Assembly: GCA_039028615.1 (NCBI GenBank)
Contig: JBCCHT010000003.1
Location: forward strand, 320,001 to 384,000
Length of the DNA: 64,000 bases
Direction of reading: 5' to 3'
Source of the DNA: Myxococcota bacterium
GTDB lineage: Bacteria; Myxococcota_A; Polyangia; Nannocystales; Nannocystaceae
The notes beneath the pieces are model-generated. The model had not been told where the DNA came from and ran no database searches. It saw only the letters and a list, made by a program, of their open reading frames with translations. A program made the translations under genes and the position numbers. Position 1 is the stretch's first letter. Every line of letters begins with the position of its first letter. Positions 1-64,000 of the stretch are shown piece after piece.

Positions 1-297
1 CCGCGCCTGTTCGGAGGTGAGCTCGGTGATCTCGGCGCCCATCTCGAGCACCCGCGTGGTTGCGTGCACCCGAGCGATGCCGATGGCGGCGAAGACGGCC
101 ACGATCACCGTGAGCAGCAACGAGGTGCCGGCCGGGGCCCGCCGACGGTCGCGAAGCGTGGGCGCAGCGCTGGCGGCCGGTTGATCGGAGGAGCGCTGCC
201 AGCCGTGCGGGCGTGCCTCGGCTTTTTGTTGTCGGCGCCGCCGCACGGGCGCGTCGGGCTCTTGGTTGGCAGGAGGCATGGACGAGGAGGGGTTCAT
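1..297 (-). CDS. FtsL-like cell division protein (partial, runs off the window start)
   Basis: Not in the ORF track. ATG at 297 overlaps the rsmH stop (ATGA). Manual translation gives a charged N-terminus, one TM helix (LLLTVIVAVFAAIGIA), then coiled-coil-like RVLEMGAEITELTSEQAR. This is the usual ftsL position. Confidence 0.7.
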   Translation of the reverse strand, partial: MNPSSSMPPANQEPDAPVRRRRQQKAEARPHGWQRSSDQPAASAAPTLRDRRRAPAGTSLLLTVIVAVFAAIGIARVHATTRVLEMGAEITELTSEQAR

Positions 298-1262
298 GGG
301 GCGCAGCGCTCCAGCACGCGGAGGCGGGCGCTTCGCGCCCGCGGGTTGGCTTCGGTCTCCTGGGAGCTCGGTCGGACCCCGCCGCTGAACTCGGCTGGAA
401 TCGCGAACCGAGCCTGCGGCAGCTCGTCGGCGGTCAAGGGAAGGTGAGGCGGGGGCTGGGGCGGGCGGCTGAGCGCTCGCCACCGTCGCTTGACCCGTCG
501 GTCCTCGAGAGAGTGAAAGGTGATCACGGCCACGCGCCCCCCGACCTCGAGGCACGAAGGGGCGTCTTCCAAGAAGCGATCGAGCTGGCCGAGCTCGTCG
601 TTGACCTCGATGCGCAGCGCCTGGAACGCCCGGGTCGCGGGATGGATGCGCACGCCGAGCTTGCGACGCTCGCGATGGCTGGTGGCCTCGGTGACCGCCT
701 TGGCCAGCTCGCGGGTGGTGGTGGGTCGAGCCTCGAGGATCGCGGCGGCGATGCGGCGAGGCTCGGGCTGCTCCCCGAACTCGCGCAAAATTCGCGTGAG
801 CTGCTCGAGGTCGCAGCTGGCGATGAGCTCGGCCGCACTCTGGCCCCGCGTGGGGTCCATGCGCATGTCCAGGGGTCCGTCGCCGCGAAACGAGAACCCG
901 CGCTCGGCCTGATCGAGCTGCATCGACGACACGCCGAGGTCGGCCACGATCCCCGTGACGCGCTCGAGCCCCAGCTCGGCCAGGGATTCCAGGAGGGTGG
1001 CGAACCCCGCATGCACGAAGTGAAGCGGGCACGCAGCGCCCTGCAGCCGCGCCCGGGCCTGCGCCAACGCGTGAGGATCCCGGTCGAAGAGGATGGCCTG
1101 CGTCGGCGTCGTGGCTTCGAGCAGCGCCTTGGTGTGGCCGCCCAGGCCCGCCGTGGCGTCCACGAGCACGCGTGCGGGCGCCTGGCCCCCCAAGCAGGGT
1201 CCGAGGGCGGCGCAGACCTCGTCCGCCAGCACCGAAATGTGAGCTACGCCAGACTCGCTCAT
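294..1262 (-). CDS. rsmH: 16S rRNA m4C1402 methyltransferase RsmH (MraW)
   Basis: Motifs HISVL, DATAGLGGH, DLGVSSMQLD, RGFSF, PLDMRMD, HPATRAFQALRIEVNDEL, FHSLEDR, NPRARSARLR. Confidence 0.97.
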   Translation of the reverse strand: MSESGVAHISVLADEVCAALGPCLGGQAPARVLVDATAGLGGHTKALLEATTPTQAILFDRDPHALAQARARLQGAACPLHFVHAGFATLLESLAELGLERVTGIVADLGVSSMQLDQAERGFSFRGDGPLDMRMDPTRGQSAAELIASCDLEQLTRILREFGEQPEPRRIAAAILEARPTTTRELAKAVTEATSHRERRKLGVRIHPATRAFQALRIEVNDELGQLDRFLEDAPSCLEVGGRVAVITFHSLEDRRVKRRWRALSRPPQPPPHLPLTADELPQARFAIPAEFSGGVRPSSQETEANPRARSARLRVLERCAP

Positions 1263-1501
1263 GGCCGCCGAACCGCCACGTGCCCATTTTTCGGCGTGCG
1301 GGTCAAATTTTTGGAGGCCGCGGAGGGGGGGATTTCTTCTTGGATCCCGAGCGTTTAGGTGATCGATGGTTGACCGCGCGCGGGCGACCCAGTAGCGTGC
1401 GCCCGGATTTCGCCGGCCCCTTCGGAGCGGACGAGTGTGCAGCGAAGGGGCTGCCCGCGTTTCCCGAGGCTCGGCGACCCCAGCCGGACCTCCACATCAA
1501 G

Positions 1502-2272
1502 ATGATTCCGCCCCGCAGCAGGAACTATCGCCAGCTTCACGAAGCCTCTGAATTGCTTTGGGAGAAGCTCGGCATGCTGTCTCCTCGGCAACGTCAGAGT
1601 TTCGACGAGCGCTTCCTTATGTCGTGGGTCTATCACGACTTCGCGCTCGAGGGCTCGGTGCTCCACGTGGCCGAGATCAAGGCGGCCACCGATGACGAGA
1701 TCATCAGCGCGCCCAGCCTGATCCCCGCGTACAACCACATCGTGGCCGTGCGCGATGGCATTCGCTACGTGCTCGACTCCCGGGGCAAGCGGCTGACCCT
1801 GAACCTCGACTGGCTCAAGAAGCTGCACCAGCTGCTGCTGCCCGCCGATAAGAAGGATCAGGTCCAGTACCGCAAGGACAACCCGATCCACCGCATGTAC
1901 TTCCACGACCTCGCCCCCGCGGACAAGATCAGCTACCGCATGCGCAAGCTGACCGATTGGTTCCGCACAGAGGAGTGCAAGCGGGCCCACCCGCTGGAGC
2001 TGGCGGTCGAGGTGCACCGCGAGGTCATTCGCATCTTCCCGTGGCCCGAGATCAGCGGGCGCGTCGCCCGCCTCGCCATGAACCATATCCTGTGCAACGA
2101 AGGCTACTGGCCGGCCACGATCCACGCGATCGATCGCCAGCGGTACTACGATGTGTTGCGCCTAGACCAAGATCAGCTACTTAACCTCGTCGTAAGCAGC
2201 GTCGAACAAGGCGTCCAGTCCTCGAACAAGCTGTACCAGGACATCGTCGACGCGACCCGGGCTTCTCGTTAG
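1502..2272 (+). CDS. Fic/Fido-domain protein with degenerate catalytic motif
   Basis: Inhibitory-helix-like YHDFALEG, LKKLHQLL, HPLELA, and IFPWPEISGRVARL in place of HPFxxGNGRxxR. Start re-chosen at ATG 1502. Confidence 0.8.
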   Translation: MIPPRSRNYRQLHEASELLWEKLGMLSPRQRQSFDERFLMSWVYHDFALEGSVLHVAEIKAATDDEIISAPSLIPAYNHIVAVRDGIRYVLDSRGKRLTLNLDWLKKLHQLLLPADKKDQVQYRKDNPIHRMYFHDLAPADKISYRMRKLTDWFRTEECKRAHPLELAVEVHREVIRIFPWPEISGRVARLAMNHILCNEGYWPATIHAIDRQRYYDVLRLDQDQLLNLVVSSVEQGVQSSNKLYQDIVDATRASR

Positions 2273-2284
2273 CGAGCGTCCCTC

Positions 2285-2941
2285 ATGCGCATCCCACCCT
2301 TCAACGCGGCCCTCCAACTCGTTCCTCGACGGTTGCCTTCCGTATCGGTGCTCGCTCGGGCCAAGCTGCCCACCAAACACGGCGATTTCGAGATCGTCGC
2401 GTTCGAGACCGAAGATGGCCATCGCCTCGACGATATCGCGGTGGTGAAGGGCAACGTGAAGGAAGCGATGGAGGTCCCGGTGCGCGTGCACTCGGAGTGC
2501 CTCACCGGGGACGTGCTGGGCTCTGTTCGCTGCGATTGCGGCGAGCAGCTCGAGGAGGCGCTCAAGCGCATCGCCCACGCCGAGCACGGCATCATCCTCT
2601 ACATGCGCCAAGAGGGGCGGGGCATCGGCATCGCGAACAAGGTGCGGGCCTACGCGCTCCAAGACGGAGGGCTCGATACCGTCGATGCCAACCGTCACCT
2701 CGGCTTCGACGACGACCTCCGTCGCTACGACGTCGCCGCGGCCATGCTCTCCTCGCTCGAGGTCGGCTCCATCGAGCTGCACACGAACAACCCCAACAAG
2801 GTCGAGGGGCTCCGCGAGGCGGGGATCGAGGTCACCGTCCGGGTGCCGCTGCAGATTGCCGCCCGCGAGCAGAACCGGCACTACCTCGCCACCAAGCGCG
2901 AGCGCTCGGGCCACCTGCTCGACCTCGACGACGAATCCTGA
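2285..2941 (+). CDS. ribA: GTP cyclohydrolase II
   Basis: VRVHSECLTGD, RCDCGEQL, QEGRGIG, NKVRAYALQD, TNNP.K, YL.TK...GH. Confidence 0.96.
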   Translation: MRIPPFNAALQLVPRRLPSVSVLARAKLPTKHGDFEIVAFETEDGHRLDDIAVVKGNVKEAMEVPVRVHSECLTGDVLGSVRCDCGEQLEEALKRIAHAEHGIILYMRQEGRGIGIANKVRAYALQDGGLDTVDANRHLGFDDDLRRYDVAAAMLSSLEVGSIELHTNNPNKVEGLREAGIEVTVRVPLQIAAREQNRHYLATKRERSGHLLDLDDES

Positions 2942-2958
2942 GGGCCGAGCCCCTTCGA

Positions 2959-3010
2959 AACGAAGGACGCCTCGCTCGAGCATGGCTCGGAGCAAGGCGT
3001 CCTCTTCGTT
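2959..3010. terminator. Long imperfect hairpin between convergent ribA and the RNA-binding protein gene
   Basis: AACGAAG-GACGCCT..GCTC-GAGC / GCTC..GAGC..AGGCGTC..CTTCGTT inverted repeat; no long U tract. Confidence 0.55.
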
Positions 3011-3025
3011 GGTGCGTACGAGGTT

Positions 3026-3376
3026 TTAGTACCGGCCGCGATCGCGTCCGCCACCGCCGTAGCCACCACCTCGGCCGCCGCGATCGCGACCGCCGAAGCC
3101 ACCGCCACCGCCACCGCCGCCCCGCGGGCGTCGCTCCTCGGCCTCGTTGACGCGGAGGTCACGGCCGTCGAGGTTGGCGCCGTTCATGCCTTCGACGGCC
3201 GCCTGAGCGGCTTGCTCGGTGTCGAGGGTCACGAAGCCGAAGCCACGCGAACGACCGGTCTCACGATCGGTGATGATCTTGGTGTCGGAAACCACTCCAT
3301 AGTTCTCGAAGGCGCCGCGGAGGCTTTCTTCGGTCGTGTTGAAGGAGAGGTTGCCCACGAAGAGTCGGTTCTTCAT
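3026..3376 (-). CDS. RRM RNA-binding protein with Gly/Arg-rich tail
   Basis: RNP2 LFVGNL, RNP1 [29 protein letters not shown]-rich C-terminus. Confidence 0.95.
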
Positions 3377-3705
3377 TCTGTCTCGTCTCGCATTCGGCCC
3401 CGAGCCACCCCCGAAGGCGTGGTGCTCGTCATCGCTCGATCGAAGGGGCCGTGAGCCTCGACCGAGCCAGGGTGCAGCGGGTTCGCTGCTCGGAATCGTC
3501 GCCAGGGATCGGTACGGGCTTCGGTCTCGGACCGGGCCGTGACCGAGGGGGTCGTCACGACGTTCCGGGGGCTACGGGGCTATCCCGTGGTCGGAATCCT
3601 GTCAATCCGAGGCGGTGCAGGTGGCTCGACTCGGGCCGACTCGATCGCACGGTGGTTGCCGCAGCAGTAAGCGCGGTGACCTCGGGGCTCGATGGCGAAA
3701 CGTGT

Positions 3706-5322
3706 TCACGGTCGAGCGCAGCTCCGGGCGTCGCTCCAGCGACGGGCCAACCGGTCGACGGCTATCGTCAGCACGATCATGGCCAGAGCTTGCAGCGTGG
3801 CCTCACCGAGGCGCCAGTAGGTCACGCTCGAGTGGAAGGCGTCGCCCAGGCCACCCGCCCCCACGATCCCCACGATGAGCCCCGCGCGGAGGTTGGACTC
3901 GGCTTGGAGCGAGACGTGGGTCCGCAGGGTCGGAGCGATTTCTGGCGCCACGCCCCACACGAAGTCCGCCCGGGGGGTGCCGAGTCGGCGGGGCTCGAGG
4001 CGAGCGGCCGGTACGGTGTGCACCGCTTCGACGAATAGGCGTGACAGCAGGCCGAACGAGTGCACGGTGATGGCCGCGATCGCAGCCAGCGGTCCCACGT
4101 GCAAGGCCACGCCGAACAGCAGCAGCCATACGACGTCGGGAATCGCCCGGGCGAGCAAGGCAGCCGCATCGGTGGCGACGCGGGCGCTCGTATTCAGGGC
4201 GCGCGGGAGAGCGCCGCGGGGCGAGACGTGGCGAGGCACGAGCCACAGCCCGAACAGACTCGTGAGCGCGGCGATACCCGTGGCCAGGTAGGCCGTGCTC
4301 AGCGGCACTGCGGCGTCGCGGGCCAGCGCGGTGAGGGTGGCCAGGTCCAGGCTCACGGACGAAGCGTTTCCGGCGGTGGCGCGCAGGAACGCGGTGTCCA
4401 GGCGCAGCAGCTCGTCCCACGCGGTCTGGGTCGCGGAGGCCAGGGGCAGGGCGGTGAGCAGCAAGCCCGAACCGATCAGCATGGGCATGCGGAAGCGCTG
4501 CGGTCGGGGGCGGGTCGGCGAGGCCTTGGCGATGTGCTTGGAGACGAGGTCGGAGAGGGCGGTCAGCCCGAGCAGGAACAGCAGCAGCGTGGTCACCCGA
4601 TCGTAGCGACCGAAGCCGAGCTCCTCGAACAGCGCTGCGCCCAGGCCTCCGCCACCCACGATGCCGATCACCGACGCGTTGCGCATGCTGCATTCGAGGC
4701 GAAGCAGCGTATACGAGAGCATGGGGCCGGCCGCCGCGGGGACGTGGCCCCACAGCGCGACGGTGAGCCGCGAGCTCCCCGTCAGCTCGACCGCCCGCGT
4801 GCGACGAAGCGGGGTCGAGTCGAGCAGCTGGCTGTAGATCTTGCCGAGCAGGCCCGTCACGCTGATGGCGATGGCCAGGGCTCCGGTGACCGGCCCTGCG
4901 CCGATGAACACGAGCACCACCAGCGCCCAGGCGAAGTCGGGCACGGCTCGCAGCCCATCGAGGATCAACCGGACGAGCTCGACTCGGGCGTGACGCCAGC
5001 GGCGGGGAGGACGACCGGGCACGTGGGCGATGCGATGGCTGGCTCCGAGGGCGAGCACGAAGCCCGCCGCTGCACCCAAGGCCGTGCCCCAGGTGGCCAC
5101 GGCGACCGTCTGGATCGTCAGCTCCAGCCCTTGGGTGAGCGCCTCGGTGCTCAGGTCGGGACTCGACAGGGCGGCGATCAGGGGGCGAGCCCGTGCCCAC
5201 GCGCCGTCGAGCCGAGCCGGGCCTAGGCCCGCGCCCGAGCCGAGCCAGGCCAACGCCGTGGCCACGAGGACGACGACCCCGGTGACCCAAGGCAGCCGAG
5301 GCCGCGATGTCGGGGTGCTCAT
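3706..5322 (-). CDS. PhnE/PtxC-family ABC permease with two fused permease domains
   Basis: Two copies of the RAVPD/RAIPD and GIVGGGGLG/GIVGAGGLG motifs; many TM helices; 4-nt overlap with the ATPase gene. Confidence 0.85.
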   Translation of the reverse strand: MSTPTSRPRLPWVTGVVVLVATALAWLGSGAGLGPARLDGAWARARPLIAALSSPDLSTEALTQGLELTIQTVAVATWGTALGAAAGFVLALGASHRIAHVPGRPPRRWRHARVELVRLILDGLRAVPDFAWALVVLVFIGAGPVTGALAIAISVTGLLGKIYSQLLDSTPLRRTRAVELTGSSRLTVALWGHVPAAAGPMLSYTLLRLECSMRNASVIGIVGGGGLGAALFEELGFGRYDRVTTLLLFLLGLTALSDLVSKHIAKASPTRPRPQRFRMPMLIGSGLLLTALPLASATQTAWDELLRLDTAFLRATAGNASSVSLDLATLTALARDAAVPLSTAYLATGIAALTSLFGLWLVPRHVSPRGALPRALNTSARVATDAAALLARAIPDVVWLLLFGVALHVGPLAAIAAITVHSFGLLSRLFVEAVHTVPAARLEPRRLGTPRADFVWGVAPEIAPTLRTHVSLQAESNLRAGLIVGIVGAGGLGDAFHSSVTYWRLGEATLQALAMIVLTIAVDRLARRWSDARSCARP

Positions 5323-6062
5323 GCGGCGTAGATCTCGGCGAGCCGCGCGTCGTCGACCTCGGCCGGGCTCGAGTCGAAGGTCACCTGCCCCGCGCGCAGG
5401 CCCACGATGCGATCGAAGTGCTCGTCGAGGAGCTCGACGTCGTGCAGCGTCACCACCAGGGTCGCGTCGTGCTCGCGGACCAAGGCGATGAGCATGGTGA
5501 GCAGCTCGCGGCGCAGCCGAGGGTCGAGCCCCGCGGCGGGTTCATCGGCGAGCCACAGCTTCGGGGCCTGCACCACCAGCCGCGCCAGCGCGACCCGTTG
5601 TTGCTCTCCGCCGGACAGCTGCGTGGGCCAGTCCCACAGCCGCGAGCCCAGCTCGACGCGCTGCAGGGCGTCGTGGGCCAGGGCGATCTCGGCACGACGC
5701 GGCCACACTCGCGCCAGCAGGCTACGCACCGTGGACCAGTGCCCTAGTCGTCCCATGATCACGTTGTGAAAGACGCGGAGGCCCTCGACGAGGTTGTCGC
5801 GCTGCATCATCAGGCCGACGTCTCGACGGAGGCGACGGCGGGCGGCCCCCGAGGAGGCCATGGGATCGTCGCCGAGAACCTCCACCTCGCCTCGGGTCGG
5901 CTCCTGCAGGCCGGCCAAGACGCGCAGCAGGGTGGTCTTGCCCGAGCCCGAGGCTCCGATCAGCGCGACCACCTGACCGCGGGGGATCTCGAGTCGGACG
6001 TCGTGGAGCCCGCGGCCTTCGGCGAAGCTCACCGAGACGGCGTCCAGCGAGCAGGCGCTCAT
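5319..6062 (-). CDS. PhnC-like ABC transporter ATP-binding subunit
   Basis: Walker A GASGSGKTT, signature LSGGEQQRV, LADEP, LHD; HNVIMGRLG typical of PhnC. Start at ATG 6062 overlaps the upstream stop. Confidence 0.9.
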   Translation of the reverse strand: MSACSLDAVSVSFAEGRGLHDVRLEIPRGQVVALIGASGSGKTTLLRVLAGLQEPTRGEVEVLGDDPMASSGAARRRLRRDVGLMMQRDNLVEGLRVFHNVIMGRLGHWSTVRSLLARVWPRRAEIALAHDALQRVELGSRLWDWPTQLSGGEQQRVALARLVVQAPKLWLADEPAAGLDPRLRRELLTMLIALVREHDATLVVTLHDVELLDEHFDRIVGLRAGQVTFDSSPAEVDDARLAEIYAA

Positions 6063-7033
6063 CCGATGTGGCTTTCGTCCATCGCTCGGACGACGCTGCG
6101 GATCTGATCCCAGCGCGAGGCTTCGGCGGCCACGAAGGCCTGGGCCGAGAACGCGGTGAGGACTTCGAGATGCGTCGGGTCTTCGGGATCGAGGTCGACC
6201 AACGCCGTGCGCAGCGCCTCGACCGTCTTCTTGTCGAGCCCGCCGTGGGCGACGAAGCAGTAGTCGACGTACTCGGGCGTCACGTACACGACGGGCGCGG
6301 CCTGGCGCGTGGCTTCGTCCGCCGACTCCCAGGCGGCGTAGTTGACCACGCCGAAATCCGTGGCCGAGCTGGCCACCGCGCTGAGCGTGGCCGAGTGCCC
6401 GCCCTTGAGCTGGTAGCCGGGTGGTCCGCGGAAGCTCGACTCGGGAGACAGGCCCACCGCCTCGGACTCGAGGAACCATCGCGGCATGATGTGCCCCGAG
6501 GTCGAGCTCTTGGCGCCGAAGGTGAAGCTGCCCTGGGCCAGCGTGGGGCCGAGGGCGGCGAGGGCCTCGAGCGGCTGGGGGCTGCGATCGGCTCGGGCCG
6601 AGAGCGTGCCGCGATCGACCCAGCTGCGGTTGGCCACGAAGTAGCTCTTGAAGCGCAGATCGACTTCGCGCGCGGCCACGAAGTGAACCCCGGCCGGCGT
6701 GCGGTCTTCGGCCTGGACGGCCGTGACTCCGCCCAGCCATGCCGCGTCGATCTTGGAGGAGGCCAGGGCGGTCACGGCCGCGGTGTAGTCGGGCACATGC
6801 ACGTACTCGACCGGGCGCTGCAGCGCCTTGCCGAGGTACTCGGCCACCGCCTGGTAGCGCCGCGACAGCTCCTCTTTGTCGGCATCGGGAATGCCGCTGA
6901 AGCGGAAGGGCCGGGGGCCTTCGCGTCCGCAGGCGCCCGAAGCCCACGCCAGCACGCTGGCCGAGGCGGCACCGATGAAGGCTCGCCGCGAAGGCTCGAG
7001 GGCGTGGGAGGGCGGCTCGGGTCGCTCGGTCAT
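6059..7033 (-). CDS. PhnD-like (phosphonate/putative selenate family) ABC substrate-binding protein, probable Tat lipoprotein
   Basis: SRRAFIG twin-Arg signal then SGAC lipobox; FSGIPD, DYTAAV, AWLGG, FGAKSSTSGHIMPR, GGHSAT, TPEYVDY. Confidence 0.85.
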   Translation of the reverse strand: MTERPEPPSHALEPSRRAFIGAASASVLAWASGACGREGPRPFRFSGIPDADKEELSRRYQAVAEYLGKALQRPVEYVHVPDYTAAVTALASSKIDAAWLGGVTAVQAEDRTPAGVHFVAAREVDLRFKSYFVANRSWVDRGTLSARADRSPQPLEALAALGPTLAQGSFTFGAKSSTSGHIMPRWFLESEAVGLSPESSFRGPPGYQLKGGHSATLSAVASSATDFGVVNYAAWESADEATRQAAPVVYVTPEYVDYCFVAHGGLDKKTVEALRTALVDLDPEDPTHLEVLTAFSAQAFVAAEASRWDQIRSVVRAMDESHIG

Positions 7034-7254
7034 GCGCGGCTCGGAGTGTACACGGGCGGGCTTCGTACGCACGCATCAGCTCCGTCGATGTGAAGACCCC
7101 CATGCATCGACAACGTCGCTGGCCCAGGCGGTGCGACGAGCGGCGCATCGGACATTTCGATACGAGCGTGCACGGCCATCGACGGGGTCGTTGAGCGTTG
7201 CGCACGAGCTTGAGCGGATGATCGACTTCGCGCTATCAGTCGCCGCGCTTCCTG

Positions 7255-8487
7255 ATGAACAACCAATCTTTCGTACGACGGGCCGCGGTGTCGATGACGC
7301 TCGCTGCGGCGATCCTGGCCCCTTCGCCCGCGCTGGCCGAGGACTGCACCGAGCTGCCCAACCCGGTGTTCTTCCCCGCCACCACCCTGCTCGAGTCCCT
7401 GCTGGCCGAGGTGGGGCCCATTCTCGCCGACGAGGCGCGGAGTGACGATCAGATGACGATCGTCCACTTCCCGCTGTCGTCGTGCATCTCGTACGACATC
7501 GGTCGCGAGCAGATGCCGCTGACGGGCAGCGCGGTCTACTACCTGCCCGACGGCACCCAGGCCACCTGCGACATGCCGGAGAACAGCGACATTCGCTCGG
7601 ACCTGACGGCCATGGACGTGGGCGGCGTGACCTGCCTGGGCGGCGAGACTCCCCCCGCCGAGCTGGTCGAGTACCCCAGCCACGTGGAGACGCTGGGCTT
7701 CGTGGTGCCCCGCGGCTCGAGCCAGACGGCGATCACCGCGACCGAGGCCTACTACCTCATGAGCTTCGCGGGCGAGCCCGGCTTCGAGGTCGCCCCGTGG
7801 ACCGACCCCAACTTCATCCTGGTGCGGAACCCGGGCTCGAGCACGCAGCTCACCATCGGGGCCAACATCGGCCTGCCGGGCACCATGTGGAACGGCTCGC
7901 TGCGCGGGCACCAGGGCTCGGGCGACGTGCGCGATGCGGTGATCGCCGAGAACGCGACCGGCAACGCCGAGAGCGTCATCGGGATCCTCAACAGCAGCAA
8001 GTGGGAGGCCGCGCTCAACGACATGAAGGTCCTGGCGTTCCAGCCCTTCAACAACTGCTTCGGAGCGATCTTCCCCGACTCGACCTCCACCTCGCGGGAC
8101 AAGCGAAACGTGCGGGACGGTCACTATCCGCTGTGGACCAACCTTCGCTACATCGTGCGGACCGACGGGGCGGGCACGCCCGTCTCCGCCAACGGTGAGG
8201 ACGCGGCCGCCCGGGCGCAGCGCTTCGTCGACCTGATGACCGGCGTGCAGAGCATCGAGCCCCTGAACCTCCCCGAGGCGGTCATCGGGACCGGCAACAT
8301 CCCCGCCTGCGCCATGCACGTGGCCCGCGAGGTCGACGGCGGCCCGATCGCCTCGTTCGAGCACCCCGCGCCCTGCGACTGCTTCTTTGCCGAGAGCAAC
8401 GGCATCGACAGTGGCTGTGCCACCTGCACTACCGACGACGAGTGTGGCGAGGGATCGTGCCGCCTCGGTTACTGCGAAGCCCGCTGA
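7255..8487 (+). CDS. Secreted PstS-like periplasmic-binding-fold protein with Cys-rich C-terminus
   Basis: Signal peptide ending ALA; FVVP, RNPGSSTQ and NVRDGHYPLW resemble PstS-like motifs; C-terminal CxTCTTDDECGxGxCRLGYCE. Confidence 0.65.
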   Translation: MNNQSFVRRAAVSMTLAAAILAPSPALAEDCTELPNPVFFPATTLLESLLAEVGPILADEARSDDQMTIVHFPLSSCISYDIGREQMPLTGSAVYYLPDGTQATCDMPENSDIRSDLTAMDVGGVTCLGGETPPAELVEYPSHVETLGFVVPRGSSQTAITATEAYYLMSFAGEPGFEVAPWTDPNFILVRNPGSSTQLTIGANIGLPGTMWNGSLRGHQGSGDVRDAVIAENATGNAESVIGILNSSKWEAALNDMKVLAFQPFNNCFGAIFPDSTSTSRDKRNVRDGHYPLWTNLRYIVRTDGAGTPVSANGEDAAARAQRFVDLMTGVQSIEPLNLPEAVIGTGNIPACAMHVAREVDGGPIASFEHPAPCDCFFAESNGIDSGCATCTTDDECGEGSCRLGYCEAR

Positions 8488-8502
8488 GAGGAAAGTCGAA
8501 CC

Positions 8503-8763
8503 ATGAACATGAACGTGATGATGAAATTGTCGGCGGTGCTCGTGCTGGTCTCGGCGCTCGGCCTCGGGGTCTCCTGCACCGAGGACTCGGGCGACGACGC
8601 CACCGGGATGGACGACGAGGGCGGCGAGGACTTCATGTGCGATCCGGTCGGAGCCAACGCCGAGATGGGCGCGCTGCTCAATGCGCCCGTGGCCGATGAC
8701 GTCGAGGTGATCGTCAAGCAGGCGCAGCACCCGGGGAACCCGGGCCCGCTCGACTTGCCGTAA
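8503..8763 (+). CDS. Small acidic lipoprotein, unknown function
   Basis: GAGGA RBS, hydrophobic signal and GVSC lipobox; in operon. Confidence 0.7.
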   Translation: MNMNVMMKLSAVLVLVSALGLGVSCTEDSGDDATGMDDEGGEDFMCDPVGANAEMGALLNAPVADDVEVIVKQAQHPGNPGPLDLP

Positions 8764-8775
8764 TCGAGAGGTTGG

Positions 8776-10284
8776 ATGATGGGGCCGTGCACGAGCTTGG
8801 GCTTGGCCTTGGTCGTGCTCGGCCTCGCGCCCGATGGGGCGCCGATCGAACTCGATGAGGTCGAGGCGGTCGGAGAGATTGAGCTCGACGAGGTCGAGGC
8901 GGTCGAACCCGCCGCAGAGATCGAACTCGACGAGGTCGAGACGGCGGAGCCGCCCGGGGACGTCGATGACGTGGCGCCCGTCGAGGTGGCCGGGTCTGTC
9001 GAGGAGGTCGACGACTCGGCGAGTTCGGGCGACCCCGAACCGTCGGGTGACAGCGCCACACCGACCTCCAGCGATTCCCCGTCGGCTCTCGAGCGCTTGA
9101 AGACGCTGACGAAGCACGTCCGTCCGGGTGGCTTCATTCAAGTCGATTTCCTCCACCGCCAGATCTCGGAGGACGAGCTCTCCGATGGCACCCGCGAGCC
9201 GCTGAACGAGACCGGCTTCAGCCTCCGCAACGCTCGCTTCGGTTTCGATGCCGACTGGCGCTACGTCGGCACCACCGCGTACGTCGATCTGTTCTCCGAC
9301 GGAGGCTGGGTCCGCCCGGCGACCGTCGACCTGCACGTCCAGCTCCCGGGCAAGGAGGGCGCGCCGCCGCTCGTGCAGCTGCGCGCGGGCCTGCTGCGGG
9401 TGCCCTTCGGCTTCGAGAACGACAACCAAAACGACGCCCAGCGCTTCTTCGGCGAGCGCACCCTGGTCTCGCACGCCTACATGCCCGGGCTCTTCGACGT
9501 CGGCGCGTCGTTGTCGGGGCAGCTGTGGGCGTTGCGGTGGATCGTGGGCGTGTACAACGGGCAGCCGGTGGGGGCGCCTGGCTTCGGCTACCGCGATCCC
9601 AACGCGGCCAAGGACTTCGCGGGCCGACTGCAGCTGCGAGGCGATGCGTTCCGCTGGCTCGACGCAGCGATCGGCCTGTCCGGGCTGTGGGGCAAGGGCT
9701 TTTCGGCCGGCACCCCCGCGACCAAGGATTCCTTCGACTGGGTCGATCTCAACGAGGACGGCCGCGTGACGCTGGCCGAGATCATCCCGGTGACCGGCTC
9801 CGCGGGGCGGCCCTCGGAGAACTTCTCCCGCTGGGGGCTGGGCGCCGACGTACAGCTGCGCAGCCAGATCCCCCGCATCGGTCAGCTCATGCTCTACGCC
9901 GAGGTCGCCGCGGGTCACAATCTCGACCGCGGCGTGGCCATTGCCGACCCCGTGCTCCTGCGTCGGGACCAGCGGGGCATCGGCGGCTACGTGGGGCTCA
10001 CCCAGCAGCTCACGCGACACGCCACGATCGGGGTTCGGTACGACGAATATCTGCCCGATCTCGACACCCTGGAGCCCTACGAAGGCACGGTGGTGATCAC
10101 CCGGCGACGGTTTCAGACGGTCACGGCCGGCGTGGCGGCGCACCTTCAGCAAGGGGAGGCCATGGCGACCCGGCTGCTGCTCGAGTACGCCCACCAGCGC
10201 AATTCCCTGGGTCGCGATGCCGCCGGGCGACCGGCTCAGCTCGACAACGACACGCTGCGCGTACGGGCCGAGGTGGTGTTCTGA
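8776..10284 (+). CDS. Outer-membrane porin (OprO/OprP-like beta-barrel)
   Basis: GGFIQVD, FSLRNARFG, GLLRVPFGFE, DVGA, GVYNG, D.N..KDFAGR; C-terminal Phe (AEVVF). Confidence 0.7.
   Translation: MMGPCTSLGLALVVLGLAPDGAPIELDEVEAVGEIELDEVEAVEPAAEIELDEVETAEPPGDVDDVAPVEVAGSVEEVDDSASSGDPEPSGDSATPTSSDSPSALERLKTLTKHVRPGGFIQVDFLHRQISEDELSDGTREPLNETGFSLRNARFGFDADWRYVGTTAYVDLFSDGGWVRPATVDLHVQLPGKEGAPPLVQLRAGLLRVPFGFENDNQNDAQRFFGERTLVSHAYMPGLFDVGASLSGQLWALRWIVGVYNGQPVGAPGFGYRDPNAAKDFAGRLQLRGDAFRWLDAAIGLSGLWGKGFSAGTPATKDSFDWVDLNEDGRVTLAEIIPVTGSAGRPSENFSRWGLGADVQLRSQIPRIGQLMLYAEVAAGHNLDRGVAIADPVLLRRDQRGIGGYVGLTQQLTRHATIGVRYDEYLPDLDTLEPYEGTVVITRRRFQTVTAGVAAHLQQGEAMATRLLLEYAHQRNSLGRDAAGRPAQLDNDTLRVRAEVVF
8845..8949 (+). 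repeat. Three intragenic repeats encoding IELDEVE(A/T)
   Basis: atcgaactcgatgaggtcgag at 8845, attgagctcgacgaggtcgag at 8878, atcgaactcgacgaggtcgag at 8920. Confidence 0.85.
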
Positions 10285-11198
10285 TGGTGGGGTGGTCCCA
10301 GTGGGCGACCACGGGTTTGGCCGTGTTCGTGCTCGGGTCGCTCGGGGGATGCGAGCCCGCGCCCTCTCTCTTCGGCCCGGGGCTCGATCTCCAGGTTCGC
10401 GTCGCGGGGGCGCAGCTTCAGCAGGGCCCGCTCGCGCCCGACCAAGGCGGACCCACGGTGAGCCAGGTGCTGCGCCCGCAGCCCACCGTGCACCGCGGGG
10501 AGGCGGCGGTCGAGCTGGACGGCCGTCTCGGAGCGGGGGGCGTGGCGCTGCACATGCAAGCCGTCGGCGACGACGACCACTGGATCGCCGCACCCAAGGG
10601 CTTCGATTTCGTCATCGCCGATGAGCTGCTGTGGGACGCGCAGCTCGAGTTCTCCCACGCCATCATCCGCGATCGCATCAGGCTGCGGTTGCAGGCGACC
10701 GACGCGAGCGGCCGGGCGGGCCCGGTGCGGGAGGTCGAGTTCGGCGTATCGCCCGAGGTGCCGCCGTCGGCTCAGCTGGTCTCGCTGGGTTGGGATGGCC
10801 CCGTGGACCTCGATCTGCACGTCGAGCTGCCCGACGGCACCATCGTGGGGGCCAAGAATACGAGCAGCTACGAGCCGCCCGCGGGCCAGGCCCCCGATCC
10901 CGACGCGTGGATGGAAGGGGCCTACCACGACTTCGATTCGAACCAGCAGTGTCGCCTCGACCTGCGCAATCGAGAAAATGTGGTGTGGCCCATGCCGCCC
11001 GCGCCCGGGACCTACCGGGTCTATGCCCAGCTCTTTTCGCCCTGTGATCGAGCCGCGGTGAACTTCCAGGCGATGGTGCAGCAGGCCGACGAGGTGCTCG
11101 ACGTGGTGGGCGGCACGCTGCATGCCTTCGACTCGCGTGTGCATCCCCGAGACGACGAGGCGCCCGGCCTGCTGGTGCTCGAGTTCGAGGTCGAGTGA
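10284..11198 (+). CDS. Lipoprotein with YfaP/DUF2135-like C-terminal domain
   Basis: ATG overlaps the porin stop (TGATG); LGGC lipobox; VSLGWDGPVDLDLHV, ENVVW, PGTYRVY. Confidence 0.7.
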   Translation: MVGWSQWATTGLAVFVLGSLGGCEPAPSLFGPGLDLQVRVAGAQLQQGPLAPDQGGPTVSQVLRPQPTVHRGEAAVELDGRLGAGGVALHMQAVGDDDHWIAAPKGFDFVIADELLWDAQLEFSHAIIRDRIRLRLQATDASGRAGPVREVEFGVSPEVPPSAQLVSLGWDGPVDLDLHVELPDGTIVGAKNTSSYEPPAGQAPDPDAWMEGAYHDFDSNQQCRLDLRNRENVVWPMPPAPGTYRVYAQLFSPCDRAAVNFQAMVQQADEVLDVVGGTLHAFDSRVHPRDDEAPGLLVLEFEVE

Positions 11199-11980
11199 GG
11201 TTCGCGCTGCTACTGGCCTCGGTGGGGGCGCATGTGCTGGTGGTCGCGGTTTCGCCTCGCGGGCAGCCGCATGCCGACGATAACGACGAGCGCGAGGCCG
11301 AGCTGCGACCGGTGGAATTGCTCGACGCGTTACCGCCGACGATGGCGGTCGAGCCGGAGCCCGAACTCGAACCCGAGCCCGAACTCGTCCCCGAGCCGGA
11401 GCCCGCTCCCGAGCCCATCGCCGAGCCGCCGCCCGAGCCCGCCGCACCGCCTCCGAGTCCACCGCGCCCGCCTCTTCGCGCCCGACCCACGCCCCCCAAA
11501 CCGGCGGCGGCTCCGGCCGAAGCCTCCGGTTCGGTGCCGGTCGCCGATGCCGAGTCCGCGAGCCCGGCCGAGCCTGCGGCGCCGCCCGAGCCCCGGGCCC
11601 TCGATCTCACCCTGTCCAACGACGGCGAGGGCCAAGGAGGCACGGGTCGTGGTCGAGGGCGCCGCCCCGCTCCCGCCTCGACCCCGGCGACCCCGCGCTG
11701 CCGAGAGCCTCGCAGTAAGCCGCGGCCCCGCACCAAGAAACCGGTCAAGTACACCCGCGAAGCCCGAGCCGCCGGCCTCGAAGGCCGACTCATCTTGCGC
11801 GCGTCCGTCGATCGCCGCGGGACGGTGACCGGAGTCGAGGTCGTGCAGTCGGTGGGCCCGTTGGTCGACGAGCCGGGCGTCGCGGCCATGAAGCAGTGGA
11901 CCTTCGAGCCGGCGACCGCCTGCGGAGATGCAGTCGCCAGCCACTACACCATCGCTCGCGACTTCGCGCTGGGGGACTGA
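11195..11980 (+). CDS. tonB: TonB energy transducer
   Basis: N-terminal TM with SxxxH (SVGAH), EPEP Pro-rich linker, C-terminal YTREARAAGLEG...VDRRGTV...WTFEPA. Confidence 0.85.
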   Translation: MRFALLLASVGAHVLVVAVSPRGQPHADDNDEREAELRPVELLDALPPTMAVEPEPELEPEPELVPEPEPAPEPIAEPPPEPAAPPPSPPRPPLRARPTPPKPAAAPAEASGSVPVADAESASPAEPAAPPEPRALDLTLSNDGEGQGGTGRGRGRRPAPASTPATPRCREPRSKPRPRTKKPVKYTREARAAGLEGRLILRASVDRRGTVTGVEVVQSVGPLVDEPGVAAMKQWTFEPATACGDAVASHYTIARDFALGD

Positions 11981-11983
11981 GGC

Positions 11984-14428
11984 GTGTCGTCGTTGCTCGC
12001 GGCCTGGATCGTGACCCGAGCGCTCGCGCCCACCGTGGTCGAGGAGCCCGCCCCGGCGGAGCCCGTGGTGGCCGAGCCCGTGGTGGTCGAGCCCCTGGCT
12101 GCGGCACCCGAGCCGTTGCCCGTCGTCGCGCCGCGATTGATCACGTTCGTGCAAGCCTCGCGTCCGCCCGACTCGGGAACGCAGTCGGTAGCGGTGTTGG
12201 TCTCGCTGGACATCGACGCGCAGGGGCGGGTGCAGGCGGTGGAACTCGTCGAGTCGGGAGGGGATGCCTTCGACGCGGCTGCGATCGCGGCGGTGCGCCA
12301 GTTCGAGTTCGAGCCCGCGCGTGAAGGGAACACGCCCATCGCGGTGCAGATTCGCTATCGCTACGTCTTCGACGAACTCGTACCGCCGGTCGAGCCCGAG
12401 CTTCCCGCCGAACCCGAGCCCCTGACCATCGATGACGCCGAGGTCGTGCGTGGCCCTCGAATCGACGCGCAGCCGGCCCAGCTCGAGCTTGCCGCGGCCG
12501 AGGCCGAGCGGCTCGCGGGGGTCCAGGGCGATGCCATCAAGGCGGCGCAGACCCTGGGGGGCGTGGGGCGCCCCGCCGCCGGGCAGCAGGGGCTGGTGAT
12601 CTGGGGCATGTCCCCGACAGATACTCGGACCTACGTCGACGAAATCCCCATGCCGCGCGCGTTTCACCTGGGCGGGACGCGATCGATCTTGCCGTCGCCC
12701 ATGGTCGACTCGGTGGTGCTGGTGCCCGGCGGCTACGGCCCGGCCTACGGGCGCTCGCTCGGCGGTTATCTCGACATACGCACCCGGGCCCCGCGCTCGG
12801 AGGACGACCCGCATCGGACGGGAGGTTACGCGCGACTCGACACCATCGATGCCTCGTTGGGCGTCGACACCCGCGTGGCCGAGCGAGGCGCGGTGAGCCT
12901 CGGCGTTCGGCGCAGCATCGCGCGGCAGACCTACGGCGCCCTCATCCCCGATTCCTCCGTGCCGCTCGTGCCCTTGCCCGACTCGTGGGACTACCAGACC
13001 AAGAGCGTGGTGCAGGTCTCGTCGCGCGACGAGATCGAGATCCTCGGCTTCGGCGCCCACGACCGCGTGTCGCGGGGCATTCCCAGCCTCACGCCCGACA
13101 CCCGCTTCTCCGAGCGCCGTCAGGCCGGGTTTCATCGCCTCGCGCTGCGGGTCCATCGTCAGCACGACTCGGGGCGCAGCGTCGTGTTCACCGGCTGGGC
13201 GGGCCTCGACGATGACCAGTGGTCGCAGCAGTTCGACCAGGTCCAAGCCGACTCGAGCGCTCGCGCGTGGCGAGGGGGGCTGCGCCTGCGGGAGCATCGG
13301 CGGCTCGCGTCGTTTCTCGTGCTGCGCTGGGGGATCGATCTCGAGGTCGACCACACCGTCTCGGCGCGTTCGGGGGCGGTCACGCTGCCTCCGCACGAGG
13401 GCGACCTGCAGGTCTTCGGGCAGCCGCCGGGCGATCGGGTGGGGGACGACACCTGGACCACGATCCGAGCCGGGCTGGGGACCTACTCGTCTCTGCGCTT
13501 CGAGCTATGGAGCGACCGCCTGACCCTCGAGCCCGGCCTGCGCCTCGAGCCGATGGTGGTGGCCGGCGATCGCATCATGCCCGTGCGCCCCATCGAGCCG
13601 GAGATCGGGTTCACCGAGGTCGACGTCGCGGTCGATCCTCGACTCGAGCTGGGCATCGCCCCCGCCAAGGGATGGTCGCTGCGAGCCGCGGGAGGTCGCT
13701 ATCGTCGCGCTCCCGATCCCGCCAACCTCTCGCCCATCTTCGGCAACCCTCGGCTCGCTCCGGCCCAGGCCCTTCACGCCATCGTCGGGGTGGAGGGGCA
13801 GGTCACGCCGTGGCTCGAGCTGGTGCTCACCGGGGTGTGGCTCCGTGCCTACGACCTGTCGGCGCGGGCGAACGAACCCACGCCGCCCGTGGCTCAGGCG
13901 TTGGTATCCGCAGGCGACGGGCGTAGCTACGGGGGACAAGCGACGGCGCGCATCGAGCCCACCGCCGCCGTGTTCACCTGGTTGACCTACGCGTGGAGCC
14001 GGGCGGAGCGTCGTGATCCGGGCAGTACGGGGTGGCGACCCTTCGATTTCGATCAGACCCATGTGGCCCAGGCCCTCGCGGGGTGGCGGCACCGCAGCGG
14101 GGTGGAGCTCGGCGGTCGGGTCTCGCTCGCCTCCGGCAACCCGCGGACCCCGGTCGTGGGCATCGTCGCCAATGCTCGCCACGGCGGCTTCGACCCGATC
14201 TTCGGTGAGCAGGGCTCCGAGCGCCTGCCGCTTTACTTCGCGGCCTCCGGCCGCATCGCCTGGGCGCGCTCCTTTGCTTGGGGGGACCTGAGAACGTGGC
14301 TCGATGTGCAGAACCTGACCTCCCGCCGCAACGCCGAGGAGGTGTTCTACTCGTCGGACTACGGCTCGCGGGGCTACGTGACCGGCTTGCCGATCTTGCC
14401 GTCGCTCGGAATCGAGGTCCGTCGATGA
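11984..14428 (+). CDS. TonB-dependent receptor with fused N-terminal TonB C-terminal domain
   Basis: IDAQGRV...FDAAAIAAVRQFEFEPA TonB domain; plug GDAIKA..TLGGV, FHLGG.RS, PGGYGPAYGRSLGG; GNPRL; DFDQTH; DVQNL; GLPILPSLG. Confidence 0.9.
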   Translation: MSSLLAAWIVTRALAPTVVEEPAPAEPVVAEPVVVEPLAAAPEPLPVVAPRLITFVQASRPPDSGTQSVAVLVSLDIDAQGRVQAVELVESGGDAFDAAAIAAVRQFEFEPAREGNTPIAVQIRYRYVFDELVPPVEPELPAEPEPLTIDDAEVVRGPRIDAQPAQLELAAAEAERLAGVQGDAIKAAQTLGGVGRPAAGQQGLVIWGMSPTDTRTYVDEIPMPRAFHLGGTRSILPSPMVDSVVLVPGGYGPAYGRSLGGYLDIRTRAPRSEDDPHRTGGYARLDTIDASLGVDTRVAERGAVSLGVRRSIARQTYGALIPDSSVPLVPLPDSWDYQTKSVVQVSSRDEIEILGFGAHDRVSRGIPSLTPDTRFSERRQAGFHRLALRVHRQHDSGRSVVFTGWAGLDDDQWSQQFDQVQADSSARAWRGGLRLREHRRLASFLVLRWGIDLEVDHTVSARSGAVTLPPHEGDLQVFGQPPGDRVGDDTWTTIRAGLGTYSSLRFELWSDRLTLEPGLRLEPMVVAGDRIMPVRPIEPEIGFTEVDVAVDPRLELGIAPAKGWSLRAAGGRYRRAPDPANLSPIFGNPRLAPAQALHAIVGVEGQVTPWLELVLTGVWLRAYDLSARANEPTPPVAQALVSAGDGRSYGGQATARIEPTAAVFTWLTYAWSRAERRDPGSTGWRPFDFDQTHVAQALAGWRHRSGVELGGRVSLASGNPRTPVVGIVANARHGGFDPIFGEQGSERLPLYFAASGRIAWARSFAWGDLRTWLDVQNLTSRRNAEEVFYSSDYGSRGYVTGLPILPSLGIEVRR

Positions 14429-15315
14429 GCCGCTCGCTCTCGTGCCTGCCGCTGGCCCTCGGCCTGGCGATGGGCTGCGCCCCGACCTTCGAGGATCGAC
14501 CCTGGCGGGTGGACGAAGCACGTGTACTGGCCGTCGCCGCCACTCCGGCCGAGGCTCGCCCCGGCGAAGGGGTCACGCTGACCGCGTTGGTGGCCGATCC
14601 CGACGGCGAGGTGCCCCTCGCTCCGCAATGGACGGTCTGCACGCAGCCGCGCAGCATCGACGAGCGGACGGGTGTCAGCCGCGAGTGTGCGCTGGGCACG
14701 GCGCTCATGCCCGTCGGCAATCCGGCCTTCATCCCCGGCGGTGCCTGTGCGCTCTTCGGCCCCAATCCCCCGCCCGTAGTCGGTGACGAGCCGCCGCGGC
14801 GCCCCGCCGACCCCGATCCCAGCGGCGGCTACTTCCTTCCGGTCGGCGTGGGCGTGTCGAGCCTCGAGCTCCAGGGCTTCGGCTTCGTGCGCCTGCGCTG
14901 CGACCTGGCGGGAGCGACCCGAGCCGTCTTCGACGACTGGGAGCAGCGCTATGCATCGAACCTCGAGCCCAGCGTCGAAGGGGTGTCGCTCCTCGACGTC
15001 GGCGGCACGTCGGTCGGCCCCGGTGAGACCGTGACGCTCGAGGCCGTCATCGATCCGAGCGCCGCCGAGCCCTATGTCGTCTACGACGCCAGCCTGGGCG
15101 CCATTGTCGATCGCCGCGAGGTCCTCACCGTGCACTGGTACGTGACCGACGGGGAGCTCGATCGCGGTCGACAGACCTGGGACGGCGACGACGCTTCCCC
15201 GCCCGCGGTGCAGTGGCGAGCGCCCGAGACCGAGGCCTCCGTGGCGGGCTGGGTGGTCGTGGTCGACGACCGCGGCGGCACGAGCTGGGCGAGCTTCGCC
15301 GTCGAAGTCCGCTGA
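14425..15315 (+). CDS. TBDR-associated lipoprotein
   Basis: ATGA overlap; AMGC lipobox; RVLAVAATPAEARPGE, WYVTDG, VDDRGGTSW. Confidence 0.75.
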   Translation: MSRSLSCLPLALGLAMGCAPTFEDRPWRVDEARVLAVAATPAEARPGEGVTLTALVADPDGEVPLAPQWTVCTQPRSIDERTGVSRECALGTALMPVGNPAFIPGGACALFGPNPPPVVGDEPPRRPADPDPSGGYFLPVGVGVSSLELQGFGFVRLRCDLAGATRAVFDDWEQRYASNLEPSVEGVSLLDVGGTSVGPGETVTLEAVIDPSAAEPYVVYDASLGAIVDRREVLTVHWYVTDGELDRGRQTWDGDDASPPAVQWRAPETEASVAGWVVVVDDRGGTSWASFAVEVR

Positions 15316-15337
15316 GCGGCTGTCGCTCGTGCGCGTC

Positions 15338-16072
15338 TCAGCTCTCGGGCGGCACGAACTTGTACCCGGCCCCGCGCACGGAGACGAAGTAGCGGGGCTT
15401 TTTCGAGTCGGCTTCGAAGTGCCGGCGCAGCCGCATGATGAAGTTGTCGACCATGCGGCGGTTCGGGTAGTTCTGGAGCTTCCAGACCTTCTCTTGCAGC
15501 TCGACCCGGCTGAGCACGCGCCCGGGGTTCTCGGCGAAGTAGCGCAGCAGGTCGAGCTCGAGCTTGGTGAGCTGGACCTCCTTGCCGTCGACGTCGACCT
15601 TGTGGGTGTCGAAGTCGATCGTGGCATTGCCCAAGACGAGCGGGCCGGCCTCGGCCTCGCCGTTCTTGCCCTGCTCCCACGACCGTCGGCGCAGCAGCGA
15701 GCGCACGCGGGCGAGCAGCTCGGACAGCTCGAAGGGCTTGGTGACGTAGTCGTCCGCGCCCACGTTGAGGCCCTCGACGCGATCGTCGACCGAGTCCCGG
15801 GCGGTGAGCATCAGGACGGGGGTGAGGTCTCCGGCGTCGCGCAGCTTCTGGCACAGGGTGAAGCCGTTCACGTCGGGCAGCATGACGTCGAGGATGATCG
15901 CGCCGTAGCGCCCCGCGGCGAGCATCTTGTTGGCCGCTTCGCGGCCAGAGCTGGCGATGTCCACCGAGTAGCCTTCGAGCTCGAGGTTGAGCTTGATGCC
16001 GGCCGCGAGGTGCTGCTCGTCCTCGACCAGCAGCAAGCGGATGGTGGGGGCCGCGGGAGTCATCTTGCTCAT
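15338..16072 (-). CDS. OmpR/PhoB-family response regulator
   Basis: LLVEDE, ILDVMLP, MLTA, GADDYVTKPF, winged helix LTKLELDLL...VRGAGYKF; start re-chosen at 16072. Confidence 0.95.
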   Translation of the reverse strand: MSKMTPAAPTIRLLLVEDEQHLAAGIKLNLELEGYSVDIASSGREAANKMLAAGRYGAIILDVMLPDVNGFTLCQKLRDAGDLTPVLMLTARDSVDDRVEGLNVGADDYVTKPFELSELLARVRSLLRRRSWEQGKNGEAEAGPLVLGNATIDFDTHKVDVDGKEVQLTKLELDLLRYFAENPGRVLSRVELQEKVWKLQNYPNRRMVDNFIMRLRRHFEADSKKPRYFVSVRGAGYKFVPPES

Positions 16073-17058
16073 GTCGAAGCTGCTTCGTCGGAGTCGATGG
16101 TGGGGAAGCGGGCGCTCTCGCCCTTGCGACGGCCGGAGGCGCGGGTGCGCAGCAAGATCTCCATGCGGGTGCCCTTGCCGACGCCCTCGGAGTGGGCGCG
16201 GAGCCGGCCTCGCAGGCCTCGAACGAGCGCCGCCACCACGAACAGACCCAGGCCCGTGCCCCGACGCTTGCGCACGTCTTCGTCGTCGACGCGGTAGAAG
16301 CGATCGAAGACCCGCTTGAGGGCGTGGCGGGGGATGCCCACGCCGTTGTCGTAGACGTCGATGTGCAGTCCCCCCTTGGCGGAGGGGCTGGCGCGCACGC
16401 CGACCTGACGGGGCGGATCGGAGTACTTGACCGCGTTGTCGAGCAGGTTGCGGACGATCACCTCGAGCGCCACCGGGTCGGTCTCCAGCGAGGTGCCGCT
16501 GGGGATCTCGACCTCGATCGAGCCGGGCTCGAGGTGGTGCCGCTTGCTCACGTGGCTCACGCAGCGCTCGACGAGGGTCTGGAGGTCGACGTCCTCGATG
16601 CGGCGCGCCTCGGCCCCCTGGCCCAGGCGGTTGGACTCGAGGATGTCGTCGATGAAGGCCGACAGCCGGTCGACGTCGTCGAGCATCATGCCGCGCAGCT
16701 GCTCCCGCTGGTCGGTCTGGAGCTCCTGGCGGGCCATGGTCTGGAGGCATAGCCGCAGCGAGGCGAGCGGGCTGCGCAGCTCGTGGGTCACCGAGTCGAT
16801 GAAGGAAGTGTGTCGACGCACCTCGATGATCTCGCGGGCGAGGAACACGGAGAACAGCACCAGCACCGTCATGATGGCGACGAAGCTGACGATGCCCACC
16901 ACCATCAGCCAGGCGTTGCCCTCCCAGTTCTGAGTGAGCACCTGGTTGCGGTAGATCACCAGGATCCAGCCCACCAGCAGGGCGGTGGTGAGGACCACCG
17001 AGATCGAGCTGAGGATGATGGGCCCGGAAATGGACCGGGTGCGGTTGCGTCGGCTCAT
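16069..17058 (-). CDS. Membrane sensor histidine kinase (HisKA + HATPase)
   Basis: Two TMs, VTHELRSPLAS, NLLDNAVKYS, DNGVGI, VFDRFYR, GTGLGL. Confidence 0.95.
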   Translation of the reverse strand: MSRRNRTRSISGPIILSSISVVLTTALLVGWILVIYRNQVLTQNWEGNAWLMVVGIVSFVAIMTVLVLFSVFLAREIIEVRRHTSFIDSVTHELRSPLASLRLCLQTMARQELQTDQREQLRGMMLDDVDRLSAFIDDILESNRLGQGAEARRIEDVDLQTLVERCVSHVSKRHHLEPGSIEVEIPSGTSLETDPVALEVIVRNLLDNAVKYSDPPRQVGVRASPSAKGGLHIDVYDNGVGIPRHALKRVFDRFYRVDDEDVRKRRGTGLGLFVVAALVRGLRGRLRAHSEGVGKGTRMEILLRTRASGRRKGESARFPTIDSDEAAST

Positions 17059-17254
17059 GGCCAGGTCCCCACGGGCGGATTCCCACGGCCCCCTACATGG
17101 GGGCCCCTCGGGCCGGGATGGCGACAAGGCCTCGACACCCCACAGGTTTAGCACCACGGGGCAATCCCCGGCCGCGGGGTGGGTGAAATGCAGGCCGGTC
17201 CGTGGTACTCAAGCTTTTGAGGTTGCCGACAGCGGCCCCTCACAAGGAGCACAC

Positions 17255-17563
17255 ATGGCCTTCGTCGTCACCTCGAACTGCAAAGGATGTCGTTACACGG
17301 ACTGCGTCGCCGTTTGTCCGGTGGAGTGCTTTCACGGTGACAAGGAGATGCTCTACATCGACCCCGACGAGTGCATCGACTGTGGCGCCTGCGTGCCGGA
17401 GTGCCCGGTCGAGGCCATCTTCGACGAGACCGAGCTCCCCGAGGATCAGACCGACTGGATCCAGATCAACGCCGACAAGGCGCCCGATCTGCCCAGCGTG
17501 ACCGAGACCGACACGCCTCTGCCCACGGCAGACGACCGGCGCAAAGAACTCGGCTTCGGTTAG
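17255..17563 (+). CDS. FdxA-type 7Fe ferredoxin
   Basis: AAGGAG RBS; CKGCRYTDCVAVCPVECF and IDPDECIDCGACVPECPVEAI. Confidence 0.93.
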   Translation: MAFVVTSNCKGCRYTDCVAVCPVECFHGDKEMLYIDPDECIDCGACVPECPVEAIFDETELPEDQTDWIQINADKAPDLPSVTETDTPLPTADDRRKELGFG

Positions 17564-17617
17564 CCGGGCTGTTGCGTTTCGCCCCATCACGAGAGCACCG
17601 CGGGGTTGCACTCGTGT

Positions 17618-17645
17618 GGTCGAGGCTTCGATCGGAGCCTCGACC
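17618..17645. terminator. GC-rich hairpin downstream of the ferredoxin gene
   Basis: GGTCGAGGCT / AGCCTCGACC perfect 10-bp inverted repeat; no U tract. Confidence 0.45.
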
Positions 17646-17744
17646 CTGAAATTCTGTTCAAGACCACCCGGTCGACGTCGCATTCGGAGCTGAAGCGGCG
17701 CGATCGGGCGTGAGCTGTGGACGAGACTCTGGTAGGTCTCGGGC

Positions 17745-18554
17745 ATGGACGAGACGCTCAAGGAGCTCACCCCGACTCTGCTGGACTACGGCGTACGCAT
17801 CATCGGCGTACTCGTAGCGTTGTGGTTGGCCTTCCGTATTGCACGGTGGGCGGAGAAGCGAGTCGTCTCGGTCCTCAAAGCGCGCAGCTTCGATGAAGCG
17901 CTGACCCTCTTCTTCGGCAGCCTCACGCGCTGGCTGCTCATCGTCGCCGCGCTCATCGCCTGCCTCGGCGTCTTCGGCATCCAGACCACGAGCTTCGCGG
18001 CCATCTTGGGTGGCGCGACCTTGGCCGTCGGTCTCGCCTTCCAGGGCACGCTGTCGAACTTTGCGGCCGGAGTCATGCTGCTGACCTTCCGTCCCTTCAA
18101 GATCGGCGACTTCGTCGACATCTCCAGCCAGCAGGGCCACGTCGCCGAGATCGGCTTGTTCACGACCGCGCTCGATACTCTGGACAACCGCCGGATCATC
18201 ATCCCCAATAGCGGGATCATCGGCACCACCATCCAGAACTGGACGCACAACGACAAGCGCCGCGTGGACATCGATGTGGGCGTCTCCTACGAGGCCGACC
18301 TCGACAAGGTCCGCGAGGTGCTCGACGCCGCCGGAGCCAGCGTGCCGGGCCGCGATCCCGAAGCGGGCCACGAGATCATCCTGCTGGGGCTCGGCGCCAG
18401 CTCCGTCGACTGGCAGGTCCGCGTCTGGTGCGACCCCGCCGACTACTGGGCGGTGTGGGATCAGACGATCCGCTCGGCCAAGCAGCACCTGGACAACGCC
18501 GGCATCTCCATCCCGTTCCCGCAGATGGACGTGCACATGGACAAGTCGGCCTGA
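17745..18554 (+). CDS. mscS: Small-conductance mechanosensitive channel
   Basis: GIQTTSFAAILGGATLAVGLAFQGTLSNFAAG, RPFKIGD, IIIPNS, RRVD..VGVSY, GISIPFPQ. Confidence 0.93.
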   Translation: MDETLKELTPTLLDYGVRIIGVLVALWLAFRIARWAEKRVVSVLKARSFDEALTLFFGSLTRWLLIVAALIACLGVFGIQTTSFAAILGGATLAVGLAFQGTLSNFAAGVMLLTFRPFKIGDFVDISSQQGHVAEIGLFTTALDTLDNRRIIIPNSGIIGTTIQNWTHNDKRRVDIDVGVSYEADLDKVREVLDAAGASVPGRDPEAGHEIILLGLGASSVDWQVRVWCDPADYWAVWDQTIRSAKQHLDNAGISIPFPQMDVHMDKSA

Positions 18555-18629
18555 CCCGCGACGTTCGGTCGGTAAAAACGGACGCCCTGTCATGCTTGCA
18601 TGGCAGGGCTTCGCTACGCTTGGCGGGTC

Positions 18630-19868
18630 ATGCCCAGCCAAGCGCTCACCTTCGACAACGGGCGAGGCCAGCGCCTGTCGGCTCGCCTCGACCTGCCCGA
18701 CGCTCGCCCGCAGGGCTATGCCGTGTTCGCGCACTGCTTCACGTGCAGCAAGAACCTGCAGGCCAGCGCCTCGATCAGCCGCGCGCTGTCGGCCGCGGGC
18801 TACGGCGTCCTGCGCTTCGACTTCACTGGCTTGGGGGCGAGCGAGGGCGAGTTCTCGGAGTCGAGCTTCTCGGCCAACGTCGCCGACCTGGTCGCGGCGG
18901 CGCAGTATCTCGAGCGTGAGCACCAGGCGCCGCGGCTGCTGGTCGGGCACTCGCTGGGGGGCGCGGCCGTGCTGCGGGCGGCCGCTTCGCTGCCCTCGGT
19001 GCAGGCGGTGGCCACCATCGGCGCGCCCGCGCACCCCGAGCACGTCACCCAGCTGTTCCGCTCGAGCCGCGAGCAGATCGAGCACGAGGGCTGCGCCGAG
19101 GTCGAGCTGGCGGGGCGCTCGTTCTCCATCACCAAGGACTTCGTCGACGATCTGCAAGAGCAGCCCATGCGCGAGGCGATCGCGGGCCTCGGCCGGGCGC
19201 TGCTGGTGCTGCATGCTCCGCTCGACGACACCGTCGGGGTCGACAACGCCACGAAGATCTTCAGCCACGCCAAGCACCCCAAGAGCTTCATCTCGCTGCA
19301 CGGGGCCGACCACCTGCTCACCCGGCGAGAGGACGCGGCCTTTGCCGGCACCATGATCGGGGCCTGGGCGGCGCGCTACGTGAGCCCTGCGCCCGCCGAC
19401 GAGGACGCGCCCGCACCCGCGGTGGGAGAAGAGGTCGTCGTGCGCGGTCCGACCCAGGGCTTCCGCACCGAGATCGACGCGGCCGGGCATGCCCTGGTCG
19501 CCGACGAGCCGCGGTCGCTGGGCGGGACCGATACGGGGGCCGGGCCCTATGGCTTCGTCTTGGCCGGTCTCGGGGCGTGCACCGCGATGACCCTGCGCAT
19601 GTATGCCGATCGCAAGGGCTGGCCGCTGGTTCGTGCCGACGTGCGGTTGCGCCACGACCAGATCCACGTGAAGGATTGCGAGGGGTCGGCTGACGGCAAG
19701 CCGCGACGACTCGATCGCATCGAGCGGCAGCTGGAGCTGCGGGGGCCGCTCGACGACGAGCAGCGGGCGCGCTTGCTGCAGATCGCCGACCGCTGTCCCG
19801 TCCATCGCACGCTGAGCTCGGAGATTCGCATCGAGACTCGGCTCGCCGACGAGGACCACGATGGATGA
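18630..19868 (+). CDS. Bifunctional alpha/beta hydrolase / OsmC family protein
   Basis: FAHCFTCSK, FDFTGLG.SEG, GHSLGG, ADHLL; C-terminal ADEP, LGACT.MT, IADRCPVHRTL. Confidence 0.92.
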   Translation: MPSQALTFDNGRGQRLSARLDLPDARPQGYAVFAHCFTCSKNLQASASISRALSAAGYGVLRFDFTGLGASEGEFSESSFSANVADLVAAAQYLEREHQAPRLLVGHSLGGAAVLRAAASLPSVQAVATIGAPAHPEHVTQLFRSSREQIEHEGCAEVELAGRSFSITKDFVDDLQEQPMREAIAGLGRALLVLHAPLDDTVGVDNATKIFSHAKHPKSFISLHGADHLLTRREDAAFAGTMIGAWAARYVSPAPADEDAPAPAVGEEVVVRGPTQGFRTEIDAAGHALVADEPRSLGGTDTGAGPYGFVLAGLGACTAMTLRMYADRKGWPLVRADVRLRHDQIHVKDCEGSADGKPRRLDRIERQLELRGPLDDEQRARLLQIADRCPVHRTLSSEIRIETRLADEDHDG

Positions 19869-20277
19869 GGCGGGCCTGTGGCTCACGCCGCTGGCGCTGC
19901 TCCCCGGGGTGGCGCTGCTGGTGATGTCGACGGCCGCGCGCTTCGGACAGCTGCACGCCGAGCTGCATCACCACCTCGACCACGGGCGCGGCAAGGGGCT
20001 GCCCGGGCGTCTATTCGATCGGGCCGTCTTGCTGCGCAACGCGCTGGTCGGCCTGTATGTCGCGGTGGCCTGCCTGTCGCTGGCCAGCCTCGTGGGCGGC
20101 GTGGCGGCCTTGTGGATGAACGACGTGCTCGTGCCAGTCGTGGCCCTGACCGCGCTGTCGGTGCTGTGCGTGGCCTTCTCGTCCGTGCTGCTGATTCGCG
20201 AGTCGCGGATGCTGCTCGAGATCATTCGCGATCACGCCCGCGATGCCGAGGCGATCGGCGAGCGTCCCGAGGCCTGA
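19861..20277 (+). CDS. DUF2721-like membrane protein
   Basis: PLALLPGVALLVMST..RF, three hydrophobic segments; overlaps the upstream gene. Confidence 0.7.
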   Translation: MDEAGLWLTPLALLPGVALLVMSTAARFGQLHAELHHHLDHGRGKGLPGRLFDRAVLLRNALVGLYVAVACLSLASLVGGVAALWMNDVLVPVVALTALSVLCVAFSSVLLIRESRMLLEIIRDHARDAEAIGERPEA

Positions 20278-21040
20278 GCCAGGCGACGAACAGCAGCAGC
20301 CACGGGCCCAGGCCCGTCGGGCTCGAGCCGTTGCGGCAGCCGCAGCCCTGGCTCGGGGCCGGGTCGTCCTGGCTGGCTCCCGTCGTGGCGGGGGTCGAGC
20401 CCGTGCTGCCGTCGCCGGTCGATCCGCCGAAGGTGCTCCCGCTTGCACCCGTGCTCGAGCCGGTGGCTCCGGCCTCGTCGCCCGACGCTCCCGTGTCCCC
20501 GTCGCTGGTGGCGGGCGGGGGCCCGCACTCGGCTTTGCCCCCGTCGAGCATGACGCAGCTGTGCTCACAGATCTGAAGCTCGGTGGTGGTGGCGCCGTTG
20601 GCCGCACACTGGAGGATGGCCGGGCCGAGGCAGAGCAGCTGACCCGGCGTGCAGTAGTCGGGCTCGCACTCGCCCCGCAGGCAGAACTCGGGCTCGGGGC
20701 AGTGCTCGTCGACGGTGCACTCGAGGCAGGTCGAAGTCTCGAGGTTGCAGACCCCTCGCCCGCCGATGTCTTCGCACTCGTCGTCGCTACGGCAGGTGTC
20801 TTCGCAGATCTGCCGCTCGCCGCACGACCAGCCCTCGTCGCAGTGTTCGTCACCCAGGCACTGCACACACTCGCCGCTATTGGTGTCGCAGTGCGGCCGG
20901 TCGGGGAAGATGTCGCAGTCGGCCATGCGGTCGCAGCTGGGCGCCACGCCGATCTCGAACATCGGAGGCTCGATGAAGGCGTCGTGGGGCTGCGGACCGC
21001 CCATCGCCAGCGCGAGGGCCAAGCTGGCGACGCTGGTCAT
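20222..21040 (-). CDS. Cys-rich secreted protein with MYXO-CTERM-like sorting tail
   Basis: Signal peptide, repeated C..D.(D/H/E)C modules, Ser/Thr/Gly linker, GCGCR..PWLLLFVAWLRPR tail; ATG overlaps the upstream stop. Confidence 0.8.
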   Translation of the reverse strand: MTSVASLALALAMGGPQPHDAFIEPPMFEIGVAPSCDRMADCDIFPDRPHCDTNSGECVQCLGDEHCDEGWSCGERQICEDTCRSDDECEDIGGRGVCNLETSTCLECTVDEHCPEPEFCLRGECEPDYCTPGQLLCLGPAILQCAANGATTTELQICEHSCVMLDGGKAECGPPPATSDGDTGASGDEAGATGSSTGASGSTFGGSTGDGSTGSTPATTGASQDDPAPSQGCGCRNGSSPTGLGPWLLLFVAWLRPRDARRSPRHRGRDRE

Positions 21041-22929
21041 CAGCCGGGCACTTCGCAGGGGTAGGGCTCGACGCCGGGCACGGCCTCCACGAAGTCGGCT
21101 TCCTCCACGCGGCTGACGATCGAGTCGGGGTCCTCGACGGCGCGGCTGAACCAGTCGCGCATGGTCTCGCCATCGACCTCGCCGACCCACAGATCGGGGC
21201 GGATGCTGACGACGTGGACGCTCTGGTCGGAGACGCTGGTGAAGTAGTAGGAGATGCCAGGCAGGTCGCGGGTGTCGCAGTAGGACTGCCGCATCGTGTT
21301 GATCCAGAACGCCTCGTCGTCGAAGAAGGCATCACCCTGCTGGGTGGCGTCGACGGGGTTGCTGAGGATCAGCATCTGCTGCTCGGGCACCTGCTTGAGT
21401 CGCGGGGAAAGGGCGTCGTAGATCACCGGGCCCACCGCGCACTCGCCCGCGAAACAGTAGGGCGGGAGGTTCTCGACGGTGCCCCAGGCGGGAATCTTGA
21501 GCAGGCCCAGGCCGCTGACGCCCAGGGTGGAGCCGTTGTCGAGGGCGAGGCCGGCGTCGGGGAAGGCGATGGTGCGCGGCCACTGCAGATCGTCGAGTAG
21601 CCAGTGATAGTTGTACAGCGTGCCGTAGGCCCCCGCCGACCACCCGCCGAAGAACGCGACCACCTCGTCGGGGCGGAAGCCGTCGCCGCCCTCTTGTTCG
21701 TCCATCATCTGCCAGATCACGTCGCGGGTCATCTGGACGGCGGCTCGCAGGTTGACCGCGCCGTAGCGGGGCAGCGACAGATCGCCGAGTTCCTCGTCCA
21801 CGCCGCCGCCGGCAAAGACGTCCTGGTTGCAGTAGGGCAGGTAGATCTTCGTCCAGTTGGCGAACTCGCTGACGTTGGGATCGTCGGACGCGATGCCCAG
21901 GCCGATCGGCTCGTCGTCCATTGCGTTGAACAGACCGGGCTGGGACATCATGCGGGCGGTGCAGTCGTCCTCGAACAGGCACACGCCGCCGCCCTGCAGG
22001 CCGATGAGGACGCGGTCGAGGGGTTGGCCCTCGGGGGCGAGCTGGATCTGGAAGGCGTAGTCGCTACCGTCACCGCACTGGGTGCCCCACTGCTCGCTGT
22101 CCACCACGATCTGGGTCCACTCGCCGCGCGGGGCGGTGAACTGGGCGTGGGTGGGACCGCACTCGAGTCCGATGTCGCCGGGGGCCGGGTGCCCGCTGGC
22201 GGTGAGGCAGTCGACCTGGCCCGCCGCACGCTCGACATAGGTGGCGGGGCTGACCGCGATGACGGCCGACATGTCGCCGCAGGCGCCCTCGATGGCAGAC
22301 TGGGCGTCGGCGAGCAGAGCGTCGCGCTCGCCCTGGAGGGTGCCGGCGTCGCAGTCTCCCGCGCCGAGGCACTGGCCGATGGCGCCGAGCGAGTCGAACA
22401 CGAAGCCGGTCGCGGTCTCGTGCGCGCTGGCCAGGCAGGCGCGGTCGTTGGCGTCGGCCTCGGGCCAGACGGCGCCTTGGGGGCCACCAAAGGTACGCCA
22501 CGCGAGCGAAGAGGCCTCCGACTCGCAGGCGTTGCGCAGGCGGCCGACCACCGCGTCGGTGCTCAGCGAGAGGAATTCGGCGTCGCCGCAGCTGGCCTCG
22601 ATGCTCGCCTGCAGGTCGTCGAGCGCGGTCGCGGTGGAGGCATCGTCGCTGGCACACGCGGCATCGCTCGCCTCGTAGCAGGCCCGGGTGGCATCGCCGT
22701 AGCGGGCGACGCAGGTGCCCAGGGCTTCGAGCGCCGCCTCCGAGCAGGTCGCGGGCACGGGCTCGCCCGAAGAGCTCGAGTCGGCGGGTGAGGCGGTTTC
22801 GTCCCCGGTGGCGCTTCCGGTCGTGGTGTTGTCGGATGGCGTCGCCGTGGAGTCATCGTCCGCGCACCCGACCAGGCTCGCGGCCAATAGTGCGAACGAC
22901 AACGGGCGAAACGAACCTGTAAGCTGCAT
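21040..22929 (-). CDS. Pectin acetylesterase/Notum-like lipoprotein with Cys-rich N-terminal domain
   Basis: LVGC lipobox; CGDGSDY, QGGGVC, PYCNQD, GWSAGAYG nucleophile elbow, DAG. Confidence 0.8.
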   Translation of the reverse strand: MQLTGSFRPLSFALLAASLVGCADDDSTATPSDNTTTGSATGDETASPADSSSSGEPVPATCSEAALEALGTCVARYGDATRACYEASDAACASDDASTATALDDLQASIEASCGDAEFLSLSTDAVVGRLRNACESEASSLAWRTFGGPQGAVWPEADANDRACLASAHETATGFVFDSLGAIGQCLGAGDCDAGTLQGERDALLADAQSAIEGACGDMSAVIAVSPATYVERAAGQVDCLTASGHPAPGDIGLECGPTHAQFTAPRGEWTQIVVDSEQWGTQCGDGSDYAFQIQLAPEGQPLDRVLIGLQGGGVCLFEDDCTARMMSQPGLFNAMDDEPIGLGIASDDPNVSEFANWTKIYLPYCNQDVFAGGGVDEELGDLSLPRYGAVNLRAAVQMTRDVIWQMMDEQEGGDGFRPDEVVAFFGGWSAGAYGTLYNYHWLLDDLQWPRTIAFPDAGLALDNGSTLGVSGLGLLKIPAWGTVENLPPYCFAGECAVGPVIYDALSPRLKQVPEQQMLILSNPVDATQQGDAFFDDEAFWINTMRQSYCDTRDLPGISYYFTSVSDQSVHVVSIRPDLWVGEVDGETMRDWFSRAVEDPDSIVSRVEEADFVEAVPGVEPYPCEVPG

Positions 22930-22962
22930 TTTTGCAGCCTAACACGGTTTGGCGGCCGAGCT

Positions 22963-23910
22963 TCAGGTCACGACCTCGAACAGCTGCTCGTAGGGCAAGT
23001 CGGAGCCGAGCGCGGCGAGTCGCTCCATGCAGTGCGCGTCGATCCTCGCCTGCTGCTCTCGAGACAACAGCTCGTCGGTGGCGCCCGACTTGCCCGCCCG
23101 CACCATCGTGCCCTGGCCCTTGGTGAAGCGCATGCGCGGCGGCGCGAACTTGCTCTCGTGGGCTCGCATGTATTCGAAGGAGCAGCGCTCGACGACCTTG
23201 GCGTGTTGCTCGTCGCTCAGCCGTACGCGCATGGTCTGCGCCGTCTTGCGCACCATGCCGCCGAGGTCGGCCCGGAGCTGGGCGAAGGGCATGACCAGCA
23301 CGTTGGGCCGATCGCGGATGGCCCAGTAGCCCGCCGCGTGCTCGGGCCAGGGGCCCACCGGAAACTCGTCGGCGATGAAGATGTCGAGCCACTCTTCCAG
23401 CGAGATGGAGTCGTACAGGTCGAAGACGCCGAACAGAAAGTAGTAGCTCGAGACGAAGACTTCCTTGGGGTCCCGGAGCACGGTCAGGTAGGTCGCGTCC
23501 TCGGAGTAGGGGACGAGAGGCTGGCGCAAGGCGGTCTTGATCAGGCGCTTGCCCGTCGGTGAATCGCGCTGAGGTCCCGGATCGTCGAGCGCCACGACGC
23601 CCGAGAAATGGGCCTCGGGCCACGCGACGCGCTCGTGGATGTGGTCGAACTCCGCCTCTCCGTAGTGCGAGATCTGCTGGGCCATCTGCATTGCCCAATT
23701 GGTGCCCGACTTGGAGTAGGTCGCGATGAAGACGTCGTGCTCGGTGGGCTCGTAGCGAGCGAAGACCTTGGCGCCCGCCTCGTCGGTGGCTGCTTTGCCC
23801 AGCACGCGGCGAATGAGCCAGCTCGCGCACCCGAACGCACGAGCGAGGCGCATGACGGCGGCGATGGCGGTGTTGGGGCTGAGCAGGGGCGCTTCGGTGA
23901 ACGATCCCAT
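22963..23910 (-). CDS. PAPS-dependent sulfotransferase (cytosolic SULT-like)
   Basis: 5'-PSB loop DVFIATYSKSGTNW, 3'-PB RDPKEVFVSSY, CSFEYM, RAGKSG. Confidence 0.88.
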   Translation of the reverse strand: MGSFTEAPLLSPNTAIAAVMRLARAFGCASWLIRRVLGKAATDEAGAKVFARYEPTEHDVFIATYSKSGTNWAMQMAQQISHYGEAEFDHIHERVAWPEAHFSGVVALDDPGPQRDSPTGKRLIKTALRQPLVPYSEDATYLTVLRDPKEVFVSSYYFLFGVFDLYDSISLEEWLDIFIADEFPVGPWPEHAAGYWAIRDRPNVLVMPFAQLRADLGGMVRKTAQTMRVRLSDEQHAKVVERCSFEYMRAHESKFAPPRMRFTKGQGTMVRAGKSGATDELLSREQQARIDAHCMERLAALGSDLPYEQLFEVVT

Positions 23911-23934
23911 GATGTCGCGGCGGAGGGGAGCAGT

Positions 23935-24447
23935 TCAATCGGTGCCCAGCGGGTGGCTGGGACGTTCGTAGGTGTCGAGGGTGAGCCCCGTAGGACCGGG
24001 GACCCCGGCCTCCTCGAGCATCGCGAAGGCCTTGGGTAGTGCTTCGGCGAGGCTGCGAACGGGAATGAGCGTGAGCCCGCGACGAGTGAGGTACAGGGTC
24101 ATGGTGATCACCGCGCGCATGAATGCGCCGTCGATGATCGTCAGCGAGCCCAAGAAGGTATCGCCCACCTCGGCGGTGACGCGGTCGATGCCCTCGGCGA
24201 GCACACGGCGGGTCTCGGGCCCGGGCCGACCGCCCATGTCCGTCGTGTCACCGATGACCACGAAGCGGTTGCCTTCGCGACGCGCTCGCTCGGCCATGCG
24301 ACCGAGCCACTCGGTGTAGCCGTGCACCACCGCCGACGTCGGCATACCGAACCACGTCACGAACAGGATGGGGTAGTGCTCCGAGTTGAAGACGATCGAA
24401 GCTTGGGCCGACGTGCAGGACTCGATGTTCCCCACCGAGGTCATCAT
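23935..24447 (-). CDS. Hypothetical protein (STAS/SEC14-like fold suspected)
   Basis: YPILFVTW.G, P.PETRR, RAVITM..YL; start uncertain (24531, 24447 or GTG 24435). Confidence 0.55.
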   Translation of the reverse strand: MMTSVGNIESCTSAQASIVFNSEHYPILFVTWFGMPTSAVVHGYTEWLGRMAERARREGNRFVVIGDTTDMGGRPGPETRRVLAEGIDRVTAEVGDTFLGSLTIIDGAFMRAVITMTLYLTRRGLTLIPVRSLAEALPKAFAMLEEAGVPGPTGLTLDTYERPSHPLGTD

Positions 24448-24555
24448 AGAGGACTGAGGGATCCCCTGAACCATAAAAAGTACGCGGGCTGCGGACCGAA
24501 TGGCACGGATTGACACCTGGATCCGGCCCACACGAGGCCACGATGTCGGATGAAT

Positions 24556-25146
24556 TCAGTCCTTGATCGCGAGTGAATCGAGCACCAACTCGAACCCGGG
24601 GCGGGCTTTCTTGGCGTCTTCATCGGCGATCTGACTGTAGGTGACCACGGAGCGATCTTCGAGGTCGACCACGAACGCACGTTGTGTGTGTGGGACCTTC
24701 TCTCCCAACATGCTGGTCGACAGCGCCTTCTGTCGGCCTCGTACCTCGCGACCGAAGAGCGTACGCGTGGCGTCCTGAACGCCCAAGCTCTTCACGGTGA
24801 ACGCACCATCGGCCGTCGCGGCCATTTCCTTGACGACGTCGTCGAGGAACTCTTCGGCGTAGTCCTCTCCGAACTCGCCGCTGGGCTGATACTGCACGAT
24901 CATGAGCAGCGCGGACCCGCTGGACTCTACCGTCAGCGTGGTGACCCCGATGTCCTCGATGGTCTCTTGCTCGGCCTCCACCTCCCAGTTGCCGGGATAG
25001 GAGAAGCTCAGGCCGGAGTGCGAGAAGGACTTGGGATGTTCGACGTCGGCGTCCGGCTCACCGATGAGCGCATCGACGATCGCTTCGCATCCGGTGCTCA
25101 GCCCGGCACACAGGGCGATGGTGACGAACGCGGAGCGTCGGAGCAT
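24556..25146 (-). CDS. Hypothetical lipoprotein
   Basis: AAGGAG RBS, STGC lipobox, GLSFSYPGNW (PsbP/DcrB-like start). Confidence 0.7.
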   Translation of the reverse strand: MLRRSAFVTIALCAGLSTGCEAIVDALIGEPDADVEHPKSFSHSGLSFSYPGNWEVEAEQETIEDIGVTTLTVESSGSALLMIVQYQPSGEFGEDYAEEFLDDVVKEMAATADGAFTVKSLGVQDATRTLFGREVRGRQKALSTSMLGEKVPHTQRAFVVDLEDRSVVTYSQIADEDAKKARPGFELVLDSLAIKD

Positions 25147-25185
25147 GGGCTCCTTGATAGCAGGTTCGGTGGCGTAGCACCGCGA

Positions 25186-26613
25186 CTAATTGCCGTCGGA
25201 TTGGCGATGGATGTCGATCTTCCGCAGCGTGAGCCCTTGCACTCGAGCTTGGAGTCCGCGAGGGCGTAGGCCTTCGAAGGGGAGCTCCAGAGGGGAGACT
25301 CGCTCGACTTCGATCGCCTCCACGTCGGCCTGGCGCGGCCCGAAGGCGAGGCCACGGGCGCTCAGCACCATGTTGCGGGCATCGAATCGGAGCTGGCCGG
25401 GGGGCGGCCCTTCGGCGCGGTGGCTGATTTCACCCCGGATTTCGACGGTCTCGATGGCGGGGCGCTGCGCGTCGCCGAAGTGGAGCCGGCCGCGGGCGGC
25501 GGGCAGCTCGAAGGGCGCGACGCGAACCGACACGTCGATCTCGCTGAGATCGATCTGGGTGAACTCCACCCCGCTGCCCTCGTCGTCGGCCTGGGCGCTC
25601 TCGCGGAGCTTCGCGGACAGCCGCGGCCGTACGAAGGTGGACAGCCGAACCCGGTTGTTCTTCGCCCGCTCCATCCCCTCGGCGTCGAGCGGCCACTCGA
25701 GCAAGGGCAGGTTGTCGAAGGGCACCAGCGGGAGGTCTTTTTCGAGGATGAGCTTGTCGTCCTCGAGCTCGAAGTCGAGGACGAGGTCTTCGAGCCCGGC
25801 GAGGCTCTTTTCGAGCTGGTGATAGTCGAAGATGCCTTCCTGCAGCGGGACGCGGAACCGGTGGGTGGCCTTGCGGCGCCCGAGGATCGGCACCTGCAGG
25901 TCGGCGACCAAGTCGAGGTTCACGTGACCGTCGAGGCCATCGAGATAGGGTAGGGCAGAGGGCTCGGCGGGCTGGCCTTCGGCCTGCCGCTCCGGTTCGT
26001 CGTCGCTCGGGGTGCCGAACGTGGGCAGGTGAGTCTCGACGCTGCCCACGGACAGCGACTCGATGCGCAGCCGACCGCCGTCGAGGTGCACCGGTTCGGG
26101 AATGGAAAGGTCCTGGGCGACGACCTCCACGGTTTTCGTCTCGATGCGGACCGTGCTGGCGCTGGCGTGGCCTACCCGCACTTGGACCTCGCCCTCGGCC
26201 GTGGCGTTGACCTCGAAGTCATCGAGCACGACGGTCGTGCCCTGCACCTTGGCGCGCGGTAGATCGAGGCTGAGGGTCGCCTCCACCCGGCGCGCTCGGA
26301 TGACCCCCACGAAGGGCACGCTGCCGAGCGCCTTGGGCTCGTCGTGGGGCATCACCGCCTCGATCTCCACGTCGTGCAGGCGGCAGGTGCCCTGAAGGCG
26401 CCCCTGATACAGGCCCCACGACAGCTCCGAGACGAGCAGCGTGTCGGCCCGCAGCCCGTGCAGGCCCGTGCGTTCGGCGTCGCGTTCGAGCCGGCCGCGA
26501 ATGCCTCCCCCGGGCCCGAAGGCGAGCACGTCGGTGGCTCCATCGGCCGCGTCGAACTCGAGTCGGAGCCCTTCGGCACCCAGTTGCTCCACGCCGATTC
26601 GTAGCCGCGCCAT
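25186..26613 (-). CDS. Hypothetical beta-rich protein
   Basis: Long ORF with natural composition; no family recognised. Confidence 0.6.
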   Translation of the reverse strand: MARLRIGVEQLGAEGLRLEFDAADGATDVLAFGPGGGIRGRLERDAERTGLHGLRADTLLVSELSWGLYQGRLQGTCRLHDVEIEAVMPHDEPKALGSVPFVGVIRARRVEATLSLDLPRAKVQGTTVVLDDFEVNATAEGEVQVRVGHASASTVRIETKTVEVVAQDLSIPEPVHLDGGRLRIESLSVGSVETHLPTFGTPSDDEPERQAEGQPAEPSALPYLDGLDGHVNLDLVADLQVPILGRRKATHRFRVPLQEGIFDYHQLEKSLAGLEDLVLDFELEDDKLILEKDLPLVPFDNLPLLEWPLDAEGMERAKNNRVRLSTFVRPRLSAKLRESAQADDEGSGVEFTQIDLSEIDVSVRVAPFELPAARGRLHFGDAQRPAIETVEIRGEISHRAEGPPPGQLRFDARNMVLSARGLAFGPRQADVEAIEVERVSPLELPFEGLRPRGLQARVQGLTLRKIDIHRQSDGN

Positions 26614-26729
26614 CAGGCCACGATGGTATCGCGACGACCGCCGCACGTTCGCGCGGCTCAGCAGCCCGGTCTTCGGGGCTCGACCACATTTTCTGCTGCC
26701 GCCACGAAACCGCGCGCTATGGTCGATGC

Positions 26730-27365
26730 GTGACCACGACTCGCCTTCGCCAGCGGTGGGAGATCCGCACCCGAAGGCCGACGGCCGACGTCGTGGCGTT
26801 CTTCGATGGTGCGCTCGCCCAGGCCATCGACGAGCGCATCAACGGCGCCAAGGTCGAGCGTCGCGACATCGCGGGAGGCCGCACGGTGGGCGTGCGGGGC
26901 GACGGGTTCGTGATCTCGTTCGCCATGATCCCTGTGCGCGAAGGCGACCCGTTCCGCCGGAGCCTTCGACGGCGCGGCGTGGTGGACCTGATGGGCACGG
27001 TGGCGGTCTCCGACGAAGGGGCGGACCTCATGGTCGTCGCGGGCAGTGCTCCCGTGCGTACGTCCGAGCCGATCATCCGCTGGAGTTCGATCCCCTACGC
27101 CACCAAGGCGCTCGTCATCGGCTCCGTCGTGCTCCTGGCCATGCCGCTGGGCGTGGCGCTCTTCGTGATCGCCGTCTTGGGGCTGCTGATGGGGCTTTCG
27201 TGGAGCGGGGCCGACGACGAGCCGATGCTGAACGCGGCCGAGGACGAGCACCTCGCCGAGGAGATGCACGTCACCGCGGTTCAGCTATGGCGCGTGCTGT
27301 GTGACGACGTCTCCCGCCTGGTGGAGTCCGCGAACATCGTGCCCGCGTTGGTCGACGCCGACTGA
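26730..27365 (+). CDS. Hypothetical membrane protein
   Basis: Hydrophobic hairpin; TATGGT-N6-GTG leaderless geometry supports the start. Confidence 0.6.
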   Translation: MTTTRLRQRWEIRTRRPTADVVAFFDGALAQAIDERINGAKVERRDIAGGRTVGVRGDGFVISFAMIPVREGDPFRRSLRRRGVVDLMGTVAVSDEGADLMVVAGSAPVRTSEPIIRWSSIPYATKALVIGSVVLLAMPLGVALFVIAVLGLLMGLSWSGADDEPMLNAAEDEHLAEEMHVTAVQLWRVLCDDVSRLVESANIVPALVDAD

Positions 27366-27374
27366 AGGCCCGAC

Positions 27375-30824
<3,450 letters not shown>

Positions 30825-30967
30825 CGCGCGCAGGATGACATCGGAGCTTCGATGCGGGCAAACGCGATCGGGGCTGCCGAGTGGCCTGGGAGGCCTTTTC
30901 ACCGTCGGCGTCGCGCGGCTTGCTTCGGTCGGCGCCCCGGGGGGATGCTGTGCCCGGCTCAGCCGTC

Positions 30968-32650
30968 ATGGAATCGCTCCACGCGCTCGTCGAGGTCCTC
31001 AACTACTACATCTGGTCGTTCGGAATTCCGATCGGCGACCAGACCATTCCCCTGGTGGTGCTCGCGCTCATCGGGACCGGGGTGTTCCTGACCCTGCGCC
31101 TGGGCTTCGTGCAGTTCCGGCGCCTGGGCCACGGGGCGGCGGTGGCCACCGGCCGCTACGACGACCCCGATGACACGGGGGATGTCACTCACTTCCAGGC
31201 GCTGTCCACCGCGCTTTCGGCCACCGTCGGCATCGGCAACATCGGCGGCGTCGCCATCGCGATCCACTGGGGCGGCCCGGGGGCGCTGTTCTGGATGTGG
31301 CTGACCGCGCTGGTCGGCATGGCCACCAAGTTCGCCGAGGTGACCCTCGCGCAGCGCTATCGTTCCGTCGAGGACGACACGGGGGGCAGCAGCGTCGCGG
31401 GCGGGCCGATGTACTACATCGAGCGTGGCCTCGGCCCCGCGTGGCGGCCCCTGGCGCTGTTCTTCGCGGTGATGCTCGGGCTCACCGCCTTCCTCACGGG
31501 CAACGGCGTCCAGGCCAACACCGTGGCCGACACCGTACAGGCCATCTTCTCCGTCGATCCGGTGGTGACCGGGGCGGTCACCGCGGCTCTCGTGGCGGCG
31601 GTCATCCTGGGCGGCATTCGGCGCATCGGTAAGGTCACCGCGATCTTGGCCCCGGCCATGGCGCTGCTATACGTCACCGCGGCTGCGTTGATCCTGCTGA
31701 TGCACGCCGACCAGGTCCTCCCCACCCTGGGGCTGATCGTGCGCGAGGCCTTCGAGCCCACCGCGGGCGTGGCGGGTACCGGGGTCGGCGCAATCCTGGT
31801 CACGATGATGTGGGGCGTGAAGCGAGGCCTGTTCTCCAACGAGGCTGGGCAAGGCTCTGCACCCATTGCGCACGCGGCTGCACGCACCGAAGAGCCCGTC
31901 TCCGAGGGCGTGGTGGCGTTGCTCGAGCCCTTCATCGACACCATCGTCATCTGCACGATGACCGCGCTGGTGATCGTGATTACCGGGGTGTGGAGCGAGC
32001 GCGTCTCCACCGAGATTCCCCTCGACGGCGGCGACCTCACCTACGTCGCGGCCACGTCGGACGGCGGCTGGGAGAAGGTCGAAGAGCCTGGCCCCATCGC
32101 GGTCGACGTCGGCATTCCCAGCGCCACGAGCAATCGTCTCGCCTGGCACGACGTCCCCGTCGAGCGCCTGTACGTCGACGAGGACAAGACCAAGCCCTTC
32201 AGCGGCGTCATCGATCCGGGGGGCAAGCGCGCCACTGGCTCGGACGGCACCGTGCACACCGGGCTGTGGGGTGACGCGGTAGAGAGCGGGGCGCCGCTGA
32301 CCATGCTCGGCTTCCGTCGCGGCCTGAGCTCGCTCGGCGACTTCGGCCACTTCGTGGTCCTGCTGTGTGTGGTGCTCTTTGGCATCTCCACCGCGATCTC
32401 GTGGAGCTACTACGGCGACCGCTGTGCCAACTACGTGCTCGGGGCCAAGGCGGTTCTGCCCTACCGCGTGGTGTTCGTGGGCATGCACTTCCTCGGTGCC
32501 GTCTTACCCCTGCAGCTGGCGTGGGACCTGGGCGACGTGCTGCTCGGCATCGTCATCTTGCCCAACCTCATCGCGTTGGTGATGCTCTCGCCGCAAGTGG
32601 CCGAGATGACGCGAAGCTACTTCCGCCGCCGCCCCTGGCGACGTTCCTAA
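30968..32650 (+). CDS. Alanine/glycine:cation symporter (AGCS family)
   Basis: FQALSTALSATVGIGNI, GGPGALFWMW, GGPMYYI, RGLFSNEAGQGSAPIAHAAA, PFIDTIVICTMT. Confidence 0.95.
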   Translation: MESLHALVEVLNYYIWSFGIPIGDQTIPLVVLALIGTGVFLTLRLGFVQFRRLGHGAAVATGRYDDPDDTGDVTHFQALSTALSATVGIGNIGGVAIAIHWGGPGALFWMWLTALVGMATKFAEVTLAQRYRSVEDDTGGSSVAGGPMYYIERGLGPAWRPLALFFAVMLGLTAFLTGNGVQANTVADTVQAIFSVDPVVTGAVTAALVAAVILGGIRRIGKVTAILAPAMALLYVTAAALILLMHADQVLPTLGLIVREAFEPTAGVAGTGVGAILVTMMWGVKRGLFSNEAGQGSAPIAHAAARTEEPVSEGVVALLEPFIDTIVICTMTALVIVITGVWSERVSTEIPLDGGDLTYVAATSDGGWEKVEEPGPIAVDVGIPSATSNRLAWHDVPVERLYVDEDKTKPFSGVIDPGGKRATGSDGTVHTGLWGDAVESGAPLTMLGFRRGLSSLGDFGHFVVLLCVVLFGISTAISWSYYGDRCANYVLGAKAVLPYRVVFVGMHFLGAVLPLQLAWDLGDVLLGIVILPNLIALVMLSPQVAEMTRSYFRRRPWRRS

Positions 32651-32659
32651 AGGCGCGTC

Positions 32660-33724
32660 ATGGCCGAGCTGTCGATCATCGACCCGCACATCCATCAGTG
32701 GGATCCGCAGAACACCCCGCGGCCCGCGACGCCCTTCGTGAAGCTGCTGGGGTGGAACCAGACCCTGCTGCGCTCGCTGCCGCAGCGGCTGCTGCCGCGA
32801 GCCACGGGCGACTTCGTCGGCATTCCCGACTACCTCGTCACGCCCTACATGCCGCCCGACTACGCCGCCGACCACGGCCGCCACGACGTGCGGGGCTACG
32901 TGTACATCGAGGCGAGCTGGACGGGGCGGGGGCGCCTGGCCGAGGCCGACGAGACCCGCTGGATGGAGTCGGTCGCGCAGCAGCACGACACCTCGGGTCC
33001 GCGCCTGCTGGGCATCGTGGCCGCGGCCGATCTGCGTCGCGACGACCTGGCCGACCTGCTTCGGGCCCACCGCGACGCGAGCACCCGCCTGGTGGGTATT
33101 CGCGACAAGCTCGCCTGGAGCCCGGACAAGGGGGTCATGGACTTCGCGCCCGCGCCCCAGATGATGAGCGACCCCGACTGGCGCCGCGGCTACGCCATGC
33201 TGGCCGAGCACGACCTCACCTTCGACGCGTGGATCTACGACCACCAGATCAACGCGCTCGGTGACCTGCTGCGGGCGCAGCCGGGCGGTCGCGTGATCCT
33301 CGATCACCTCGCGACCCCGGTCGGCGCGGGCGGGCCCTTCGCCTCCAGCGGTGCCGACGAGTCCGAGCAGAAAGCCATCCGCACCAAGTGGCGCGAGGCC
33401 ATCGCTCGGCTCGCCGACTTCCCGCAGCTTTCGGTCAAGCTCTCGGGGATGTTCATGCCCGTGCTGGGCTGGGGGCTGCACGGGCGCAGTGCTCCCGTCA
33501 CCGTCGAGCAGATCGCCGACGCGCTGCACCCCTTCGTCGAGCACGCGCTGTCGTGCTTCGGGGTGGAGCGCTGCATGTTCGCGTCCAACTTCCCCATGGA
33601 CAAAGTCTCGCTCGGCTTCGAGCAGCTCTACGACGGCTACCGAACACTCGTGGAATCTCGTCCCGAGGCGGAACAGCGCGCGCTCTTCCACGACAACGCG
33701 CAGCGCATATACTCGCTTCCGTGA
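32660..33724 (+). CDS. Amidohydrolase_2 family (lactonase-like) protein
   Basis: IIDPHIHQWD, LTFDAW, ILDHL, VKLSG, FGVERCMFASNFPMD, LFHDNA.RIY. Confidence 0.88.
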   Translation: MAELSIIDPHIHQWDPQNTPRPATPFVKLLGWNQTLLRSLPQRLLPRATGDFVGIPDYLVTPYMPPDYAADHGRHDVRGYVYIEASWTGRGRLAEADETRWMESVAQQHDTSGPRLLGIVAAADLRRDDLADLLRAHRDASTRLVGIRDKLAWSPDKGVMDFAPAPQMMSDPDWRRGYAMLAEHDLTFDAWIYDHQINALGDLLRAQPGGRVILDHLATPVGAGGPFASSGADESEQKAIRTKWREAIARLADFPQLSVKLSGMFMPVLGWGLHGRSAPVTVEQIADALHPFVEHALSCFGVERCMFASNFPMDKVSLGFEQLYDGYRTLVESRPEAEQRALFHDNAQRIYSLP

Positions 33725-35658
33725 TCCTCGACGCCGTGCCCCCGCCCGAGCGCCCGACCACGGGCGTCGCGACCGAAGCCCGCAGCCTGGGCGACATGTT
33801 CCTGCGGCGGGTCGAGGCGACCCCCGACCGGCAGGCGTGGCGGGCCAAGCGGGGCTCGAGCTGGCGGGGGACGACCTGGAAGGACGCGCACGACCAGGCC
33901 TCCGCCGTCGGCACCTGGCTCGTCGCCCAGGGGCTCGAGGGGGGCGACAAGGTACTGATGGTGGGCAGCACGCGGCCCGAGTGGTGCGTGTGTGACCTCG
34001 CCGGGCAGCTGGCGGGCATGGTCACCATCGGGGCCTATCCCACCCTCACCAACGAGCAGCTCGCCTACGTCATCGAGCACTCCGATACCCGGGTGATCTT
34101 CGTCGAGGGCGCGGAGGGGCTGGAGCGGGTTCGAGCCATTCGTGGGCAGTGTTCGCAGCTGCTGCGGGTGGTGGTCTGGGACTCCGAGGGCATCGAACCG
34201 GCCGACGACGTCGTGTTCCTGGCCGACGTGCTGAAGACCGAGCCCGAGCCCGACGACCTCGCCGCGCGCGAGTCCAAGGTCGAACGCGAAGCGGTGGCGA
34301 TCATCGTCTACACCAGCGGGACCACCGGGCCTCCCAAGGGCGCGATGATCACCCACGCCAACATCCTCGGCTTCGTCAAGGCCGACCTCGGCTACGGCTT
34401 CGACGTGCAGGACGAAGGGCTGAGCTTCCTGCCGATGGCGCACGTCGCCGAGCGCATCGCGAACTTCTACGTGCGCATCCACCACGGCATGGGCACCGCC
34501 TTCGCCAGCAGCATTCCCGCCGTGCTCACCGAGATCCAGGAGGTCAAGCCGACCCTCTTCGGGTCGGTGCCTCGTATCTTCGAAAAGGCCCACGACCGGG
34601 TCCAGGGCGAGGTCGACAAGGCGCCCGCGCTACGCCAGAAGGTCTTTCGCTGGGCCGAGAGCGTGGGCCTGCGGGTCGTCGACGCCTGGCAGCAGGGTCG
34701 GCCGGTCAGCCCCATGCTGCGGCTGCAGTACAACCTCGCCGATCGCATCGTCTACTCCAAGCTCCGCGACGTGTTCGGCGGGCAGGTCCGGTTCTTCCTG
34801 ACTGGTGCCGCGCCCATCCCCGACCGAGTCCTGCGCTTTTTCTGGGCGATGGGCTTCCGCGTCTTCGAGGCCTACGGCCAGACCGAAGCCACCGTCATCA
34901 CCCACGGCAATCGCCCCGGCTATACCCGTTTGGGCTCGGTGGGGCGGCCCCTGCCGGGGGTCGAGCAGAAGCTCGCCGACGACGGTGAGGTCTTGGTGCG
35001 GGGCAGCTGTGTCTTTGCCGGCTACCACAAGAACCCCGAGGCCACCGCCGAGACCATCGACCAGGACGGCTGGCTGCATACCGGGGACATCGGTCGGATC
35101 GACGACGACGGCTTCTTGTATCTCGTCGATCGCAAGAAGCACATCATCATCACCGCGGGCGGCAAGAACCTCACCCCGGCCAACATCGAAAACGAGATCA
35201 AGGCCGAGGACCCGCTCATCTCCCAGGTGCATGCGCACGGCGATCGGCGACCCTACGTCAGCGCCCTGGTCACGCTGAGCCCCGTCGATTCCATCGATTT
35301 TGCGCTCGCGCAGGGCAAGGTCTCCAACGCCGACGCCGACCGCATGCGCGCCGCGCTGATCGAAAACCCCCTGGCCCGGCCCGAGGGGCTCGATGCCTTG
35401 CTGGCCCAGGTCGGCGAGATGAAGCCCGTGCAGGAGCGCATCATCGCCGCCGTGCAGCGGGGCAACACCTCGTTGTCGCGGGTCGAGAAGGTCAAGCGAG
35501 TGGTCGTGCTCGACCGCGAGCTGTCGCTCGAAGAGGACGAGATCACCCCCACGCTCAAGGTCAAGCGCAAGAACGTCGAGACGCACTTCGCCGAGCTGTT
35601 CGACCGGCTCTACGAAGACGACGCCTTCGGCCTCACCATCGAGCAGAGGCGCAGCTGA
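33721..35658 (+). CDS. Long-chain fatty-acid--CoA ligase
   Basis: YTSGTTGPPKGA, FLPMAHVAER, VPRIFEK, EAYGQTE, GWLHTGDIG, DRKKHIIITAGGKN, TPTLKVKR; GTG start overlaps the upstream stop. Confidence 0.93.
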   Translation: MILDAVPPPERPTTGVATEARSLGDMFLRRVEATPDRQAWRAKRGSSWRGTTWKDAHDQASAVGTWLVAQGLEGGDKVLMVGSTRPEWCVCDLAGQLAGMVTIGAYPTLTNEQLAYVIEHSDTRVIFVEGAEGLERVRAIRGQCSQLLRVVVWDSEGIEPADDVVFLADVLKTEPEPDDLAARESKVEREAVAIIVYTSGTTGPPKGAMITHANILGFVKADLGYGFDVQDEGLSFLPMAHVAERIANFYVRIHHGMGTAFASSIPAVLTEIQEVKPTLFGSVPRIFEKAHDRVQGEVDKAPALRQKVFRWAESVGLRVVDAWQQGRPVSPMLRLQYNLADRIVYSKLRDVFGGQVRFFLTGAAPIPDRVLRFFWAMGFRVFEAYGQTEATVITHGNRPGYTRLGSVGRPLPGVEQKLADDGEVLVRGSCVFAGYHKNPEATAETIDQDGWLHTGDIGRIDDDGFLYLVDRKKHIIITAGGKNLTPANIENEIKAEDPLISQVHAHGDRRPYVSALVTLSPVDSIDFALAQGKVSNADADRMRAALIENPLARPEGLDALLAQVGEMKPVQERIIAAVQRGNTSLSRVEKVKRVVVLDRELSLEEDEITPTLKVKRKNVETHFAELFDRLYEDDAFGLTIEQRRS

Positions 35659-35662
35659 ACCC

Positions 35663-36133
35663 ATGAAATATGTCTCGTTGAAGCGATTGTGCGTCGTGGC
35701 CGTGCTCTTCGGTCTCGGTGCGTGCGCGACCGAAGAGCCGGGCGGCATCGAGGCTTCGGTGTCACGGGCCGAGCTCGACGTCGACCCCGCGATGCCCGAG
35801 GCTCGCGCCGAGCTCGACGTCACCGTCGAGGTCCTCACCCGCGGCCAGCCCGAAGACGTGACCCTCGAGGCCGTGGTGATCCACGAGCTGCCCCTGGCCG
35901 ACGACTCCGACTCGATCACGTTCGTGCCCCAGCTGGTCAACCCGCAGGGCGACGACCCCATCGTGCGCCTCGTCGCGGGCGAGGAAATCGTCCTGCGCGT
36001 GCTCAATGCCGGCACCACCAACGAGGAGCTGTCCCCGTGGTGCAACCGTCCCGTGCAGCTGGCGGTCACGCTGGCGACGGCCAGCGGAGCCGAGGCCGAG
36101 GCCACGCAAGACATCTCCGTCCGTTGCCCCTGA
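35663..36133 (+). CDS. Hypothetical lipoprotein
   Basis: LGAC lipobox; 4 nt after the ligase stop. Confidence 0.7.
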   Translation: MKYVSLKRLCVVAVLFGLGACATEEPGGIEASVSRAELDVDPAMPEARAELDVTVEVLTRGQPEDVTLEAVVIHELPLADDSDSITFVPQLVNPQGDDPIVRLVAGEEIVLRVLNAGTTNEELSPWCNRPVQLAVTLATASGAEAEATQDISVRCP

Positions 36134-36151
36134 TTGCGCTATCCTGGGCCC

Positions 36152-36358
36152 ATGTCGCTGCCGGGCGCCCGCCTTCGATGGCACCTCATCGAGAAGCCTC
36201 GTGCTCCGTTCGTTTGTGATGTCTGTGGCCAGTCGATTCCCGAGTCGGAGCTGCACACCTTCACCACGCTGCCCACGATGTACTACGACACGCCGCCGGC
36301 CGGGTACGAGCCGTGCAACAAGGGCTTCGATCCGCTGAAGGTCGAGTACGACGCTTGA
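36152..36358 (+). CDS. Small hypothetical protein with CxxC
   Basis: TATCCT-N6-ATG start; FVCDVCG...H...C. Confidence 0.5.
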   Translation: MSLPGARLRWHLIEKPRAPFVCDVCGQSIPESELHTFTTLPTMYYDTPPAGYEPCNKGFDPLKVEYDA

Positions 36359-36876
36359 GAGCGCGTCGCTTTCGGGGGCAGGGGCTCGAGTTTCGACCGC
36401 TGACACCGGATGATCGGAGGTTGTTCGTCGGGCTCTTCGGGAGCCCCGAGGTGATGCGCTACGTCGCCGATCCGTTTCCGCCCTCGCAGGCCGACGAGGC
36501 GTTCGAAGGCCTCATGGTGGCCACGGCGGGGCCGCGGCCGAGCAAGCTGCGCTGGACGATGTGGCACGACGGCTTCGACGACGCCGTGGGGTTTTGCGGG
36601 GTCAACTGGTCGGGCGAGGACGCTCGAGATGGCGAGCTGGGCCTGATGCTCCGGCCGCAGTGCTGGGGGCGAGGGTGGTGCGAGGACGGCCTGCGGGCGC
36701 TCGTGGTCGAGTGCGCGGGGGCGAGGGGCGGCGGCCTGTTCTGCCAGTCCTACGAGTCCCACGTTCGGGTGCGGCATATCGTCGAACAAAAGCTCGGCCT
36801 GCGGGTGAGCGAGCGGCTGCCCGGGACCGAGGCCCTCGGCCCCTTGCTTCGCTACGAGTTCCCCGATCCGGCATGA
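36355..36876 (+). CDS. GNAT N-acetyltransferase (RimJ/RimL-like)
   Basis: LEFRPLTPDD, SPEVMRY, VGFCG, GELGLML.P..WGRG; TTG start overlapping the upstream stop is assumed. Confidence 0.75.
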   Translation: MRARRFRGQGLEFRPLTPDDRRLFVGLFGSPEVMRYVADPFPPSQADEAFEGLMVATAGPRPSKLRWTMWHDGFDDAVGFCGVNWSGEDARDGELGLMLRPQCWGRGWCEDGLRALVVECAGARGGGLFCQSYESHVRVRHIVEQKLGLRVSERLPGTEALGPLLRYEFPDPA

Positions 36877-36909
36877 AAAAGGGCCGGCGATGAGCCGACC
36901 CTCTTTTTT
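36876..36909. terminator. Bidirectional intrinsic terminator closing the borosin operon
   Basis: Minus strand: GGGTCGGC-TCATC-GCCGGCCC-TTTTT (8-bp stem, one G-U pair). On the plus strand the stem is followed by TCTTTTTT. Confidence 0.8.
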
Positions 36910-36945
36910 GTCCTCAGCCCTGAAGGCTGGTCTGTTCGAGCCGAC

Positions 36946-37317
36946 CTAGTAGGCGATCACCAATTGGCGGTGGTCGTTGGGGTCGTGCGTGAACAGGATC
37001 TGGCGGTGCTCGTCCTGGCCATGGGTCGCCAGGATCTGGCGATGCTCGTCTCCGGCATAGGTGATCACCATGTGGCGATGCTCGTCCTGGCCGTGGGTCA
37101 CGAGGACCTGGCGGTGCTCGCCGTCGGCATAGGCGACCACTAGGTGGCGGTGCTCGTCCTGGCCGTGGGTCACCAAGACTTGGCGGTGCTCGGCGTCGTC
37201 ACCCGCGGCGAGACCAGCGTCGGCGAGCACACTCGAGGGGTCGTCGCGGAACGCCCGAAGCTTCTCGGAGTTCGAACCCAGCTCCACCAGGAAGTTCAGC
37301 GTGTCTTGCTCGCTCAT
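36946..37317 (-). CDS. Split-borosin RiPP precursor with seven tandem cores
   Basis: AAGGAG RBS; leader FLVELGSN.EKL.AFRDDPSSVLADAGL resembles the SonA/LigA-like borosin-binding domain; followed by 12-aa (E/D)HR(Q/H) repeats; 33 nt after the methyltransferase stop. Confidence 0.85.
   Translation of the reverse strand: MSEQDTLNFLVELGSNSEKLRAFRDDPSSVLADAGLAAGDDAEHRQVLVTHGQDEHRHLVVAYADGEHRQVLVTHGQDEHRHMVITYAGDEHRQILATHGQDEHRQILFTHDPNDHRQLVIAY
36949..37191 (-). repeat. 36-nt tandem repeat, about 6.75 copies, encoding the precursor cores
   Basis: EHRQVLVTHGQD / EHRHLVVAYADG / EHRQVLVTHGQD / EHRHMVITYAGD / EHRQILATHGQD / EHRQILFTHDPN / DHRQLVIAY-stop. Confidence 0.95.
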
Positions 37318-37350
37318 TGGACTCCTTAATTCAATGAGGACGCCGGGCTG

Positions 37351-38169
37351 TCAAGTCAGATCGTCCTGCGACAACCCGAGCTTCTCGAGCATGGCGCCAT
37401 TCACTTCGAGCGGGCGTGCGGGCGGAATCACCAGCGTGGTGATCATGCTCAGCGTCGCCGACGCCAGCTCGGAGAGTGGGCGCGATTCCATTCTCGGCGT
37501 GCCGGTCGGGAGGAAGGGCGCCTCGTAGAGCGTGACGAGGTGATCGGCGGGGTACCACTGGCGCAAGTAGTCCACCGCGATCTGCACCTTGTCCGGCGTC
37601 GTCGCGAACGTGCGCAGGGTGTGCTCGCCCACCAGGCCCCACTGCCACAGGATCATGAGCGCGCTCGGATCGACCGGGTGCTGGTAGAACAGGAACTGAC
37701 TCGCCTCGTAGGACAGACACCCGGTGGTGCCGGGGTCCAGGCCGAGGTCGGCGACGAGGCAATCCTCCGCGGAGATGCCCGGCTCCATCCACGCCTCCAA
37801 GCCTTCGGCCTGCGCCCGTCGAATGCTCTCGTGTGATGGCCAGGCGAAGACCCCGGGATGCCCGTAGAAGGCACCCACGACTTTACGACCGGCTCGAGCC
37901 GGCGCCAGGATCGCTTCGACCATTTCCTCGTAGGTCTGACGACGCGACTTGCCCTCGCCGTAAAAGCGCTGCAGCGACTGGTAATTCGGGTTCATCGACT
38001 CGAGCCACTGGTCGGCCATCGCATCGGGCATGGCCCCGAATACGAGGTCGGCTTCGCGGATGTAGCTGCTCGCGAGGGTGGAGATGTGGCTGCCCAAGCA
38101 GATGCCCGTGCCGAGGCATACGACGCTGCCGCCTCGGTGGCCGTCGTCGCCGGTCTTCGGTGCGCTCAT
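37351..38169 (-). CDS. Borosin peptide backbone alpha-N-methyltransferase (SonM-like)
   Basis: GSVVCLGTG, FY..GKSRRQTYEEMV, YGHPGVF, PGISAEDCL.ADLG.DP, EASQF, LWQ, WYP.DH.V..YEA, TTLVIPP; Y70/R76/Y80/Y102 match the spacing of OphMA Y66/R72/Y76/Y98. Confidence 0.92.
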   Translation of the reverse strand: MSAPKTGDDGHRGGSVVCLGTGICLGSHISTLASSYIREADLVFGAMPDAMADQWLESMNPNYQSLQRFYGEGKSRRQTYEEMVEAILAPARAGRKVVGAFYGHPGVFAWPSHESIRRAQAEGLEAWMEPGISAEDCLVADLGLDPGTTGCLSYEASQFLFYQHPVDPSALMILWQWGLVGEHTLRTFATTPDKVQIAVDYLRQWYPADHLVTLYEAPFLPTGTPRMESRPLSELASATLSMITTLVIPPARPLEVNGAMLEKLGLSQDDLT

Positions 38170-38276
38170 TGGCGGTGAGCGTAGCCGCCAGGGGCCGCAG
38201 GTGCACTCGCTCCGTGACCCGCGTCACCTCGTAGCGTTGACGCCACCAAAGCGCCCCTCCTATCGTCGGCGCCGAG

Positions 38277-39275
38277 ATGAAGCGCGCCCTGGTCACTGGA
38301 GGATGTGGATTCGTCGGGCGTCACCTCGCCGATGCCCTGGCCGACCGAGGAGACCAGGTCACCGCCATCGACATCGCGGGTGAAGCATGGCGGCCTGAGG
38401 TCGAAGTGAAGATCGTCGACATCCGCGATCCGGCCGCCATCGACGCGGCCGTCGAGGGCCACGACGTCGTGTTCCACAACGCGAGCCTCGTGCACACCCG
38501 CCGCAGTCGCGAAGAAGACGTCTGGGCCGTCAACCTCGGCGGCACCAAGAACGTGCTCGCCGCCTGCCGCACGCACGGCATCCGCAAGCTCGTCTACGTC
38601 AGCTCCGCCAGCGTCGTGTACGAGGGCAACGACATCGAAAACGGCGACGAGACCCTCGCCTACGCCGGTACCTCCCAAGCCGCCTACGCGGACTCCAAGA
38701 TCGCCGCCGAGCGCGAGATCCTCGAGCAGAGCGACGACCAGCTCGCCACCTGCTCCATCCGCCCTCACGTCATCTTCGGCCCTGGCGACACCCGCCTGCT
38801 CCCCGCCATCCTCGACCGCGCCCGCCAAGGCCAGCTCAACTACTCCGTCGGCAACGGCACCCACCTGTCCGACTTCACCTACGTCACCAACCTCACCGAC
38901 GCCCTCCTCGCCGCCGAACAGAAGCTCGAGCCCGGCAGCGAGATCGCCGGGGAAGCCTTCTTCGTCACCAACGGCGAGCCGCTCCCCTTCTTCACCTTCG
39001 TCGGCCGCGTCCTCGAGGGCCTCGAGCTCCCCCCCATCCGCCGCCGCGTCCCGTATTTCGTCGCCTACAGCGTCGCCGCCATCAAAGAGACCTGGGACAC
39101 CGTAGTCCGGGGCGGAACCCTCAACTCCGAAGACGGCTTCTCCCGCTTCGCCGTCCGCTACCTGTGCACCCACCACTACTTCGACATCGGCAAAGCCCAA
39201 CGCATGCTCGAATGGACCCCCCGCATCTCCCTGGAAGAGGGCGTCCAACGCACCGTCGCCGCCCTCCGAGCCTAG
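38277..39275 (+). CDS. 3-beta-hydroxysteroid dehydrogenase/decarboxylase (NSDHL/ERG26-like extended SDR)
   Basis: TGGCGFVG, VNLGGTKNV, SSASVVYEGNDIENGDE, YADSK, IRPHVIFGPGD, DFTYV.N, GEAFFVTNGEP. Confidence 0.82.
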   Translation: MKRALVTGGCGFVGRHLADALADRGDQVTAIDIAGEAWRPEVEVKIVDIRDPAAIDAAVEGHDVVFHNASLVHTRRSREEDVWAVNLGGTKNVLAACRTHGIRKLVYVSSASVVYEGNDIENGDETLAYAGTSQAAYADSKIAAEREILEQSDDQLATCSIRPHVIFGPGDTRLLPAILDRARQGQLNYSVGNGTHLSDFTYVTNLTDALLAAEQKLEPGSEIAGEAFFVTNGEPLPFFTFVGRVLEGLELPPIRRRVPYFVAYSVAAIKETWDTVVRGGTLNSEDGFSRFAVRYLCTHHYFDIGKAQRMLEWTPRISLEEGVQRTVAALRA

Positions 39276-39446
39276 TGATGCGGCCACGACCCACGCCGAG
39301 CCATTGGGGAGCACCCCCGTAGGATCAACGACCCCACACCAGCAGCCCCGCGCCGAACTCCGTAGGCCCACACCGAGTCGCACTCCACACCGCCCTCCGC
39401 CGACCGCCGTAAACGGAGGAGCGCCAGCGCCCCTCGCCCAGCAAAA

Positions 39447-39580
39447 GGGGCCGCGCCGACGGGAGGGCCCCATGCCCCGACCGAGGACTTAAGGCGAGCA
39501 GGCAACTCTTCGCCCAACCTCAGCGGCAACGCTCGCCCCGCAGGGCGGGGCATGGGAGGGGCCCGTCGACAGCAGGCCCC
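39447..39580. other. Multi-stem palindromic intergenic element (REP/MITE-like or structured RNA)
   Basis: Nested inverted repeats GGGGCC/GGCCCC, CGACGGG/CCCGTCG, CCCATGCCCCG/CGGGGCATGGG enclosing small hairpins with GCAA loops. Confidence 0.55.
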
Positions 39581-39650
39581 GTGCACCGCAGCGGCCCGAG
39601 CCCATCGAGGACTCCAGCAGCCCGTGCACCGCACGCGGGATCAGCAGACT

Positions 39651-40937
39651 CTACTCCTCGACCACCGCATAGACGGAGCCGAGGCACATCTCGTCGCCGG
39701 TCCCTTCGCCCCAGGTGACGGGTTCGGTCGCGTCCATGGTGTCGAACTCGCAGGTGATCCGCAGCGAGTCCTCGCTCGAGATCTCGATCCTCTCGTCGTA
39801 CCAGTAGCTCCGCTGCCAGTTGAAATCCCAGCGGGGGATCTCGAGCAGACATTCGACCTCGCCATCGGGGCCTACCCGCTCGATCCGCTGCGAGACCCCG
39901 CGCTTGTGCATGTGCGGGTTGGCCCCGAGCAGCCGCAGGTTCTTGGTCCCCTCGAAGTCCACCTGCCACGAGATGGGAAAGTCATCGGTGGTGACGAAGC
40001 TTCGCTGGCCCGGCTCGCCCACGAAGTCGAGATCGATCGCAACGAGCTCGAGCATCGGCCGCAACGACCCCGTGGGTTCCGCCTGCAGCTCGAGGGTGGT
40101 GCGGTCCGTCTGCCCTGGACCCCCCGCCACGTTGTAGTGCATCTCGATGATGAGCGGCATCTCCCCATCGACCTCCACCCCGATGCCCTCGGGGAACAGC
40201 TCTGCCCCCGCACCGGGAGCCCAGCCCGCCACGCTGGTGGCGTCGACCTGCGGCCCCGTGCCGAGACAGGGGTAGCCGGGCTCCTCCGAGTCCGCGTCGA
40301 GCTGTCGCGCCTCGTCGGCGGCGGCCTGGTCCATGGCCTGATACGCGATGAGGTGATGCACGATGCTCGGGTTGCCGGGCACGACATTGAACCCGGAGAT
40401 GGCCATGGCCCCCGGAGAGTCGACGACGAAGCAGCGGTAGTCGTCGGTCTGGCTCTGGTCGGGCAGGTAGTCCACGCCGATGTCGACGGAGCGGATGTCG
40501 CCATCGAGCTTCGGTCGTAGCTGAGGCTCGGGCGCGACGATGCTGGTATCGCCCTGCTCGGCGCCGCCTTCGACCCACAGCTCGAACGACTCGATCTGCT
40601 CGTCGCTGAGCCACTGCGAGTGCTTGAAGGTGCGGCACTCCCCGGAGGCATCGGCGAGATAGGGCGGCATCCGACGGTCGCGGACCGAGCTGGCGATGGC
40701 CGAGGACCAGTTGCTCGCGTCCTCGTAGTTGTCGAGGGCGAAGGGGGCCGCGCCGCCGGCCTGATGACACCCGACGCAGTACTCCGCGAGCAAGGGGCGG
40801 ATGTGCTCGGTATAGGTGCGAAGCGCCGCGGCCTCGTCCTCGATTTCCATGGGCGTGTCCGCCTGTTGTTTGCAGCCGACGAGGGCGATGGCCAGGGAGC
40901 ACAGGGCGATGGAGCGATGGGTCATGGGGAGGGTCAT
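39651..40937 (-). CDS. Copper type II ascorbate-dependent monooxygenase-like lipoprotein with c-type heme motif
   Basis: LVGC lipobox; CVGCH, RRMPPY; DDYRCFV, IVHHLI, EMHYN, PHMH..G, WDFNWQ..Y, GEGTGDEMC. Confidence 0.85.
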   Translation of the reverse strand: MTLPMTHRSIALCSLAIALVGCKQQADTPMEIEDEAAALRTYTEHIRPLLAEYCVGCHQAGGAAPFALDNYEDASNWSSAIASSVRDRRMPPYLADASGECRTFKHSQWLSDEQIESFELWVEGGAEQGDTSIVAPEPQLRPKLDGDIRSVDIGVDYLPDQSQTDDYRCFVVDSPGAMAISGFNVVPGNPSIVHHLIAYQAMDQAAADEARQLDADSEEPGYPCLGTGPQVDATSVAGWAPGAGAELFPEGIGVEVDGEMPLIIEMHYNVAGGPGQTDRTTLELQAEPTGSLRPMLELVAIDLDFVGEPGQRSFVTTDDFPISWQVDFEGTKNLRLLGANPHMHKRGVSQRIERVGPDGEVECLLEIPRWDFNWQRSYWYDERIEISSEDSLRITCEFDTMDATEPVTWGEGTGDEMCLGSVYAVVEE

Positions 40938-41506
40938 CTCGATTCCACGACGACCTTGAGCAGCTTCCACTCGTTGGCGCCATGGTTGTGCAGGTGAAAG
41001 AAGACGGGCTCGTCGGCTGTGATGTCGCGTTCGAGCACGATCCGCTCGCGGTAGATCCGAGCGGGTGCGGGGATGTCGACGGTGCGCTCCCAGTGCAGGG
41101 CCGAGCCGGCCATCAACGCGACGTGGGCTCGAGAGGCCTCCGACTCGGGGTCAAAAAGCTGCAGGTGCGCGAGGGTGAAGGAGACGACGGAGCCGGCCGG
41201 GACGTCGCTCAGGGCGGGCTGCTGGAGCGCGAGGTAGTTGCAGGTCCCAGTGTCGATATCGAGGGCGCCGTCGGAGGTCAGGCGCCAGGCCTCGCCCGGC
41301 TCGCACTCGACCTCGGCCGGGGCATGCCCGGTGAGGGCCTCGGGCTCACGAGTCGTGGGCACCCACTCCGTGTTTTCGACCAGAATCGGGACTGCGGGTT
41401 CCACGCCACGGGTCGCGAAGGGGTCGTCCTCGGGGGCTCCGCAGGCGACCAAAAGCAGCGAAAACGCCACGCCAAGGGCACGTAGCGGGGTTTCGGCTCC
41501 AAACAC
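40934..41506 (-). CDS. Hypothetical lipoprotein coupled to the monooxygenase
   Basis: LVAC lipobox, DTGTCNY, HLQL, FHLHNHGANEW; ATGA overlap with the downstream gene; TACACT-N6-GTG start. Confidence 0.7.
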   Translation of the reverse strand: MFGAETPLRALGVAFSLLLVACGAPEDDPFATRGVEPAVPILVENTEWVPTTREPEALTGHAPAEVECEPGEAWRLTSDGALDIDTGTCNYLALQQPALSDVPAGSVVSFTLAHLQLFDPESEASRAHVALMAGSALHWERTVDIPAPARIYRERIVLERDITADEPVFFHLHNHGANEWKLLKVVVESR

Positions 41507-41549
41507 GAAGGCAGTGTAGGGGCGACATCCCCGGCCGGGTACGGCGGAT

Positions 41550-41583
41550 CCGACGAACCGGGGGTATCCGCCGACGAACCGGG
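41550..41583 (-). promoter_or_regulatory. Putative LytTR-binding direct repeat
   Basis: CCGACGAACCGGG (plus strand) exact at 41550 and 41571 (21-bp period), upstream of a -10-like TACACT (41513-41518, minus strand). Confidence 0.65.
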
Positions 41584-41610
41584 CCGGTCGCGATTGCGGG
41601 CCCTCGGGGG

Positions 41611-42660
41611 GTGCCGTCACCATGGGATCGCGTGCCCCGTCCGACACGACTGGTCGTCCTCCCGCTGGTGATCGCGTTGATGATCATTCCCGCGGTCTTG
41701 CCCGCGTCGCGAGGCGAGCACGACGCGGAGTGGTGGATGGGCCTCGGGTTCGTCTATGCCCAGCTGCTGGTCGTGCTGGCGGCGACCGAGGGCATCTGCC
41801 GCGCGGTGATGGCCGACCAGCGGGCGACGACCCGCGGCGTGCTGCTGGGGCTTTCGTGCTCGCTCGGGCTCGAGTGGGCGCTGTCGACCATGGAGTGGCT
41901 GTGGCTGCCCGAGTACCAGGTCTTCGAAGGAGAGGAGCTGCTGACCTACTCGGAGGTGATCGCCATCTCGGTGCTCTTCGGCTTCATGTCCTTTGCCATC
42001 TGGGTGCTGGCGTTTCGTTACCCCGAGTTCGTGGCCCGCGACGCCGCGCGAGCCCACGAAGCGGAGCGCCTGCGCTCGATGGCGGATCGGCAGGAGCTCG
42101 AGGCCCGGCTCGCGCCGCACTTTCTGCTCAACACCCTCAACGCGGCGGCGGGTCTGACCGCGACCGAGCCGGACACGGCCCGCGATGTCCTGGTCTCGCT
42201 CGGGGATCTACTGCGGGCGGCGCTCTATCACGATCGCGACGAGACCCACACGGTGGCGCAGGAGCTGACCCTGACCCGCAGCTACACCAGCATCCTCGAG
42301 GCTCGCTACGGGGTCGATCGCCTACGCTTCGAGTGGAAGGAAGACCCGGCCGCCAAGGCGCGCACGCTCCCGCCGCTGCTGCTCCAGCCCCTGGTCGAAA
42401 ATGCGGTCAAGCACGGGGCGCTGCGCAGCCCCAAGCCTTCGGTGGTGGGCATCGAGACCGCGCTGAGTGCCTCGGGGGACCTGCTGCTGCGCATCGACAA
42501 CGAGGGGCGCTACGAGCCCGACCCTTCGGCCAAGCGCCACGGCGTCGACCTCGTGCAGCGCCGCCTCGAGTTCATGGGGGAGGGTTGTGGGCTGCAGATC
42601 GACACGGCGCAGGGGCGCACGGTGGCCACGGTGACGATTCCGACGTCGGCTAGCCCTTGA
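41611..42660 (+). CDS. LytS/YehU-type sensor histidine kinase
   Basis: Four TMs; ARLAPHFLLNTLN, HTVAQEL, LLLQPLVENAVKHG; G2 box degenerate (RHGVDLV). Confidence 0.88.
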   Translation: MPSPWDRVPRPTRLVVLPLVIALMIIPAVLPASRGEHDAEWWMGLGFVYAQLLVVLAATEGICRAVMADQRATTRGVLLGLSCSLGLEWALSTMEWLWLPEYQVFEGEELLTYSEVIAISVLFGFMSFAIWVLAFRYPEFVARDAARAHEAERLRSMADRQELEARLAPHFLLNTLNAAAGLTATEPDTARDVLVSLGDLLRAALYHDRDETHTVAQELTLTRSYTSILEARYGVDRLRFEWKEDPAAKARTLPPLLLQPLVENAVKHGALRSPKPSVVGIETALSASGDLLLRIDNEGRYEPDPSAKRHGVDLVQRRLEFMGEGCGLQIDTAQGRTVATVTIPTSASP

Positions 42661-43405
42661 TGCCCAGCGTGCCGTCGAGCAGCGCCTTGCGGACCTTGCC
42701 TGCGCGGTCCCGAGCCACGGGGACCCGCAGTCCGCCCGCGATGACCCAGCTCTCGTCGCGGTCGCGCTCGAGGCCTTCGACGTGCTCCCGCGCGACCAGC
42801 CAGTTGCGATGCACTCGCAGGAAGCGATCGCCGAAATTGCGTTCGAAGGTGGACAGCGTCACGTCGATATCGAAGCGGCTGCCCCGGGCGTGGACATACG
42901 CGAGCCGTTGTTCGGCCTGGACGGCCAAGACTTCGTCCACCTTCACGAAGGTCAGCCCGGCGCGGGTGCGGGCGACGATGCGGCTGGGCGTAGCCGCGGG
43001 CGTGGGCTCGCCGACCCGCGCGAGCAGGCGATCGATGCACTCGGTCACCCGCTGGGGCGAAAAGGGCTTGAGCACGTAGTCGGTGACGCCGAGCTCGTAG
43101 GCCGCGAGGGCGTGATCGGTGGAGGCGGTGGCCAGCACGAAGCTCGGCGCCTCCGGGCGGCCGCGGTATTGCTCGACGAGCGCGAGCCCGGCCACCTCGG
43201 AGCCCCCGAATCCCCCCAGGTCGATGTCGACGAAGGCCACGTCGAAGCGCACGCCGCTGTCGGCCGCGAGGGCTTGGTTGGCTTCGTCGAGGCTCTCGAC
43301 GGCGGCAAAGACCTCGATGCTGGGATGCTGGCCCAACAGCTCGACCAGGTAGCGCCGAGCGGCCCGCTCGTCCTCGACCACGAGGGCCCGCAGCTGCCTC
43401 GCCAT
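42650..43405 (-). CDS. LytTR-family response regulator
   Basis: LVVEDE..AR, FVDI, DHALAAYELGVTDYVLKPF, FLRVHRNWLV, VPVAR; TACGAT-N6-ATG start. Confidence 0.93.
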   Translation of the reverse strand: MARQLRALVVEDERAARRYLVELLGQHPSIEVFAAVESLDEANQALAADSGVRFDVAFVDIDLGGFGGSEVAGLALVEQYRGRPEAPSFVLATASTDHALAAYELGVTDYVLKPFSPQRVTECIDRLLARVGEPTPAATPSRIVARTRAGLTFVKVDEVLAVQAEQRLAYVHARGSRFDIDVTLSTFERNFGDRFLRVHRNWLVAREHVEGLERDRDESWVIAGGLRVPVARDRAGKVRKALLDGTLGIKG

Positions 43406-43476
43406 GCGGACATCGTAGCAGCGATGGTCGGCGACGCTGCCGAGGCGATGCGCTTTGGTCCACGCCGTGGTGCGGG

Positions 43477-46305
<2,829 letters not shown>

Positions 46306-46425
46306 GGGCGGGCGCGAAGATCAGGGTATCCCGGACCTCCCCGAGAGCACGAGCAATCCGAGACCGGCCACCAGCGTCCGCATGCCTCGTTCATGGAGGC
46401 ACCCCCACGAACGTCTCATCCCGAT

Positions 46426-47529
46426 CTAGGGCGCGATGGCGGGGATCAGCAAGACCTGCTCGGCCGCCTGCTCCCCCCGCTTGATGGTGAGGGTCAGTCG
46501 CGAGCCCACCCCGTGCAGCTGGGTCAGGTAGGCGACATCCGACACGCGCGTGACCGGCTGATCATTGATGGCGAGGATGAAGTCACCCTCGGCGAGCTCG
46601 GCCTTGGCCGCGGGCCCGGCCTTCTCGACCTTGGTGATCCGCACCAGCCCGGGGAGCCCACCGTCGATCGAGTTCTCGGCCTTGATGCCCAGTCGCGCGT
46701 GGCGAACTCGGCCGTAGGTCCACACTTCCTCGAGGAAGCGACGCGCCATGGGGGCCGGGACGGCGAAGGCCAGGCCCTGGCCATCGGCTCGCACCGCGGT
46801 GGCGATGCCGACGACCTTGCCGTCGGCGTCGACCAGCGGGCCACCCGAGTTGCCGATGTTGATCGAGGCGTCGGTCTGGATGAACGACCAGATTCCGTCG
46901 GGGCGAAGATCGGGCGGGCGACCGAGGTCGTCGTGATCGCGCCCCAGGCCGCTGACCACCCCGACGGTGACGGTGTGACCGAGCCCGAAGGGCTGCCCCA
47001 CCGCCATGACCCACTCGCCGGGCGTCGGCGGTCGGTCGGAGAACTCGACGGGGCGGAGGTCGTCGCTCGCCCCCTGGACCTCGAGCAAGGCCAGGTCGAG
47101 CAGGGGGTCGGCATGCAGGACGCGAGCCTCGAGTCGGTCGCGATTGCTCAGCTCGACCTGCACCCGAGTGGCGTCGGCGATGACGTGCTCGTTGGTGAGG
47201 ACCTGCCCGCGGGCGCTGACCAGCATGCCGCTGCCGACCCCGCGGAGGTTCTTGCGCTGTCCCGACGAGGTGCGGCCGGACACGGTGGAGACCACCGTGA
47301 CCACCGACGGTGACATCTGCTGGGCGACCCGAGCGAAGTCGGGGACGACGATGGTGTGGCCGCCGTTGGTCGGCGGTGCCTCGCGGCTCGGCGTCTCCAC
47401 GACCCGGGCGGGAGGCGGGCGCGAGCCGGCGGGGGACTCTTCGACGCGACGGCAGCCCATGCCCACCACGAGGGCGAGCGAGAGCAGCGACGCGCGCATC
47501 GCTACGAGAGACGGAAGCGGTACGCGCAT
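46426..47529 (-). CDS. HtrA/DegP-like serine protease with one PDZ domain, lipoprotein
   Basis: GMGC lipobox; GSG, TNEHV, DLALL, IQTDASINIGNSGGPL, GPAAKA.L..GD.I. Confidence 0.93.
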   Translation of the reverse strand: MRVPLPSLVAMRASLLSLALVVGMGCRRVEESPAGSRPPPARVVETPSREAPPTNGGHTIVVPDFARVAQQMSPSVVTVVSTVSGRTSSGQRKNLRGVGSGMLVSARGQVLTNEHVIADATRVQVELSNRDRLEARVLHADPLLDLALLEVQGASDDLRPVEFSDRPPTPGEWVMAVGQPFGLGHTVTVGVVSGLGRDHDDLGRPPDLRPDGIWSFIQTDASINIGNSGGPLVDADGKVVGIATAVRADGQGLAFAVPAPMARRFLEEVWTYGRVRHARLGIKAENSIDGGLPGLVRITKVEKAGPAAKAELAEGDFILAINDQPVTRVSDVAYLTQLHGVGSRLTLTIKRGEQAAEQVLLIPAIAP

Positions 47530-47553
47530 CGCAACGAGCGGTCGAGCCGACGC

Positions 47554-47985
47554 TCAGCCGTTGTTGTTGTTGTCGCCGGGGGTCGGGATCACGCCCGGGT
47601 TCTGCGTCACGGGAGCAGCCTGGGTCACGGCGGGAGTCGCCTGGACCGGGGCAGCGGGGGCCGCCTGCCCGACGGGCGCGGCCTGCTGGATCGGGTCGGC
47701 CTGGTAGGCGGGCGTGGGCGCGGCCTGGTAGGCCCCGGGATCGGCGGGCGCAGCCACATCGGGAGCACCCGGCACGGCGCCTTCGGCCGTCGCGTCCTCG
47801 GCGGGCTTGGGCGGCATCACCTCGTAGCCGTCGTCGTCTCCGCCCTCGTCGCGGGGTAGGATCTTCTCGCTGGTGTCGGCGAGCTCGCCGAGCCAAGCCT
47901 GGTATTCTTCTTTGGTGACGCGGCCAGCGCGGACGTTGCGCTGAACCACTCGCTTGTCGAACAGGCGCGCGCGGTCGATATTCAT
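47554..47985 (-). CDS. Hypothetical protein with low-complexity QAAP tail
   Basis: Ordered N-terminus RLFDKRVVQRNVRAGRVTKEEYQAWL..L.D, acidic linker, Pro/Ala/Gln repeats. Confidence 0.7.
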   Translation of the reverse strand: MNIDRARLFDKRVVQRNVRAGRVTKEEYQAWLGELADTSEKILPRDEGGDDDGYEVMPPKPAEDATAEGAVPGAPDVAAPADPGAYQAAPTPAYQADPIQQAAPVGQAAPAAPVQATPAVTQAAPVTQNPGVIPTPGDNNNNG

Positions 47986-48220
47986 GGCGGCTGGGTTGTA
48001 GATCACCGCATGCATGCCGTCAAACGCGCCAAAACTCGCATCCAGCGGCGCTGGAGAGTCTTGCGCCCCTAACGCGGCATGGGAATAATCCGCGGCTGGG
48101 CAGGGTCTCGGGGCGTTCTCGGCGGACCGAGCCACGGCGACGTCACCGCGGCCCCCTGCGTTCGTACCTCACGCCCGCCGTCCCCACGACTTCTTTTCAG
48201 CGAGTATTGCGAGCTTCACC

Positions 48221-49228
<1,008 letters not shown>

Positions 49229-49239
49229 GAGTTTCGCCG

Positions 49240-50199
49240 ATGGCGCCCACGCCCAGCCAGCACGAGGCGGAAGAAGCCAAGGCCCGCACGGCCGAGCTCC
49301 TCAAGGAGATCCGCCGCATCGAGATCCAGACCTCGAGGCTGGTCACCCAGCACTTGGCGGGCTCGTATCAGTCCGCGTTCAAGGGGCAGGGCATCGCGTT
49401 CTCCGAGGTCCGCGCCTACGAGCCCGGCGACGACGTGCGGGCCATCGACTGGAACGTCACCGCGCGCACGGGCGAGCCCCACGTCAAGCTCTTCACCGAG
49501 GAGCGCGAGCTCACCGTGATGCTGATGGTCGACATGTCGGCCAGCCTCGATCTCGGCAGCCGCGAGCAGGACAAGCGCCACCTGGTGGCGCGCCTGGTCG
49601 CGACCTTTGCCTTCTCCGCCATTCAGAACAACGACCGGGTGGGGCTCATCGGCTTCACCGATCGAGTCGAGGTGTTCGTGCCGCCCCGTAGCGGCCGCAA
49701 GCACGTGCTGGCCGTGATTCAGCGGGTGCTCAGCCATACCCCGGAAAGCCGCGGCACCTCGCCCGCGGTGGCGCTCGAGTACATGGCGCGGCTGCACAAG
49801 GGGCACGGCGTCGCCATCTTGGTGTCCGACTTCGTCGATGCGATGGGCGACGGTGACCCCGAGCAAGAGCGCCGCCTCGAGCACGCGCTCAAGGTCGCCA
49901 AGCGGCGGCACGACCTCATTCCCATCCGCGTCGAGGACCCGCTCGAGCTCGAGCTGCCCACGCTGGGCCTGCTGACGGTCGAGGATCTCGAGCTGCTCGG
50001 GCTGGGGGGCGACCACGTGGTCGACCTGGGGCCTGGCTCGGCGAAGCGCTATCGCGACGAGGTCGCCCAGGAGCGCGCGCGCATCGACAAGCTCATGCGC
50101 AAGCTCAGCCTGCCCATGATGAGCATCACCTGCGGCGACGATTGGCAGAAGCCGCTGGTCGCCTTCTTCGCGCGCCGCAACCGGAGGCTGCGGGCATGA
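49240..50199 (+). CDS. DUF58 domain protein
   Basis: FKGQG..FSEVRAYEPGDDVRAIDWNVTAR, EEREL, DMSAS, NNDRVGL, SDF. Confidence 0.93.
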   Translation: MAPTPSQHEAEEAKARTAELLKEIRRIEIQTSRLVTQHLAGSYQSAFKGQGIAFSEVRAYEPGDDVRAIDWNVTARTGEPHVKLFTEERELTVMLMVDMSASLDLGSREQDKRHLVARLVATFAFSAIQNNDRVGLIGFTDRVEVFVPPRSGRKHVLAVIQRVLSHTPESRGTSPAVALEYMARLHKGHGVAILVSDFVDAMGDGDPEQERRLEHALKVAKRRHDLIPIRVEDPLELELPTLGLLTVEDLELLGLGGDHVVDLGPGSAKRYRDEVAQERARIDKLMRKLSLPMMSITCGDDWQKPLVAFFARRNRRLRA

Positions 50200-51746
50200 G
50201 GGCGTTCGTCGTCGTGGTCGGGCTGCTCGCAGTGCTGTGGCCCGTGGCGGCCGTGGCCGCGCCTGCGGCCGCTCCCGCTCAGCCCGCAGCGGTCCCCGCA
50301 GCGCCCGTGCCCGCTCCGCCGCCCGTTGCCGATCCGGCGCGTGGATCGGGCGTCGTGGATGCCCAGCCCGGGGCCGCGGCTCCCGGTGGCGAGCCGAGCC
50401 CTGCCCTGAACGACGAGGCCGAGCCCGATCTCGTCCCGCTCGATTCGTTGCCGTCGGCCGTACCCGCCGAGCCCGTCGCGCCCGAGCCCACGTCCAAGGC
50501 AGAGGCCGACGACCCGGCCCCGCCCGTCGCTCGCAACAAGACGCCCGTGGTGAGCGACGGTCCGGTCGCCGTGACCACCCGGCTGTCGCCCGATCCGGCC
50601 AACATCGGCGACGTTCTCGTCTACGAGATCACCGCGGCCTACCCCCGCGACGTTCGAGTCAACTTGCCCACCCGGGTGAGCTTCGAGCCGCTGCACCACG
50701 TGCGTACCGACGAGGGCGAGCCCGAGTCCACGGGGGAGGGGCTGCGCAAGACCTTCCGGGTGGAACTCCAGCACTTCGCCGTCGGAGAGGCCGAGATCCC
50801 CGGCTTCCCGCTCACCTATGTCGACGCCGAGGGCGGGATCAACACGGTGCAGGTGCCGGCCCGGCCCTTCGTGATCGAGTCGCTGCTCGTCAACGAGGAC
50901 GACCCGCAGCGCCGCGGCGAAGACCCGCCCATCTCGCGGACATATCCCGACACGCTCACCGAGGTGATCATCGTCTCCGCGGTGGCCACGTTGCTGGTGG
51001 CCCTGATCGCGTGGCTCGTCCTGCGAAGGCTGTGGGGGCGCAACAAGGGCGAGGCCCTGCCGCCGCCGGTTCCCGCCCACGAGGTGGCCCTGGAGGCGCT
51101 CGACGAGCTCGAGGGCGGCGAGCTGCTCGCCCACGGCGAGGTGCAGCGCTACTACGTCGAGCTCACCGAGATCGCCAAGGGCTACATCGAGGGACGATTT
51201 GCCGTCGAGGCTCTCGATCGGACGACCGAGGAGATTCGGGAGTCGCTGCGCAAGGACCCGCGCCGCGTCGCTCCGCTCGAGGCGGACCAGGTGATCGCGT
51301 TCCTCGAAGAGTGTGACCTGGTGAAGTTCGCTCGGCTGCAGCCGCCCGAAACCGAGGCTCGCGACGCGCTGGGCTCGGTGCGCGGGATGGTTCAGGAGTC
51401 GATCCCGTCGCCCGACGACCCGCAGCCGGCCGAGCCCGCGGCTGACGAGAGTGAGGCGTCGAAGCCCGCCGAGCCCGCTGAAGGCGCGGACGCGGAGGCC
51501 TCGGGGTCGACCTCGGCGGACGCCGTCGCCGACGACGGCGAAGCGTCGAAGTCGGGCGAGCCAGAGCCCGTCGTCGAGGAGAGCGAAGCAGCGGAGCCCG
51601 AGGCGAAGCCCGCCGCAGACACGACGCAGGACGCGATGAAGCAGGCCCCGTCCGAGCCCGCCTCCGACGCGACCGCGGCCAAGCAGGCCCCGGCCGACGC
51701 CGCCCCATCCCCCTCGGACTCGGACGCCTCGGAGGACACGCCATGA
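50196..51746 (+). CDS. Membrane protein of the MoxR/Bat operon
   Basis: Signal peptide, Ig-like beta region, TM, PAHEVALEAL, YYVELTEI.K.Y, TTEEI, DLVKFA; low-complexity ends. Confidence 0.8.
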   Translation: MRAFVVVVGLLAVLWPVAAVAAPAAAPAQPAAVPAAPVPAPPPVADPARGSGVVDAQPGAAAPGGEPSPALNDEAEPDLVPLDSLPSAVPAEPVAPEPTSKAEADDPAPPVARNKTPVVSDGPVAVTTRLSPDPANIGDVLVYEITAAYPRDVRVNLPTRVSFEPLHHVRTDEGEPESTGEGLRKTFRVELQHFAVGEAEIPGFPLTYVDAEGGINTVQVPARPFVIESLLVNEDDPQRRGEDPPISRTYPDTLTEVIIVSAVATLLVALIAWLVLRRLWGRNKGEALPPPVPAHEVALEALDELEGGELLAHGEVQRYYVELTEIAKGYIEGRFAVEALDRTTEEIRESLRKDPRRVAPLEADQVIAFLEECDLVKFARLQPPETEARDALGSVRGMVQESIPSPDDPQPAEPAADESEASKPAEPAEGADAEASGSTSADAVADDGEASKSGEPEPVVEESEAAEPEAKPAADTTQDAMKQAPSEPASDATAAKQAPADAAPSPSDSDASEDTP

Positions 51747-52774
51747 GAGCGTTGGCTCAGATCTTCGGCTTCGCCGCGGGCGCGCTGGCCTTCGTGGCGC
51801 TGACGCTCGTGTGGCAGCACGGGTCCGACCTACGGCACGTGCTGTGGTGGCGCCCGTGGTGGTGGCTGGCCGCCGTCATTCCCGTCGCCGTGGTCATCAT
51901 TCGGCACTGGCGCATGCCTCGACCCGCCACGCTGCGGTTTTCCCGAACGCGCTCGCTCAAGCGCCTCCAGACCAGCTGGGCCGCCCGCATGGTGCACTTG
52001 CCCGACGGTCTGCGGGTCGCGGCGGCCATTTTGCTCGGGGGCGCGCTGGCCCGGCCCCAGTCCAGCCGCGGCAACGACCGGGTCCACCACGAGGGCATCG
52101 ACATCGTCATCGTGCTCGACCTGTCCGACTCGATGGAGACGCCGGACATGGTGCCCAACCGCCTCGGCGCGGCGCAGGCGGTGATCGACGACTTCATCCG
52201 TCGCCGCCCTCGCGACCGCATCGGGCTGGTGGCCTTCGGCAGCACGGCCTCCACGGTGGCGCCGCTGACCACCGACCACGGGGTGCTGCGCACGCTGGTC
52301 AGCCGCCTGCGTCTGGGCCTGATGGACGGCAACTCCACGGCGATCGGCGCGGGCCTGGGCATGGCGCTCAACCGCCTCGCCGACTCCGATGCCGACAGCC
52401 AGGTCATCGTGTTGCTCACCGACGGCGTGCACAATGCCGACGGCGTCGACCCGGACCAGGTCTCCAGCGAGATCGCCGACCGGGGCGTGGCCGTCTACAC
52501 CGTGCTCATCGGGCGCCACGGCTACGACAGCGGCTCCATCGACCCGGGTCGACTCGAGCGCATCGCCAGCGTCACGGGTGGCTTCGCCTACACCGCGGCC
52601 GACCGCCAGGCCCTGCAGGGCACCTTCCAGGACCTGCTCAACAAGCTCGAGCGCACCAGCATCGAGGGCGAGCCCATTCGCCCCGAGCTGTTCCAGTGGC
52701 TGTTGTGGCCGGCGTTGCTGCTGCTGGTGCTCGACGTCAGCCTGCGAACGACTCGCCTGCGGAGGTTCCCATGA
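51743..52774 (+). CDS. batA: BatA-like VWA domain protein
   Basis: ALARPQ, GIDIVIVLDLSDSM (MIDAS), DRIGLVAF, PLTTD, TAIG, LLTDG. Confidence 0.88.
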   Translation: MRALAQIFGFAAGALAFVALTLVWQHGSDLRHVLWWRPWWWLAAVIPVAVVIIRHWRMPRPATLRFSRTRSLKRLQTSWAARMVHLPDGLRVAAAILLGGALARPQSSRGNDRVHHEGIDIVIVLDLSDSMETPDMVPNRLGAAQAVIDDFIRRRPRDRIGLVAFGSTASTVAPLTTDHGVLRTLVSRLRLGLMDGNSTAIGAGLGMALNRLADSDADSQVIVLLTDGVHNADGVDPDQVSSEIADRGVAVYTVLIGRHGYDSGSIDPGRLERIASVTGGFAYTAADRQALQGTFQDLLNKLERTSIEGEPIRPELFQWLLWPALLLLVLDVSLRTTRLRRFP

Positions 52775-53925
52775 ACGCCATGCTCGCGGCGATGCTGCCC
52801 GACGCGGCGGCGGAGGTCGACGCCTTCGACGAGGTGATCTTCGCGAACTCCGACCTGTGGCCGGTGCTGCTCGCCGTTCCCGTGGCGGGGCTGCTCTTCG
52901 CCTGGGCGGCGCGACGCCGTCGTCAGGCCATGGAGTCGCTGGGTAACCCCAAGCTCGTCGCGCGGTTGGTGGGCAGCGTCCATCACGGACGCCGGGTGCT
53001 CAGCGCGGTGGCCATGACCTTGTGCGTGGGCGCGGTGGGGCTCGGTCTGCTTCGCCTTCAGTACGGCGGCACGGCCGAGGTCATCCCCGCCAGCGGCCTC
53101 GATGTGGTGCTCGCGGTCGACTACAGCAAGTCGATGCTGGCCCAGGACGTCTACCCGTCGCGGAGCGAGCGGCTCGAGGCCGAGCTGGGGCGCTTCATCG
53201 AAGACGCGGGCGAGCGCGGCGACCGGGTGGGCGTGGTGGTGTTTGCCGGAGCGGCGCGAGGCTTCCCCGTGACGCCCGACATGCGCATGCTGAAGCTCTA
53301 CCTCGAGAAGGCCGATCCTCGCTTCGAGCGGCCGGGCGGCACCTCCATCGGCCGTGCGCTCAGCCGCTCGCTGTCGTTTCTGGTCGACGCCCGCCGTGGT
53401 GTCGACGACGGGCCGCTGCAGGCCAAGGACAGCGACAAGGAACCGGTCGATCTGTCCGCGGCGCCGCCGGCCGAGAACGGGCAGGCCATCGTCTTGCTGA
53501 CCGACGGCGAGGACAACTCCAGCCGGCCCCTCGAGGTCGCCGAAGAGGCGGCCAAGCTCGGCGTTCGCATCTTCACGGTGGGCATCGGCTCCACCTCGGG
53601 CGAGCCCATCCAGACCTTCGACGAGCAGGGCAACCCCACCGGCTTCGTCAAGGACAAGGCCACGGGCGAGTACCGCATGACCCGCCTCGACGAGGGCACG
53701 CTCGAGGAGATCTCGAAGATTACCGGAGGCCGCTACGTCAAGGTCGAGGCCGATCGCTTCAGCCTCGACGAGGTCCGCGACGTGCTCGAGGAGCTCAGCC
53801 GAACCCAGCGCGAGGACACCATCGAGATCCACCGCGACGAGGGCTTCGCCATCCCGGTCCTGGCCGCGCTGGCGCTGCTGTGCCTTTCGCTGGGCCTGGG
53901 TGATCGACGGAAGGTGAAGGCATGA
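52771..53925 (+). CDS. batB: BatB-like VWA domain protein
   Basis: GLDVVLAVDYSKSMLAQDVYPSR, DRVGVVVFAG, LTDGED, IFTVGIG..SGEPI, TRLDEGTL. Confidence 0.88.
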   Translation: MNAMLAAMLPDAAAEVDAFDEVIFANSDLWPVLLAVPVAGLLFAWAARRRRQAMESLGNPKLVARLVGSVHHGRRVLSAVAMTLCVGAVGLGLLRLQYGGTAEVIPASGLDVVLAVDYSKSMLAQDVYPSRSERLEAELGRFIEDAGERGDRVGVVVFAGAARGFPVTPDMRMLKLYLEKADPRFERPGGTSIGRALSRSLSFLVDARRGVDDGPLQAKDSDKEPVDLSAAPPAENGQAIVLLTDGEDNSSRPLEVAEEAAKLGVRIFTVGIGSTSGEPIQTFDEQGNPTGFVKDKATGEYRMTRLDEGTLEEISKITGGRYVKVEADRFSLDEVRDVLEELSRTQREDTIEIHRDEGFAIPVLAALALLCLSLGLGDRRKVKA

Positions 53926-54812
53926 CCGGCGTCGGACGAGTACTGCTCGGGCTGGTGGTGGCGGGGTGGCTCGCCGATCAGCTCGCCCGCCCCGATCGCG
54001 ACGTCGAAGCGGGCATCGAGGCCTACGAGGCCGACGAGCTGGACACCGCGCTCGAGCACTTCGAGGCCGCCATCGCGCGGCACGGCGATCAGCCCGAGCT
54101 CAGCTACGACCGCGGCCTGGTGCGCCTGGCTCAGGGGGAGCCCGACGAGGCGCGACGGGCCTTCGAGCGCGCCAGCGAGACCGAAGACCTCGAGGTTCGG
54201 GCCAGCGCGTTCTACGAGCGCGGCAACGTGGCCTTCGACATCGAGGACTGGGACGGTGCGATCGAGGCCTACATCGAGTGCCTCAAGGCCCGCCCCGATC
54301 ACTCCAACGCCAAGTGGAACCTCGAGCTCGCCCTCCAGCGCAAGCAGGAGCAGGAGGACGAGCAAGAAAACGAGGACGAGGACGACAACGAGGACGACGA
54401 GAACGAGGACGACGGCGGCACCGGAGGCGACGAGACCGGGGGCGATGAAACCGGCGGTGACGAGACCGGCGGAGAGGACTCGGGCGGCGAGACCGGAGGC
54501 AGTGATTCCGGCGGAGAGGACACCGGAGGCGGCGATACGGGCGGTGAGGACAGCGGCGGCGAAGAGTCCGGCGGCGACGAGGGTGACAGCGGCGGCGAGT
54601 CGGGCGAGGATCAACCCCCCGAGGACGACGGCGGCACCGGAGAGCCCCCGCCCGAGCAGGACGGCGGCACCGGAGGCGAGCCTCCACCCCCTCCACCCCA
54701 GCCCGCCGACGAAATGGACCTCCAGCGCGCGCTCGATGAGCTCGATGAGCAAGACCAGTTCCCCCTCGGGCGCATCAACGGAGGCCAACGACCTCCGCGC
54801 GAGGACTGGTAA
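53922..54812 (+). CDS. batC: BatC-like TPR protein
   Basis: TPRs (YDRG, FYERGN, AKWNLELAL), acidic low-complexity region, C-terminal EDW. Confidence 0.82.
   Translation: MTGVGRVLLGLVVAGWLADQLARPDRDVEAGIEAYEADELDTALEHFEAAIARHGDQPELSYDRGLVRLAQGEPDEARRAFERASETEDLEVRASAFYERGNVAFDIEDWDGAIEAYIECLKARPDHSNAKWNLELALQRKQEQEDEQENEDEDDNEDDENEDDGGTGGDETGGDETGGDETGGEDSGGETGGSDSGGEDTGGGDTGGEDSGGEESGGDEGDSGGESGEDQPPEDDGGTGEPPPEQDGGTGGEPPPPPPQPADEMDLQRALDELDEQDQFPLGRINGGQRPPREDW
54423..54602 (+). repeat. Degenerate 15-nt repeats encoding GG(D/E)(E/D)(T/S)
   Basis: GGDET x3, then GGEDS, GGET, GGSDS, GGEDT, GGGDT, GGEDS, GGEES, GGDEG. Confidence 0.85.
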
Positions 54813-54825
54813 CCCGGCGTCTTCC

Positions 54826-56598
54826 ATGGCTCGCTCGATCTCACGACGACGCTTTACTCGGGGCCTGGGCCGGGCGCTGGCCGTGGGCGTGGCCTCGTCT
54901 GCGTTCATCCTCGCGGGTGATGCCGAGGCGGCCATCGAGGTCGCGGCCGAGTCCCGGGTCAGCATGGACATGGCGCGGGTGGGCGACCCCGTGCGGCTGA
55001 CCATGGTTTTCAAGGTCCGAGGGGGCCCCGTGCCCGCCAACATCCCCTGGCCCGAAGCGCTGGCCGACAACTTCACGGTCAGCAACGTCTCGCGTCAAAA
55101 CCGGACCTCGCGGAGCATCTTCGGGGGCCCGAAGGCGGCGGTGCACAGCCTCGAGGTCAAGGCCACCATCACCCCGCTGCGCACGGGCACCTTCGAGCTG
55201 CCCTTCGCGATCGAGATCGAGGGGCAGCGGGTCGACTCCAACGTCCCCGTGCTCGAAATCATCGGCGCCGACGAGGTCCTGCCCGGGCCTCCCCCCGGCA
55301 GCGTGCCCACCGAGCGTCGCGGGCCCGTGTTCCCGTGGGCCCTGGTCGACAAGGACGAGGTCTACGTCGGCGAGCAGATCACCTACGACCTGCAGGTCTA
55401 CGAGGAGCGCTCCTTCCTCGGCATTCACCTGCGCAAGCCGCCGAGCTTCACCGACTTTTTCACCGAGGAACTCGACGGTCGCGAGTCCGAGACCCGGCGG
55501 GTCGACGATGTCGAGTACGACGTGCGCTCGGCCATGCGTCGCGCCTTGTTCCCCCAGCGGGCGGGCACCTTGGAGATCGGCGCGGCCGAGCTGAGCATCG
55601 CGGGGCGGCAGCGTCTGCTGTCTCCCGTGCTGCAAGTGGAGGTCAAGCCGCTGCCCGCCGAGGGGCGCCCCGCTGGTTTCTCCGCCAACAACGTCGGGCA
55701 CTATGCGATCGAGGCGGCGGTCGACAAGAGCAAGCTGGCCGCGAACGAGCCGGCCACCTTGAAGGTCACCATCGAGGGCGAGGGCAACATCAAGCTCGTC
55801 GACCCCGGTACCTGGCCGGAGCTCGAGGGCTTCCGCCGCTACGAGCCCAAGGTCTCCACCCGCGTTCGCAAGGGCGCTCGTCTGGGCGGCGCGCGGAGCT
55901 ACGAGTTCCTGCTCATCCCCGAGCACGGCGGCGAGCTGACGATCCCGTCGCACGAGTTCGCGTACTTCGACCCCAAGGAAGGCCGCTACGAGGTCGCCAA
56001 GACGGAGCCCATCGTCCTGACGGTGGCGGGCGGCGAAGCGCCCGAGCCCGAGCCCGAGCCCGAGGCGGAGCCGGGCGCCGAGGAAATCGCGGACATGCTC
56101 TTGTCGGACGAGCTGCCTCGCCACACCCCGCGCGAGCGCTGGCTGACGCCGACGCGCTGGGCCTACGGCATGGCGGCGGTCCCCATCGTCGCCGCGGCGG
56201 GCCTGGGCGGGGCGGCGCTGTGGCGGCGCTTTGGTCCCGACGAGCAGATGCAGGCCCGAGCGCGACGTCGACAGCGACACCGCGAGCTGATCGACGCCGC
56301 CGAGTCGGCCGTGGGCGGCGGTGAAGGCTTCCACGCCGCGCTCGCCAAGCTGCTGCACGAGCTCGCCGTCGATCGAGCCGGAAACGCGGGCGTGGGCCTG
56401 CCGCGGCCCGAGCTGCTTCGCTTGCTGAACCAACAGGGGGTACCGGCCGAAGACGTCGAGCGGGTCCGCGACTTGCTCGACCGCTGCGACGCCGCTCGCT
56501 TCGGAGCCCAGGGCGACTCTCGCGAGGATCGACAGGCGCTCTTCGACGAGGTCCTCGACCTGATGCGAACCAGCCGCATCGCCAAGGAGGGCTCGTGA
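54826..56598 (+). CDS. batD: BatD-like protein
   Basis: VDKDEVYVGEQI, ALFPQRAG.LEI, VKPLP, VG.Y, IEGEGN, FAYFDP..GRY; SRRRF N-terminus. Confidence 0.82.
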   Translation: MARSISRRRFTRGLGRALAVGVASSAFILAGDAEAAIEVAAESRVSMDMARVGDPVRLTMVFKVRGGPVPANIPWPEALADNFTVSNVSRQNRTSRSIFGGPKAAVHSLEVKATITPLRTGTFELPFAIEIEGQRVDSNVPVLEIIGADEVLPGPPPGSVPTERRGPVFPWALVDKDEVYVGEQITYDLQVYEERSFLGIHLRKPPSFTDFFTEELDGRESETRRVDDVEYDVRSAMRRALFPQRAGTLEIGAAELSIAGRQRLLSPVLQVEVKPLPAEGRPAGFSANNVGHYAIEAAVDKSKLAANEPATLKVTIEGEGNIKLVDPGTWPELEGFRRYEPKVSTRVRKGARLGGARSYEFLLIPEHGGELTIPSHEFAYFDPKEGRYEVAKTEPIVLTVAGGEAPEPEPEPEAEPGAEEIADMLLSDELPRHTPRERWLTPTRWAYGMAAVPIVAAAGLGGAALWRRFGPDEQMQARARRRQRHRELIDAAESAVGGGEGFHAALAKLLHELAVDRAGNAGVGLPRPELLRLLNQQGVPAEDVERVRDLLDRCDAARFGAQGDSREDRQALFDEVLDLMRTSRIAKEGS

Positions 56599-57458
56599 GG
56601 GCATCGCTTCGGCGCGTGAGCACGATGCTCGTGCTGCTGGTCGCGTTGCTCGGCGGAGCACAGACCGCGCATGCCGATGCGGTCGACGAGGCCTTCGTGC
56701 GCGGCAACCAGGCCGCCGAGGCGCAAGACTGGGACGCCGCGATCGAAGCGTACGAAGAAGCGGTCGCGCTGCTGCCCGAGCGCAGCGCGGTGCTCTCGTA
56801 CGACCTCGGCACGGCCTACCTGCACCGCGGTGATCTCGGTCGCGCCACCTATCACCTGCTCCGCGCGCTCGACTGGCGGGGTGGTCCCACGACCGAGCTG
56901 GTCGAGTCGGCGCGCTTCAACCTGGCGGTGGCACGGCGGCGAGCCGAGCTGGCGGCGACCCAGGAGGGAGCCAAGCTCGACCGGGCCGGCACCTGGGATC
57001 TCATCGTCGAAGCGCTCGTGGCGCCCGGGGTGGGATGGTCGGCGCTGGTAGCGGGTTGGCTGGGCCTTGGGATCGTTTGGGTCGGTCGTCGTCGTCGGCG
57101 CCAAGGCCTTCCGTCGAGCACGGTTCTCGGGGCCGGTTTGATCGTTTTGATGAGTGTGTTCGTCGTGTTGGGTGGCCTGCACGGCCTGGCCCTTCGCGCA
57201 GATCGCACTTCACCCGAGGCGGTGGTGCTCGAAGATCTCGTCGAGGCTCGCGACGGTGCGGGCAACCATCGGCCGGTCTCGTTCCGAGTGCAGGGCGGTG
57301 CACGGGTCCGAGTGCTGGGTCGTAGCCCCGGATGGCGACAGGTTCGATTGCCCGGCGGCTTGGAAGGCTGGGTTCCCGAGGACGCGATCGGTGAGCTTCG
57401 CGATCGAGGAACGCGACGGGCCGGGGCTCCGTCTCCGCGCGAGACGGACGAACCCTGA
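56595..57458 (+). CDS. batE: BatE-like TPR + SH3 protein
   Basis: AF.RGN, YDLGTAYL..GDLGRA, two TMs, GWRQVRLPGGLEGWVP SH3b-like end. Confidence 0.82.
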   Translation: MRASLRRVSTMLVLLVALLGGAQTAHADAVDEAFVRGNQAAEAQDWDAAIEAYEEAVALLPERSAVLSYDLGTAYLHRGDLGRATYHLLRALDWRGGPTTELVESARFNLAVARRRAELAATQEGAKLDRAGTWDLIVEALVAPGVGWSALVAGWLGLGIVWVGRRRRRQGLPSSTVLGAGLIVLMSVFVVLGGLHGLALRADRTSPEAVVLEDLVEARDGAGNHRPVSFRVQGGARVRVLGRSPGWRQVRLPGGLEGWVPEDAIGELRDRGTRRAGAPSPRETDEP

Positions 57459-57708
57459 CCGCCTCGTTCGACTCGAGCCCGACCACGGTTGAAACGACCG
57501 TGACGGCAACATCGGTGTGTTCGGTACCGGTGCAATCATTGCCAATCGTGGGCCGTCCATTGCACTGGTTCACTTGTCACCTGACAGCGCACCTTCTCGC
57601 ACGTTGGTGCTCAGTACCGTACCTGGTCCGGGAACGGCTCTAGACCGCGGCGCAGCCCGGATTCTCGTGTGGCGTTTGACCGCTCACCGGGATAAGCTTC
57701 CCGCTAGG

Positions 57709-57990
57709 GTGTTGTCGGTCGTTGCCACGAAGATTCGAACGTCCCACGGTGTGGGGTGTTTGTCTTCGACGTTGGGCCGAATCTACGAGGGTTATTTGCT
57801 TTCGACGCCCGTGGTCGGTCGAGGCATGGTGATCTTCAGAGACCCGAATGGTCGACGCATGGTCACCACCGCCGTACGACGCGTGCTGACGCCCGGCGAG
57901 ACCAACGTGCTCTACGTAGAGACCGAAAACAGCGTTTATCGGATCGCCATCCGCGACGACCGACCGACGGCGGTCACGGCGACCGGCTGA
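57709..57990 (+). CDS. Small hypothetical protein
   Basis: 3' part of ORF 57517-57990 looks coding (YEGYLL..PVVG, RMVTT.VRRVL, YVETENSVYR); start uncertain. Confidence 0.55.
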   Translation: MLSVVATKIRTSHGVGCLSSTLGRIYEGYLLSTPVVGRGMVIFRDPNGRRMVTTAVRRVLTPGETNVLYVETENSVYRIAIRDDRPTAVTATG

Positions 57991-58006
57991 GCCTCGCTCG
58001 TCGTCG

Positions 58007-59170
58007 CTACGCGCGTCGCTGATAGATGGCCACGCGCAGGTATTCGCCTTCGACGTGGCCGGGCGCGATGGGGTGATCGACGTCGGCGCCTCGCGTGGCG
58101 ACGCGAGTCCAGTGCCCGGGCAGAGCCAGCGCGCCGCGATCGAGGTGGTCGAAGCCCAGGTGGTGGCTGCAGCTGCACACCACCAAGTGTCCGCCCACCA
58201 TCAGCTTCGAACCGGCTTGGCCCACGAGGCGCTGCATCGCCGCGCTCGCGCGCGGCAAGTCTTTGCGACGCCCGGCGATCTTGGGCGGGTCGACCACGAT
58301 CGTGCCGAAGGGTCCGGCCATCGCGGGGTCGCGCAGCGCTTCGAACATGTCGGCCTTCACCCACTGGAGACCCTCGAGGCCGTTGAGCTCGGCGTGCCGC
58401 GCCGCGTGCTCGAGCATGGTCGCGCTCTGATCCACGCCCACCGCCTGCACTCCGGCCGCGGCCGCGTGCAGGGCAAAACCACCGACGTGACAGCCGAGGT
58501 CGAGCAAGGGGCCGGGCGTGTGTCGGGCCAGCTCGGCCACGAAGCGACGGTTGGCCCGCTGGTCGAAGTACGCCCCCGTCTTCTGGCTCGGGGGCGCGGG
58601 CACGACGAACTTCAGCCCGTGCTCCACGAAGCGCAGCTGCGGGTCGTCGCCCTCGCGCTCGACCCGAGGCTCGAAGCCCTCCGATTTCGCGGCCGAGGCG
58701 GGGCAGATCTGGTGGATGGGCCCGTCGTGATGCTTGCGGAGCGCAGCCACGATTGCCTCACGCCGGGCCACCATCGGCGCGGTGGTGAGTTGAGCGACGA
58801 GAGTCGTGTCATAGCGATCGACCACCAGTCCCGGGAGCCCGTCGCCTTCGCTGTTGACCAGTCGTAGCCCGGTGGTGGGCTGGCCCTCGAACCCTTGCGT
58901 CGAGCGGGCCGCGAGGGCCGACCCCAAGCGGGTCGCCAGCCAGTCCTCGGGGGGCGGAGTGGGCCCCCAGGTGAGCATACGGACCGGAATTGCCGAGGTC
59001 TCCGAGGCCAGGCCCCAGCCGAGCGGCTCGCCGCGGCGGTCGAGGAGCTCGAGGGTCGATCCCGCGTCTGGAATCCCGATGAAACGGGCGATCTGGCGGG
59101 CGCGGATCCACGGACCCTGCTCAGGCCCTACTTTGCCGGCATCGCGACGGAGCTGGGCTTGGGCGGGCAT
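58007..59170 (-). CDS. RlmI-like rRNA m5C SAM-dependent methyltransferase
   Basis: RLVNSEGDGLPGLVVDRY, QKTGAYFDQRANR, LDLGC..GGF, VVDPP, CSCS, EGEYL; TATCCT-N6-ATG start. Confidence 0.88.
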   Translation of the reverse strand: MPAQAQLRRDAGKVGPEQGPWIRARQIARFIGIPDAGSTLELLDRRGEPLGWGLASETSAIPVRMLTWGPTPPPEDWLATRLGSALAARSTQGFEGQPTTGLRLVNSEGDGLPGLVVDRYDTTLVAQLTTAPMVARREAIVAALRKHHDGPIHQICPASAAKSEGFEPRVEREGDDPQLRFVEHGLKFVVPAPPSQKTGAYFDQRANRRFVAELARHTPGPLLDLGCHVGGFALHAAAAGVQAVGVDQSATMLEHAARHAELNGLEGLQWVKADMFEALRDPAMAGPFGTIVVDPPKIAGRRKDLPRASAAMQRLVGQAGSKLMVGGHLVVCSCSHHLGFDHLDRGALALPGHWTRVATRGADVDHPIAPGHVEGEYLRVAIYQRRA

Positions 59171-59240
59171 CGGCGGAGGATAGCAGCCCTCCGATGAGAG
59201 GTTATCCTGTGGCGGTCGCCCGCTCGGCTCCGCTCCCCTC

Positions 59241-60473
59241 ATGAATGCCAACGAGACTACCCAGCACTTTTTGCAGCAGGCCTTCGACGTTCTCGACATC
59301 GACGAAGAAATGCGGGGGATCCTCATCACCCCGAGCCGCGAGCTGCGGGTCGAGCTGACCCTGCGCCGCGACGACGGCACGATGAAGAACTTCATCGGCT
59401 ATCGGGTGCAACATGACGACGCGCGCGGGCCCTTCAAGGGTGGTCTGCGCTACCACCCCAACGTCGACATCGAGGAGATCCGCTCGCTGGCGAGCCTAAT
59501 GACCTGGAAGACCGCGGTGGTCGGCCTGCCCTTCGGGGGAGCCAAGGGCGGCATCCACGTCGACCCCGAGCAACTCAGCACCCAAGAGCTGGAGCGGCTC
59601 ACGCGGATCTACGTCCGGCAGGTGCACGAGCTGGTGGGCCCCGACCGGGACATCCCCGCGCCCGACGTGAACACCAACGAGCAGGTCATGGCCTGGTTCT
59701 TCGACGAGTACAGCCGGCTGCGCGGGTTCTCGCCGGGGGTGGTCACTGGCAAGCCGCTCGGGCTGCACGGTTCGGCGGGTCGCGCCTCGGCGACCGGGCG
59801 CGGCTGCATGTTCGCCGTGCGCGAGACGCTGCGCGAGGCCGGGCTCGAGCTCAAGGGTCAGCGCTTCGTGGTGCAGGGCTTCGGCAAGGTCGGCTCGTGG
59901 GGCGCTCGCCTGCTGCACGCGCGCGGGGCCAAGATCCTCGCCGTCAGCGACGTCAACGGGGGCATCTTCTCCGCCGAGGGGCTCAACATCCCCGCCGTGC
60001 TCGAGTTCCTCGACTCGCACGGCACCGTGGTCGGCTTCCCGGGGGCCCAGGCGATTTCCAACGCCGACCTGCTCGTCACCGAGTGCGACGTGCTCATGCC
60101 CGCGGCCATCGGCGGGGTCATCACCGCCGACAACGCCCCGCACATCAAGGCCAAGTACGTGCTCGAGGCGGCCAACGGCCCCTGCACGGCCGAAGCCGAC
60201 GCCATCCTCAACGAGCGCGGCATCACCATCATCCCCGACATCTACGCCAACGCGGGCGGCGTGACCGTCAGCTACTTCGAGTGGGTCCAGAACCTCCAGA
60301 ACTTCCACTGGGACGAGGTTCGGGTGAACGACGAGCTCGACAAGGTCATGAGCACCGCGCACGGCAAGATCCGCGACATCATGCGCGCCCACGACATCCC
60401 GATGCGTACGGCCGCCTTCGTGCTGGCGATCCGCTCGGTGAAGAAGGCCACCGTCGTCCGCGGCATCGGCTGA
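59241..60473 (+). CDS. gdhA: Glu/Leu/Phe/Val dehydrogenase (glutamate dehydrogenase)
   Basis: GYRVQH..ARGPFKGGLRYHP, MTWK, GGAKGG, DIPAPDVNT, VTGKP, QGFGKVG, EAANGP, NAGGVTVSYFEWVQN. Confidence 0.95.
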   Translation: MNANETTQHFLQQAFDVLDIDEEMRGILITPSRELRVELTLRRDDGTMKNFIGYRVQHDDARGPFKGGLRYHPNVDIEEIRSLASLMTWKTAVVGLPFGGAKGGIHVDPEQLSTQELERLTRIYVRQVHELVGPDRDIPAPDVNTNEQVMAWFFDEYSRLRGFSPGVVTGKPLGLHGSAGRASATGRGCMFAVRETLREAGLELKGQRFVVQGFGKVGSWGARLLHARGAKILAVSDVNGGIFSAEGLNIPAVLEFLDSHGTVVGFPGAQAISNADLLVTECDVLMPAAIGGVITADNAPHIKAKYVLEAANGPCTAEADAILNERGITIIPDIYANAGGVTVSYFEWVQNLQNFHWDEVRVNDELDKVMSTAHGKIRDIMRAHDIPMRTAAFVLAIRSVKKATVVRGIG

Positions 60474-60481
60474 CATGAAGA

Positions 60482-60504
60482 ACGCCCGGCGCAGGGCCGG
60501 GCGT
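60482..60504. terminator. Hairpin between convergent gdhA and SDR genes
   Basis: ACGCCCGGC / GCCGGGCGT 9-bp stem with 5-nt loop; short pyrimidine tail on the minus strand. Confidence 0.55.
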
Positions 60505-60546
60505 CGAGATGCCCGGTGCCGGCCGGGCAGGAAGTGAAGTCTCGGG

Positions 60547-61410
60547 TCAGCCGAGGCCGAAGGCCTGGCGGAGGCCGGCCTGGACCTGTGCGCTCACGCC
60601 GTTGATGGCGTCGACGCCTTCCTTCATATCGGCGCCGACCGGGACCCGCAGCGGCGGCGTGGCGTTGTCGACGGTGGCCACGATGGCATCGACGACCTCG
60701 CTCGGGTCACCCATGGCGCCGGACTGGACCATCTGCGCGAAGTGGGCGTTGAAGCCCTCGAACATCTGCTTGACCGGGCCGTAGTCGTCGAGCAGGCCCG
60801 CGTTGTCGGCCTGCATGGCGTTCTGGGCGAAGCCGGTGCCGTAGGCCCCGGGCTGGATCACGGTGACCGCGATGCCCAGCGGCTTGAGCTCCATGTCGGC
60901 CGCCTCGGCGAGGGCCTCGAGCGCGTACTTGCTGGCGCCGTAGGGGCCGAGGAAGGGCATGGTCACGCGGCCCAGGGCGCTGCTGACATAGATGATGTGT
61001 CCCTTACCCGCCTTACGCATGGAGGGCAGCACCGCTTGGTTGACGCGCAGCGGACCGAACACGTTGACGTCGAAGATGGCCTGGACCTGTGCGGTGGAGA
61101 ACGACTCCTGCACGCCGAAGGTGCCGACACCCGCATTGTTGATGACGGTGTCGAGCGGCCCCTCCTGGGTCGCTTTGCCGACCGCGGCGGTGATCGAGTC
61201 CTGGTTGGTGACGTCGAGCTCGAGCACGTGCAGCGCGTGGCCACCGGTCTCCGCCCAGGCTCGCAGCCCCTCTGCCGCCGAGCGGTTCTTGCCCTCGATG
61301 CCTCGCATGGTGGCGAACACCGTGTGACCGCCCTCGGCCAGCGCCTTCGCGGTGTCGTGCCCAAAGCCCTGGCTGGCGCCCGTGATCAGGATTCGCTTCG
61401 TGTCGCTCAT
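60547..61410 (-). CDS. SDR-family oxidoreductase
   Basis: ITGASQGFG, LDVT, NNAG, VNVFG, YGASK, IQPG. Confidence 0.93.
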   Translation of the reverse strand: MSDTKRILITGASQGFGHDTAKALAEGGHTVFATMRGIEGKNRSAAEGLRAWAETGGHALHVLELDVTNQDSITAAVGKATQEGPLDTVINNAGVGTFGVQESFSTAQVQAIFDVNVFGPLRVNQAVLPSMRKAGKGHIIYVSSALGRVTMPFLGPYGASKYALEALAEAADMELKPLGIAVTVIQPGAYGTGFAQNAMQADNAGLLDDYGPVKQMFEGFNAHFAQMVQSGAMGDPSEVVDAIVATVDNATPPLRVPVGADMKEGVDAINGVSAQVQAGLRQAFGLG

Positions 61411-61528
61411 TTGGTCGTCCTCGCTCGTCGCCCCTTCGTACGCCACGGCTGGAGCGGCCGTTACCCGCGGTGCGCAGAAGATTCACGGCGTGTGACGTGG
61501 CCCGCCCGATCGGGCGGGGGGTGGCCGG

Positions 61529-63865
61529 CTATGGAACGAGGGCGACGATCTCTTGGAGGAGCGCGGCGCGGGCGGGGCCGTGATCGAGGGTCTCGAAGGG
61601 CAAGCCCAGCAGCACCACGGGAGCGGCGGCGTCGTGGCGGACCAGGGCCGCGCCCTCGGTGCCCCCGCGATAGGACGCGAGCGCCTGCGCGTTCGGCAGG
61701 GGGGCGAAGACGTCGGGGAAGCCCACGACCATGGTGCCGGGGCTGAAGAAGCGCCAGGGCTCGAGCACCTCCCAGTCGCCTTCGGGCTGGACCAAGAAGG
61801 TCTGGGCGTCGTCGGCGACGTACTGCACGCCGAAGACCTCGGCGAGGAACACCTCGTCGGCGGGCTCGCCCTGGTCGACGAGGTCCCAGCCGATCTCCGC
61901 GCCCGAGGCGAAGAGCGCTCCTCCGGCCTGCACGTGGTCGCGGACGAGCAGCTGCTCGTCGGGGGTGAAGGTGTCGTGGACGGTGCTCTCCTCGCCGAGG
62001 CTCCACACCACGAGGTCGTAGTCGGCGAGCAGGACGAGGCCGTCGACGGCCGCCTCGTTGGTGGCGCTCTCGAAGGCGACGTCGAGCCCGTCGAGGGCGC
62101 GGGCGTGCACGGCCAGGCCGTCGTGTCCGCGCCCCAGCGGGTTTTCGACCTGAGGCTCGGCCTGCCAGCGATCGTTGCCGTCGATCAGCAGCACCTGGAA
62201 CGGGGCGTCCTGCATCGAGGTGGCGTAGGTATCGGAGGGGTCACTCTCGATGCCCGGGCCCACGGCGGTGACGCGGACGTGGAGCTGTGGTGCGTCGAAG
62301 GGCAGGGCGCCCGCGCGGTGTTCGGTGGTGGTGACGAAGCGAGCGTCGGCTCGGGACCAGACCTGGCCATCGGGGCTCAGCCACACGAGATAGCCTTCGG
62401 CCCCTTCGACCGCGCTCCACTCGATGCGAGCGATGTCGGTGCCGGGCTCGTGCATCACGTGACGGAGCACGGGCGCGGGCAAGGGGGAGAGGCCGCCGCG
62501 GAGGTCTCGGGCGAGCTCGGTGATGATGCCGTCGTGCACCGCCCGGGTCGCCGAGGCGACCCCCGTGTCGTTCATCAGGATGGAGAACAGGTACTCGCGG
62601 CCGTCCCAGCGGTTGTAGACGATGCCGCTGGTGGCGATGACTCCGGTCAGCGTGCCCGTCTTGCCGTGGACGCGGCCTTGGGTGTCGGGGTCGAGCATGC
62701 GGCCAGACAACGTGCCGCGCACGCCCGCGATGGAGAAGCTGCGGCGCCAGGCGAGGCCCTCGGGGAGGTCGGCCATGGCGAGCAACAGGTCGATGACCTG
62801 CCGCGGGCTGACGTCGTTGCCGTGGGAGAGGCCGGAGCCGTCCTCGAATACCCCGGGGTCGATGCCGAGCGAGCCGAGCCAGGCGTTGAGCTCGCTGGCT
62901 CCCGCGGGGTAGCTGCTGTCGCCGCCGAGGGTCCAGCCCATGTGCCGCAGCAGGATGTCGGCGAACTCGTTGTGGCTCGCGACGTTGGTGGGGACGGCGA
63001 CGACGGACATCGGCGCGGTGTCCCAGTGGGCGAGCAGGGTCGTGCCGGGGCTGGGGTCGAAGTTGGAGGACGAGCCGAGGCTGCCGCTGAAGAAGATGCC
63101 CTCGTCGAGCAGCGCGTCGCGGAAGGCAGTGCTGGCCTGGCCGCGCTCAGTCGTGGCGCTGTAGACCCCGAGCGAGTTGCCGCCCACCACGAATTCGCCG
63201 CGGGCCTCGATGTCCCCGGTGACCTCGCGCAGGCCGGCGTCGTAGAGCCGGCGGGCGAGCTCGTCGAAGGGCAGGGAAGCGTTGCCGGGGAAGAACTCGC
63301 TCGACGAGCTGAGGTCGTGGTGGCCGATGACGTCGAGGTCCCCGTTCAGCACGCCTTCGGGATCGATGGCCGGGCCGAAGACCTCGGTGCGCATGCGGTG
63401 GTCGAGCCCGAGCGTGCCGAGGGCGGCGGCGGTGGAGAACAGCTTGGTGTTCGACGCGGGCGCCAGCGGCGTGTCCGGGTTGCGCTCGTAGAGCACCTGA
63501 TCGGCGGCGGGGTCGATGAGCAGCAGGCCGTGGGTGGCCGAGGCCACCGCGGGGTCTTCGAGCCAGCCGTCGATGGCGAGCTGTAGCGCGTCGAGGCGAT
63601 CGTCGGGGAGCGGGTCGACGGGCGGGGGCGGATCGAAGGGATCGCCGTTGTCGGGAGGCAGCCCGCCGCTCGAGTCGGAGCTCGTGTCGTCGAGGCCCGC
63701 CGTGGTGTCGGTGGTTCCGAGCACCGGATCGGTCGCGGCCAAGCCCGAGTCCGAGCTGCTGCCCGTGCCCGTCGAGTCACTGGCACTCCCGGGGTCCGGC
63801 TGGCATCCGCTCAACGCGGCCAGCACCACGCCCACGATCCACTTGCGTTCGTCCAAATCCCCCAT
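61529..63865 (-). CDS. dacB: D-Ala-D-Ala carboxypeptidase/endopeptidase (peptidase S13, PBP4) lipoprotein with extra C-terminal domains
   Basis: LSGC lipobox; SxxK (PASNTK), SxN (SHN), DGSGLS, KTG (GKTGTL); FN3-like segment then alpha/beta domain. Confidence 0.85.
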   Translation of the reverse strand: MGDLDERKWIVGVVLAALSGCQPDPGSASDSTGTGSSSDSGLAATDPVLGTTDTTAGLDDTSSDSSGGLPPDNGDPFDPPPPVDPLPDDRLDALQLAIDGWLEDPAVASATHGLLLIDPAADQVLYERNPDTPLAPASNTKLFSTAAALGTLGLDHRMRTEVFGPAIDPEGVLNGDLDVIGHHDLSSSSEFFPGNASLPFDELARRLYDAGLREVTGDIEARGEFVVGGNSLGVYSATTERGQASTAFRDALLDEGIFFSGSLGSSSNFDPSPGTTLLAHWDTAPMSVVAVPTNVASHNEFADILLRHMGWTLGGDSSYPAGASELNAWLGSLGIDPGVFEDGSGLSHGNDVSPRQVIDLLLAMADLPEGLAWRRSFSIAGVRGTLSGRMLDPDTQGRVHGKTGTLTGVIATSGIVYNRWDGREYLFSILMNDTGVASATRAVHDGIITELARDLRGGLSPLPAPVLRHVMHEPGTDIARIEWSAVEGAEGYLVWLSPDGQVWSRADARFVTTTEHRAGALPFDAPQLHVRVTAVGPGIESDPSDTYATSMQDAPFQVLLIDGNDRWQAEPQVENPLGRGHDGLAVHARALDGLDVAFESATNEAAVDGLVLLADYDLVVWSLGEESTVHDTFTPDEQLLVRDHVQAGGALFASGAEIGWDLVDQGEPADEVFLAEVFGVQYVADDAQTFLVQPEGDWEVLEPWRFFSPGTMVVGFPDVFAPLPNAQALASYRGGTEGAALVRHDAAAPVVLLGLPFETLDHGPARAALLQEIVALVP

Positions 63866-64000
63866 CGGCCCTTCGATGGTGCCGGGTCGGGGGGTCGATG
63901 TTCAACGGGGGGCGCGAGGAGCAGGTATGTGATGTGCAGCCCGGACCTCCGACGGCAAGGGAGGCCGGGCTGCGCACGCATGCAGGCTAGATGCGACCCA

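Follow-up and report, generated by a model that had tools for sequence, protein, structure and literature searches.

Borosin enzymes methylate backbone amides in a SAM-dependent reaction, with the leader of the substrate accounting for most of the binding (10.1101/2021.12.24.474128; PMC8429565). Bacterial borosins number in the thousands, although in the literature covered a methylated product has been isolated for just one of them and a role established for none. The closest described relative of the locus considered here is the type IV pair SonM/SonA of Shewanella oneidensis, the source of shewanellamide A (PDB 7LTC, 7LTE and 7LTS), in which the borosin-binding domain is carried by the precursor as five helices (SonA residues 1-53) and SonA wraps the SonM loop 208-216 (PMC8429565). 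The product ends in SYLVISHGNGD with methyl groups on L63 and I65, and the son cluster, which is without a protease, still yields this 16-mer (PMC10549244). SonM is not strictly processive (10.1101/2021.12.24.474128; PMC8429565). Its register is set by a bulky or aromatic residue ahead of L63 (SonA Y62), and a single methyl is added if only two residues follow I65 (PMC11751858). Loss of helix 5 is tolerated with the rate reduced by about half (PMC10549244), and a fully duplicated SonA core is processed at about 75% of the wild-type rate to tris- and tetrakis-methylated species, longer duplications working best among those engineered (PMC11751858). Split borosins with several cores are defined as type V, with the binding domain on the enzyme, and repeats are said to be frequent within cores (10.1101/2021.12.24.474128; 10.1101/2024.01.09.574750). 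In RceM/RceA of Rhodospirillum centenum, a type V pair, tandem cores lie on one precursor and each is methylated; RceA has ten near-identical cores that receive one methyl each, and the binding domain is on the enzyme (10.1101/2021.12.24.474128). The sam cluster of Shewanella amazonensis comprises SamM1, SamA1, SamP and a GNAT of family PF13302 (10.1101/2024.01.09.574750).

The locus lies within a 64,000-nt stretch of a Nannocystaceae genome (contig JBCCHT010000003.1, positions 320,001 to 384,000; hereafter the window). The genome (12.27 Mb in 94 contigs, 68.3% GC) is metagenome-derived; its size, GC and wealth of kinase genes suit a myxobacterium-like host, and the sole sequencing run found to hold the borosin locus is a marine metagenome. 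A single contig of the likely source run covers the whole stretch with zero differences; it comes from the same data and is not independent, but being unbroken and free of differences it indicates that the repeat copy number in the precursor is not a visible assembly error. The gene order given in a preliminary description was recovered in full: a 272-aa open reading frame with YGHPGVF, SRRQTY and PGISAEDCL motifs is followed after 33 nt, on the same strand, by a 123-aa frame. The ribosome-binding site described there as strong is TAAGGAG, 4 nt ahead of the precursor ATG. The terminator it placed after the precursor gene corresponds to a hairpin of -24.1 kcal/mol (z -4.65, equalled by 0 of 200 shuffles; z -3.60 on the other strand), although a simple consensus terminator scan did not report it; the hairpin is likely to be a bidirectional terminator serving the precursor gene and a convergent GNAT gene. 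With a GC3 of 0.87 and a codon adaptation percentile of 0.60 against 4083 reference ORFs (0.30 for the enzyme), the precursor frame looks like a real gene. The features are collected in Table 1.

Table 1. Features of the borosin locus, in window coordinates.
Feature	Position	Strand	Basis
Split-borosin alpha-N-methyltransferase, 272 aa, without fused borosin-binding domain	37351..38169	-	PDB search, alignment, tree
Precursor ribosome-binding site TAAGGAG, 4 nt ahead of ATG	37322..37328	-	Sequence
Precursor, 123 aa: leader and seven tandem units	36946..37317	-	ORF, codon use
Leader, residues 1-41, apparent helices 1-3 of borosin-binding domain	37195..37317	-	Profile, models
Seven units, residues 42-123, x-[ED]-H-R-[QH]-three hydrophobic-[TA]-[HY]-[GAD]-x	36949..37194	-	Repeats, core profile
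Hairpin with T runs on both strands, between precursor and GNAT genes	36876..36909	.	Folding against shuffles
Convergent RimJ/RimL-type GNAT acetyltransferase (PF13302), probably 173 aa	36355..36876	+	Pfam, E 1.2e-16

Alignment and phylogeny place the larger protein among the borosin enzymes. Like SonM it is a stand-alone enzyme, and of the same length. Its PDB matches are borosin enzymes in 25 cases out of 25, the best being SonM itself (E 2.4e-90, enzyme residues 14-271), and it is 55% identical to the SonM orthologues L010 and L011. Enzyme residues Y70, R76, R77, Y80, Y102 and F108 align with SonM Y58, R67, R68, Y71, Y93 and F99, and E155, W175, Q176, E182 and F188 with SonM E146, W166, Q167, E173 and F179, all of them described as catalytic or structural in SonM (PMC8429565; PMC11751858). 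The catalytic, lock and clamp residues of SonM are all kept, including the GEH clamp motif, which occurs in 21 of the 119 homologues listed, and by this alignment the active site is intact. The preliminary description had pointed to Y70, R76, Y80 and Y102 as spaced like OphMA Y66, R72, Y76 and Y98, the residues mutated in PMC6108569, and the spacing is indeed the same; with Q176 matching OphMA Q172 the catalytic set is complete. The motifs YGHP and DCL-x-AD, typical of borosin enzymes (10.1101/2021.12.24.474128), are both kept.

The proposal that this frame encodes a borosin backbone N-methyltransferase had been set against a tetrapyrrole methylase lying next to an unrelated, repetitive hypothetical protein. 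The only Pfam match of the enzyme is PF00590 (TP_methylase, E 1.7e-15), as that alternative would have it, but its NCBIfam YabN score is 32 against a cut-off of 525. The tree that had been suggested as a check was built in two forms, a 232-row FastTree rooted on six of the seven other PF00590 genes of the genome and a 60-row IQ-TREE on a hand-chosen subset. The enzyme branches at the base of the clade (100/100) that unites SonM orthologues with further type IV enzymes, without a supported sister, and the six PF00590 genes of the outgroup separate from it. Taken with the uniformly borosin PDB matches and with a neighbouring gene whose leader resembles SonA in sequence and fold, this makes the tetrapyrrole reading scarcely credible, and the two genes are almost certainly a borosin enzyme and its precursor.

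The enzyme gene is single-copy in the genome, no orthologue was found in any of five congeners, and borosin enzymes occur in only 3 of 72 genomes of the family, all distant (36-42% identity), and in 23 of 400 other genomes of the same class. A scan of the genome contigs with the enzyme alone as query gave two weak loci only. In three loci of the same family (L100, L105 and L107) borosin enzymes lie within open frames of 807-882 aa that also hold a leader-like domain and, behind it, a long extra region; these are probably fused borosin types. The nearest relatives of the enzyme are P0015, P0023, P0010, P0016, P0118 and a Kangiella/Colwellia group, and the comparison of precursors described below was made outside the flanks of these sequences. 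No precursor was found near the relatives L076 and L013; L076, a close relative of the enzyme, is flanked by frames that resemble 2OG-Fe(II) oxygenases in sequence.

The amino-terminal part of the precursor can be related to SonA in sequence and in predicted structure. A profile of 12 leaders, two of SonA type and ten from genomes of the same class, built without the window's precursor, matched that precursor and nothing else in the genome (E 2e-4, residues 7-42), and a profile of 47 SonA orthologues again had it as sole match (E 0.46). The enzyme itself has no leader-profile match. Leader profiles cover precursor residues 5-42 at most. AlphaFold, with or without an alignment, gives three confident helices at residues 3-15, 17-25 and 27-33, with block pLDDT values of 81-95 across residues 1-30, and does so even though the alignment placed the columns of helices 4-5 on units 1 and 2. 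In a Foldseek search with the leader model SonA chains made up 10 of the 12 matches listed; nine of these superpose at an rmsd of 0.8-1.0 A across 31-37 residues, none at E <= 0.001. Profiles and models thus agree on three helices rather than a complete bundle of five; since the SonA domain has five, helices 4-5 are missing, and the leader is, on profile and model evidence, a borosin-binding domain shortened to three of its five helices.

Modelling of the enzyme-precursor complex, which had also been proposed, gave a 2:2 assembly with SAH that scores 0.85, against 0.00 for the best control; the mark adopted for such scores is passed by 116 of 157 solved pairs and by 2 of 215 mismatched ones. 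The runs share at least 33% of contacts with partner pLDDT of at least 43. Confident contacts use precursor residues 3-27 only, the interface takes in enzyme residues 220-222 within loop 217-225, the counterpart of SonM 208-216, and no core is placed confidently in the active site. Because the SonM-SonA structure has been solved, the model demonstrates likeness rather than binding and its score may be recall of that structure; with this qualification the leader is predicted to dock on the enzyme.

The remainder of the precursor is a tandem array. The seven 12-aa units of the preliminary description are present, except that the seventh has only 10 aa. Tandem Repeats Finder reports a period of 36 nt with 5.5 copies (70%) and a stronger period of 72 nt with 2.8 copies (85%), the latter arising because His-type units (1, 3, 5 and 6) and Tyr-type units (2, 4 and 7) alternate in the first four. 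As phased here His is the third residue of every unit, and this His and the Arg are invariant. The 13 His residues previously reported for the tail were counted again, but they stem from three columns of one repeated unit and are not 13 independent observations. The description also held that the SonA core ends in LVISHGNGD, as shewanellamide A does, and that the units look like copies of it. A search with a profile that included two SonA-type precursors brought up 54 further proteins, each of them SonA-like, of which 47 were kept for a core profile after sequences shorter than 66 aa and one tagged variant were dropped; three hydrophobic residues followed by [STNH] and HG are kept in 43 of the 47, and none of the 47 has two cores. 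Units 1 to 7 score 13.7, 5.4, 13.7, 0.7, 9.3, 8.9 and 0.7 bits on this profile (p < 0.004, 0.033, < 0.004, 0.18, < 0.004, 0.007 and 0.21, from 300 shuffles each), in a register that sets the unit triplet on SonA L63-V64-I65. By this measure units 1, 3, 5 and 6 (p <= 0.007) are clearly core-like, unit 2 is borderline, and units 4 and 7 do not match, so that the claimed likeness holds for part of the array. Comparison with just one SonA-type sequence gives a weaker signal (p 0.02-0.44). When 92 precursors are searched with a profile built from the units, the two SonA-type cores come first (16.0; the null 99th percentile is 13.0). Ahead of the triplet, all seven units have Gln or His at the position taken by Tyr or Phe in SonA.

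The units also bear a second resemblance, which weighs against the core reading: their first half is similar to helix 4 in other leaders (23.2 for the best window, where the null 99th percentile is 14.7). The unit may have been born by a deletion that fused helix 4 to the core, and may later have been amplified. A possible extension of this is that the array is a lineage-specific repeat expansion of little consequence, derived in part from leader helix 4, with methylation confined to one or two units or the pair left nearly inactive by its shortened leader. The singleton status of the precursor, the missing helices 4-5, the helix-4 likeness itself, the absence of the register-setting aromatic and the location of the locus in a block missing at the same site of a congener (G001) all speak for such an expansion. 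However, the catalytic residues and the ribosome-binding site are intact, the core outscores helices 4-5 in six of the seven units on the SonA profile, and codon use is host-like and not that of a fresh arrival. In addition, 17 of 37 pairwise codon differences among the His-type units are synonymous, which, as the pairs are not independent, is a weak hint of selection on the protein. On balance such an expansion seems distinctly unlikely.

The reading that we prefer, with a probability of roughly 55%, is that of a multicore type IV split borosin in which several units are methylated non-processively and the tail is then trimmed by host proteases into a set of peptides. The three-helix leader would be bound by the enzyme dimer, and the hydrophobic triplets of several units would undergo SAM-dependent backbone amide methylation, non-processively along the tail; by analogy with SonM biochemistry the sites would be residues one and three of the triplet, such as V71 and V73. 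Spacing bears on which units might be reached. The first triplet residue lies 11, 23 and 35 residues past L36 in units 1, 2 and 3, the distance being 29 for SonA and 22 for the helix-5 deletion that is tolerated; unit 1 is thus probably out of reach, serving probably as a spacer that stands in for helices 4-5, while units 2-7 are probably within reach. Only two residues trail the unit 7 triplet, so that it probably receives a single methyl, and with Gln or His in place of the SonA Tyr or Phe the methylation rate may differ and the sites may shift by one. The earlier notion of a multicore precursor is therefore borne out in the seven units, four of them clearly core-like, and is qualified for unit 1, which is probably too near the leader to be methylated. 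Trimming by host proteases encoded outside the locus would then release N-methylated, His-bearing peptides of about 12 residues, and by analogy with the son cluster the locus probably makes a set of related methylated peptides.

No protease was seen among the locus genes scanned, and a search for a PF00026 pepsin-like peptidase had no match in the genome, though it also matched 0 of 14 controls; a DegP-like protease 8 kb away was considered for the processing role and set aside as a conserved host gene. The lack of a protease is shared with the son cluster, whose product is nevertheless cleaved, but it also accords with a rather unlikely alternative in which the tail is methylated yet uncut, a repeat polypeptide lined with His that would bind metal or form beta-sheets, its folding or aggregation being under the control of backbone methylation. 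The fixed 12-residue period with its invariant His and Arg fits a structural repeat, strands are drawn across the tail in the model, and a multicore family of the same class, described below, has up to 24 short units with no clear cut site. The tail pLDDT is 38-54, however, and a fold search with the whole precursor model, dominated by this low-confidence tail, gave nothing at E <= 0.001 and a best Z of 4.7, that is, no standout match.

The His content invites a further reading of the cleaved products. An Xaa-Xaa-His N-terminus constitutes an ATCUN copper/nickel site. If the tail, whose composition might allow metal binding, were cut two residues before each His, the precursor would be a cassette of metal-binding peptides, each product joining Xaa-Xaa-His to a protease-resistant, N-methylated hydrophobic segment. 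This we regard as decidedly doubtful. Where the tail is cut is guesswork, and any phase chosen for a tandem repeat is arbitrary; shewanellamide A starts at an Asp after Gly, and the cut imagined here is alike. No literature linking ATCUN sites with RiPPs was found. If true, this reading would give a bacterial borosin a function, none being known so far for shewanellamide A, and would mean that three leader helices suffice in a multicore borosin.

It is instructive to place the preferred reading, that of a multicore type IV system, against the described systems. In common with SonM/SonA the enzyme gene precedes the precursor gene, the binding domain is on the precursor, the core has a hydrophobic triplet and HG, and the cluster is without a protease; unlike SonA, there are seven units instead of one, a leader of three helices instead of five, no aromatic before the triplet and a His/Arg/acidic spacer, and the GGDEF and efflux genes of the son cluster were not seen among the neighbours scanned. 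The multicore precursor, with four of seven units clearly core-like, recalls RceA, whereas the domain is on the precursor, the enzyme is without one, and two unit types alternate. The engineered SonA-D56-G70dup (Crone et al. 2025) likewise presents a type IV enzyme with a repeated SonA-type core, but that construct has two copies behind a full leader and the present array is natural, with seven. The locus has the type IV layout of separate adjacent genes and departs from that type in the five-helix domain and single core; it departs from type V in the placement of the binding domain, and its architecture lies between published types IV and V. Multicore borosins as such are already known, and what differs here is the natural multicore type IV layout, the shortened leader and the varied, His-rich cores; neither a natural multicore precursor with its own binding domain nor a three-helix leader appears in the borosin literature covered, supplementary precursor lists aside. 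If a natural SonM-like enzyme does act on seven varied cores preceded by a leader of 41 residues, it would offer a ready platform for sets of N-methylated peptides, and would test the minimal size of the binding domain and the methyl register in the absence of the SonA aromatic. Set against this are a singleton precursor from a metagenome-derived genome, known chemistry and speculative biology.

The convergent GNAT gene raises the question of whether the system extends to a third component. As in the sam cluster, a type IV layout has a PF13302 GNAT as neighbour; unlike that cluster, the precursor lacks an acidic tail, the GNAT is convergent, the enzyme falls outside the GNAT-linked clade, and no pepsin-like peptidase is found among the neighbours scanned. 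A three-gene system of this kind, in which the GNAT would acetylate either the precursor or the peptides freed from it, with methylation as a possible signal for cleavage, is very improbable in our estimation, while the weaker statement that the GNAT belongs to the borosin system may be true. Related PF13302-type genes occur at 45 of 80 metagenome borosin loci (32 of the 52 with long flanks). The window GNAT is the top ORF of the genome on a borosin-linked GNAT profile (78.0 bits, 71.2 for the next); in a comparison of profiles the borosin-linked one gives it 84.7 bits and a background one 69.7. None of five congeners has an orthologue, the best matches reaching 31-35% identity. Yet two unrelated GNATs from relatives score nearly as high (76.0 and 72.4 bits, compared with 78.0), the GNAT tree puts the gene on a long branch between the borosin-linked and background sets, the enzyme's exclusion from the GNAT-linked clade is supported at 100/100, and the gene lies on the opposite strand, apparently coupled to a conserved host gene. 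Its likely start, read from the sequence, is a TTG that overlaps the upstream stop. The upstream frame (36152-36358, plus strand) encodes 68 aa with a CxxC motif and no Pfam match, its stop overlapping the likely GNAT start, and a conserved copy is present in G001, the closest of the congeners, bordering a variable block.

In G001 the flanking genes are neighbours, and matches to the window stop at 36351 and restart at 46444. A block of about 10 kb (36352-46443) is absent at that site, with the GNAT, precursor and enzyme genes at its left edge; the rest of it holds genes for a 3-beta-HSD, a copper monooxygenase-like lipoprotein, a histidine kinase, a response regulator (assigned from sequence) and a Ser/Thr kinase-TPR protein. 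The divergent 3-beta-HSD gene has orthologues in three of five congeners, which argues that the block is of mixed origin, and around these orthologues no match to the borosin genes was found in the loci compared. The copper monooxygenase gene (39651-40970) was considered as a linked function and rejected; it is one of eight such genes in the genome, and its position beside the locus is accordingly treated as chance. Recent transfer from an AT-rich host is not supported by the codon adaptation percentiles given above, host-like codon use indicating that the locus is not a fresh arrival.

Searches for homologues returned the precursor largely by itself. In a 5.8-billion-protein search it was the only match among 181 candidates of 67-216 aa; with HMMER, 24 further sequences among 1.84 billion representatives matched at 19-45% identity, and the 13 of these that were inspected are unrelated repeats. 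The ESM Atlas had no feature match at or above 0.9, and none of its structure matches, which were of IniB N-terminal and NHLP-leader-like kinds, reached a TM of 0.5 by query. The 80 metagenome loci supplied 78 type IV precursors after de-duplication, with a profile score of at least 20 and a length of at least 55 aa; two motif copies occur in seven of them and three or more in none. The suggested search for repeat precursors beside borosin enzymes thus gave no homologue of the window's precursor, but it did bring to light a separate family. Ten genomes of the same class (family f15, genera g58 and g35) have precursors in which a leader of full length precedes numerous short hydrophobic-Tyr-Ala/Gly units, with 8-24 copies in the nine counted and repeats also seen in the tenth. 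In these loci (L005, L006 and L090-L097) the borosin enzyme directly follows the precursor, and the units are of VVYAAG, LIYGAG, MVYGA and YIYA types. The enzymes form a clade of their own (100/99), so that a multicore tail behind a precursor-borne leader probably arose more than once. In the extended loci (L151-L155) a Ser/Thr kinase-FGE-sulfatase fusion lies upstream in four of four scanned and a ferritin-like PF12902 gene downstream in three of three; in two loci a related gene that has no Pfam match comes next. The arrangement has the look of a conserved multicore system, possibly equipped with a second tailoring enzyme; no description of it was found in the borosin literature covered, and it may merit more attention than the singleton precursor of the window.

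Several precursors met along the way differ in other respects. In two of the f15 loci (L091 and L094) the repeat precursor slips frame within the array and returns, as if through assembly error or real slippage. A locus of family f90 (L098/L156) has a leader-bearing precursor whose tail carries Pro/Gln-rich, IFPQVHP-like repeats. Type IV precursors at L028, L032, L044, L047 and L055 have an apparently doubled core, intermediate towards the multicore state, and those at L012, L014, L039, L050 and L068 have cationic tails rich in Lys, Pro and Ala. Elsewhere in the window, other genes contain low-complexity arrays of Asp/Glu/Gly/Thr and Pro/Glu repeats (54354-54581 and 11349-11474).
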